The notes under the pieces are model-generated. The model searched no databases. It saw only the letters and a list, made by a program, of their open reading frames with translations, and was not told the DNA's origin. DNA of 60,569 nucleotides, counting the filler, from Sphacelaria rigidula (taxonomy: Eukaryota), in the NCBI GenBank assembly GCA_964200075.2. It is 7 parts of 7 records of this genome, joined end to end, with 100 filler letters (N's around TTAATTAATTAA, not from the genome) between each part and the next. Parts side by side here need not be neighbours in the genome. Positions count along the whole stretch, not along the records: positions 1 to 8,568 come from CAXNAA020010756.1; 6 more parts are not named here. The stretch is one strand, 5' to 3'. The translations under genes were made by a program, and so were the position numbers. Position 1 is the stretch's first letter; each line of letters opens with the position of its first letter. Below are positions 1 to 60,569 of the stretch, in pieces.

Positions 1-1122
1 CTAAGAAAATACTTGGATGCTCGAAAACGACGAGTAATACAGTTTTGAGAACAGAGTTGGGACTGTATTCACTTTAAACTAACAGAGACACGAGAAAATT
101 GCGATGGCAATATAGCGTGAAGAACATGCAGAGAAAAAGATTGCCAGCTATAGTTGATAGGGCTGTACGGAGGAAAAGTACGAAAGGGCAGGCTGGAGTA
201 AGGTGGGATAGAGAAGTCGAGAAAGTGTGGAAGGAGATAGGAGGAAGCCAATACGAAATACTGTCCATACGTGAAGGCGCGGGGTACAAGAGATATGATC
301 GAAATGAGGAAAAAACGATCGCTCAGACAAAATTCGACTTAACGGTCTACGAGGGAAAGGGACTGCTGAACCCCTCTCGCGATAAAAAATAAAGGCAAGC
401 ACCGCAAAAGGAAGGTGGGGCAGTAAAAACAAATATTAAAGAATAAACTCTTGTGCTTACCTTCCTCCTGTGTGACCGCGGCTGGTGCGCCCACATATCC
501 CGAAAGGTGTAGAACGGCGTCCAGAATAGATGGGACGACAACACACCACACACGCAGACGCAAAGTAGACGCGGAACAACACCTGGAGATATACGGGGGG
601 TTGGAAGAGGGGATAGGGGTGAAAACATATTTGCATGGTCCAATGGACGCTGCGGAAAATCTGGAACTGCGATCTCGGGTGAGGGACCTGAGCCTGCCAG
701 AAAGAAGTAGATATACCAGTCGTCGAAAGGACGAGGGTGTTGATCGACAGAATTGCCCCTGTGGCAAAGCAATAGAGAGCAGAAGTCATATAGTGGCAGA
801 ATGTGAACTAAACAAGGAGGAACTGGACGTGCTAGAGGGGGAAATGCGGGACGTGAACAAAGGTGGCATGCAATCGTTTGATGCATTAGACAGTAGGGAG
901 AACACGATAGCTACACTAGGAGATAGATGGTGGCCACAGACGGCGGAACAGGACGGAGATAATGTATGTAAGAGGTTTTTGTGTAATGTATGGGAGAAAC
1001 GTAATGAGCTACGGATTGTTGGAGGTGTCTCTATTAGGAGTAGGAACGGTGCTCCGTCTCGAAAGGGATGCGTGGTCAATGATCACACGTCTAAGGTAAG
1101 CAACAAATGAGTACGCCCCCCC
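1..1122 (+). mobile_element. 3' part of a non-LTR retrotransposon (LINE family A, RTEX/CR1-like ORF2 C-terminus with CCHC zinc finger), degenerate, interrupted by a SINE at about 327-553
   Basis: Post-RT peptide KKILGCSKTTSNTVLRTELGLY..RKLRWQY (1-300, with a stop), then HLEIYGGL..NCPCGKAIESRSHIVAEC (Cys-Cys-His-Cys zinc-finger-like motif). The ORF stops at 1110 and the element ends ATGAGTACG+C-run. A closely similar copy lies at 17337-17902. Confidence 0.8.
327..553 (+). mobile_element. 5'-truncated copy of the tRNA-derived SINE, inserted into LINE family A
   Basis: Matches the body of the copies at 6122, 15985 and 23477 (GAGGGAAAGGGACTGCTGAACCCCTCT...CCTTCCTCCTGTGTGACC...GAATAGATGGGA) and has a CA-rich tail. 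Confidence 0.85.
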
Positions 1123-1129
1123 CACCCTC

Positions 1130-1400
1130 CACAGGCTTTCCTGTACAGTTGATCGATGTCTACGTCGTAGAAGGTGTTCAGTCCAATATTTTCTCCCTTC
1201 ATCGCATGCAGAAGCGACATGATATCGTTCTAAATTCGACTGGGGTACATTTATTAATGGCAGATTACGTTTCGACCGCACAACGCGTTTTTCATCACAG
1301 TTTGCCACACGTATTCCCACTACTACCAGGGAGCCTCGTCTCTCAACGAGAGAAACTGGTTTTCCTTAACCCAGTAGCGGAGTTGATCCGTGTGCTACGG
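1130..1400 (+). mobile_element. Ty1/copia pol fragment (protease-adjacent region), degenerate
   Basis: VQLIDVYVVEGVQSNIFSLH..GVHL resembles the copia 'L.DV..VP....NL.S' motif. Confidence 0.45.
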
Positions 1401-1860
1401 TAGAGTCTTTACCGACAATAGCCCGGCCTGTTTTCAATTACTCTAAATCCGCTTCTATCGATGAGTATGATTCATCGCATACTGCTCAACAGTCTGGTCT
1501 CCCTACTACTGTAGAGGCTACTGAGAGTGTGTCTTCGCGTCCTTCTGTCGGCGCACCCCCGACCAGCGTAATTTCGCCGCATGCCCTGCGACTGAGACTG
1601 TGTCTTCGCATCCTTCTGACGGCGCACCCCCGACAGATACTAGGCTAGTTCTCGATTAATTCAACTCGTCGCTCTCCAATGTAAAGTCAGATCCAGGTAC
1701 TACTGTGGAGTCGCATTTCCCCACGAGTGAGATTGATTCCGCTTCTACCGTAGAATTCGATCTCCCTACTACTCTAGAGTCTTCCCCTGTTTCCGCTTCG
1801 TCTGATTCCTCGCGTGCTACGGTAGAGTCTTCACCGACAAGTGCCCGGCCTGTTTTCTAT
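1391..1860. repeat. Diverged direct repeats (1391-1435 resembles 1813-1857; 1525-1563 resembles 1595-1635)
   Basis: GTGCTACGGTAGAGTCTT.ACCGACAA..GCCCGGCCTGTTTTC occurs twice, and TGTGTCTTCGC.TCCTTCTG.CGGCGCACCCCCGAC occurs twice. Confidence 0.7.
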
Positions 1861-2283
1861 GAGTTTGACTCCCGGTACTCTACTGTATAACTTTCACCGG
1901 TGCATCATGCGCCCACTGTTACGGTAGCATCTTGTTCCCATACTGAGGAAGTTGATTCTTGTAGTGAGTCCCCGAGTGAGGAAAGAGATATTTTATACTC
2001 TTCCCCCAGTGTTGGCTCACGCCATATTTCCGCTAAAGGCGCTGTGTCTCCCGCCCTCGGTTTCATTGTCCAGCCCGCTTCCGCTACAAGCGTTATGTCT
2101 GATGCCTCAGGTGTTGGTATCCAGTCCGCTTCCCCGGCAAGCGGTGTACCTTCTGTGCCACATGTTCTGCGTATACAGCTTCTGCAACCATCGCCGATAC
2201 CGCTCGCCGGAAGGGGGGGGTAATGAAGCTAGTACCGTCGCCGACCCGCCGGCATCCCCGCAGCCGCTGATTAACACCATAAA

Positions 2284-2740
2284 ACCCGACCCGTCGCCGC
2301 CACCGTTAATTTCGCATCATCATACTGTCTCGTCGCCGCCACGACGCATCGTCGCGCCGACAAGATCATACCATACTGTCGCACCGCCGCGACCCCACCA
2401 TACTGTCTCGTCGCCGACATCACATCATACTGTCCCGCCGCCGACACGACGCATCGCCGAACCGACACCATCATTTCTATTCACCGCCGCGTCTCAACAC
2501 CGACGTATGCCCACCACTGCTGCGCCGCCGCTTTCATCATTTCCACCTGCGGCCGCGCCACAACACCTATATTTTCCCATTACCGCTGTGCCCCCATGAC
2601 CATCTCTATTCACTGCCGCGCCACAACACCGACGTATTTCTACTACTGCTGCGCCGCCGCCACCATCATTTCCATCCGCCGCCGCGCCACAACAACCATG
2701 CTTCCCCACTACGACTGCGCCGACGCTACTATCATTTCCA
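2284..2740. repeat. GC-rich compound minisatellite (about 27-60 bp units)
   Basis: Repeated CATACTGTC.CG.CGCCG units (2315-2470) followed by about 60-bp CCGCGCCACAACACC.ACGTAT.....ACTGCTGCGCCGCCG units (2480-2720). Confidence 0.75.
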
Positions 2741-5306
2741 AGTGCATCACCGCAGTTATCGGCAACAACTCCGAGTCCAACGCAACTGATGTCACCACCA
2801 ATGCCGTCACCACCGACACAATCGGCAACATATTTTCACGCGTGACGTCGTCGGCGCGGGTGGAACGGAGCAGAGGAGGGATGACGATGGGTTGGAGTGG
2901 AGCAAGTATGAGGTGCCGATTCGATGAAGAAGGGGGGCGCGTGACCATGGAAGGATGCAGAGGCCGGAGATAGACTTTGGACGATAGAATACTCCGAATA
3001 TGGCCATGTCAAGTGCCTATTCGTTGACAACTTCAGCTTCATGGTATATTCATGCGTTGCACAATTTTGATTCTCGATAAGGCTTTGGATCGTACTATTT
3101 CGAGTGAAAGCGCATTAATGGGACCACCGTCCGACTGCAGTGATTTGACCGGTGGGCATCAGATTTGCAACAGTAATTGGCATGTTTCACAAGGCTTTTG
3201 GGGGATTTGTCGGGAAGTATGCGTAAAAACAGCTGGCGCGCATCGAAACCGCGTGAAAATTCAGACTCATAATTTTGATCTTAGGTGAGTATGGCGGTAC
3301 GACACTTTGTACGATATCGTACATTTTACCGTTGTTCGATTTGAGTTCGATTGTTGTGATTCAATCTCGGTTTCTGGTATCACCGAGATGCTGACATACT
3401 TAGAATTATTTCTTTCGATCTGATTTTGATTTTCGAAATAAAATTCAAGTGTTTCCAACCAGGTGCTGTGGTCACGAAAGAGGTCAGGGGGTCGATCGAT
3501 TTGACAGCATCAACCTTTTGATGGATCATGGCATATGACGAATTCTTTTTGCTTGATTTAGTTTATTGATCTCGGGTTTTGGGACATACTTTTGTGACAT
3601 ATTATGGAAAAAAAAGCATGGCCCGAGATGTGATATTTTATGCCCCCGAAAATTGCAATGTGATATAGGATTAGGGAGGCATGTAATTCAGGAGTTAATT
3701 TTTCTTGATGATCTTGACTTTTTCTTGCCGAGTCTTTCGAGCCTCACGGCATTTGTGTTGTGAGAATTGTTTGATTTTATGGGATTGATCCAAGATTATT
3801 CCTGCGTGATGATATGACCAGGGCCAAGCCTCGACAAGGGGGGCTACTAGAATATTGCCGAACTGAACCCTTCTGCTCATGTACTTGGATTGATTCGGGT
3901 GCATTACGGGGTAGACTGATGGTGTATCAGTGGTACGGGATAGTGTATCATGACCGGATGTACGACATATAAGGCGATGCAGTCAGCACGCAGCGTGCAT
4001 CGCTTGTCACTCTCCGTGTCCTTCATATTTGGGGTGTTTGCATATCTACATCCTGGTGATGTGAACGCAGCTCGGGTGGAGCTTGCATGGTTGATGCTGG
4101 GTGAGTAAAGGGTGTAAAAGGTTAATACAAAAAGAGTGACTGCACATTCCTCTCTGTCCAGAGCACCTAATTCGAGGGGCCTTCATTAACGATCACGACA
4201 GTGAAGAACTGACTGCAGCACGCAAAACAAAGGAGATGGGAGAGACCACCACGTACAGGAGCACAGACAGTGCGGTACAAAAGTCAGTACTGCCCAATCG
4301 TAGTGCAGTACAGTACACACAGCACGGACGGGGTGGCTTGGGCCACTAGCGTCAATACCGTACCTTCTGGTATGGCGCGACCAGAAAGAGCAAAGGTGTC
4401 TTCCACAAAATGGCTGCGTGCAATAAAGTACAACTGATCGCACAACCGTGCAGAACAGTACACAACAAAGACCAGCACACAGGGTGGTTTTCACCGTTTG
4501 ACAGGATCTCTCTCGGATTCGGTGAGATAAGATCTTGAGAGGGTTGAGGGCACGAAGACACATCGTTCTCGACACAGCATGAGTCGATTGGCCCCAAATT
4601 TTGTACAGAGACGGCAAAGCATATGATGAAGGATATGGTGCCACTGTCCCGCCACTGACATCAAAGTCACCCTGAGTCACTGCCTTCGCAGCAGGGCTAT
4701 GCGGGTTCGGGCTGAAGCCTAAAAAATGGGGATGTCGTAGGAGAACATCGACTCCGACACTCACCGAATGAATCAAGAAGATTCCACTTGACCCGATTTA
4801 TTCCACATGAAGTAGCAACGGCTCTCTCACTCCTTGCGGTCTGCAGTCGGGTGGTGCTACGGCGATGGCTGGTGGAGTGCGGAGCATCTGCAAGCGAGAC
4901 TGCTCATATACCGCACCCTTTGTCATGTTCTATTTTCCCAATTCAGCACTGACTGCTTAGTCGGCGCGTGTGTCATAGCCTATTTCTTTCTTCTTTTCTT
5001 TCCATATAGGATTTTGTAGGGGCATTCGGAACATAACCAAGTACACATATTATTATCTTTTTTCATAAATTTTGACTGTCACATATACCGGGGACCTCGA
5101 GTTTGACATGCAGCCATAGCTCTATAGAAATAGTACACGATTTTCCCCGATTCATCACATTCTTCGATCGCCGGTCGCGAAGCCGATAAACTACTATATA
5201 AGACTATAAAGTGAATAGTTATAAAACACACAAATCTTGGCACGGTTTAGCGGATAGATAACCCCTCCCGGAGAGACACAGGCCCACAACACACCATCTG
5301 GGATCC

Positions 5307-5696
5307 ATGAGCCGTGGCCTGTCTCTCGTTGCACTTCTTGGCATCTCATGCCTGACGCCGCAGCATCTGACGGGTGGCCAGGCACAGGTTCTCAAACCGT
5401 CCTCGCATCTCACGAGTCGATGCTACAATTTCCCTGATGATAACTTCAGTCGGGACAATAACGTAAAGGCCAGCTACGGTGCGAGCCCGCACTTGGTGAT
5501 GAGCCCTGGAGATACTGCTATCGACTTCACCTTGCACGATCTTGCTGGCACCGCATGGAACTTGAGGAATGCACTCGAGAAGGGGAACGGGAAGCCCGTA
5601 GTTCTGATAATGGGTATGGCGACGTGTCCGGCCTACCAAGGACTAAACGCGGAAGAATCCGACTACCGATGGACATACTGGAATGAGCAAAACTTG
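5307..5696 (+). CDS. Exon 1 of an iodothyronine deiodinase-like (thioredoxin/AhpC-TSA fold) protein with N-terminal signal peptide; Cys at the Sec-equivalent position
   Basis: ATG at 5307 with a hydrophobic N-terminus (LSLVALLGISCL). PGDTAIDFTLHDLAG and KPVVLIMGMATCPAY parallel the deiodinase RPLVLNFGSCTUPxF motif. GTGAG donor at 5697; 390 nt, phase 0. Confidence 0.8.
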
Positions 5697-6121
5697 GTGA
5701 GAGCACATGAAGCTTACATAATAAATCAATCAATAAATTGATGCAGATTGTGTTCGTTTTTTTTACTTCTGTCTTGGGGTTGCGATCTTGACCGCTGTGC
5801 GCGACATAGCGCGTTGACATTGCGTTTGCGTGTGCTGGATGTGGCTACCGGTGTGTGTGTGGTGGGTTGTCGACATGTGTGTGGTGGGTTGTAGGTTTTT
5901 TGGCGTGGGCTATGAGCTCTGTATCTAGCTGATGAAGGTGACTGAAGTGTCGTGATTGTATTACAGTGTACTGATGACCTCTACGAGTGTTACTCTTCGG
6001 TACTCGCACAACTTACCGCTACTGACAGTAGTACAGGCACGCTACTCTCCTGTAACGAGATGAAAGGGTGACCAAGAAACATGATCCTGTCTATGTTTTG
6101 TTTCGTCTGTTCACCCCAAGA

Positions 6122-6671
6122 GCCGGTCGCCCCGGTGACTCAGTTGGTAACTTCGAAACCCTCTGACGGTTGGGTCGTGGGTTCAATTCTCGGAGCGATC
6201 TGGGATTTTTTCACACCATGTCTTGACAGTGGAGAGCGACTATGTTGTGGGTACACAAAATTCGACGACGAGGGAAAGGGACTGCTGAACCCCTCTCACG
6301 ATAAAAAAGAAAGGCAAGCAGCGCAAAAGGAAGGTGGGGTACTAGATGTATCTCATACTCGGCTCCCGGTATCCTGGTTTGTTTTGTTCTATGTTTTCAA
6401 GTGAAAATGATGGCGATTTATCAGATGATGAGGGGCCCCTTGACCGCCAGGTTACGTCCTCCCTTGAATCGCGATCACTTTCACTTGAAAAAATACTACA
6501 CAACTCAGAGCCAGCGAATAAACCAAGATACCGGGAGCCGAGTTTGAGATACCTCTACCAAAAAAAAAGAAAAACTCCCGTGTTGACCTTGCTCCTGTGT
6601 GACCCCAGCTGTTGCGCCCACATATACCGAAAGGTGTAGACCGGTGCCAAGAATAGATGGGATGAAGACAC

Positions 6672-6701
<30 letters not shown>
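6122..6701 (+). mobile_element. Full-length tRNA-derived SINE with (CA)n tail, in intron 1; carries a nested MITE
   Basis: A-box-like GTGACTCAGTTGG, B-box-like GGTTCAATTC, body shared with four other copies, (CA)n tail at about 6669-6701. Confidence 0.8.
6343..6557. mobile_element. MITE (about 215 bp) with 38-bp terminal inverted repeats, nested in the SINE
   Basis: TAGATGTATCTCATACTCGGCTCCCGGTATCCTGGTTT versus the reverse complement of the right end, TAGAGGTATCTCAAACTCGGCTCCCGGTATCTTGGTTT (3 mismatches). The segment is absent from the other SINE copies. The terminal TA may be the TSD. Confidence 0.85.
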
Positions 6702-6703
<2 letters not shown>

Positions 6704-7059
6704 GGAAACGCGCTTGGCTCTCTCTTTTTGTCCATTATATTCCTTGATTTGCGTTCTAATCTTTTTTTCTTTCTTTTCTCTCATTTTCCTCCTTTTTTTT
6801 CTGATCACGAGCTGGAGTGTCGCAATCACCCACGTGATGCGAGATAATCTTGTTGTGTTGTTTGCGTTCGTGTTTGTGTATGTATTTGCTTGTTATTGTT
6901 GTTGTTTGTTTCTGCTCTTGCTGTGTTGTTGGTGTTGTTGGTGGTGGTGTTATTTTTGTTGTCGCTGCTTCCTTCCTCCTTTCCTTTCTGAGGCCGTTGC
7001 TCGTCTCTTTCTGTTTCTCTCCTTTTTCCTTCTATCATTCTGGGGGGGTTTTGCTGCTG

Positions 7060-7143
7060 CTGACCACGGGCTGGATTGTTGCAATCAGCTAACGTGATAT
7101 AATAAATCGATCGATCGATCAATCAATCAATCAATCAATCAAT
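7060..7143 (+). mobile_element. 3' end of retroposon family C (TGACCACGGCTGGAT motif plus (AATC)n tail)
   Basis: The same motif and tail recur at 46536-46617 (+) and 50922-50993 (-). Confidence 0.6.
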
Positions 7144-8140
7144 GCAGCCGAATCAGAGTGACTCGTTGTCCCGCGACACGTATGAATGGACGATGAGCGA
7201 TCTCGCAGTAGCTGCTTTCCTGCGTACCCAGTACTGTACGGCGCTACTTCTCTCTTTTACCACTGTGACCATGCGCTCACTTGGCCTTCGTTGCAGAACG
7301 GTTACACTAATCGGCAAACTCCCGTCCGGGAAATAAGCATACCGTAAATGTCGTCAGCATCATGAAGTAGCTTGCAGTAATAGTCGGGGACAAGGAGACA
7401 AGAGGTTTCGGGTGATTAGTTCCGGTCAACACCAGGTCACTGGTTGTAGTTGCACTTTGAAGTCCTTCCCTTCCTCGGGACGAGTGCGTGGTCTCAAGGG
7501 ATCAACCCATGTCCCCCCGGTACACGCCTTGCATTTTGGTCGGGTCAGCACTCCCGCACCGTGTCAACCCACGTCGAACAAACCAAGGGTCGGACAAATC
7601 AATGATTCGTCTGGAAATCACTTGGTTTTAGTTTAATTGATTCGAATCGTACGAATCAATCCCTAGGCTTTGTTTTCAGCGTTGCAACCGAGGTACACGC
7701 AGCACAGGTAGCACGTGTGGAATGGCGCAAAAGTTGTGTGGATACCCCTTGGACCAGCGGTCAACTTCTTTCTCCCTTTTGGGCAGTCAGGCCGAAGAAA
7801 TCATGGATTTGGTGATTCGAAGCCGTGATGATTCGTCCTAAACGTTAAAAAAACTCAGTCAACTACTTTGTTTACTCACGTTCTCGCGCTTTCCACGGTG
7901 GAAATCAGATATGCACTACGAAGGAAAAAAAAAACATGCACCGGGCATCTAACCCTCGTTCTCTCCACCCCAATTGCGACAGTCGGACCATCACATTCAC
8001 TGGGGCGCGGCCAACAATGCCCTCATGGCAGAACAGCACAATGTCATTAGACTCAGTTGTCGCCTCCGGCAACGCTGATGTCTCACATTCTTTACTTTCG
8101 CCTGCACTGGCTGAACTGTACTGGCGTTACCGTGGTGCAG

Positions 8141-8332
8141 GTGAGAGCATATGGTGATAAGGCGATATTTGTCCATATATATGGACCGGAGCCCCATCCC
8201 ACTCTGCCCGACACAAACTTTGACGCTGGTAAGCTGCTGTCCAACTACTGGAGCTTGACTCGGCAACACACAACATACAAGGAGCGGGTAGCTGCGGCGA
8301 AAGCTATTAGGCCATTCACCCATCCCGACCAG
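8141..8332 (+). CDS. Exon 2 of the deiodinase-like gene (further exons presumably beyond the contig end at 8568)
   Basis: GTGCAG acceptor, 192 nt in frame, GT donor at 8333. AIFVHIYGPEPHP parallels the deiodinase FLxIYIxEAH motif, and RQHTTYKERVAAAK parallels RxHxxLxDRxxAA. Confidence 0.8.
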
Positions 8333-8568
8333 GTATAGTAACAAGATGACGGTAGAATATGGTGAACGATGGCGTTCATGACGTGTACAGGGTGGGCCAC
8401 CCGAGATCCGAATAGGAATGTTGACACGCGAGTCCCGAGCTCAATTTTGAGTCATTTTGGACGAAATTCTGATACGATGTACGAAGCCTATGCGCAAAGA
8501 CCCCTTCTTAACTCCCCCCCCCCCCCCCCTTTTTTTTTAATTTTTTTTTTTTTGATACGTATCATGTG

Positions 8569-8668
8569 NNNNNNNNNNNNNNNNNNNNNNNNNNNNNNNN
8601 NNNNNNNNNNNNTTAATTAATTAANNNNNNNNNNNNNNNNNNNNNNNNNNNNNNNNNNNNNNNNNNNN
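8569..8668. other. Artificial contig linker (44N-TTAATTAATTAA-44N); also at 17237-17336, 25905-26004, 34573-34672, 43240-43339 and 51905-52004
   Basis: Identical 100-bp spacer with stops in all six frames; the flanking contigs are sorted by length. Confidence 0.98.
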
Positions 8669-10174
8669 AAAAATAGGCCAAATAATGGACGGAAGAATCC
8701 ATTCGCACCCCAATGCGAGAACCCCCACTTATGATTCCCCTTTAAACCCCCCCCCCCCGCCAAACCAGACCCAAAAAGGTCACAAAGAAATTACTGTACA
8801 AGACGTCATAGCTTGTTTCAGACTGCACGAAGCGCCATATATCGGCGATATTGCCGAAAACAGTTACAGACGTGCTAGTTTCCTGCTGCTTCGTGCGGTG
8901 TGGTCAGCCTTCTTCATTTTCATTTTCATCTAGATTTTGCCTCCTCAAACCAGCCACTTTTTTTTTCGTGGCAAGGGGGGGCTATCAGGGCATCATTTGG
9001 CAGAGCTCGAAATTGGGATTGTCACCCATCTTCATTACGAAGGTGTAAGACGTACAGTTCAGCAGTTGAGAGCGGACGTCTCGACCTTCTCACACACTCA
9101 CGCCGTCCTACCCCACAAGCTTTACCGTGACTTTACCAACCCTCCTTCCCACCAGGATGTGATTTGAAATAGTAAAATTCTGGTTCGTTTCACCATTCTC
9201 GGATTCAATCCCTCTACCTTTACGGGTCATGATTCAGACGGGGGTTACGAAGATATCACCCCCGTGCTGTTCGCCTTAGAAATGAATACACGCTCACTAG
9301 AACTACAGATCAAAGCAGAACCACTCAACTTTTGGGGAGACAGACGTGGGATTGGTAAATGGTCACCATCTAACTGGCCACTGCCTTGTCCTGCTTTGCC
9401 ATGCCACGACACTCGTCTACTCAAACTACGAGAAAAGATGAACGGTTCCACGGGGTACGCTGGGTTCTCCGTATATGTCGAGTACCGACATCCCGGGGTA
9501 ACAGAGACTTCCACCGCCAAAAAAAGTAACAATCTAGGGTACCGCTAGTATCGACACGAAAGAGCTACTCGTGTCAAGCATTTCAGAGCAACTGGAAAAT
9601 GACAACATTTACCGCCCGGTTGGCCGTACTCATGTATACTGTAAAAAAAACTCAGAACGTGTTATCCTTGGCGGATGCTCAGGAATCCACTTGGCCTGCG
9701 TTCAACTGCTTCGACTGCGATACGACCTCTGAAGGGATAATAACCGTAGGCATCTTTGAAAAAAAAATGAAAAGTATGAATTTCCTTGGTCGAGCCTCCG
9801 AGCGAAAATGCGATCGGACCTACAGCAACGATGGCAGTAGAGTGCAGCATAGTCCATATTTAGATCAAGTACGCATGTGAAAGCCTAGACATTTCTTCGG
9901 GCGAAACGAAAAGTGTAATACGTACGCCTACATGCAACGTGTTAAAGAAACGGCCTGTTTGTTCATGAGAAATTTGCTCCGCAGGCTCTTTTGGGCTAAA
10001 AGACGCTACAGAGCAAAGGTCTGTTTGTCGTAGAGACAATAATCACGAAGAAACTGATCCGAATTACCGGGCTGTAAGCAACAGATGGTGCAGATTGGAG
10101 TCGTGAAACGGTAGACAAGGGTGGTTATACGTGGACCAACAGATCGACCTCGCCGCTACACTGCCACCATGATC

Positions 10175-10234
10175 TCATTGTAGACTATCGCAGAATGCTT
10201 CAAGACGCCTCCCCTGCTTGGGGAGCGCCGGCGG
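10175..10234 (-). CDS. Possible terminal exon of the NTF2/G3BP-like gene (PPALPKQGRRLEAFCDSLQ*)
   Basis: Strong pyrimidine tract plus CAG acceptor, phase-compatible with the upstream exon; no homology support. Confidence 0.3.
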   Translation of the reverse strand, partial: PPALPKQGRRLEAFCDSLQ

Positions 10235-10556
10235 CTGCAGGAAAAACACAACCTGTTGACTGATGATATTCAGTATACAGATTTTTCTTTTATCAAATAC
10301 GGAAACCGACGAAGACGTTGTACTTTTCATAGCTAGATAGTAATAGCAAAAACAAATTTCCAATGATTCTGTATGCAACGTACGACACATCGATGCAAGA
10401 CAATACAATCGCTACATTCCAGTTAAGCAACAGACAAAACCCTCCACGACCCTGCAGTAGGAACAACCAACCTTTCGGGAGCGAAAACACACAAGAAAAC
10501 AAAAAAACGATACACGTATAATATGTAAATATCGGAACCAGAGACCTCTTCCCCAC

Positions 10557-11228
10557 CTTGACAGACTGCGACGACCCAGGTCGAGAGTTAGACTCTCCCC
10601 CTCCCCCCCTTCCCCCCCCGCCAACACCCACCGGATGACCCTGGGACCCCGACATCACAGATTCACCCAGCGCGGACCCCAGGCCACCGCCAACTCCGGA
10701 CCCACCACCCACCCCACCAACCGCAACGTCTGACATTCCCCAGCCACCGTTACTCGCGGCGGCCCCCGCCCCCGCCCCAGCCTCGGCGCCGACGCCCGAG
10801 GCCCCAGCCCCAGCGGTTGTGGCAGCCCCGGCGGCGGCGGCCCTCACTCCGTTGCCCCCGCCCATGCCCCCCGCCATCATGCCCGACATGCCCACACCAG
10901 TCGAAGCAATACCACTGTGGCCAACGGCCGGAGAAGAAGTCGAAGCCGACGAGACGGGAGCGCCGCCCGTCACACCCAGCCCGGGCGGCGTGGCTTCACC
11001 GCCCACAGCCGCCTGCGTCGCCCACGACTTGGCCAGAGAAGCGTACGTCATCGGGACGGGTGGCCCCGCCGGGGCAGGAGCAGGGGCGGGGGTCGGAGAC
11101 GGGGCTGGAGAGGAAGTGGGCGTCACCGCCGCTGGAGCTGAGGCCGGTTGTTGTTGCTGGGGAGGAGTAGGCGGTACTGCGGTGGCAGCAGCAGCCGCGC
11201 CAGCGGAGGGAGGCGAGGGGGCGCCGCT
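10557..11228 (-). CDS. Exon of NTF2-domain G3BP-like protein (Pro/Ala/Gly-rich disordered region)
   Basis: TTTCTCCAG acceptor, AAG|GTGGGG donor, 672 nt, phase 0. Contains PMTYASLAKSW, similar to the 'SYASIV' motif of G3BP/NTF2-RRM proteins. Confidence 0.8.
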
Positions 11229-12280
11229 CTGGAGAAACCGTAGGGGAGGGTAGGAAGGCGGTGATATTCAAGTGTGTGAGTGATCGTACAATGGGGGAAA
11301 ACTGCTCTGGGGGTGGTGCGTTTCACCACTGTAGTATTCAACCCTTTCATTGCACGGGAGGGGAGAGGGCGGCGGGGCTTGAAACGATTCTTGCAGGATG
11401 GAGCACATTCTCAAATTGTCAACGCAAGCAGCCAATTCCGCAAGAGGCACACCGCGCGATGACGTTTCCACCTGTTATGTACGCGCTCACATTCCATGAA
11501 TATGTGCACGAAAGCGCATAGCAACTGTGAGGAATTGTGTGACATACTCATGACTGTTCGTCGCTTCGTGTGATCGGACACTTAATCTCCCCTCCTCCCC
11601 CCTAGGGGAGGAGGACACGTGAGACGTTTCGACTCCAAAAGGTTCCGAGATCTCGCGGAATTTCAGATATGGTCCCACATCAATTGTGGTTCATAGCGCC
11701 AGTTAAAAGTAGTACGACGGAATCCAGGACGATGAGCTCACCATCAATTGACGAAGAAAATCCAAACTTGAGGGCAAAAATTTACTGAGGGAAGCAGTTA
11801 ATATCTGACAAAAGTTGTGGAGGTGATCTTAGGCGTTTCCCGAACTGATAACATAAGTTCATGGTCTCCAAAATACCAGACCCGAAAAATGTACGTGGAA
11901 CCTCTGTTGAACATGGTTTACATGTTGAGGAGGCCGGTCAATATGCACCTCTCGAGAAAAAGTATCCTTGGAGGATGGTCGAAAGGAAAAATATTTTCAA
12001 GATGTTGCAAAAAATACCATCTTCGAGGACTGATACTGTAAGAAGCTTTTATTTCAAGATGCATCATACTATTCCGAAAAATATCATCATGTCGCTTCGC
12101 AGCAGCTCCGTAACACCGTAACCCTTCGGCCGCGAGCACCGGTGATCTATTGAATCAGCATGACCAGATGACCTAACCTCGCGGTCAATAAACAAAGCAC
12201 CAGAGCATTTCTCGGAACAATTTCAACGACTGACTTGCCCCGCCGACAACCCCGATGCTACATACACATGAATATATATG

Positions 12281-13183
12281 CAGTAGTCAGCATCAAAAGT
12301 ATGCAGAATCCGTAATTCCTTAGTTTCTCTGAGATTATCCAAATTTGTTTTGGATGCCACCGCTCATGACAGTGACTGTTGCATGCCAACAATTGGGCAT
12401 CCGGAGATATTTGAATCCTTTTGACAAATTTTGAAAGAAAAACAATCTGCGATCAATCATGAGTGACTTACGGGCTTGGCCGATCTTCGGGGGTCCTGCG
12501 AAAATACAAACCCAGGCTCTAGCTTTTCGGTGTTTTCGGTGGACCGACTCGATCCGGATTATATAAGTGAAGACTAGAAATACATTGTTTTTTTTTTAAT
12601 TCCACCTAGTCACTGCGCTAGAGCAGGAAAACTATATTTCTTTAGCTTACGGTCAAAAACACCATTCTGATAAACGGGGTCTTTACCCGGTATCGCCCTC
12701 ACAACAACAACTTGAGCGATTGTAATTTGAGCACGGTTTGCTTATTTTACCAAAACTATCGACGCTGGCACTTTCGAGTGCTCATGGAAAATGTTGTGGA
12801 AAAAATCCCGAAAATAGGCCATCCGCAGAAAATGCTAGATTGAGGTCTGTGCAGTATAGGAGGGAAATACGATCTCGATCGTTCTTGTGAATAATTTAAT
12901 ACGTATTAATTTATCTCAATATACACCGTTTCGTCGCTGAAGAGCGGGAAAACTGCTTATATTGGACCAAAAACGGTCAATGACACCCTCCTGATCAACG
13001 CGGTATCAAGTCCGTATCGCCCCAAATACACCAACGTGAGCAATGCAGTTTGAGCGCGGCCTACGCTTTCTCCCTAAATCCACCGGCGCTAGCACTTCCA
13101 AGTAGCAGTGAAGAACGGTACTCCAGAAAAACTCGGAAAATAGGACAACTACGAATTCTAAAAACCTCTGATGCTGACTACTA
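12281..13183. mobile_element. Non-autonomous DNA transposon (Tc1/mariner-like ends) in an intron
   Basis: TIR core AGTAGTCAGCATCA / TGATGCTGACTACT, extending about 45 bp imperfectly, in TA-rich flanks. Internal diverged direct repeat of about 140 bp (12690-12830 versus 13013-13150). Confidence 0.65.
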
Positions 13184-14021
13184 TATATTTAGGACACGGG
13201 CAAAACAAGCAAAGTAGACTGCAACGTTTTTATGAATTCACCAGTACTATGAAGACCGCTGTCGACATGTCAGGTCTGTGCCACACCGTAGTACGACTAG
13301 AAAAAGCCCTCCAGTGATGGGCAAGAAACACACCGCCAACGACCGCATACCCTCCGTAGATTCCGCGCCCCGCCCCGCCCACTGCCTCGTGCACCAATTT
13401 CACAACATGAGCAGTTACTTTTCGCAGATGTCAGCATGTCGGTCAACGGCCTCTGATGCACAAGAAGCCTAGAACACGCCCACGTTTTACGCGTACTTCC
13501 GGATCCCTCTCCCGCACTCTTTCCCTGGACGAGGTCGTAGTCGCAGAAGGGGGAGCAACCACCCTCCATCTCTCCCTCGCCATGTACCCCTCATGTAAAC
13601 GCCCTACACTTTGTCATATCCGGATTGGATCAACGCATTTCAGCACCGAGTGGACTCTTGTCGAACGAATGTTCTCTTCGTTTAAGTTCTCATATTTTTA
13701 GCGACGGAAAACAGATACTTCTCAGAGAAATACAGACCCTAACGAATACATGATCAGAAGTCGCAATTGACTGAAATGTACTGCGGGAAGTATAGGCTTG
13801 TAGCAACTGTTGTCGGCCAACAATGGCTGGAAAAAAGGCCTATATACTTCACGCCGTAAATTTCGTCGATTGCAAATAATGACCATGTGCTTTCCGGGGT
13901 TTGGAGAAATGTGAAAAGGAATACATCTGCCAATGGCTCCGACTAGCAACCGCTTCCTCTGACCGGAATCAGCTCCATCTCTTACAGCACTCACTGGGGT
14001 GCTGATGCGAACACAACTCAC

Positions 14022-14186
14022 GTCCTTGGAGCCATTGTCGTCCAGCGCAGAAAGAGAAGGGGAGACGTGTTCGGGAACTCCGCCCGCCACGGCCTGCGAC
14101 TCGGACGCCGGAGCAACCTTGTGAGAGGACAGCATCGGAGGAGGAGCCGCGGCGGGAACAGCTGTGGATATCGTCGGAGAGATCGC
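14022..14186 (-). CDS. Exon of G3BP-like gene (AISPTISTAVPAAAPPP...DDNGSKD)
   Basis: TTCTCAG acceptor, GTGAGT donor, 165 nt, phase 0, composition like the neighbouring exons. Confidence 0.65.
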
Positions 14187-14936
14187 CTGAGAATTCAAGG
14201 TGGTGGTGATGGTGGTGGCCATGGGGTGTGGGAATTGGCATGCTCGCCAAGGTACTTCGCGCACCAACTCGAGTGCAGACACAAGTCAAGGAGGTGAAAC
14301 ATGACACCTGGGCAATGGATACTTACACCAACCATTCGATCACCACCCCATGCTGATTGACTGGGTCTTGGAACTCGTCCTTCCCTTGAAAATACTGCCG
14401 ATTCAACAGATAATACGCCCTGGATGCTAACGGTTGAAAACAAGCATCTCATTGGCAGTTTTGCCACGCGTCAAATGATCGTCAATGCCCGGGGTATGAC
14501 TACTCACGGCATTTACATTATTTGAGGGGGAAGGATAGAGAGGCTGTGACACACCCACATCACGGGACAACTTTTACTCGACAAAAAAAAACAGTAAAAC
14601 AGCTAAGTACACCAAGTACAATCTGTGCGGCGTGGCACATCAGCAGATATGATGGAAATTCAGCGCCTGCCCCAATAGTAAAAAAACGCTGGCAGAGGTG
14701 TGTGGACGAAGTGGAATCACGCGCGATAAAGAAAAATCCGGGAAAGAAGCAGAGAAGGCGGGAGGGGTGCAGGGGTGGGGGGACTCATACAGTTGCTTGC
14801 CTTAGCCATGAGACCGTTAGCCACCCAGACAAGAGCAAACTGGCATAGACGCCGACTTCAGACCTTGCACCACCAGTTTCGAGAGAGAGGTCAGCAGTAA
14901 AGAATACATAATATATATATATATAAATCTGAGCAC

Positions 14937-15182
14937 CTGAGTCACCGCAGAAATTTCTTCCTTCGCCACCGCAGTCGCCGGCTGCTGTTGTACCTGCTGT
15001 TTCACTTCGTTGGTGGCAGCAACAGCAGCAGCAGCAGCAGCAGCAACAGCAGAAGCAGAAGGGGTAACAGCATCCGGCGTGTCCTCGGCAGCAGGAGGAG
15101 CAGCAGCAGCATCGGCCGGAGCAGCAGGGGCAGAGCGAGCTGTTGCTCCATCGGCATCCTTATCGCGGGCTCTCAGCGCACC
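14937..15182 (-). CDS. Exon of G3BP-like gene (Ala-rich/acidic linker)
   Basis: CAG acceptor, CAG|GT donor, 246 nt, phase 0. Confidence 0.75.
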
Positions 15183-15984
15183 CTGTATGCACCCCACCAA
15201 AATGCAAAAAAACAAAAACAAGAGGAACAAGCACGAGCGGAAAAGTACAGGCGAAGAAAAAATACAAGAAAAATCAGCCGAGAGTAAACATACGGATATC
15301 TACATAGTAACAAAACAAAACAAGAAATGAAAGACGACAAAATATGTGCACCAAGAGACGGGGGAAAGTTGCAATAAAGTATGTAGTAAAATGAAATTTC
15401 AAAACTACAAGATACGAGAAAAACGACGAAGGGAAAAAATGCAGCAGAGGAGCGTTCCGCACAACAATACCTCTCGAGTCCCACCGTAGCAATACATGAA
15501 TCTCCTACAAGTCAACTTTTGGTGTAAGAAGCCCAAGATCTCGGGAATATACAAGCTGAGGTACATGGAGCTGGGCCGGCCAAAACAGCGGGGATTGACA
15601 GATATCACCAAGCAGACCCTTTTCCTCAGAGATGGGACATGTCTGTGATAGTGACGTGACTCACACGCACACATCCTGATCTCAAGTTGTTGTCGGCCGA
15701 ACTGATGACGATTCCGATGTTTCCCGTGGATATCAGTTGGGACGTAGCCGTTCACGGCGGGGGTCGAGTGTTCAGTCGCCGGCAGACGAATGTTCTTCGT
15801 TCTGTGACATGTCTGTGATCTCCGTCACTGAATACGCGGAGACGGTGCACATATCGCGACGAGTACTAGTGTTCACTACTGCACCTGCATTTTGCCTGCG
15901 CGGAACCGTTACTCGCACCGCACCACTGCCGTCTGTACAGCACATATCTAAACTTCGATACACATTTTTTTTGTAATTTCCAAG

Positions 15985-16340
15985 ACCAGTCGCCCCGGTG
16001 GCTCCATTGGTAACCACGAAACCTTCCGACGGTTGGGTCGTGGATTCGAATCTCGGGGCTGTCAAGAGATCTGAGATTCTTTTTCTCACACCACGCCCAT
16101 CAGTTGAGAGCGATTGTGTTGTGGGTACACAAAATTCGGCTTCATGGTCGACGAGGGACAGCGACTGCTGAATCCCCTCTTGCGATAAAAAATAAGAGAA
16201 GCGCCGCAGGTGGGAGAGACTACATCAAAATAAAAAGTAAAAACTTCTGTGTTGACCTTCCTCCCGTGTGACCCCGGCTGATGCGTCCACATATATCGAA
16301 AGTTGGAGACTGGCGTCAAGAATAGATGGGATAACACTCC
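15985..16340 (+). mobile_element. tRNA-derived SINE copy (antisense to the host gene, intronic)
   Basis: A box GTGGCTCCATTGG, B box GATTCGAATC, shared body and 3' end GAATAGATGGGAT. Confidence 0.8.
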
Positions 16341-16521
16341 CATATTCTGAACAATCTTCCTTCCTCAGGACCACTCTCGCCGGTCTCAGGGAGTCAGCGT
16401 CTTTTCTCGGTAACTTTGCTTCACATCGGAGTACCAGGACCAAACGTCTTTCATTGGAAAATGATACATAAACCGGGCGTCACCGAATCACATGACATTT
16501 TAAACGGAACATCACACACAC

Positions 16522-16691
16522 CTGCACCACCTCAGGCAAGACATCGAGAAACCGGAAAATGTCGTTGCGCACGAAGTAGTTGTGCCTGTCATTGTCCTGG
16601 TGCTGCCTCGCCAGAAAGAACGTTTGGACGAATTGACGGGGGTCGCTGTCTGTGATGGTGATAGACCCGGTCACCATCAACAGCACGCCAT
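16522..16691 (-). CDS. Exon encoding the C-terminal half of an NTF2-like domain (G3BP/Rasputin family); upstream exons are off-contig
   Basis: GVLLMVTGSI...RQFVQTFFLA...YFVRNDIFR is the canonical NTF2 signature. TGCAG acceptor, CAG|GTGTGT donor. Confidence 0.9.
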
Positions 16692-17336
16692 CTGCACAAA
16701 CAACGAAGGCGCGGAAGAAAAAAAGACACACACACACATACACGCACGTGAACATCATAATGTTTCGTAGAGTACGCTTTCTTGTACACCCGAGGTGTTT
16801 TACCGGGAAATACCCGTACTCGACAGTTTTAAGAGTTCAGTAAGCCCTCTCATACCAGTACCTGACACTTCCTTGATATTTATACGAACTATTTACCCAT
16901 GACCGGGGCGTGCGTATAATACCCATATAAAAATACCCTGGTTGCGGATATTGGTTGTTGTACATCCTCCATGCCGGGGACACGGCAGCTTTTGTTCTTC
17001 AGACTTTCACACAGGTACCCGACAGTTCCGCAACATCTGGAACGAATTTCATCCCGTACCGATCATGCACATATCCTACAAAACACAAGCTTGAAAAAAT
17101 GTACCGATTTCTTCGCCCTAGCACCACCAAAACCTCTGTTCTCGACACAAATTCATCGGTAGAACTTGAAGAAACACTTGAGCGCCAGATGCTTTGCTTT
17201 GATCGCTAATTCATGACCACTAGGGGGATAGGGGGGNNNNNNNNNNNNNNNNNNNNNNNNNNNNNNNNNNNNNNNNNNNNTTAATTAATTAANNNNNNNN
17301 NNNNNNNNNNNNNNNNNNNNNNNNNNNNNNNNNNNN

Positions 17337-17902
17337 TATACGGGTGGTTTAGAGAGGGGGGTAGGGATGAAAGCATATTTGCATGGCCCAATGGACGCTG
17401 CGAAAAATCTGAAACTGCGATTTCGGGTGGGGGACTTAGACCTGCCAGAAAGAAGGAAAATATATAAAAGTCGTCGAAAGGAGGAGGAAGTAGATCGACA
17501 AAACTGTCTTTGTGTCATAGCAATAGAGAGCAAAAGTCATATAGTGGCTGAATGTGAGCTACACAAGGAGGAACGGGACGTGCTAGAGGGGCAAATGCGA
17601 GACGTGAACAAAGGTGGCATGATATCATTTGATGCACTAGACAGTAGGGAGACAACGATGGCTATACTAGGGGATATATGGTGGCCAGAGACGGTGAAAC
17701 AGGACGGGGAGAAGATATGTAAGAGGTTTTAGTGTAATGTTTGTAAGAAACGTACTGAGCTACGGATGGAACGTAATGAGCGCCAGAATGTTGAAGGTGT
17801 CTCTATTAGGAGTAGGAACGGTGCTCCGTCTTGAAAGGGATGTGTGATCAATTGCCAAACGACTAAGGCAAGCAACACATGAGTACGCCCCCCCTTCCCC
17901 CC
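17337..17902 (+). mobile_element. LINE family A 3' fragment ending ATGAGTACG+C-run
   Basis: MKAYLHGPMDAAKNLKLRFRVGDLDLPERR..ESKSHIVAEC, highly similar to 590-1122. Confidence 0.85.
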
Positions 17903-18503
17903 TGCCGGCGAAACAAGAAAGATAGACATGCTACATGTCTGAACGACCACAGTACTTGCAGGCCACCATAAAGTGTTTGCCTCCTATGGACTTCGATGGA
18001 GACAAGCTTGGTTTCCCCACCGCGGCGGCGGAGCACCGGGTCGGCTTTCGTAGATAATGGGGGCTTCGTCCAGGGCTCCACCATTTGGTCCTACTCGTTC
18101 ACTCTTACACCGGGGTTTGTGTTGGCTTCAATGCCTCAATACAAGTACTCGCTACTTCTCCTGGATACGAACACTCTAAGGTGCTCACACGCCACGTCGT
18201 TCGGCACAGATGTAGAGCGCACGAACTGAGAGAACGTGCTTGATCCCGCTAGTCGCCGGGTGCTGAGGAGCCCTTCCGTGCGTAAGATTGAATCCCCTCT
18301 GACTGGATTTACCTTCGCCACAGATGACTAAAGGGTGTTGCTACGAGTGTGCTGTATCTGGATATCTGAATACAGCTCCATGCGTGACTCGCCTTCGTGA
18401 TGTGCAGGTTCACTACCGGCGAAGCTTGGGGAGCTGGATGCTCTCGAGGAACTGAGCCTGTCTTGTTGCCAGTTGACGGGTGAGAGTCTAGATAAAATTA
18501 CTG

Positions 18504-19310
18504 TTATCGTCTTTCCCCAGAAATATAGAAGGTATACCGGCAATGGTTAGAAATGTGAAGATGATGGTTGCAACTTTTCACTCGGCGTGTGCTGAAGGGA
18601 CCACGGGCGTGAACATAGTAAACTATCTTGTACTCGGCCTCCGACATCGAGATATGGCAGGCACGAGCATGACAATTGCTCCGGAATAACCGACCTTCAC
18701 GTACTATGAGGTCTGTGTCGGCCTTCCCGTTTGTTAAGATCTCGAGTGCAACACTTTTTTTTGTGAAATTCCGATACGTACGCTGTGTGCGCTTCATGAG
18801 GCAGTCTGATGAAGACACCGTGGTTTTGTCTGATCGGACCGGCTGATATGATGATACACTACCCCAAGAAATTGTGGTTTTCGTCCAACTGCATGTTTCG
18901 TTTTTTCGATCCTACCTCCTTCTTTTTTGTCCCGAGAGATGCTGCTTGACGATGAAAAGCAAAATTCAGTATAATAATAGCATTACCTTGCTCTTCACGT
19001 AATGCGCTGACGGCGTGTTGAGTTTTGTAGTCCTCACGACTGCGTTGCATCCACTTCGGTAGGTCAGTCAAGGCAGCTCTTTTCAATGCGTTCGTCCGAC
19101 AGAACCTTTCAAACAATTTGAAGGCCACTTATTGGTCCAGGTACCTGTTCGTCCCTTACCGTCACCCTTACGACCTTGAACAAAATCCCAGCTACGTTAC
19201 CCTCTTCAGCTGTCCATGTTGGCCAGCATGATAGCGTGTGTGCAACCATTGAATTTCGGACTTTCATTCTGATCAGCTTCGAGAGCACCTGTCCTTTTTT
19301 ATCCCTCATC
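18504..19310 (-). pseudogene. Possible degenerate DNA-transposase-like coding remnant
   Basis: Three broken ORFs. CHARAC...YVHAR...VKSCNHHLH is loosely like the WRKY/FAR1-type Zn ribbon of MULE transposases. Confidence 0.2.
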
Positions 19311-19561
19311 TTCGAATTCTTGGTAGCAAATTTTCAATTGTTGTTCCCTATAAATGGTGACGTTCAAAATGCAGCATGGTGGGGTTTTGGGTGATGGGTG
19401 CCTAAAAATGTTTTATTAACCAACTAGAAGAGCAATTGGAGAAATTCAATTCTGACAAAAGTTATTGGAAGCATTTCTGAAAGATCTTTCCCCGGAAATA
19501 TGTTATGTTGAGGAGGGTATAGTCATTCGGAATTCTTAGTTCCGTTATATGATGTCTTATC

Positions 19562-19627
<66 letters not shown>
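19562..19627. repeat. (TTG)22 microsatellite
   Basis: Perfect trinucleotide run. Confidence 0.97.
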
Positions 19628-19629
<2 letters not shown>

Positions 19630-19860
19630 ATTCTGTACTCTTCACTTCCGTACTGGTCACGTGATGCGGACGCCTCTCGTGGGCACAGGCCAACTACACA
19701 AAATAGTCAAGATCAGGGAATCAAATAAAGATCAAATAGGACCCCGAAGCCTTAACGCAGAAACGATACTACAAAACAAAATCATACTAACCCCATGAGA
19801 TCCAGTGCCGCAGGCGACCATTCGGACTACTGCAGATCAAACCTAACGCTCCCGCCTCTC

Positions 19861-19936
19861 GTCGTTTGACCATTGACCACACATCCCTCCCAAGACGGAG
19901 CACCGTTCCTACTCCTAGTAGAGACACCTCCAACAT
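19861..19936 (-). mobile_element. LINE family A subterminal fragment
   Basis: Reverse complement of GTTGGAGGTGTCTCTA.TAGGAGTAGGAACGGTGCTCCGTCT...GGTCAATGGTCAAACGAC. Confidence 0.8.
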
Positions 19937-20431
19937 GTAGGTACCACCAGGCGTGTACCGGGGATACCCATAGAGGTGGCGCAATGTTGTAGTTAGCCGT
20001 CGTGTTCACCGGAAAGGGCGCCACGTTGTGGACACGCTCCTTCAATTCGCACAGTAAACGGCCGAGCTGCGATCGCGACAGCAAAGGCATTTCAAGGTAG
20101 TCTCATCATGCTGGATCCTTTTGCGTAGGTATGTCCTGTTTATCTACAGGCGAATGCATTCCGCACTCCGCCCCGTAGTTTGAGTTGGGAAGGTCTTGGC
20201 GATGTACCCTCAAACCAGGGGTAGGTTATTTACCCCACGCTTCGCGCCAATGTCGGAACGTTTGGACTCGAGGCTTCAGCCGCACACGAGGACACGCTCG
20301 CAAATCATATAGGTGCAGACTCGGCTCACCAGCGTGGCACGTTGAAGGTACCGGCGTTGATATCTGTCCCAACCCCGTTCATATTTGAATGTATTTTGCG
20401 CCCGTGCACCTTTGGTTTGCAAATTCGTGCT

Positions 20432-20903
20432 AAGGCCAGATGTTATATAACACACAGAGTTTTGGCCCACGGATTGTTCACTTTTGGGACGTTTGAGCCA
20501 CCTGTTGAACCCCAAAGAGGGAAAACCGCCAACACACGTCTTGGACACTTCGCATCACCCCACAGAGAGGAGCCTAGTCTGCTTTTCAGATTCGCTTGGT
20601 TCCGAGGTTTCGAGACTGGCCGCTGAACAAAAATTCGTGTACAAAAATCTGTGGTTGCCGTCCCCCGCGAGTTTGCCCAATAATGTGTGGAGATCGCCGT
20701 GGATTTTATTGCACACGGGTTATTGTTCAGCGGCCGCTCTCGAAACCTTGGAGCCAAGCGAATCTGAAAAGTGGGCTAGGGTCCTGTCTGTGGGGTGATG
20801 CAAAGTGTCCAAGATGTGTGTTGGCGATTTTCCGTGTTTGGGGGTCAAAAAGTGGCGTAAGCGCCCCAAAAGTGAACGATCCGTGGGCCACGACATCCGG
20901 CCT
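20432..20903. mobile_element. Foldback element/MITE with about 200-bp inverted arms
   Basis: The arms are reverse complements. The ORF track shows mirror peptides on opposite strands (QANLKSRLGSSLWGDAKCPR and QANLKSGLGSCLWGDAKCPR). Confidence 0.85.
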
Positions 20904-21410
20904 GAACAGTGTTTCTAGACAGCTCGCAACCTGCGTCCACAGCCTTGTTCATCTCCCCGTTCCCTTGATTTTGTTTTTTATTATTTTGTACGGCCTCCCC
21001 ACCTGAAGCCATGCAGAAACAGCGGGCATCCTCCTTCTCGTTTAAATTGTTCTAGCAGGACCAGTACTTTTTTAGATGTATCATGGGATCATGTCTGTTC
21101 CCCTCTCCTTTCCTTTCCTTCCTGTTATTTCTTCACCTTCGTGTGTGTGCTTGTCGCCTGTTTGTCGTTGTTGAGTTTACTCCGTTCGGGTATGTCCAAC
21201 GATCAATCAATACTTGTTATCTTTGGGCATACTCAACGGAAACGGGTATATATTCCTGTCCGGTCCTGTCTGTCATTAACTTTTCTTGCTGGCAAATTTA
21301 GCGATTTTTCGATCTCATACTTGAGTTTGATTCCGGGTGCCCTCCCTTTTCCGCTTCCATTTTTTGTATAGAAGATATCTTCGGGTCGTATTCGTGTTGG
21401 TGTATCTCTC

Positions 21411-21467
21411 CCGCAGAGTACGCGGGTGACCGCAGAGTACGCGGGTGACCGCAGAGTACGCGGGTGA
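21411..21467. repeat. Perfect 19-bp tandem repeat x3 (CCGCAGAGTACGCGGGTGA)
   Basis: Read directly from the sequence. Confidence 0.95.
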
Positions 21468-23476
21468 GACTTTCTACCCGCGAAGTGTGGTGTCCAGATA
21501 GCGGAGGCGTGATCTCATTCACCACTTTTTTTTCGTACGACTCGCTCACCCGGCCATGTAGCAAGAGTTCGATCGTTCTTTTTCGGGATCCCAACCTGCC
21601 GTTCGGTATTCCCCTCCTCTTCCCTTCTTTCCTTCTTTCATTATACTCTGAAGAATTTGTCCTTCCTCACCTCGTTTCCTTTTACTCGAAAGTAAAATGG
21701 CGTTCCCGTTTTTACATGATAAACTGTCCATCCTATTCCCCCGACTGTGTTCGTGGCTTCATGCCTGACAATCACTTGATAGAATCAGTTGGTCATATGT
21801 GGGAATTTGTTTTACTAGCAGTAATTGGTTGTTGGGTACTGAGTGGGCGTGTTTATGGAAGCTGGGAAGCAATACGTGGCAACAGGGGCAGTGCCATGAT
21901 CGATCCATCTTCGACTCCTCAAGTCATGCTGCGGCGCCCTGGTGGTTCAACTTGTACGTGTAGGTCGTGAGGGTCAGGGCGAAAGGGAAAGGGTTGATAT
22001 CCAGTCTGTACTGCGACATATGCTTTTACTTCCCGGGGAGTATCTGATACCTGTCGCTGAAACCGTGCGCTTGTGAGTAGCAGAAAATTGCTGACGAAAG
22101 GTGACGCTGTGCGGGAGTGTTGATCCAATCCGCGATACGAGTGTACCGGCCATGTAGAAGCAGAGATGGGTTGGGCATGACGCAGACGAGTCTGGAGGAA
22201 GGGGGACGCTTGTAAGTGTACAGGGCGGAACAGAACATCGCAGTGCATTCACGCTTTCTTGTAGTGTTTGCGTCTAGAGACGTTTTTGTCATTCCGCATG
22301 TTGACGAAAATTCAGCGGGAACGTTTGCGGCCACTCTTTTATCTATCCAGCGAATGACATGAGACAGGCACTCTATCTCTACTACAAAGCACCGCACATC
22401 CACAACGGCACACCGTACAATGAGGCGACATGACATGCACTAACGTGACTCGAACCCGCCAGCAACGACATCTTCCCCGATGATGCTGCTGTGCACTTGC
22501 TGTGCCTTGGGTGTACCGTTTACTGTTGTCGGGGTAGACACGTATCGCACCTTTTATATGTCGACTAGGTGTCTCTCAACTGGGACGTGTCCCTGCTGCA
22601 TGTGGTGTGTGTCAATAGCGATATTGCGACTGATCTCAGTAACATTTCTACGTAAGCACTGGAGCATTTGTATCTACGGTTGGTCGCCCCCCGTGTCGCT
22701 CGTAGATGTGGCTATACCGAGATCCGCTTCTCCCGGCTTTTTGCGGATGGCGTGTTCGGCTCTTGATCGACACGTGGTCTGTTTCACAATCGCACTGAAG
22801 TGGCCATGGCACTGTTGGTTGGTTACCGTACGTAATGTGGTTGTGTTCTGTCCTTGTTATGATCCTCCTCCCCCGGCCAGGCGATATCCCGCTGGAGTTG
22901 GCTCGCCTAGGTCGTCTTCGGAAGCTGAACCTGCACGGGAACGACCTATCTGGTGAGTCAAGAGTCGATTGAGTGCCGCGACGAAAGCCGTGTTGCTTTG
23001 CAGGTTTGTTATGTATGTGGCCGGTGTTGGAATCAAGTCTGTCGATGACCATCCCGTGTCGGTTTGATATTTGACTGTCCCGTCGTCCCTCGTACGCACG
23101 ATACAAGCACAGACACAGCTGTAGAAATATGAGATACAGTGCATGGTCCAGGTATCGTGCCGTAGGTGGTATGTGTGTTGGATCACACGGGCTACAGTGT
23201 ACGGTGGCGAAGTTCAACGTCCTTTCGTCTGCAGTCGCCACATTTGTGGTCCATGTTGCAAACGTGTGTACCAAGACGCTCTGTTATAGTCCAAACACAG
23301 TTCGTCATGATTCAACGGAAGAAACTTGGGACATCTTCCCATGCGGTTGGTCGAAACATCCTACTGTGCCTGTCGGAAACATGAGGATGTGGTGGTGTCG
23401 AGCAAGTCTTTCTGCAGTACGTTCCGTGGGATGGTATCATCGTGACCTACCGTAAAACATGTGTTGTCCTGTACGA

Positions 23477-23828
23477 GCCGGTCCCCCCGGTGGCTCGGTT
23501 GATAATCTCGACACAAGTGGGCCATGGGTTCAAATCTCGGAGCGATCGGGGATTTTTTTCTCACACAATGCCCAACAGTGGAGAGCGACCATGTTGTGTG
23601 GGTACACGAAGGTCGACGTGATGGTTGACGAGAGGAAGAGACTGCTGAACCCCCCTCTTGATGAAAAATAAAAGGCAAGCACCGCAGAAGGAAGGTGAAA
23701 CACTGAATCAAACAAAAAACAAGAAACTTCTGTGTTGACCTTCCTCCTCTGTGACCCCGGCTGGTTTGCCCACATATATTGAACAGTGTAGACCGGCGTC
23801 CAAAATAGATGGAACGACGATACACACT
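23477..23828 (+). mobile_element. tRNA-derived SINE copy
   Basis: A box GTGGCTCGGTTG, B box GGTTCAAATC, shared body, short CA tail. Confidence 0.8.
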
Positions 23829-25095
23829 GTACCGCAGCCCCCGCAGTATGTTTACTTGCTCTGTGTTTTGTGAGTTTTGTTTGAGGCTGTGCCTTTCAAT
23901 GTAATATGCGAGCATGTGAAGAGCGTGCGCGAGTCCACAAACGAGTTGGTGCAGAGAAGGCGCATTCCTGTGATTCGCGCCCACTTTGGAAGAAGTTGGC
24001 CGTGTCTTGTAATGGATTTCAGGCCGTTGGCTTTAACGTACATGATGTTTTCACCCTTTTCTCTTAAATGTAGCCCGTTTTGATTATGGACACATTGTCA
24101 TGGTGAGCTGTATGGCCATTCAACACTGCTCTGTGAGTGGTTTTGTTCACCAACCGCAGTATCATCCCCTTGTGCGGTGTTGTCTATGGCTTTCGCAGCC
24201 GTCTGGTGGTCCGCAGCAAAGCTGCAGGTGTAGATGGTTCAGAGTACGTTGTTGTTTTTTTCATCTCCGTTTGTTTATATTCATTAGCGTCCCATCGTCT
24301 CGAAAAAATAATTAGAGTTCCTGACGGCGTTACTGTACTGACACATGAATACACATAATAAATAAAGTTGGAGTTCCTGACGGCGTTACTGATACGTACG
24401 TACCCGCGTAGGCAGTATAGCGTCCGCTCTGACGGATTAATGCTACATACATACTACAACGCTACCGTTGTACAAGACTGCAAGAACAATCGCTGTTAGG
24501 TCGGTAATGCTCGACTAGCACTTCTCTCTTTCCCTGCGAACTCATGAGTGCCCAGGTGGGGATCAAGATGACGTACCGTATCGGCCTGCCCGTCGTCTTG
24601 GGCCATATTTTTCCCTACGGCAATCTCTCGCCGCCAATGCTAATTCGTTATACCTCATCGCTTTCCCCTTCCATCACCATTCCAAGGGTGGGTGTTTATC
24701 TCGCCGTCTGTACATGCCCGTAGCTCGCAAAGCGGTAAGTTCTTGACTCGACACGATTTTTTGTTTTCGATTCGCTACACCCTTGGGTTGATCGGCAAAA
24801 TCGTGGAAATCGGCAAATCAGCACTGATTTTACCCGATGTGCACTGCCGCTGTAGGTTACCGATCATCGACAAATTTGTCATCCGATATAAAATGGCACT
24901 GTGAAAAGAATATTCACTCCCTCCTTGAGCCCATCGGCGACTTTTGTTTTCTTCCCGTTCGTGCTCATCGATGAATCTGTGATGTTTTTTTTCCCTCTCC
25001 TCCAGAAAACAAACAAAGTATCAATGCCACATATCAGAGCAATTATGTATCCCATCCCATCTCAAACATTTACATACTATTTGGGTGAGAAAATA

Positions 25096-25424
25096 ACAAG
25101 TTTATGAAAAGAGATTGCATGCTGAAATGAGGTTCAGGCCCAAAACAGTGCTTCTTCACACTCTCAGCGATGGTGCCCGATGACTTTTTTGTCGGCCAAA
25201 TGCCCCTCGATTGCGTAAATACTTCTTCAGCGCCTTTTACCGACTATGTGAGCTTACAGCACTGACCGGAACCATCGTTTCCCCTGATATCACCATGTAC
25301 GCAATCGAGGGGCATTTAGTTGACAGAAAAGTCATCGCGCACCGTCGCTGAACGTGTGGAGAAGCATTATTTTGGGCTTGAATCGAAGCTTATTTCAGCA
25401 TACAATCTCATTTCATACACTTGT
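25096..25424. mobile_element. Foldback element/MITE with about 120-bp inverted arms
   Basis: AAATGCCCCTCGATTGCGTA / TACGCAATCGAGGGGCATTT is a perfect inverted pair; the outer arms pair imperfectly. Confidence 0.8.
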
Positions 25425-25741
25425 CTGCTGATACTTCCAACCCTAACCCTGACCCTAACCCTTGGATAAAATTGCAAGTTTCGCTCAAACAATAGACCTG
25501 GAGACATGTCCGCACTCAATGGTTAGTACTCGATTCACTTGATTTCGGAATGTAGAAAGTTGTGAGAAAATGTATGGTTTGGGTTAGGTGATGTAATGAG
25601 GTGAGGAGTCTGGCTGTATTATTTCCTGGACCATACGCATGCAAAAAGCTTGGTACGCGTACGTGTTTTCCTTCGCTACAGTGTGGCTCTGTGCAAGACC
25701 TTTTCCACCGAAGCCATGTGCCGGAGACGGGCCATATTTAT

Positions 25742-25830
25742 ATGAGTGCGTTGTCATCCCTCCTATTCTGGACGCCAATGTACATCTTATACGTGGGCGA
25801 CGTGGGCGCGTCAACCGGAGTCACACAGGG
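25742..25830 (-). mobile_element. 3' fragment of the SINE (variant)
   Basis: Reverse complement reads CCTGTGTGACTCCGGTTGACGCGCCCAC...GGCGTCCAGAATAGGAGGGATGACAAC. Confidence 0.7.
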
Positions 25831-26059
25831 GGGGGGGGGGGGGGGCACCATTTTTTGCTTGCCCTTGGGGGGTGCCCATTGACCAGCCCTCCCTTTTGAG
25901 GAGGNNNNNNNNNNNNNNNNNNNNNNNNNNNNNNNNNNNNNNNNNNNNTTAATTAATTAANNNNNNNNNNNNNNNNNNNNNNNNNNNNNNNNNNNNNNNN
26001 NNNNCCTGGTCATCATCCAGGATCCTACATGCTACATCTACTACGCCTTGGTGTATTTT

Positions 26060-26436
26060 GGCTACACTACTCATCATACCCAAGTAATACTTTATACTCA
26101 AGTGTTACTGAGAGTGCTTAATCAATGTTTTAGTAGAGTAATTGAGGTTATGCTCAATCTGACGAATATTTCAGTAGATTATTGAGGTCATACTCGAGTG
26201 ATACTCTATACACAAGTGATTCTGAGAGTACTGCCTTAACGTTTGAGTAGAGTACTGGGGGTCGTACTCGATCAACTCAAAATTGAGGTAGGGTATTTGA
26301 GGCCGTACTTAATCTACCCAAAATTTGAGAAGAGTGTTTGAGGTCATACTCGACCTACTCAACATTCAAGTAGAGTACATACTCGGGTATTCTACTCGAG
26401 TACTCAGAAGTACATACTCTACTCGACCTGCCCTTG
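26060..26436. repeat. Diverged about 41-bp tandem array, probably subterminal repeats of a DNA transposon end
   Basis: Recurring GAGTAGAGTA.TGAGGTCATACTCGA.CTACTCAAAATT units ending at CTCGACCTGCCCTTG. Confidence 0.6.
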
Positions 26437-27319
26437 AAACATTTCTACATAAAACATGTATACTTGAGGTTCTATAATCTTTTTTCGATCTAAAGTTTGC
26501 ATATTCGCTTGGATCCAACACACGCAAAACGAACGAATTCGTTCGAAACAAATCGACCGCACTTTTCCTTCGATCGATTTTTCTTTGCTATATTAAGGCG
26601 TGTCTTGGGACGTGTCGTCGCACATTTTTTTGATCGAAAAAGTGCGGTAAAGAATAAATTCCGATGTGATCGGTTGTGTGGTGAGCCGACTTCTCGGAGG
26701 CGTTATGATTTCGTGCAGAACCAGTTCTAGTTTCAAAAGAACGAAGCGTGCATGTGAAACTCGGGGTAAAATAAGATAAACTAGTCCTTGTCCGGGTTAC
26801 AGGGATTGTACTATGGTGTTGAAAGGTATCGTGAATCATATACCTAGTTTTTGGTCACAAGTGGGCTGGTGCGTTGTAGGTTGAATTAACAACAGTCAAG
26901 AAACCTTGTGTTCCGGATCGGAAGGTCTGAGATGTCGGGGTATATTGAAAGGAAAATTCAACAAGAAGGAAGTCATTTTGAAATACGAGCTGTTGGGTGT
27001 ACTCTGAGCTGGTGTTGGATATCAAACCATTCAGCACTTCGATACGGTATCGATTTTTCCAGCTGTCGACAAAGATGAATTTCGATAAATTTCGGCGAAG
27101 CCTAACCTGGGCGAGCGCATCGCTGTGCAAACCCCAAATACCTCCCCAACCCCCCCCCCCCCCAGGCCCGTGAGGCGGCCCCGCCGGAGGCGCCGCCGGA
27201 GGTAAAAAAAAGGGATACATAGCTCTATTGTATATCCCCATCGAAATTTCCCTACCCAAGCTCTCCTACCTAGGAGAGAACGTGTCCAGATTCGAAAAAA
27301 CCCGATAGTCACACCGCAT

Positions 27320-27420
27320 GTTTTATCGTTTTTATCGAGATGTTTCCGATACGATAACGATAACGATATTTCGATACGATAACGATAACGATATTTCGAT
27401 GCGATATTTTGGTACGATAT
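27320..27420. repeat. CGATA(A/T) short-repeat cluster (transposon-subterminal-like)
   Basis: CGATACGATAACGATAACGATATTT occurs twice in tandem, with inverted TATCG copies nearby. Confidence 0.65.
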
Positions 27421-27475
27421 TCAACACTACTTTGACCATGACGAGTGAGTTCTCTTAGGGATAATACCACAGATT

Positions 27476-27866
27476 TGTCGTCAGGGACGATAGAAGGGAT
27501 GGAGAGACACAAGGGTGGGGGCAGAAGGCATTTTCTGCACGCACCTCCTCTAGTCTTCCCTTTTTCTTCATTTCCTTGTTCCGGCGTGATTTTCGGTCTG
27601 TGTTGGGGCACAGGTTACAATTGCTAGTACTTACTTTCAATTGTTTATCAAATGGTGAAAATAATGAGTGGGACGGCACAAACCACAGTACAAATAATCA
27701 AACACAAGGACTTTTGAAAGCTGTTTTCATCTTTTGGAGCACACCAGCGTTGATCCCTGTCCTGAGCTCGCTGCGGACACGACACTCGACTTCCACAAAG
27801 CGGCTACACGTACATGGGAGAAAAGAGGTCCAACTCCTCTCCTGACAGTGGCGCCGACGGTGGTCC
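27476..27866 (+). repeat. Candidate 5' LTR (TG...CA, about 370 bp) followed by a primer-binding site (TGGCGCCGACGGTGG, from 27849)
   Basis: Begins TGTCGTCAGG and ends CCTGACA. TGG follows one base later, directly upstream of gag-like ORFs. The second LTR is not in the contig. Confidence 0.5.
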
Positions 27867-30800
27867 GCCGGAGAAGGTCAGCAGGTTCAGTAGTTCAACA
27901 GCAGCGACTTACAACGGTGTCTGGTGAGAACGATCGTTCTAAGCTGCTGTGAGATTTGCGAGTGGGGTTCGTACCAGATAACAACGAAGAACAGATGACC
28001 TGTAGCAAGATGCATATCAGAGAGTAGCACGAAGAATAAACGTTTCCGCAGTGCACGGTGAGAAAGTGGAATGTGTAGATGAGTCAGTTGGAAGCGCGCC
28101 GGAGTTTGAACCGGGGCTTCCGGCGTATGCAGTGCTCAACACTGAAGGGGGTAGAAGCACTACCGAGGAAAACCTCTCGGAGCTTTCCTCCCATGGAGTA
28201 GATAACATAAACTGCATACAGAGAGATTCCCCGACTTCTGATGTCCGCTTTTTGCAGCGAATGTAGACTCAGTGGTGAACGCTGAAGGGGATCGAAGGTC
28301 TACCGATGAAACAACGCCGGCGCTTCAAACCCCTGTTGCAGACGAAATGAAACGTGGAGAAAGCCCGACCGCTGACGGAGCGGCGCTCATCATCACGAAT
28401 GTTGTCGACAGAAGCGGGCGGAATCGAACTGTTGAAGAATTAGTTTCCCCAGCCCCTGTGAAACCCTGTGGTGGTGTGCCCGCTCTCCATGCCTTGAAAA
28501 TAAAAATCTCGCACCTGCCCAATGATGTGAGTGAAATGCTTGCTGGTAGTCATGCGCAATAATCCAGTGGTGATGTCGAAATGCTGATGGGTAATCGTGT
28601 AATCACTATCCCGTAAGCATGATGAGCGGAATATTAATATCGGGCACAACAGTGAAATGTGTTCACACTTGAGTTCACGCCCCCGTGACTCTTCGCCCCG
28701 CCTTTCCACGTCAGAGGTAGAGCAAGGTAGTCTACAGTCGACCACGGCAGGAGGAAGTCAGCAAATTCTGATGCTCCAAAGATATGAGGCGCACTATCGC
28801 TCGGTCCTGTCTGAAATTGAACTTTGTGATGCTTCCTCGGAAGACAGCGCACATTTGAGTCGAGCCTAGAGACGCGCCAGCCGGACGCAGGGGGTACATG
28901 CCGTCCCAGCAGAGTCCGTGCTGACGTATCGTGGAGAACTTGGGTTCACGTCATTAGTGCTCAGTCAGGAGGTCGGTCTCTGTTGTCCACGCCACCACCC
29001 GACTTGTTACCAGAACCAGTGGTGACAACATGTGCTACTTCCGTTGTTGGTATTGTCCTCTCCCTTGCAGACAACGAGACCCGCACGGTCAGTGACGGCA
29101 AATCGTCGAAACCCTCAGTGGTGGGGCTGCCGGGTGTATTTGTGCCCCACACCACCCGCCATGAGAAGGCCAGCGATGCCCCTTCGGCCGACACAACGAA
29201 TACTCCGGCTTCTACAGCCGTTGAGGTAACCACACCCAGCACAATGGTAGTTGACGCGGCTGCACCCCCGGATGACACCGCTGTAGATGTTGGAAAACGT
29301 CGGACGGTGGTGGACGATGTAGTAGAGAACGTCCGGCAGCTGTTGGATTCGGTGTCGCCTGCGGATCGATGCCGACCGTTGGGCATTGACGCCGATGATG
29401 GAAATCGCCCCGGTATGACTGTCGCTGCAGCGGGTGGGGCTTACACCCTCATCCCATCGGCCTCGACGAAGCCCTTGGCGGAAAACGTAGAAGCCGGAGA
29501 GGGTAAATTCACCCTCAGTACAGAGGCTGCTATAGATCCTGACGGAAACGAGGCCCTAGCTCGGGTGCCGCACAAAGCTGAACTCCGTGCGGCAGCCCGT
29601 AGACACAAGCAGTTGGCTATCGCTCTTAGAACAGAAAAAATTGCGGCAAAGGGGGTAGTCACGCAAACGCTGTTACAAAGAAGGAAGCTGGCTTAGACTG
29701 GCAGCTTGTAGGGAAAACTGAGACATCATGTGCTCAGGCGGTGAAATCACCCCCCGCCCCTGGCAGCAAATCTTCTCGCTTGCCGTTGACGAAAAAGTGT
29801 GTGTTCCCTCCTTTGCTTCCCCAGACGGCGAGGCGCGAGCTGAGTGAAAGCACCTCTCGTTTTTTTTTACGTCAATGAGGGGCTGGAGGAGATTGGGGCC
29901 CGTAACACCACCTTGAAGAAGGAACTTGTGGATGCACGGGCCAGAGTAGAGGCATTGGAACAGAGGCACAAGGAAACGATGCAAGCGGAGGTCGCAAAAG
30001 AGGCCGAACTTCGTGAGGCACGGAAGGCTCGCGAAGGGGCTACCGCGGAACGGGTTCCCCATACGGACATCTTGCATATATGGTTGGCCCCGCCCACTTT
30101 GTCTAAGTATCAGCGGGCGGCGACGGAACATTGGTCCGCATTGGCCACCCACGCGGTCACCCCAGTAGTGCAGCGCCAGCCGGCGGTCCAAATCGCCCCG
30201 GTGCTTCCGCACCAACACCCCTGTAGAGATCTGCCTCACGGCGAGCGGAGAAGTTTCATTTGATGAATTCCAACAGCTGAGAAGGTCTTGTCCTAAACGG
30301 ATACCGCTGGAGGAATGGCTGAAATATCAGTCATTTTCGTCACAAGAGGGGGGTGCAGGGGTCATGGGATCGCCCCTTCGCAAGGAGTTGGCATGCGGCC
30401 CGGGGAGGGATTCGCTCCGGGGCATCCTTTGGGACCGGGGAAGGAGGGAGGAGGACTTACGTGGGGACTGCCTCATGAACATCGTTGGTGGGATGGGTCT
30501 GGGTCGGAGAGGGGCGGAAGTGCTGGTAGTTGGCCGGATGAGTCTTTTCCGCGTAGCTGCCGAGGGCGAGGCCGGGTGCACCCTTCTGCGAGCCACTGGC
30601 ATAAAAAAAAGGTACGAGCACGAAGGAACATCTGTTGAAACTCATACTGCGCCGCGTGTAAGAGTCTTTGAGGTTGCAGAAGGGTCGATAGCAGAGAGCA
30701 GCGAAGACCATAGGGTAGTGGTGGATCTGGCAGCGTCGGCCGCTGAACCGCACGTAGCAACACAACCCGCGTCCGCTCCAGTGGAGAACACAGAATCCGC

Positions 30801-31903
30801 GAATCAGACACCACCACCAAGTAGATTTTCCGCTGAAATGACACGAGAGTACGCCAAAATGGACACGTCCATCTTGATTGAGCTGCCGAAATTGCCGCTC
30901 AGTTCGGATCATGACGCGGCGGATTTAGTGGCCTTCGGTGCCGCACTTCGAGACTATACGAATGATATGCGAGTAATTGTAGGGGACACTGACCTTATTT
31001 ACTGGCATCCGGGGTGGGTGAAATGTTTACAAAAATAATTATTGAGAGATACCCGAGGCCATGAATGCGCTTCGAAAGCTTCCCAGGCGCTAACGGCCTT
31101 GAGAACGCGAATTGCTGATGTTACGAACGAAGCCATTCGAATGAAAGACGCAGGATCAACAGACCCGGAGGCCGCTGACCATGTGCTACGCATGCTAAGT
31201 GGAGCCTTGAGCAAAGTCACCCCGGCTGGTGTTGTGGGGGTGCCGGTCAGTTTCACACTTGATGCGGGAACCACGTTTGCAACATACCCATCGGAATTGA
31301 GACTTTTGGTAGCGAATGTGCAGAGTGTTGGTCGAGAATTGGCCCCAGGCAATGGTTCTTTCCAATCAGCGGTGGAGAGTGGCATCGACGACCAACTTCC
31401 AAATATTAGTGCACAGGCTGTTGCGGGCCGGCACCATCAACCTCTCCCCTTTGAGGACGTCGATCAATTGATGAACGCTCTACGAGATCTTGACACCAAT
31501 ACTTCGGTGGCTGTAGCATCGACGCGTTTTGGTACTGGTAGTTTCGGTGGCGTAACGACCAGAGGTAGACATTACGCCAAAGCAATACGCAGTAAACGTT
31601 TTGGGGGTGTAATGGCACTTGACGATGTGTACCAAGAGGAAGATTCGGAAATCCAGCATGTGAATGTTATCGGTCAGCAAAACAACCACCATTTTGGGAA
31701 AAGGCGTAGGGATCCCCCCTTTTACGAACCCTTCAATTCTCGCAAAGCGAAAGACGCCGCGCGCAAAGTATTCGATCAATTGTGTTTACATTACGGTAGC
31801 CCTGAGTACCTTCTTGCCCGCGCTTGCCCTCAGGACTACATAAATAAGTCGGGGATCATACATCATGAAATCATGGAGGGGTCTCCAGAAGAAAATTCAG
31901 AAA

Positions 31904-32046
31904 CACACACTGGACAATATAGTAGAATACACTGTCAAAACGTGTACTGTGTACAGTATCTACTATTGCGCCTATTGCAGCAGACAATAGATTCCATACT
32001 GTACGCAGTACATTTTTTTACAATAGAATACTCTGTCCAGGGTGTG
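31904..32046. mobile_element. 143-bp hairpin MITE with 4-bp TSD (GAAA), inserted in the gag-like ORF
   Basis: Termini CACACACTGGACA / TGTCCAGGGTGTG; inner arms GTACTGTGTACAGTAT / ATACTGTACGCAGTAC; GAAA at 31900-31903 and 32047-32050. Confidence 0.75.
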
Positions 32047-33506
32047 GAAACATGGTGACGATGGCAACGTAAATGGTGTGACTATCACCGTACAAGAAAT
32101 AATCCTTGAAGATGCGGCGATGAAATCTGTGCCAGTTCATCGACAGCACTTCAGCCCGCTATAGGCACTAGACCCTCCCACAAACATTGCAGGTATTAAT
32201 CGCGTTACTGTGTCTAGTCCGCACAGTCCAACTAGCTCGGCCGCGCATGGAGAGAGTACTATTCGGCGGAACGGGGGAAATCCGTTCCAAAGGGGTAAGA
32301 ATTGTGATTCCGCTGAAACATCGGAATCCAACACGGGGACTGATCATCCACGTGAAGGTATTGTTAAGGTTGGGAAGAAATCACAGTGCTGTTTAAGTCA
32401 GAAGGTCAGCCAGTCTGTAGGCATTTTATTGCAGGCAGGTGTAAATAGGGCCTCAGCGTTGACATCTTGCGCGACACCTCAGTCTGGCCGTCGGAATAGT
32501 GCATCGGGTACGGGTCGTTCCCCTAGTTGCGCACAAATTATAAGCGGTATTTGAAGTAAAAGTAAAACATCGAGTGCACAAGCATGCAGCCGAGTTGTAT
32601 CATCTGAACCTTCGGTCGCCACTAGGGTTATGGATGGACCCGATACGATTGTACCGTCGCAGAATATAGAGGACCCAGTAGGATCCGTAAGCATCCAGGG
32701 TGAGGCAGGAGAACCGCATGATCGAGAAACTTCTCAGAGTAATTCTCGATACCCATCCGGACCGAGGACCACATGCAAGAATCTTCCCGCCGAAACTCCC
32801 ACCGCACAAGGCAAAACTGCCCACTGCGGGAGGAGCAGTAGTAGTAGCTGTAACCTGGTTGGAAGAAATGACATTGCTCCCGCCGAAAATAAACCTTCCA
32901 CTATGCACGGCAAATCTGCCCGTGTCAGTCGGGAAAATAGTAATGCTCAGGAAGGGCAAAACAGATTTCTCCCGCCGAAATTTCCTCTGTGCACGATGAA
33001 AATAAATGCACCAGTTCGACTTCTAGTAGCATCGAGGTGAGCATATAGTATGTGAAATATCTCGAAATAGAGACTCCGATGGGCATAGCGTATCAACTCT
33101 GAACAGTCGGGGCAACAGTAGCGTAGGTCAGGAAGGACCAAACGAGGTTGGTCCTACTCTAGATCTGGCAATAACCGTGCACGGAGACGGATCAGCCGAC
33201 GACGGTAATGATGTGCAGGACTGTATGACTATTGATTTTCCCGATAGTACCGCTGTAGCTTCCCAAATTACTTCACAGCCTGTAGACAGTGACGAGTGCC
33301 CGTGCCACGCTGTGCGTAGTGCAGTTGAAGAGAAAGGTAACGATCCAAGTGAGATAACAGCCGAAAGTATTTACGTGCTGGACCCGAAAACAGGTAGCCG
33401 TTTGCCTAACAAACCGGTTTCCGTCGGCGTTCCGGCGACAATCTCATCAAGTTGCGCGGGAAAGGAAAGGATCTTCCTTGGAAACAATTCATAAAGTAGG
33501 GTGTGT

Positions 33507-33555
33507 GGGTGTACTCATGATCATGCATGCCATAGTCATCAGACCATTGACCTCG
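33507..33555 (-). mobile_element. Very short 3' end of LINE family B
   Basis: GTACTCATGATCATGCATGCCATAGTCAT.AGACCATTGACCTC, flanked on both sides by GTGTGTGGG. Confidence 0.75.
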
Positions 33556-34672
33556 TAGTGTGTGTGTGGGGGGGGGGGAAGTGAGTGTGAATCGCAAGGA
33601 AATTTTGCCTTGGGTGCAAATGTTTTCGTGTCCAAAGGCGTCTAGAACATTGGAGGTCAAGACTCTAGTGAACACAGGAAGTCCAGCGACATTCATTCGG
33701 TACAAGGTGTGGAAAACAATGGCTGAGGCCGGGGCGGCTACCATAAAAGGTGCCCGTGAAGTAGACCTTGTGTCCTGGAGGGACTTCGATGGCTTCCAGT
33801 TGTGTACTTTTCACAGGTGCTGTTGGATATCAGACAGTGGCTTAGAAGACTCAACCCACGAATGTCGGTTTAAAACGGACGAGCATGTGTAGCAAGTTAC
33901 GCCCCTGTTGTACCATATGGAACAATGGACGATGATACCCTAGTAGGACGTGATGGCCTAGGTTTATTGTCGGGCAGAACGTATCGTGATGTTAACCGAC
34001 GAGAGACAATCATGACATTGTGAGGGAACGACATTGATTTTGTTGATCGTGCGTTCGCGGATCACGTTCGCAATGCCGTTGGCTTCATTGAACCCAAGTC
34101 GTCAGCGGCCCAAGTGATAGTAATGTACAACGGATATCATAGTATGGTACGACCTGATACTTTGCCATGGGTTCCTGTCAAACAATTCAACATGGACGGA
34201 ACGCCCACCACCGGTGGCTCTTACTATGCGACCCTGGATCCCGATTGGTCCCCGCATGAAGTAATCATAGATGCTGTAGAATTCATCATCCTTCTCAGTT
34301 ATACTGTCTCGGAGGGGGAGATGTTATCTCCTAATACGACTTTGAGATTTGCCGGGGCACCGTTAATACCTTGCTCTTGGGCAGATGTTGCGATTTCCAC
34401 TATAAGTGAGGAAAGATCTTAGAAGGCACTTATGGTCGAACCGGAGAGATGCTGACGTCTGTTTCATTTGGGCTAGTAACAGCCGATTCTCGAAAATGGG
34501 GTTGAAAAAAAGAATGAGGTTCAACTCAAAAGCCGTGCTTTGCCTGACCTGAATTCAAGACAAATGACTTCCNNNNNNNNNNNNNNNNNNNNNNNNNNNN
34601 NNNNNNNNNNNNNNNNTTAATTAATTAANNNNNNNNNNNNNNNNNNNNNNNNNNNNNNNNNNNNNNNNNNNN

Positions 34673-34735
34673 AGGGATGCGTGGTCAATGGTCAAACGAC
34701 TAAGGCAAGCAACAAATGAGTACGCCCCCCCCCCC
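34673..34735 (+). mobile_element. LINE family A 3' terminus with C-run tail
   Basis: GGGATGCGTGGTCAATGGTCAAACGACTAAGGCAAGCAACAAATGAGTACG followed by 11 C. Confidence 0.85.
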
Positions 34736-36428
34736 ATCATAGGATGACTCAATCATCCGCTTCGACGTAAGACTGTAGATGGATCGTTTCCTCCAGTCTC
34801 TCCTGATTTTGGCCACACATTACCCTGGCCATGTGTGTTCGAACTTGAAAAACTTACGCTCGAATTACCGATGTCAAGGTGGAGCCGCAGCTCATGCTGG
34901 AAATTTCTGACAAACTCACCGACGCCACGGAATCGCACGGGGACAGGGCTCTACCTGTCTCGGGCGGGGGACCAGGTGTCAAGCGTCGATGCCCGTTCAG
35001 GTAGTAACATCACGTGATGATCCGCGGCGCGGGGGCGGAATAAGCTTGTTGGGCATGATAAATACACCAATCGTTCGCGCACCAGTTTAGCATTTCCGTT
35101 ATGTGAGTTTCACGGGGCGTCTGCACGTGAATACGCAAGGACTGGGCAACCTTTTTCTATCCCTGACTACTCAGATGCCTGTGGTGGCAAAGTCAGTCCC
35201 GTCACTCAAATATGTATGTCACTCTTTCGTGTCAAGGCATAATCCTTCCATGGCTCAACGAGGCAAGACTTACTCCCACCGAAGGAGCTCGACGAGGCAA
35301 AGAATCCAATTCCCTCCACATGGTAGCATCAGAGAATGAGATAACGGACCAAAGATGGGCGCATGTCCCACTAACGTGGACCGATTCCTTCCGTACTACG
35401 GTACCGCTCACACCATCCCTGTGCGTGGTGCCCGTTAATATTTGGACGGAACTTGGTTTACCACGCCCCCGCAGCCAGTCGCCGCGGCGGTCGCCTAGCC
35501 TTCACCTCGACTTGCTTGACTTCGAGAGGGCATTGATCGGCAGCGACCCTTCCCCTCAGAGGGCTGTGCCTAACGACGGCCTTCCCATAGCAGGTGACTG
35601 CGATTCTCTTTGTCGGAATGCATGGAAGATCGTTACACCCTCCTGAGCGTAAGTAGCGACCATTTATATTTCTCCGCAAAACGTGACGCCCTGCGCCTTC
35701 ATAGCTGACGGTTGATTGATCGGTTGGTTGATTGTCGCTCCCTCGCTCGCTACGAGCCTAGCCGTAGCTACAGCGCAGATGAAGATATTCAAAGTGTACG
35801 GTACATCGACGGCGTCATCACCCCTAAGAAGATTCATGACGATCTTACCGTACTACTAGGTGGAACTTTCCGCCGTACTTTGCAGCATAGCGCGACCTGG
35901 GGGACACATCCATGGGTACCTGATGTTTCGCCCGACAAGGGGGATGATATCAGTCCCCTGTACAAAGTGTCAGATGCATGTCGCACGGGATAGCCGACGT
36001 TCAACAATGTTTTCGTGGGATGGAGAGTAGAGGATACGACTGAGAGCGAAAGCAAGTCAATCAATGAATGGATCGTTTCAGTTCCGAGATGCCCCTCGGT
36101 GAGGCCCGATATACTTTTTGCCGTAGCTCATCACGGAGGCCCTTGATATCCCTGAGTAGGATATCGACGTGTAGCTGTAAGCACACGCCAGTGATGGAGG
36201 CAAAGAAAAGCACATACGGAATGAAAAGTTGGCTAAGTTAAAGCGAATGATCAAAGCCACTCTCAATCAGCGCTCTACTCTCAATCTTACGAAAACGTTG
36301 TTGTTCATGAAAACGTTTCGAGGAGTGTAAGGGCTATAGATGGGCGGGAAAGGCGAGGGGGGGGTTATGTCCCGCCGATCACCGACACCAACTGTTCCCC
36401 TCCGCCCTCGCCCTCACCTGCCTCCCAA

Positions 36429-37870
36429 ATGTGGTCGTCCTATGAATCAGGGTCCCAAAACTTCCCAAGCCTGAATGAAGTGGATGACCACACGCTCTCC
36501 ATCAACTCCAGTGTCGACACTACCCGGTCTCCCCGCAATCGATCAGGCAATCCCGCGAACAGGGGCAGCGGCGATGGCCCGGGGGAGGGAACAACCGCAG
36601 GAGGAGAGGAAGGACATCAAGTGGAGGGAGAAGCGGCCACCTCCCCCACAGCCTTCGGCTGCCACCAGGATGACGACGACATCGACGACGGGCCCCGACG
36701 GTCCCCACATTTACATCCAGAATGCGTGTTTACGAGAGCGTTTGGTACTGAAATTTTCGACTCAAGTACAATCACGTCCGCGGCGACTAAGGCTACCGAG
36801 CAACACGCCGAGAAACGGGAACCTCACTCTTGCTCTTCGCTATTGAACTACCATGTTCATTTTCCTATCGCCTCAGAGACTGCTGATACTGGGAGAAAAT
36901 ATGATGGTTGCGGGGGAACAGACGGTAATTGCGGGAAGGTGGGGTACGGTTGTCAGGGACTTGGTGATGTTTGTGATCACATCGCTGACGTCTGCAGAAG
37001 GATCGCCGATGAAGGCATGACATCCGACGGTAGTTGTGGAAAATCGTCACTCGGAGTGGAAGATGGTGCTACAGAATATTCAGGGAGAAATGGCGGCGGT
37101 TCGACAGGGGTCGGAGCAGAGGGTGTGATCGGGGTCGTCGTCGAGGTTAAGCCCAGGGTCACAAAAAACGGTGCACGTGGACGGAGATCATGGGCGAAGG
37201 CAGCTGATTCTAATCCATGCGATGGACGGCTGCATAATGTCGATGATACTCCTCGAGTAGTGTCCAGATACACTTGCGAGAGAAATATAAAGAGGAAGAA
37301 GGAGACAGTGGATCAGCAGATGGAACGGAGAGTAGAGAACCGTAAGGGCAAGAATAGATGCCGGAAGGACTTTGGCGACAGGAAACATCCGAGCAACGGG
37401 GGAAACTCAATAGACGGGATGCAAAAATGGAATAAAAACACACGCGGCGAAAGCTGGAGGACACGTATCAGTAGCTTGGCTGAAGTGGCGGACAGTGGCG
37501 ACAACGCGCTTCGTCAAGGAGAAAAAAGGGGGAACGCACACGGCGGAAAGCGAAAGAAGAAAATGGAAAAGAAGAAACGCAACAAAAACAAGGACTCCAA
37601 ACGGAAAATACACGGAGCGGAGGTACCCTCACACAGTGATATTCGGACGGTTCCCAGAACTAACCCGATGGCGGGGGCAGACTGTTCCCGAAGTAGTCTC
37701 CAGAAAAACAGGACATCGAAGAACATGAAACGGGTGAGGCCTGGAGGAAACGTTTCTTGCAAGACGATATCGAAAAATAAGAAGGCAAGGAAGCGGCGAG
37801 GTTCCACATCTCCCCCGAGCTGCTTCATGCACCCAAGTCCATTCACTAACAACGGTCGCGATTCAGCAAC

Positions 37871-37907
<37 letters not shown>

Positions 37908-38879
37908 GGCCACGGCGAGAAGAGCGGTGCAACAACTCGCGCGTCTAGTAACACCTCCGCCAACGGAAAAGACAGCAGCGTTGCAAAGCCCGAATGTCAC
38001 CGCGTTGTCAGTGCCAATGGCAGGGTTGCAGGACTGGGATCGAAGCATGCATCCTCCCATCGTGGAAATGTTGCCACCACGGGGGTTACGGCGATCACCT
38101 CCACGCCTCCGTCTCTAGGCAGTAGCAGAAGCAGCAGCACCAGTAGCAGCACCTCAACTTCGTCACGCGCTCGTGTCCCCCCCAGCAAGGAGCTATACGC
38201 CGGCAGCAGCAGCCGCAGCGATACGGGTTCTGGGGGGTTTACGGGCGTTGAAAAACCTGCTTCGTGTTCTTTCAAACCGAATCCCGGTGTCATTGAGGGA
38301 CCTCCTGCTACTTCTCCCGTGCGATCCTCCTCACACCACAGCAACATAGCATCGACTGCACCGCCGCGGAACTCGTGTGCCTCTGTGTGGGGAAGGAGTA
38401 CACCTGACGATCTTCGCGCCATCGACCATCACGGACGAACACCTCACCGGCGCACCCTTGATGACACGGACCAGAGAATCATTGTCGACACCAGCATCAT
38501 ATCCCGTCCTACTCTAGTCCGGATCAATCGCAAGAACGCTGAATCATCTGCGTGTAGAGATGACGGTGGCACTCTCAGGAAAGTTGGGATTGGGGCAAGG
38601 ACTGAGGTCGTCGGTGACAATATTGCTGGTGGTGGTCCCCGTGCCGGTGATGGAGGTGATAGTGCTATTGGGGGTGGAGGTGGTGAGCGTGATGGTGATG
38701 AGGATGGTATGATTTGTGGAACCGCGGGAGCACGTAAAGAGCAAACGAGTAAGGGTCCTGCTAGCCGTGCTGGAGCGCCTTCAAACCCCAAGTGTTCATC
38801 TTCTCGGCGTCCGCCTGGATTGCACAAGGCGTTGCGAGTCATGCCTCCTTCAGAGATTGGAGGAGTGGAGGGTGGCAAG
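36429..38879 (+). CDS. Large exon of an unknown low-complexity, probably disordered, basic (NLS-like) protein
   Basis: 823-codon uninterrupted ORF (frame open from about 36237) with a Lys/Arg cluster, poly-Ala and Ser tracts, and an AAG|GTGAGG donor at 38880. No domain recognised; the true start is uncertain. Confidence 0.65.
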
Positions 38880-40099
38880 GTGAGGACGAAATATTGCTGA
38901 AAGCATTACCGGACTAATGCCGAGATAGCCCCCCCCACAAACAGTGCGCCGGAGACCGTCCGACAAACCGGCTGCGGTCCCACTATTGGGCTCGTTTGCA
39001 GCAATTTCGCCCACACGAGAGGCGCGTAGCAGTCCGAAATCAGCTATAACGCCCAAATAAGTCGCGTCGTGCGAAACGAAACCAGCTCCAACGGCATCTA
39101 TGATCATCGCCTCCGTGCACATTTTTGGCCGATTCGGGGGGGCTATCTCGGCAGTAGTCACCGTAGTTTTGAATACTGAACACTATTGATGATAAATAGG
39201 ACAAAATACAGCGAAGGAACATTATACGACGAGTTGAGTATTACGAGCGACGTTTTTGTCATTGTTTCGGCCTCTCACCAGCATCTCTCATGCGGAAATC
39301 TACACTTGCGGTATCTGCACACTCCGAATGCGAGGGGACACAGGCAGACTGGGATACGGTCGGAAGTTTACCGAGCCCACTCCAGCTTCATACCATGTGT
39401 GTGGATACATCGAGGGAACTCGAGAAGATGAGTATGTCCACCGAACTTGAGACTCCGCTACGAGGTCGGATTGACGCAGACGGAGGTGCCCCAATAGGTG
39501 AGAAACCTTTATTTTCGTCCATCTCTCTCTATATATATATATTTGTATCAGGGTTCGTCGATTCTTCAGACGGAAACTAGACGGCTCTGCCATGATCTAT
39601 TCAAAAATGGTAACGCTTTTCGTTCATGTTTGGAAACACTCTAATTTACCTTCACACCTGTGATTATTTTCCCTGCGACTTCACGGTGGGAGAGTGGGGA
39701 AGCTGCTCGCATAGCCGGGACGAGTGTAGGCCAGAATAACATTTGCCTCATATTTGCAGGAAAACACTCACACCCCCTGTTCAACTTATGATCGTGTCGG
39801 AATATTCCTGTGCTCAGATTCCGTAGCTAGGATCTCCGTGGAAGAAGGGGATCGGGGTGGCGTACGAGTAGTGACCGTCAAGTATGGGCGAATGCGGGAT
39901 AGTACGGTAGTCACGCCTCTATAATACCCTCATCTCGTTCACTCAGCCGCTTCTCCCCAACTACACTGTGCCGAGTTATGGCATTACTTGGGTGCTCTGC
40001 CATGATCGTCGTGCCAAAAAAATGGGAACTCGGTTAAAGTACCACAATCAACTAATCAATCAATCGAATATCTAAGAAACGAAATATTCTTTTTTCACT

Positions 40100-42210
40100 G
40101 TGCCTGAGCGAACGGCTACACTAGTGTCCAATCGATTGGGCAAGGATGGCTGGGAACGATGGCATGACTGCTTCTCCTGTAGAGAGCGGTACAGACGTCA
40201 ACGCTTACCTATAATGTCAAGCCGGTTGACACGTTTGTTCAGTATGCTGGCTGAGCGTGTTGGGGATGTGCAACCAAGGTAGACTGCATGACAGACACGA
40301 GTACATGATCTTGAAGATGCGCACGAGTCCGGTGGCCCACGGAGCGATGTCATCGAGAGCGAAGGATCTTCTGGGAGGAGAGCTTAAGTGATCCCGACAC
40401 TCAGCAAAGCGAAGGATGACAAGTCGAGAGAGGGCTGGTCGACAGCGAATCTGTAGAGAAAACCCCAACCATGGGTGCTTCACCCAGCGGTTCCCGCCAT
40501 GTGCCGTTCTCCCTACCCTACCCATCTCCAAAGCAGGGAGTGGGCCGCACCACGCCGCGAAATTCCGCTGACAGCAGGAGGGGTAAAATGACTTTACCGT
40601 TCCCTTCTGGGGCCGGAGAAGGCAGGGTGATTATACATAATCCCGTTCAAGATCTCTTTGACGCCCGGGGTTCGGCGCCATCCGCACCCGCCGTTTACAC
40701 CGCCGTCATTGGCGGTATCATCCACACCGCCATCTACAACACCAACGTCACCAACAGAACGATACACCCGCGCCGACGGTACCGCACCCACACCCTCACC
40801 GCCAACAACACCGTTGTCTCTGCCATCGACAACCATCGATACCCCCGATGGCTCTGAGCAAAACGGGGGGGGGGCAGTTCTGAATCCCCAAGGACAGAGC
40901 TACGCCGTCTCACACTAAACGAGAAGTTGTCTCTACCTCCTCAAGCGGCTTGTCGCACGCGGAGTGCGACAAGAGCGGCGGCACGAGCCGATAGGGGAGG
41001 GCTGAAAAACGCAGTAAAGTCCCCAATAGCAGGGCTGGTGGACGAGGTGGGAAAAATGCCTACTGGCAAATGCGGAAGGGGGAATGGTACTGGCTGAAAT
41101 GGTGGGAGATAAATACGTCACGACAGACCTGATCACTTCCCCAGCCAGACCGGAGGCGGGAGGAAATGCCCACATAATCATCGAGGAAGATCTGACAGAT
41201 CACGAGTATCCTTGCTGACTGCAGAGAATGACATAGAGAAGGAACACAGCTTTGCTTTGCGCTCCCACATCGGCCTAGATGTGCGTGATGTTAAGAGTCC
41301 CCCCGTGAACGTGGATGATGGAGCAAAGTCGGAGTACCATGAAGTAAGAGTCAAGCAGGCAGGGAGGGGGTGGTGGAGGATGCAGGGGTGGTGCAAGGTC
41401 AAGCTGATTCCTCCGTGTTTCAGAAGGAGAAAGGGCGGCGAGTTAACGTCATTCTAGTCGTTTATGTAGACGATATTTTAATCAGTGGTGAGAGAGAGAA
41501 GGTGGAGATTGTGAAGAGAACCTCAACAAAAAATTCCCCACCAACAGCCTTGGTGCAGTCCAGTGGCACGTGGGGTGTGCTGTAGAGAGCGATTGGGACA
41601 AAGATACGCTGTCCATGAATCACTCAACGTTTATAGACACCCTGTTGAATCGCTTCGAGGTAACGGATTTTTCATATATCCTTGCCTCAACTTCTGCGGA
41701 CTTGGGGCCGGTGACGGAAGAGCACTCGGCGGCAAATCGCCTCTACGATAGTGTGAGAGAAGGGTTAATAGGTGTAACTAGGCCCGGCATAGCCAATGCT
41801 GTTCAAGCCCTGGCCCCTCCGTCTCATGATCCATGTGAGAGGCACGGGGAAGGAGCTCTAAAAGTCGCAGCGTACCTGACAAAAAACCACGGAACACGGT
41901 TTGACATTCAGTTGAGGAGATAATGTGCTTTCGGTATATTGTGATGCTGACTATACCCGGAAGAAACGGATAGACGATCGGTTTCCAGAGCAGCGGTAAT
42001 TTACGGGGGGGTAGCAGTACCAGGCACCCGCGATAATAACACTATGTGACTTCGTCAACCACTGGGGCAGAGTATGTCGCCATGGCCGAATGGGCCAAGG
42101 GTGCATGTTCGTGAGGGCGGTTCTGTCTTTTCTGCGAACAAGAATTGTGGTGGGGTGCGCGGCCGAGTACGTCATCATTCTTACGAGGACAACGACGGGG
42201 CTGAGGCCCA
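40100..42210 (+). mobile_element. Degenerate Ty1/copia pol (RT and RNase H remnants)
   Basis: VILVVYVDDILISG (about 41445-41490), TRPGIANAV, VYCDADY (41935), STTGAEYVAMAE (42055) and YEDNDGA (42182), in copia order with frameshifts. Confidence 0.85.
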
Positions 42211-43094
42211 TCATCAGCCCCATTATTACCGACACTGTATTTCGGGAGGCCTCCAAACTTTGAGACATGTCGAACTCTGTGTTCGGGCTTCTCCAACAAT
42301 GAAGCGGCTTGGTTTTTTCTCCGAACGTTCATTTCTGGACAAGTCTGAACATTTAGGACTGCCACTCAGCACTTTGGAAGAGCTGCCCTGTGAGTACGCC
42401 GTGGCGCTCGCACGCTTTCGAGATTCATCAACATCCGAAATTTTCAAGGATTTCCGAAAAATGGACTCGAAAGTAACGGACCTTATCGACTCTGTTTTCC
42501 CGGAGGTCTCGGACTTTTCGGACTTTCCGGACTTTCCGGACTCTGCATTCAGGCTTATTCGAAAACGAAGTGACCAAAGGTTTTCTCCGATGTCTCGGTT
42601 TTGAAGAAGTCCAAAAAATTCGGCCTGGAGCCCAGCACTTCGGAGACCTGTCCTGTATGTACACCGTGGCGCTTTCGTGCGTCCGAGAGTCATCAGGTAC
42701 CTCGCCACTCCCGAAAACGTTGGAGATCTCTGAAAAAAACAGTGCCGATAATAATGGGCTTAAGCGCCTGGCTGAAACCCCTCTCAACTCGGGCGGTAGC
42801 AAGCACACATAGGCGTAAGGTGGCATTCCATTCCGGATTTCGCACAGTCGGAAGCCATCAAGGAGACACGTAGCGAGAGCCCCCCCCCCCCCCAACCAGC
42901 CCCAAACTGTCACGAAAAAAATGGCCATATAGCTGCGACAGCTTATTTCAGATCGCCTCAAGGGCCTCATATGGGCGAGTGTGGCGAAAACGATCCCAAG
43001 GGTGGGAGTTTCCAGCTGCTTGGTGTGCTCGGCTTTCATCAGTTTGATTTTCATGCAGAGTTTTCTTTCTCGAATCAGCCATTGTTCTAAGGGG

Positions 43095-43143
43095 GGGAGG
43101 GGGGTGCACTCATGATCATGCATACCATCGTCATAAAACCATT
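43095..43143 (-). mobile_element. Very short 3' end of LINE family B between G-tracts
   Basis: GGGGTGCACTCATGATCATGCATACCATCGTCATAAAACCATT with G-runs on both sides. Confidence 0.7.
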
Positions 43144-43849
43144 TAGGGGGGGGGGGGGGGGGGGGGGTTGCTGGCGACATCACAAAGTGTGATTGTTTTG
43201 TTGGGTGGGGGTAGGGCGACGAGATACCGCAGAAAAGAANNNNNNNNNNNNNNNNNNNNNNNNNNNNNNNNNNNNNNNNNNNNTTAATTAATTAANNNNN
43301 NNNNNNNNNNNNNNNNNNNNNNNNNNNNNNNNNNNNNNNCTCCAGCCCCCCCCCCCCTCCTCCCCTCCCGTTCTCGGAATGGGTTCGTAGCCTTAAAGAA
43401 TCAACCAGGCCATCTCTCCCGCGGTACCTGCCTCCCTTACACTTCACTGTTCTCGCGAATTTTTTCGCTCAAGTCAAAATGTCCAATGTGGACAGGGTAC
43501 AACCGTACAACCCGTACGCGTGCAGTAGGATAGCGAAAGATTACTAGAAATACATGGCGACCCCAAGCCCCCAACCCGTGCAAACAGTTTGTTGGAGTTG
43601 AATTTTTCACTCTCCACGTTGGGAGGGGAATATGCCCGTGGTGATTGTGCGGGCGGTAGATTGACCATGACCTGAGATTGGCGCGCAATTGTACACAGAA
43701 ATTATGCATGAGGGTATTCCTCTCAAATTTATACCTATAGGTGAAAGTTCGCTCAACGGTACTCGTACCGTACACCATGTATCGCAGTTGCCAATCTTGT
43801 ACGGTTTTCGAACGAGAACGGACAGCCCTGTGTAGTATCGAGCAGTAAC

Positions 43850-45430
43850 TGATGGATCAGTAATCCTGCGGCAGCCTGTTGACTCTCACCGAGTCTTGTA
43901 GGATACCGTTTCATCTGCAGCGGCGAGGACTACCCCCCGGACTACGTGCAAACGAGGACAGAAGGGCTGGTGTGCGAGAGGGAGGAGGTGAAATGCAAGA
44001 TTCTCAAGGCGTGGAGGAAGAGGAAGGCGACCCGGCGACAGCTTCGCACCGCTCCAGCGGATACCGCTATGCGAAGGGAACTCAAGACAGCAGCGATTGA
44101 GCTTAACCAATTGAGAGACAGGGTCATGTGTTGGTTCTTCGAGAAGTACGCGCCGCAGCTCAACGAGCTGGAAAGGATATATGACCGGTTTTTACCAGCA
44201 CATGAAGGAGCTAGACGTGGAAGAATAACGGCCCTTTGCTTGGCCGAACATTGAGGGCGAAGACGGCAAGCTCCTGCGAGACACGTGCTCACCCTCGCAC
44301 GGTGGGTCGGGTGGTTCCACAAATCCCACAAAACCAAGTCGCCAACCCTCAACCCTCGGATGACCGAGCAGGTCAAGCAGTGGCCCAGGTGCGTGCCACT
44401 CGACGAGATACCGGCCAGGTTCGAGGTCGAGGAAGCAATACAGTGAATGACCAACAGGAAAGCGACAGGATCGGGCGAGCTCCCGGCGGAGCTCGTCAGA
44501 CTCTTCTCCGATGGAAACCAAGACCTCCTACATCGATTCCACGATATCATCTTCACCACGTGGCAGAAAAGAGTGTCGCCAGAGCAGTACAAGGACGACA
44601 CAAATATGGTGATGTTCAAGAAGGGCGACACGACGGAGTGTGGCAACTACCAGGGCATCTCTCTTGTGCCACACGCTGGCAAAGTGGTACTCAAGCGCGT
44701 CACCACACGCTTGAGCAACTACTACGAGCGCGAGGGCACCCTCCCGGAGGAGCAAAGCGACTTCCGCCTAGTCCGCTCGACCTACGACACGATGTTTGCG
44801 ATCCATGTGCTTCATCTATCTCACCAAGCCAATTAGACTCCGTCGACCGAGGACTGCAGCAGACCGTGCTCAAGCGATTCGGCGTGCCCCCCCAAGATGC
44901 TAGCGATCATCCGGCAAGTCCACGACAGCCTGAGGGTGTGTGCGTGCGGATGGACCATGAGACGTGCTCCGACTGGTTCGACGTGGGCCAGCGGAATCGA
45001 CACGGGTGCAACCTGGCACCGCTGCTGGTCAATCTTTTCTTCGCTGCAATACTCATGGTGTCAGTAGATGACTTCGTCGGAGACGACGGGGTGACGGCTG
45101 ACACGGCAAAAATCAAGGGAGAACCAAGGGAAAAGGGGCAGTTCACGATGGCGGAGGCCGCGCACACGCTGTCGGGCATGCCATACGCCGACTTTTTGCG
45201 GGCACAGTTTCGTGATCGCCGGGGAGCCTCGAGAGAATGATATCGACCACAAAGATTATGTGCTTGCTGCCGAAACGGGTGGAGGAGTGCGCGTTCAGGC
45301 TCTACACCGGCGGCCAGGTATATGAACAAACAAGCAAATTCGTATACCTCGGGGAGGCCATCTTGGCAAGATGGGCAAGGAAATTGCAAATCGCCTGGAT
45401 CGAGCATGGAGATGCGATTAGCTTCCACAT
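43850..45430 (+). mobile_element. Degenerate RTE-clade LINE reverse transcriptase
   Basis: [64 protein letters not shown] and FVYLG motifs, with frameshifts. Confidence 0.9.
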
Positions 45431-47387
45431 ACTTTGTAGACTCTCCAACTTGAGAAAGAAAAAGGCATGTAGTAGTATAGTGGGTGTGTACAAACCCGAG
45501 CAAAATAATCCAGTGCCCTTACCTACGCCACCTACTTTAGATATTGTATGGGCTGTGAATGGTTAGTGTTTCCCTTGGTTCCTTCCGCTCATTTTGCTCT
45601 CGGTCAAGAAAAACACGACAGACAAAAGAGAAGGTGGTCTCGTTCCAACAACGAACGAACGCACAAAACACCGAACAAGAGCAACGGAGACAATCCCCCC
45701 CCCCCCCCAACCCCAAAAAAACACAAAGTAAAACAAAAAACAAAGCCTAGTAAAAACANNNNNNNNNNCAAACGAACAACCTCACAAACCCCCCAACACA
45801 AGCAAGGGGAAACCCCCCCCCCCCCCCCCCGATCGCCATCAATTCATGCCGTAGTACACGAACGAGCGCGTTGTGAACGCATGTCCTCAGCAAGCACCAC
45901 GCATGCACTCGATGGATGTTCACAAAGTATCTGTCTTGCACAGTCAGCGTCACGGCCGCAGCAAGAAACAAGCGCATCGCCGTTCATCATTCGATTACAC
46001 TTCCCACCCCCACCCCAAGAGGTGCCCCATGTGTACTTGCGATCGCTACAAAAACGAGGGTATCCGCGGACGTAGTACATCATTCTATCTTATAATCATA
46101 TGTAACATAGGCCCCTACTACTACTGACACCCTCTCCGTGATTATAGATGGGTGAATTCGTGGTGGACCCACTTGACATGCGACAATCAAATCATCAACC
46201 CACTACTCATCACACACTTGCTTCATTGTTAATACGTAAAAAATATCCCCCCCCCCCCCCCCCCCCCCCCCTCTCTTTCTCTCTTCTTTTCTTCCTTTCC
46301 ATTCTTTNNNNNNNNNNCCCCCTTCACATGCACAAAAAAACAACCCACCCCCCTCCCCCCCCCCCCCTTCCTTTTTTTTTATTACAAAAAAAACCCCCCC
46401 CCCCCCCCCCCCCCCTTTTGTTTTCTTTTCGTCCTAGGACTTTCTCAATTATTTACCCTCCCTTCTTCCCATCCCCTCGAGGCTGCTTCAGCAAGCGAGC
46501 GAGTCTGTATAATCACCTACGGTGCGTCCATCTCTTGACCACGGCTGGATCCGTAGCGGAGGGATTACTTAAATAACGCGTGACAAGCAACCAATCAACC
46601 GCGATGATCAACCAATCATACGCACACAAATATTGCCGTTTCTCCCTTCTCTACGCCCCATGCGTGCAGAGATACAGCACCCCTGCTGAATATCTAATTC
46701 AGATTACAGAAACCTCCGTAACCCGAAGCGAAGCTACTGCAGGAATGGGATAGACTTCTCAACAGTGAATGCCGCGAGCCACCTCGGTGGAGTGAACTCT
46801 TCAGGGAATAGAGATCTGAATGTGCTTCAGAGACGCGTCTGTTTTTTCAAGGAATACATGGATGTTGCTTCTCTTTGCCTACTGCCAAAAGCATGTACGT
46901 ATTAACGGTGTGTAGTATAGGCCTGCTTGATGACAGCATTGTGTGGGAAGGCAAGACGCCTTGATTTCTCAGGCCAAGGGGGAAAAACAAATAATAATAA
47001 TAATAATAAGGGAGGAACGAGGAGAAGAGGAATACCAAATCATACATATGTACATGCCCTGTGAACGATACATTAACATGCCCTGGGAACGTTATACACA
47101 GTACCCACTTCTGGCAAGACATGGACCAATCACCGCAGCAAACAGATCCACCGTCGACAAGAAAAAACAAACGCAGACAACACAAGCAACACAAACACAA
47201 AAGATAGGAAATATGACGATGGGATAAGAAGGCATCAATCAACATTCCTCCGTGTGCGCAGCACGTTCACAACCACGCACTCTGCTGTGCTACTACAGTA
47301 TTCTCTTGCTTGTCGGGTCTCTACCGAAGGATGAGAATCTCCAAGGGAGGTATGGCAATAGATGGAAGAGTCGTTTTCGTTGGTCTC

Positions 47388-47551
47388 TCAGAGCGCCTTG
47401 TTGCTGCTGCTGTTGCTGCTGCTGTTGCCGACGGCCGTGTCAAGGTTCTTGTCTTTCGTTGGCTGGTACATGGTGGCCATCCTCGATGTGGAAGTGCAGT
47501 ACAGCCACACCTCCCCCCCGCTGAGCGATATCAGAGCGCCAGTCCAGAAAT
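47388..47551 (-). CDS. Last exon of a DUF2306-like membrane protein
   Basis: CCAG acceptor; split codon T|AT=Tyr joins in frame; FWTGALISLSGGEVWLY transmembrane-like segment; TGA at 47388. Confidence 0.7.
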
Positions 47552-47680
47552 CTGGCGGCACGTTTTGATTTTCAACGTCGTGAAGGCAGATTATCGGGGT
47601 TTGCATTCGTGTGAATATTTTCATTTGACGGGACCACACGACACGTTGTTCCTCGCGTTACATGCGGAGAGGGCGGGCGG

Positions 47681-48750
47681 GGGTAAAACTGATCATCTTG
47701 CATGCCGTAGTCACATAAGACCGTTGACCTTGCGTCTCTACAAATCCGGGACGGAGCACGCAGTCACCAAGCACGAAGCGCCGTGAATTTGGTCGGGGAG
47801 TCGCATGAAAGGTGAGCTGCATCTTGCTAAGATTATTTGGCCCGAAGCGTAATGACTATTTTGCATACGGATGGCAGCTTCCAATGGGTTGCTTCCTTTT
47901 TTTTTTGCATCATCGCCACTCCCAGAGACAATCACGGGTTTCACATCGCCTCATGGGTGTCTCACCATTGAAACACTACGTAGTACGATCATCCCCTTTG
48001 TGCAGAGTTCGAGTTCTCCACCCCGCACAGTATGATTTGGCTCGACCACCATCATGGTTACTGCAAAAAGACGCAAGCGCGAAAAAAGTGGTAACCTGGT
48101 CGTCTAGCTTATGCGGTGAGTGGCGTGTTTTACAGCGTCGTTGCCACCTGACGCCAGCCCTCAGGAGGGTGGACGGGGGTGTACTCATGATGGTGGACGG
48201 GGGGGGATTGTACTCGTGACCTTGCATGCCGTAGTCATAAGACCGTTGAACGCGCACCCCTACAAAGCCGGGACGAAGCATGCCGGGTCTTCGCCCGACC
48301 AGGCTCGCAGTCTCCAAGCGCAAAGCGCCGTGATGTGTTCGGCAAGTCGCACAAAGGGTGAGCCGCATCCTGCTAAGATTTTTCGGCCCGAAGCGTGCTG
48401 ATAATCTTGCATATGGATGACAGCCTCGAATGAGTTGTTTCACTTTCTGATATCGCCACTCCTAGAGCCAGCCACGGGTTACACACTGCCTCATTGGTGT
48501 CCCACCATTTAAGCACTGCGCAGACTAATGTGCGAAAATAAATAAACAATTAAAGTTCGATTTTTCCCTCTGCGCGGAGTTGAGGTTCGCCACCCCGCAC
48601 AACATGATCTAGCGCGACCACCATCATGGTTACCGCAAAAAAACGCAATCGAGAAACAAAGCGATGACTTGGTTGCCTAGTTCACGTTGTGAGCGGCGTA
48701 TTTTGCACATTCGTTGCCAACCGACGCCGACCTTTGTAAGGAAACAGTGG
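47681..48750 (-). mobile_element. Three head-to-tail LINE family B insertions (about 47681-48163, 48180-48191, 48209-48748) in an intron
   Basis: Two mutually similar copies of about 500 bp plus a 12-nt stub, separated by recurring GTGGACGG(GGG) target-like sequence. Confidence 0.75.
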
Positions 48751-49707
48751 ACGGTTGGGGGGGGGGGGGGGGGGGGGATTAAAAAACTAATTTTTTTTTA
48801 AAAGGGGTCGGGAGGGGGGTGAAAGTGGGGGGGGGGTGAAGAAAAAAATCCAGAAACTCAATTCATGTCACAAGGGCTCAGAGAGGCTGTTGAATGTGAG
48901 TGGGTGATGAAACGAAAATAGTCGGTTGTTGTTTCAGCGACAAACTCCATGGTTGCGGTGGTAGCAGATGTGTTTTTGTTTCAATAAGGCAAAATGCGGG
49001 GATGTGGGAAGGATGAGTTGTGCGTAGAGAGGCGTACCCTTCCGCACGAGAAGAGCAGAGAGGAGGTATAATACCTCCCTTCTTTGTCGCAAAACAAAAT
49101 GAAAAATAGGCGAGAATTTACGTGGATGCATGAACGCGCGCGGTAAAAACAAAAATGATCAAGATCTGTTGAAATTGCTAGGGGGAAGAGGTATGTGTCG
49201 AGGGGGGACATGTGCGACAAGGCGTCTCCAATATCTGTCGGCCGTACCCTGGAAAACACAGGAATCGAAAAGCAAGAAGCAAACACACACACACAATAAA
49301 TTCACCCCGCAAGCAACCACCCAAGCAAGAGAACGAACACACTGCACGAGCGGAGAAGTCACGACTTGTAAGTTTTAACCTGCTGTAAGTAGATATTGGT
49401 CATCATCCTCACAACTACCAACGACGAAATATACACCAAGGAGATAGCAAGTAAATACCAACGACGAAGTGTACCCAATCGTGGCATGCCCTCTGTATTG
49501 TAGTCGAACGAAGAATGTCAAGTGTTATTTTTTATTCCGAGTGTATTGTTTTCCTGTAGGCCAAGAATCTTACATTTACCTTCAACACGCCTGCTGTTGT
49601 TGCCAATAGAGGATACACCCCAGACAGCGGTAAACGTGTGCTCGGAAAGTACGATGATGAAGTGAGCAAAGAGTACAACTAATGTAACGCGCAACAAGGA
49701 AACTCAC

Positions 49708-49859
49708 AGGCTGCGAACACCAAACTGCGAATGTCGGATCCGGCTTGGGAGTGCTCGCGGTAGGTCGGCACGATGTGGTGCAGGAACACCTGGCTCACGC
49801 TCAGCAGGCGTAGGACGTGTGCAGAGTAGCCCACCGCAAGGTGACGTATGATCCATTTC
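49708..49859 (-). CDS. Internal exon of DUF2306-like protein (KWIIRHLAVGYSAHVLRLL...)
   Basis: TTTTTGCAG acceptor, GTGAGT donor, 152 nt, phases compatible on both sides. Confidence 0.8.

Positions 49860-60569: not shown

Follow-up and report, generated by a model that had tools for sequence, protein, structure and literature searches.

Families A and B, two repeat families of Sphacelaria rigidula, are best explained jointly, A as a brown-algal LINE of the RTE-X type and B as its passenger, both of which would insert into C tracts by priming on G runs. The probability of this reading is put at roughly 0.8. It builds on the domain content of A, the fixed 3' end, target sites in C tracts with target site duplications (TSDs), the lack of poly(A), occasional added C's and a covarying hairpin, all of which were observed.

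The terminus and its flanks

The window (the whole stretch of 60,569 nucleotides that was analysed, filler included) consists of seven separate contigs of about 8.6 kb and of equal size class, divided by 100-nt N spacers whose core holds stops in all frames (8569-8668 and five similar gaps). It is thus a sample of a fragmented 244-Mb genome and not a single locus. As the first-pass annotation had described, 3' ends of family A read ATGAGTAC-G followed by a C-run (1107-1115, 17879-17887, 34716-34724 and, as reverse complement, 51731-51739), and those of family B read ATGAGTAC-A followed by C's (33511, 48181 and 51798, reverse complement), with the variant terminus ATGAGTGCA at 43105. The exception reported for family B was recovered at 58248-58256, yet a C-run adjoins the 5' side of this copy, and the G/C runs listed for 5' sides are present at 33568, 43146, 48757, 51842, 52054 and 56998. 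Family A also has almost no 3' UTR, the stop codon at 1108-1110 being followed by 4-5 nt.

Of the 32 C/G runs of at least 8 letters in the window, twelve are no more than 30 nt away from an A or B end (chance expectation: mean 0.86, maximum 5 in 2,000 random-placement trials), and in 12 of 12 the C's are on the sense strand of the element; the remaining 20 of 32 have no recognisable A or B end beside them. Genome-wide, the 17-mer of the family A terminus has 4,624 exact matches and the 21-mer of the family B end 2,215, while the reversed-pattern controls gave 0 in both cases. At 3,694 of the 4,624 A sites (80%) N-CCC comes next after the terminus. Past the terminus, the first base is G in A (0.85; 85 ends) and A in B (0.91; 44 ends), the following six positions are C in 75-92%, and the C frequency drops toward background about 20 bases out.

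Shared downstream sequence or poly(A) beyond the C-run had been named as observations that would make the run internal to a longer element. These 85 A and 44 B ends have no common sequence past it, and a poly(A) tail is absent. A10 occurs within 15 nt of the terminus at 16 of the 4,624 sites, always behind C's, and at 6 of 11 such sites inspected the C-then-A run is present in the target as well. A recurrent sequence behind some C-runs was considered as a shared 3' extension and rejected, being the end of another repeat that served as target.

Family A is a decayed LINE

To judge from the reading frames, family A is a decayed LINE with a single ORF encoding APE, RT and CCHC domains. Its long copies hold pieces of one ORF with an endonuclease, a reverse transcriptase and a C-terminal CCHC knuckle, and ORFs of this type comprise about 1,330-1,430 residues. 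In the best full-length homologues, P0001 and P0002, whose C-terminal peptide is the same as in the window copy, Exo_endo_phos (PF03372) and RVT_1 (PF00078) were above the Pfam cut-off, and the GIY-YIG endonuclease family that would mark Penelope-like elements of the Chlamys type was not detected. An N-terminal APE endonuclease and a LINE-type RT thus occur in one ORF in P0001/P0002 and in the genome copies, which span P0001 1-1360 piecewise at about 42-78% (L091, L093, L196; tblastn). The RT also matches human L1 ORF2p (E 7e-21). Further hallmarks of LINEs found in family A are the fixed 3' end, variable 5' truncation, TSDs of variable length and the lack of LTRs. Together with the TSDs at C/G tracts, the domains support the proposed non-LTR nature and target-primed insertion; the first-pass view of both families as LINEs holds for A with its APE-RT ORF and fails for the noncoding family B.

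Intact metagenome relatives (L213, L215) have the same terminus, followed by C7-C9. The Ectocarpus-named protein P0003 shares the C-terminus, and other Ectocarpus-named proteins fall into the P0002 cluster. A quick RT tree of 103 rows placed five genome copies, L213-L215, P0001, P0002 and Ectocarpus P0004 in one clade (SH-aLRT 100), which points to a brown-algal host. Family A may be called RTE-X-type, a label taken over from the Ectocarpus annotation and not from this tree. None of the 150 RT matches scored in the genome had an intact ORF, the longest open frame having 517 residues. Copies are 5-10% diverged in the terminal 60 nt and are, by this measure, old. The 5' UTR of family A contains an array of a ~63-nt monomer in variable copy number (L091:350-1020, L210:400-940, L212:850-1220). 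Promoter monomers of mouse L1 resemble such arrays. Viral contigs gave 0 matches to the element.

The family A copy that ends at about 1108 (+ strand) starts beyond the contig start. Its upstream part (3..291, +) corresponds to ORF residues ~1065-1160 of P0001 (tblastn) and is 82% identical to 4105-4390 of the intact relative L215 (blastn). An unrelated repeat that ends in (CA)n (327..546, +; repeat families D3/D12), with blastn matches at many loci and ACACAC loose ends behind 546, splits the copy. The ORF C-terminus follows at 555..1110 (+) with 184 codons and TGA at 1108-1110; it is 66% identical to P0001 1176-1360, has 85% nucleotide identity to L215, and includes the CCHC knuckle C-x-C-x8-H-x4-C (754-804, +). 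The last element base, G, and then C8-A-CCC-T-CC occupy 1115..1130 (+). These letters are duplicated target and/or added tail, two components that are inseparable here because the 5' junction of the copy lies off the contig. Contigs of sequencing runs X5 and X7 (records 24, 32) have the same letters; they cover 1098-1500 and 1100-1500, respectively, with zero differences, and the assembly may derive from one of these runs. In both X5 and X7, the loose ends behind 1123-1127 show C-runs and then unlike sequence (agreement 0.38-0.45).

Further family A copies in the window are a 3' part of 550 nt with C7-TT-C6 (17337..17901, +; repeat families D6, D17), a fragment without the last ~23 nt (19861..19944, -), a decayed terminus with a C18 run (25828..25900, -), a terminus at a contig start with C11 (34673..34735, +), a tiny copy with an interrupted C-rich flank (51720..51768, -), and a copy whose 5' end lies at the ~ -65 hotspot discussed below, with C-runs before it and its 3' end off the contig (52005..52078, -). 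The abundant (CA)n-ended repeat family, present at 327-546, 6122-6689, 15992-16358 and 23483-23841, may be the (CA)n-ended CRE LINE catalogued for Ectocarpus. Decayed fragments of a different RTE-like LINE, with 29% to P0001 in the RT, occur at 43883-45240, 55786-56430 and 57110-58000. A Pfam search of eight window frames yielded only a weak RVT_1 match, in an unrelated fragment (44447-44833), and the frame at 41492-41923 resembles, by eye, a Copia-type LTR RT/RNase H that gave no Pfam match.

Family B is a noncoding partner

Family B, by its sequence organisation, is not a LINE but a nonautonomous, noncoding partner of about 550-600 nt. The longest stop-free frames of three long copies have 59-107 codons, and the match to family A is confined to the last ~65 nt, one homologous 3' end that B appears to have borrowed. 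An autonomous LINE was rejected for these reasons, as no RT is encoded. The shared 3' sequence with its conserved stem-loop is the feature by which stringent LINE/partner pairs are recognised. The head of family B repeats its own subterminal ~45 nt (92% over 36 nt; 15 long copies aligned); this self-repeat was seen in L089:1028-1575, L058, L049 and L151. Truncated B copies cluster at the start of the inner copy (94-99 nt), and full-length B is often placed directly behind a family A tail. The B head has no homology to the 5' end of family A. ARAGORN found 0 tRNA heads in L089 and L058, and Rfam gave only sub-threshold chance hits on the head in four loci; classification as a SINE with a pol III head of tRNA, 5S or 7SL origin was rejected on these grounds, unless the head is highly decayed.

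In the window, family B is represented by a 45-nt copy with a 12-bp TSD, whose target opens in a C11 tract (33499..33578, -), a short copy with C-runs on both sides (43091..43167, -), a copy with a decayed end (47688..48156, -), a near full-length copy (48209-48731) with a duplicated terminus at 48181 and C21 on its 5' side (48174..48777, -), a 45-nt copy with C8 on one side and C20 on the other (51789..51861, -), an old copy with C12 on the 5' side (56530..57009, -), and a 105-nt copy without a 3' C-run, in which the duplicated T-rich target stands directly behind CCCC (58140..58270, +).

Target and tail

From 202 A and B ends in fetched loci and the window (ten loci selected for inversions were left out), 43 were dropped because of contig ends, N's or a length above 1,400 nt, leaving 159 junctions. 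Within 32 nt upstream of the 5' junction, C5 or longer was found at 90 of the 159 and G5 or longer at 4, compared with 3.9% in random windows. A strict search identified TSDs of 8-20 bp at 39 junctions (shuffled pairs: mean 2.05, maximum 5 in 40) and none at the remaining 120; it superseded a loose duplication search (58 of 159 versus 16.9 shuffled). Read by eye, the TSD opens with C in 35 of the 39 cases, and the other four lie at most three bases from a C-run. Empty paralogous sites are available at 20 ends of an unrelated inverted-repeat element: five carry an A or B insertion in the inner C tract, and the tract is present in 14 of the 15 unoccupied ends. Since the TSDs open in the tract and the empty sites contain it, the tract predates insertion and accounts for the larger part of what looks like a tail. 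The proposed insertion into pre-existing C/G tracts is borne out. The inverted-repeat element itself is ~250-360 nt long with 17-nt terminal inverted repeats and 1,485 exact end matches, carries C tracts of the same strand just inside both ends, and is a frequent landing site of A and B (C376:798-1161 and C439:5241-5496 of G000; loci L305-L324).

Compared with the target, the 3' side holds fewer C's in 21 of the 39 TSD cases, equally many in 6 and more in 12, and the excess is 3 or more in 11 of these 12. Four loci have 12-14 C's on the 3' side versus 3-6 in the target (L078, L147, L149, L046), and the letters that do not derive from the target in the 39 cases are C 128, T 12, G 6 and A 4. The extra C's in 12 of 39 clear cases indicate that a short element-borne C tail exists too, while the age of the copies and later drift in homopolymer length make C counts noisy in both directions. 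The earlier idea of a LINE ending in poly(C) is therefore right in that poly(A) is absent and C's were added in these cases, but most of the C-run is duplicated target.

An even simpler view, in which the C-run is target DNA only, the RNA lacks a C tail and longer 3' runs result from later slippage, would account for the 27 of 39 cases with no more C's than the target and for the 18 of 39 with at most one non-target base, some with none (L008; window 58256). It is nevertheless considered unlikely, because the 12 cases of C gain are left over and slippage from three bases is improbable where CCC targets are followed by 12-13 C's on the 3' side alone (L078, L147). The same two targets, single 3-C runs in ordinary sequence, leave the suggested preference for G-quadruplex-forming DNA over a short G run without support; many targets are long or interrupted G/C tracts, as such a preference would predict, yet it appears very improbable. 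Least credible of all, to the point of being negligible, is an origin of the C/G runs in sequencing or assembly errors such as poly-G calls. The assembly is of a short-read type, many contigs break at these ends, and the length given for the longest runs is not reliable to the letter. The runs are, however, strand-concordant with the element (12 of 12), duplicated together with unique neighbouring letters, and often interrupted; they recur in contigs from runs of two studies and in metagenome relatives, and (C)n is annotated in the near-gapless Ectocarpus assembly according to its published description. Concordance, TSDs and independent relatives refute artefacts as a general explanation.

The further suggestion that these elements seed tracts is supported to a modest extent only: every insertion duplicates a tract, and some also lengthen it. 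Each insertion would offer a new target, so that copies stack head to tail, and a terminus-like motif lies at most 50 nt upstream in 28 of the 159 junctions. Short TTAGGG-like letters at or near a few junctions (L008:1430-1450, L092:5045-5055, L178) may be filler of the telomere type or occur by chance. The terminus is also present in inverted copies, with 11 matches spread over 10 sites in the genome. Twin priming on C-tailed RNA was considered as their origin and rejected; at least five of the inversions also flip flanking DNA (L111, L113, L116, L119, L120) and are thus DNA fold-backs, whereas the inverted copy at L012 is ambiguous. The fold-back inversions centred on the terminus (L111-L120) would represent template switching or amplification chimeras.

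A structured 3' RNA end

The 66-nt terminal unit common to A and B (1049..1114, +) can close on itself, the first six bases pairing with the last six (1049-1054 with 1109-1114, +) around two hairpins at 1056-1069 (+) and 1080-1093 (+), the latter a conserved 5-bp hairpin that is decayed in this copy. Single copies gave weak folding z-scores (-0.75 to -1.6). The 5-bp hairpin is located within the final codons of the ORF and shows covariation among A, B and distant relatives, into which it can be followed because it encodes a conserved C-terminal peptide. Pairing is kept in 93.8% of cells and two-sided changes occur at 3 of 5 pairs in 13 sequences, which include near-identical pairs. The covariation score is 0.431 versus 0.191 in shuffled alignments (reached by 0 of 500) and at most 0.195 when the hairpin is slid, in an alignment that was anchored by hand on the motif and is therefore biased toward structure; two of the five measures are unremarkable, being reached by 36 and 51 of 500 shuffles. 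When A and B were folded together with RNAalifold, the closing stem disappeared, an effect of the loops, which differ in length and were misaligned by MAFFT.

In a metagenome LINE clade (L233, L234, L235, L240, L244, L246) the terminal hairpin recurs, the 3' UTR measures about 10-15 nt and the tail is (TC)n; in L233, L234, L235 and L240 the (TC)n end lies within about 15 nt of the stop. More distant relatives have (CA)n, (CAA)n or a repeat of longer units at the end. With related LINEs ending in such repeats, (C)n represents the one-letter case of a known tail type.

The class of ~65-nt copies

Of 75 family A copies selected through a match to the terminus pattern, 39 are 59-69 nt long. The 22-mer that starts at -65 has 2,797 copies in the genome, of which 701 keep the next five upstream bases, a loss that is in part explained by mutation and contig breaks. 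The genome-wide 5' boundary hotspot corresponds to position 1050 (+) of the window; this is also the main 5' loose end, with a C-rich consensus before it, in 167, 34 and 34 contigs of runs X1, X5 and X7, which come from two studies. The short class is 5.5% diverged from L215 and longer copies 8-9%, and a loop variant occurs in 11 of 44 short copies versus at most 1 of 34 long ones. Family B has no boundary peak at the equivalent place despite the same closing stem, its 5' ends clustering at 44-48 and 94-99 nt, a difference that a model of simple stopping at structure fails to explain. Most likely, the class marks a place where cDNA synthesis is strongly arrested, at the 5' border of a bound RNA domain; a second driver subfamily or an independent mini-element are possible alternatives. 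According to a bolder and rather doubtful version of the latter, the last ~65 nt of the ORF would fold into a closed RNA domain, be excised or copied to within about one base, and spread on their own as a minimal retroposon, C's being added at the end for priming on G runs.

A related scenario invokes the host. CCA-adding enzymes can produce poly(C) in vitro, and mascRNA is excised by RNase P/RNase Z-type cutting. If the terminus mimicked a tRNA acceptor, it could be cut by RNase Z and given a true poly(C) by the CCA-adding enzyme, a host nucleotidyltransferase, while an RNase P-like cut at the 5' base of the stem would free a 65-nt RNA that retroposes alone. The 6-bp stem, the single unpaired base (G in A, A in B) in front of the C's, and the position of the hotspot on base 1-2 of the closing stem fit such a mimic. 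Still, the scenario is quite improbable, as the added letters contain no CCA signature and no excess of A, the predicted fold of the terminal unit has the closing stem but no T-arm, and ARAGORN (0 genes in seven loci) and Rfam (0 matches for the terminal element) were negative. In addition, starts fall mostly on base 2 of the stem (16 versus 8 at base 1), family B lacks a peak at the stem base, and the (TC)n and other repeats of the relatives are not products of such an enzyme.

Proposed mechanism

In the preferred reading, G-run-primed insertion by the LINE machinery, the LINE protein would bind the structured 3' RNA end by stringent recognition, and its endonuclease would nick the G-rich strand within a G run or at its border. 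The resulting G-ended 3'-OH could then pair with C's at the RNA end and prime reverse transcription, and a second nick 8-20 bp away would give rise to the TSD. Binding, nicking, pairing and the second nick are inferred by analogy with established target-primed reverse transcription. Extra C's may stem from read-through of the RNA into the C tract at its own genomic locus and/or from slippage of the RT on few C's, and such slippage would parallel microsatellite-tailed LINEs.

Relation to known elements

The first-pass annotation named no described poly(C)-tailed LINE, but the annotation of Ectocarpus sp. 7 lists such elements (Dinatale et al., 2025, PMC12477816): RTEX-1_Ec32 with a single EN-RT ORF, '(C)n 3'' and C-rich TSD, RTEX-2_Ec32 with '(C)n termini/TSD' and C-rich TSD in the supplement table, both 5.5-5.9 kb long with thousands of copies, and two nonautonomous elements with C-rich TSD, RTEX-N2_Ec32 and RTEX-N1_Ec32, the latter about 600 bp long, tandem, with (C)n 3' and a 60-bp end common with the LINE. 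A (C)n-ended LINE in a published annotation table limits the surprise of the present finding, and the first reading was right on the target and overstated on tail and novelty. As listed there, RTEX-1/-2_Ec32 resemble family A in the single EN-RT ORF, the (C)n 3' end, the C-rich TSD and the brown-algal host, a match that is based on annotation and Ectocarpus proteins and not on consensus sequence; many Ectocarpus RTE-X copies are annotated as intact, whereas the family A copies are decayed. RTEX-N1/N2_Ec32, in turn, resemble family B in being ~600 nt long, noncoding and tandem, with a head of unknown origin and a ~60-bp LINE-type end, but the family B head repeats its own subterminal ~45 nt, whereas RTEX-N1 is noted as weakly like the 5' end of RTEX-2. 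The passages available from that study contain no treatment of priming, of the split between tail and target, of the hairpin or of a 65-nt class. Likewise, no published account of a covarying hairpin in the last codons, of the ~65-nt class or of the priming was found in the partly accessible literature searched, which left most subscription journals and Repbase uncovered.

Short-repeat tails are known from other LINEs: green-algal RTEX end in (CA)n, (CAA)n or (CCAT)n, plant RTE in (TTG)n and eel UnaL2 in (TGTAA)n, and stringent LINE/SINE pairs have a common 3' end with a conserved stem-loop and a short-repeat tail, for which template slippage was proposed, as in UnaL2 (Ohshima, 2013, PMC3747384, as far as its accessible text shows). 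Families A and B share with these pairs a partner with the same 3' end, the conserved stem-loop and the short-repeat tail; they differ in the one-base repeat unit and in a stem-loop that lies in the last ORF codons and not in a 3' UTR. Craig et al. (2021, PMC8557442) describe insertion targeted to (C)n and (CA)n repeats for the Chlamys group of Penelope-like elements, but this group has a GIY-YIG endonuclease and a PLE-type RT in contrast to the APE and LINE-type RT of family A. With human L1, whose priming model is drawn here from passages of a recent review (2026, PMC13708176), family A has in common the APE-RT-CCHC layout and a TSD that opens with the tail-matching base. It differs in using C/G and not A/T, in the short or absent added tail, in the sequence-specific 3' end, and in that no ORF1 was seen.

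Implications

With its priming on G runs, such a LINE would mirror L1 and allow a clean test of whether the endonuclease or the primer-template pairing determines target choice, for which intact relatives exist (L213, L215, P0001, P0002). The small 3' recognition element of about 65 nt overlaps coding sequence, which would be useful for RNA-templated gene insertion. If the ~65-nt copies did retropose independently, few retroposing RNAs known would be as small as this mini-retroposon, which would mirror, in C/G, the poly(A)/T system of L1. In brown-algal assemblies, some of the long G/C runs and contig breaks are due to A and B elements.

Follow-up and report, generated by a model that had tools for sequence, protein, structure and literature searches.

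A deiodinase-like gene of the brown alga Sphacelaria rigidula, possibly encoding a secreted one-cysteine oxidoreductase

Does the deiodinase-like gene of Sphacelaria rigidula (assembly GCA_964200075.2) encode a reductive deiodinase that recycles iodide, as proposed in a first-pass annotation of the locus, or an oxidoreductase of another kind? The analysed window (60,569 nucleotides, fillers included) is a chain of ~8.57-kb contigs joined by linkers (N/TTAATTAATTAA), and the contig carrying the gene ends at position 8568. The start codon (ATG) is located at 5307, and the gene is organized as follows:

5307..5696, + strand: exon 1, coding, aa 1-130 (a contig from the probable RNA run X6 spans 5297-5695)
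5697..8140, + strand: intron 1, 2444 nt, phase 0, GT..AG (donor GT at 5697; acceptor AG ends at 8140), skipped in the probable RNA contigs
8141..8332, + strand: exon 2, coding, phase 0, aa 131-194, comprising beta2, the Omega-loop and the alphaD helix
8333..8568, + strand: start of intron 2, truncated where the contig stops; the window does not include exon 3

The gene is real, expressed and spliced. The two exons, previously described as spliceable, are joined in contigs of two read runs of one study (X6 and X8), which skip exactly 2444 nt with GT..AG ends; these runs carry no RNA record and were taken as RNA because intron 1 is skipped in both. Unique bins of intron 1 have zero depth in X6 and X8. 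In the other two read runs (X1 and X5) intron 1 is covered and the joint of exons 1 and 2 is absent. Intron 1 contains high-copy repeats, and its position is common to the paralogues. Bacterial contamination is ruled out by the spliceosomal introns, the shared intron positions and the placement of the gene within a brown-algal clade, which also bear out the brown-algal source considered probable at first. The open frames and the spliced transcript exclude a pseudogene. An assembly artefact as the origin of the donor/exon-2 look-alike was likewise rejected, as run X1 spans both ends.

According to the probable RNA contigs, the transcript runs beyond 8332 into exon 3, which begins with IILPDYLPGN; X6 and X8 contain contigs of 2185 and 3010 nt. 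The recovery of 3′ exons from RNA, suggested in the first-pass annotation, thus succeeded for the start of exon 3, but the exon itself was not found in the S. rigidula assembly: there were 0 exact pattern matches, and a protein search revealed only three paralogue exon-3s, the nearest having 6 mismatches in 30. The genome contains four copies of exon 1.

Exon 1 encodes a signal-like N-terminus, Cys39, a Prx-like beta-hairpin, beta1 with the sequence M-G-M-A-T-C-P, and a 10-aa insert. The motif KPVVLIMGMATCPAY with Cys107 (TGT at 5625-5627), a candidate catalytic residue, is located in this exon, and FVHIYGPEPHP and RQHTTYKERVAAA are both encoded by exon 2. These motifs and the codon of Cys107 had been placed correctly from the start, and are in register with mouse Dio3. 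The predicted features and residue equivalences are:

5307..5384, + strand: probable cleavable signal peptide, ~aa 1-26, end approximate (hydropathy; similar N-termini in homologues)
5421..5423, + strand: Cys39, putatively paired in a structural disulfide with the PVWC cysteine of exon 3 (covariation in homologues)
5616..5627, + strand: Met104-Ala105-Thr106-Cys107, aligned with Dio3 Ser167-Cys168-Thr169-Sec170 (311-position profile alignment)
8180..8197, + strand: Tyr144...Glu147-Pro-His149, aligned with Dio3 Tyr197, Glu200 and His202; Omega-loop anchor (profile alignment)
8264..8287, + strand: Gln172-His173...Arg179, aligned with Dio3 Gln218, His219 and Arg225 (profile alignment)

The hydrophobic N-terminus noted earlier (KD of 2.7 for the highest-scoring 10-mer, at residue 7; highest 19-residue mean 1.25) appears more like a signal peptide than a transmembrane anchor. 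Hydrophobic N-termini occur in most homologue rows, and a lipobox-like LxGC occurs in bacterial rows. Cys39 and the PVWC cysteine, which probably form a structural disulfide, are both present in 76 and both absent in 10 of 91 homologues, 5 being mixed (rows counted regardless of relatedness).

Homology to the iodothyronine deiodinases, with the motifs in register, holds by profile and by predicted fold. A profile of 65 homologues matched, among PDB entries, mouse Dio3 (E 2e-16) and Dio2 (3.6e-12) ahead of thiol-redox/peroxiredoxin proteins (from 1.4e-6). The deiodinase match needed these 65 sequences; a six-sequence profile gave Prx/TlpA-type matches only (best E 0.004). The model of a Choristocarpus homologue (pLDDT 93.6), which is 50% and 55% identical to S. 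rigidula exons 1 and 2, respectively, had as its best match 9h48 (mouse Dio2) in Foldseek and 4tr4 (Dio3) in VIA (Z 17.3, rmsd 3.2, 169 aligned; next 15.0); TlpA/ResA/DsbE-type proteins followed (Z 14-15). The Dio insertion is aligned in the best profile and structure matches, both deiodinases, the structure being that of the Choristocarpus homologue. Residues 98-118 of this model are not helical, and therefore the Cys would no longer be at the head of helix 1.

The Pfam family T4_deiodinase (PF00837; cut-off 27 bits) scored at most 16.4 bits with the four closest full-length homologues, and did not match the S. rigidula exons searched separately; at E<=0.1 it was found in 44 of the 65 family members (best 5.4e-11). 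PF00837 gave no match in the S. rigidula assembly, and its control gave none either. The separate exons matched AhpC-TSA alone, weakly and below its cut-off (E 0.05; 14 bits, cut-off 26; profile positions 1-39 of 124), and the same N-terminal part of this profile scored 12.9-19.6 bits in homologues. In the ESM Atlas every match of exon 1 alone was under 0.9, which we treat as a lead only. BCP/PrxQ and AhpE peroxiredoxins and TlpA/ResA/DsbE oxidoreductases resemble the protein in their Trx core and in an N-terminal hairpin of AhpC-TSA type, but these are weaker matches, confined in sequence to the N-terminal part, and they have neither the Omega-loop nor the EPH motif.

Animal DIO1-3 (4TR3/4TR4, mouse Dio3; 9H48, mouse Dio2; PF00837) share with the S. 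rigidula protein the Trx fold, the Prx-like N-terminal hairpin, the Omega-loop insertion, and T-U/C-P, Y-x-x-E-x-H-P and Q-H-x5-R in register, at an identity of about 20%. The equivalents of the Dio3 network residues Thr169, Tyr197, Glu200, His202, Gln218, His219 and Arg225 are all present. Among the brown-algal rows, Cys107 is kept in all 15 with this column filled, with Thr or Ser preceding it, and Glu, His and Arg are invariant (14/14). The S. rigidula protein differs from DIO1-3 in having (i) Cys in place of Sec, (ii) Met in place of Ser167, as in 15/15 filled brown-algal rows, (iii) Ala105 and Gln194 in place of the resolving Cys168 and Cys239 (Dio2 also has Ala at the Cys168 position), (iv) an Omega-loop 7 residues longer, (v) an extra Cys pair, and (vi) an N-terminus that is short and apparently of the signal-peptide kind, where DIO1-3 have a membrane anchor. 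The extra segment after the catalytic Cys, mentioned in the first-pass annotation, is a 10-residue insert, which is real also in comparison with canonical deiodinase-like proteins. Trp207 is not kept: the profile alignment places Lys after the loop Gly, and a Trp six residues further on might stand in for it. The Phe258/Arg275 clamp region of Dio3 corresponds to exon 3. The third motif is present and aligned as listed above, but its His varies across the family, being found in 2 of 14 brown-algal rows and in none of the 24 GTDB, 69 other and 15 canonical bacterial rows; within the paralogue clade of the S. rigidula gene, 2 of 19 rows have it; it arose in at least two brown-algal paralogue lineages.

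Canonical bacterial deiodinase-like proteins (over the PF00837 cut-off; NCBIfam NF038285, deiodinase_rel) have the Sec/Cys alternation, E-A/P-H-P and Q-P-x5-R (Pro occupying position 219) in common with the S. rigidula branch. The profiles of the two groups match (hhalign 99.2%, E 2.5e-19). Algal proteins score 17-40 bits with NF038285 (cut-off 250), and the canonical proteins have YAAWPERLY and no N-terminal Cys motif, whereas the S. rigidula branch has NPVWC(T/S)Y instead. The phylogeny placed the gene in a brown-algal clade; at least three paralogue lineages are present in brown algae. A long branch (support 100) separates the group to which the gene belongs from the canonical proteins. Judged by its sequences, it is a separate, divergent extracytoplasmic branch of deiodinase-like proteins, marked by signal peptides or lipoboxes, the covarying Cys pair and the longer Omega-loop. 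Both types co-occur in two genomes (G001 and G004). Several paralogues of the S. rigidula gene are retained in Ectocarpales, and further members are present in the unicellular ochrophytes Florenciella, Pseudopedinella and Heterosigma and in many bacteria, including those of sediments; the branch is therefore older than brown-algal iodine accumulation.

In 9 of 21 bacterial-type rows an additional C-[PA]-x-C is located next to the active-site loop, and in a subgroup lacking signal peptides the active site itself contains C-P-x-C. A Pfam scan of 101 ORFs neighbouring 26 bacterial loci (up to 3 ORFs per side, at most 700 aa) revealed neither an operon common to the loci nor any reductive dehalogenase, DsbD or cytochrome-maturation genes. 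One SelB (locus L027) and, in two related loci, AFOR were also observed among these neighbours.

At the codon equivalent to that of Cys107, 16 of 24 readable GTDB bacterial loci, plus the frameshifted L041, contain TGA. A SECIS-like hairpin located 13-40 nt downstream averages -9.2 kcal/mol in the 17 TGA forms vs -4.5 kcal/mol in 8 Cys forms (p 0.005, loci treated regardless of relatedness), and is supported by compensatory pairs. Because this hairpin was defined from single folds and from a named structure taken from the sequences themselves, the slide control tends to favour it. RNAalifold, applied to the 17 TGA-downstream stretches, gave no consensus hairpin. Sec/Cys alternation among relatives is an established mark of a redox Cys. 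Given the TGA codons and hairpins at this position in bacteria, Cys107 is very likely redox-active, in agreement with the redox-type Cys assumed earlier. With this branch, the known bacterial selenoproteins gain a further set, which gene callers split at TGA.

The best reading of the gene product, which we hold with middling confidence, is a secreted oxidoreductase with one active cysteine and a deiodinase-type thioredoxin fold, serving redox processes of the cell wall. The protein is predicted to be routed through the ER to the cell wall. There Cys107, held by the Thr106/Tyr144/Glu147/His149/Gln172/Arg179 network, would attack an oxidised or electrophilic substrate beneath the long Omega-loop; because no resolving cysteine is nearby, it would be re-reduced by an outside thiol (ping-pong), while the Cys39-PVWC disulfide would play a structural role. 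The likeliest job would be cell-surface redox upkeep, by reduction of peroxide-, hypohalite- or sulfenyl/disulfide-type oxidation products, rather than thyroid-hormone-type deiodination. The spread across bacteria and microalgae fits a general role, and the additional C-[PA]-x-C and C-P-x-C sequences both fit thiol-redox chemistry. A general redox function was proposed for bacterial deiodinase-like proteins by Zhang et al. 2005 (accessible part of PMC1088965). The deiodinase-specific Omega-loop and Glu/His anchor count against this reading: in Dio3 they serve iodothyronine binding (accessible part of PMC7506546), which fits a haloaromatic substrate.

Somewhat unlikely, in our view, is a true reductive dehalogenase, whose Cys107 would abstract I+ or Br+ from wall iodo- or bromo-aromatics (e.g. 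iodotyrosines, thyronine-like compounds or halogenated phlorotannins) and return halide, opposing vanadium haloperoxidases. It would agree with the closest solved structures (Dio2 and Dio3), the complete set of seven network equivalents, His219 included, and the number of brown-algal paralogue lineages, with repeated gain of that His. The amphioxus deiodinase, likened to our protein by description only, is an animal DIO with a natural active-site Cys and is active on iodothyroacetates (accessible part of PMC8143656, citing Klootwijk 2011), and MIT, DIT and halophenolics are found in brown algae (accessible part of PMC2866472). Arguing the other way are the Met replacing Ser167, a residue whose mutation lowers Dio3 activity by over 90% (PMC7506546, same part), the missing Cys168 and Cys239 equivalents, the lost Trp207 and longer loop, T4_deiodinase scores below cut-off for the four nearest first matches, and the lineage-specific match at His219, for which Pro-to-His is one base change. 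Moreover, the branch predates brown algae, and Ectocarpales, mostly without expanded vHPO families (accessible part of bioRxiv 2024.02.19.579948), keep several paralogues. The iodine-recycling deiodinase of the first-pass annotation is the less favoured reading, and since the distant branch is common to bacteria and microalgae, participation of the protein in iodine recycling by the seaweed is no more than possible.

A TlpA/ResA-like monothiol disulfide isomerase or reductase of the ER or wall, acting on secreted proteins bound by the Omega-loop, would explain the structural matches next after Dio3, the predicted extracytoplasmic location of the members and the C-P-x-C subgroup. It is quite improbable: the S. 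rigidula protein has no CxxC (its active site reads T-C-P-A-Y), its brown-algal homologues have no ER-retention tail, and DsbD and cytochrome-maturation genes are absent among the 101 bacterial neighbours. Least of all do we expect a non-catalytic algal wall or surface protein with a vestigial Cys, binding a phenolic or halogenated ligand; the loss of the Ser167 equivalent, the gain of ~10 residues after the Cys, and the position of the Cys off helix 1 in the homologue model point to it, and the strict conservation of Cys, Glu, His and Arg speaks against it.

That brown algae expanded a secreted Cys-based deiodinase-fold branch into cell-wall dehalogenases, with the corollaries that follow, is doubtful. 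If true, (i) iodide or bromide would be recovered from halogenated tyrosines and phlorotannins, as a reverse arm of haloperoxidase chemistry, (ii) at least two paralogue lineages, including the S. rigidula gene, would have independently regained the animal-type His219, (iii) the selenocysteine lipoproteins of sediment bacteria in the same branch would be periplasmic organohalide reductases, and (iv) animal thyroid-hormone deiodinases would have specialised late from an ancient fold that reduced haloaromatics.

Non-animal deiodinase-like proteins have been noted since 2005 and are listed as bioinformatics finds (accessible part of PMC13188914); in the literature searched, neither a substrate nor an activity is reported for any of them. 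In this search, which covered few subscription papers, no deiodinase-like gene was linked to brown algae. The halogen review, the Saccharina genome paper and the preprint on 60 brown-algal genomes contain 0 occurrences of the word 'deiodinase', and existing annotation of CBN79263, the orthologue in Ectocarpus, goes no further than unknown or 'thioredoxin domain'. The S. rigidula protein, being presumably soluble, containing Cys and not Sec, and expressed in a host rich in iodinated aromatics, offers an easy test of halogen chemistry in the non-animal deiodinase fold.

The deiodinase-like gene lies in contig C10756 of the Sphacelaria rigidula assembly, which ends at position 8568, and the exon positions proposed in the first-pass annotation proved to be correct:

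5307-5696, + strand, exon 1 (130 aa)
5697-8140, + strand, intron 1 (GT..AG, phase 0)
8141-8332, + strand, exon 2 (64 aa), joined to exon 1 at a phase-0 junction

The gene is real and spliced. Comparison of four sequencing runs revealed that contigs from X6 and X8 (a single study, judged to be RNA) omit exactly intron 1; X1 and X5 have coverage across it and no exon 1-exon 2 joint. The anticipated recovery of 3′ exons from RNA was partly achieved: the X6 and X8 contigs run beyond 8332 into a third exon, starting IILPDYLPGN, but this exon of the gene was not found in searches of the assembly. The window is a chain of contigs of approximately 8.57 kb, and since artificial linkers join these unrelated contigs, the sequence past 8568 contains no true neighbour of the gene. 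The linkers, each of 100 nt (N44-TTAATTAATTAA-N44), occupy positions 8569-8668, 17237-17336, 25905-26004, 34573-34672, 43240-43339 and 51905-52004.

The encoded protein is related to deiodinases, judging from profile comparisons and from the predicted fold of a homolog. A 65-member profile, which matches the joined exons 1 and 2 at 2e-67 and whose alignment was used for residue mapping, retrieved from the PDB mouse Dio3 (E value 2e-16) and Dio2 (3.6e-12) ahead of peroxiredoxins (1.4e-6). The AlphaFold2 model of the Choristocarpus homolog P0003 (pLDDT 93.6) has Dio2 as its top Foldseek match, and Dio3 ranked first of 48,161 chains (Z 17.3; next chain 15.0); the best NCBIfam family, deiodinase_rel (score far below its cut-off), and the ESM Atlas result for P0003 agree with this relationship. 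Against this link, a shallow six-sequence profile gave only Prx-type matches, and the nearest homologs fall below the cut-off of Pfam T4_deiodinase (PF00837), the profile originally suggested as a check.

Residue roles in Dio3 have been described (PMC7506546; PMC11592359). Conserved in the predicted protein are Thr169 (Thr106), Tyr197 (Tyr144), Glu200 (Glu147), His202 (His149), Gln218, His219 (His173) and Arg225 (Arg179), whereas Sec170 is replaced by Cys107, Ser167 by Met104, Cys168 by Ala and Cys239 by Gln194, and Trp207 is lost. The Omega-loop is seven residues longer than that of Dio3, and a 10-residue insert follows the active-site Cys; residues 98-118 of the Choristocarpus model are non-helical. 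The Ser167 position is Met in all 15 filled brown-algal rows; in Dio3, Ser167Ala lowers activity by >90% (PMC7506546). The third motif ("RQH") is present as annotated, but its His is not conserved, occurring in 2/14 brown-algal, 0/24 GTDB, 0/15 canonical bacterial and 0/69 other rows. Among 68 distinct algal-type exon-2 sequences it is found in 10, confined to two paralog lineages (2/19 rows in the clade of the gene and 8/12 in another, both from a short alignment). It is a recurrent gain, one base away from Pro, and is no evidence of a conserved catalytic residue.

A full HMMER scan yielded 816 representatives (E≤0.001). Named homologs come from Choristocarpus, Undaria, Ascophyllum, Scytosiphon, Pylaiella, Ectocarpus, Hapterophycus and Laminaria (identity to the Ascophyllum protein, 60% in exon 1 and 59% in exon 2), and cluster labels include the unicellular ochrophytes Florenciella, Pseudopedinella and Heterosigma. 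A GTDB motif scan added 26 loci (Myxococcota, Chloroflexota, Thermodesulfobacteriota, Acidobacteriota and others), which are a subset of the bacterial members because a single pattern was scanned; no common gene context was found in bacterial neighborhoods. In a quick, midpoint-rooted IQ-TREE phylogeny (124 rows, animal DIO sequences not included), all 16 brown-algal rows, with the gene among them, and one unlabelled row form a clade (support 97). Within it, the gene clusters with Ascophyllum and one Ectocarpales paralog (98). The 15 canonical bacterial deiodinase-like proteins are set apart on a long branch (100).

Alternation of Sec and Cys is an established pointer to a redox site. At the Cys107 position, 16 of the 24 readable GTDB loci have TGA and 8 have TGC/TGT; of the others, L032 is cut off and L041, frameshifted, likewise has TGA. 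A hairpin resembling the bacterial SECIS is predicted 13-40 nt downstream of TGA (mean -9.2 vs -4.5 kcal/mol in the Cys forms, p 0.005; 76.5% of cells paired, double changes in 9 cells), although RNAalifold by itself gave no consensus hairpin. Because of these forms among bacterial relatives, Cys107 is very likely a redox site. Seventeen loci (within L016-L041) are likely selenoprotein lipoproteins broken at TGA by ORF calling, and L027, a Cys form, adjoins a SelB gene.

Most homologs have a hydrophobic N-terminus, often with a lipobox-like LxGC in bacterial rows, and several eukaryotic-type rows have a C-terminal membrane segment. The hydrophobic N-terminus noted earlier (best 19-residue hydropathy 1.25) resembles a signal peptide more than it does an anchor. 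An N-terminal cysteine (Cys39 in the predicted protein) and the PVWC cysteine, which probably form a structural disulfide, occur together in 76 of 91 scorable rows (neither in 10, mixed in 5; uncorrected for kinship), and about half of the rows in which both are missing have no signal-like N-terminus either. Beside the active-site loop, 9/21 bacterial-type rows have an additional C-[PA]-x-C, which is absent in algae. P0080, P0110, P0156, P0140 and P0082, which lack signal peptides and the Cys pair and have Q-P-H/F-P in place of E-P-H-P, are a probable cytosolic thioredoxin-like offshoot; the first three have a C-P-x-C active site, and P0110 and P0156 begin MG. In the bacterial-type P0073, P0102 and one more A3 member, the domain is joined to CxxCH multiheme cytochrome c stretches, a possible clue to electron supply.

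We propose that the protein is a secreted enzyme that uses a single cysteine in a ping-pong cycle, in which Cys107 would attack a substrate held under the Omega-loop and, there being no resolving cysteine, would be re-reduced by an outside thiol. General cell-surface redox upkeep, acting on peroxide, hypohalite or oxidised-sulfur substrates, has about an even chance of being its role. Dehalogenation of haloaromatics, for which the Dio-specific loop anchor, an amphioxus Cys deiodinase (PMC8143656) and available candidate substrates (PMC2866472) speak, seems rather unlikely: Ser167 is lost, His219 is unstable, and the branch is older and more widely distributed than brown-algal iodine accumulation and includes Ectocarpales, mostly without expanded haloperoxidase families (bioRxiv 2024.02.19.579948). 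A role in protein disulfide chemistry is improbable, and a non-catalytic one more improbable still.

Deiodinase-like proteins of bacteria, in Sec and in Cys forms (PMC1088965; PMC13188914; PMC9402790), and algal DIO homologs, 80% with Sec (PMC7539508), are already known, with no function found for either in the literature consulted. No publication on a brown-algal gene of this kind or on this exported, disulfide-bearing branch came up in our searches. The protein is deiodinase-like in architecture, yet lacks several features of DIO1-3 membership.

The gene is one of about four paralogs in the assembly (4, 4 and 3 matches to exons 1, 2 and 3, respectively), with identical intron positions; contig C10437 carries all three exons. 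In the paralog on C25548, the exon-2 donor of the second intron is apparently GC, not GT. The starts of intron 1 (5697-5709) and exon 2 (8141-8153) share 12/13 nt, which exceeds what the donor consensus explains, is not seen in the paralogs, and possibly reflects a small duplication or conversion. Intron 1 also contains very high-copy repeats (about 6100-6650 and 7480-7970), whose summed depth in X1 reaches 1e6 and which are present also in the presumed RNA runs; similar text lies near 290-560 and 1060-1100. Two TATAAA-like boxes (5205-5226) lie 80-100 nt upstream of the ATG, and the X6 contig begins at 5297. The second contig contains long open frames rich in Pro/Ala on both strands (10293-11267).
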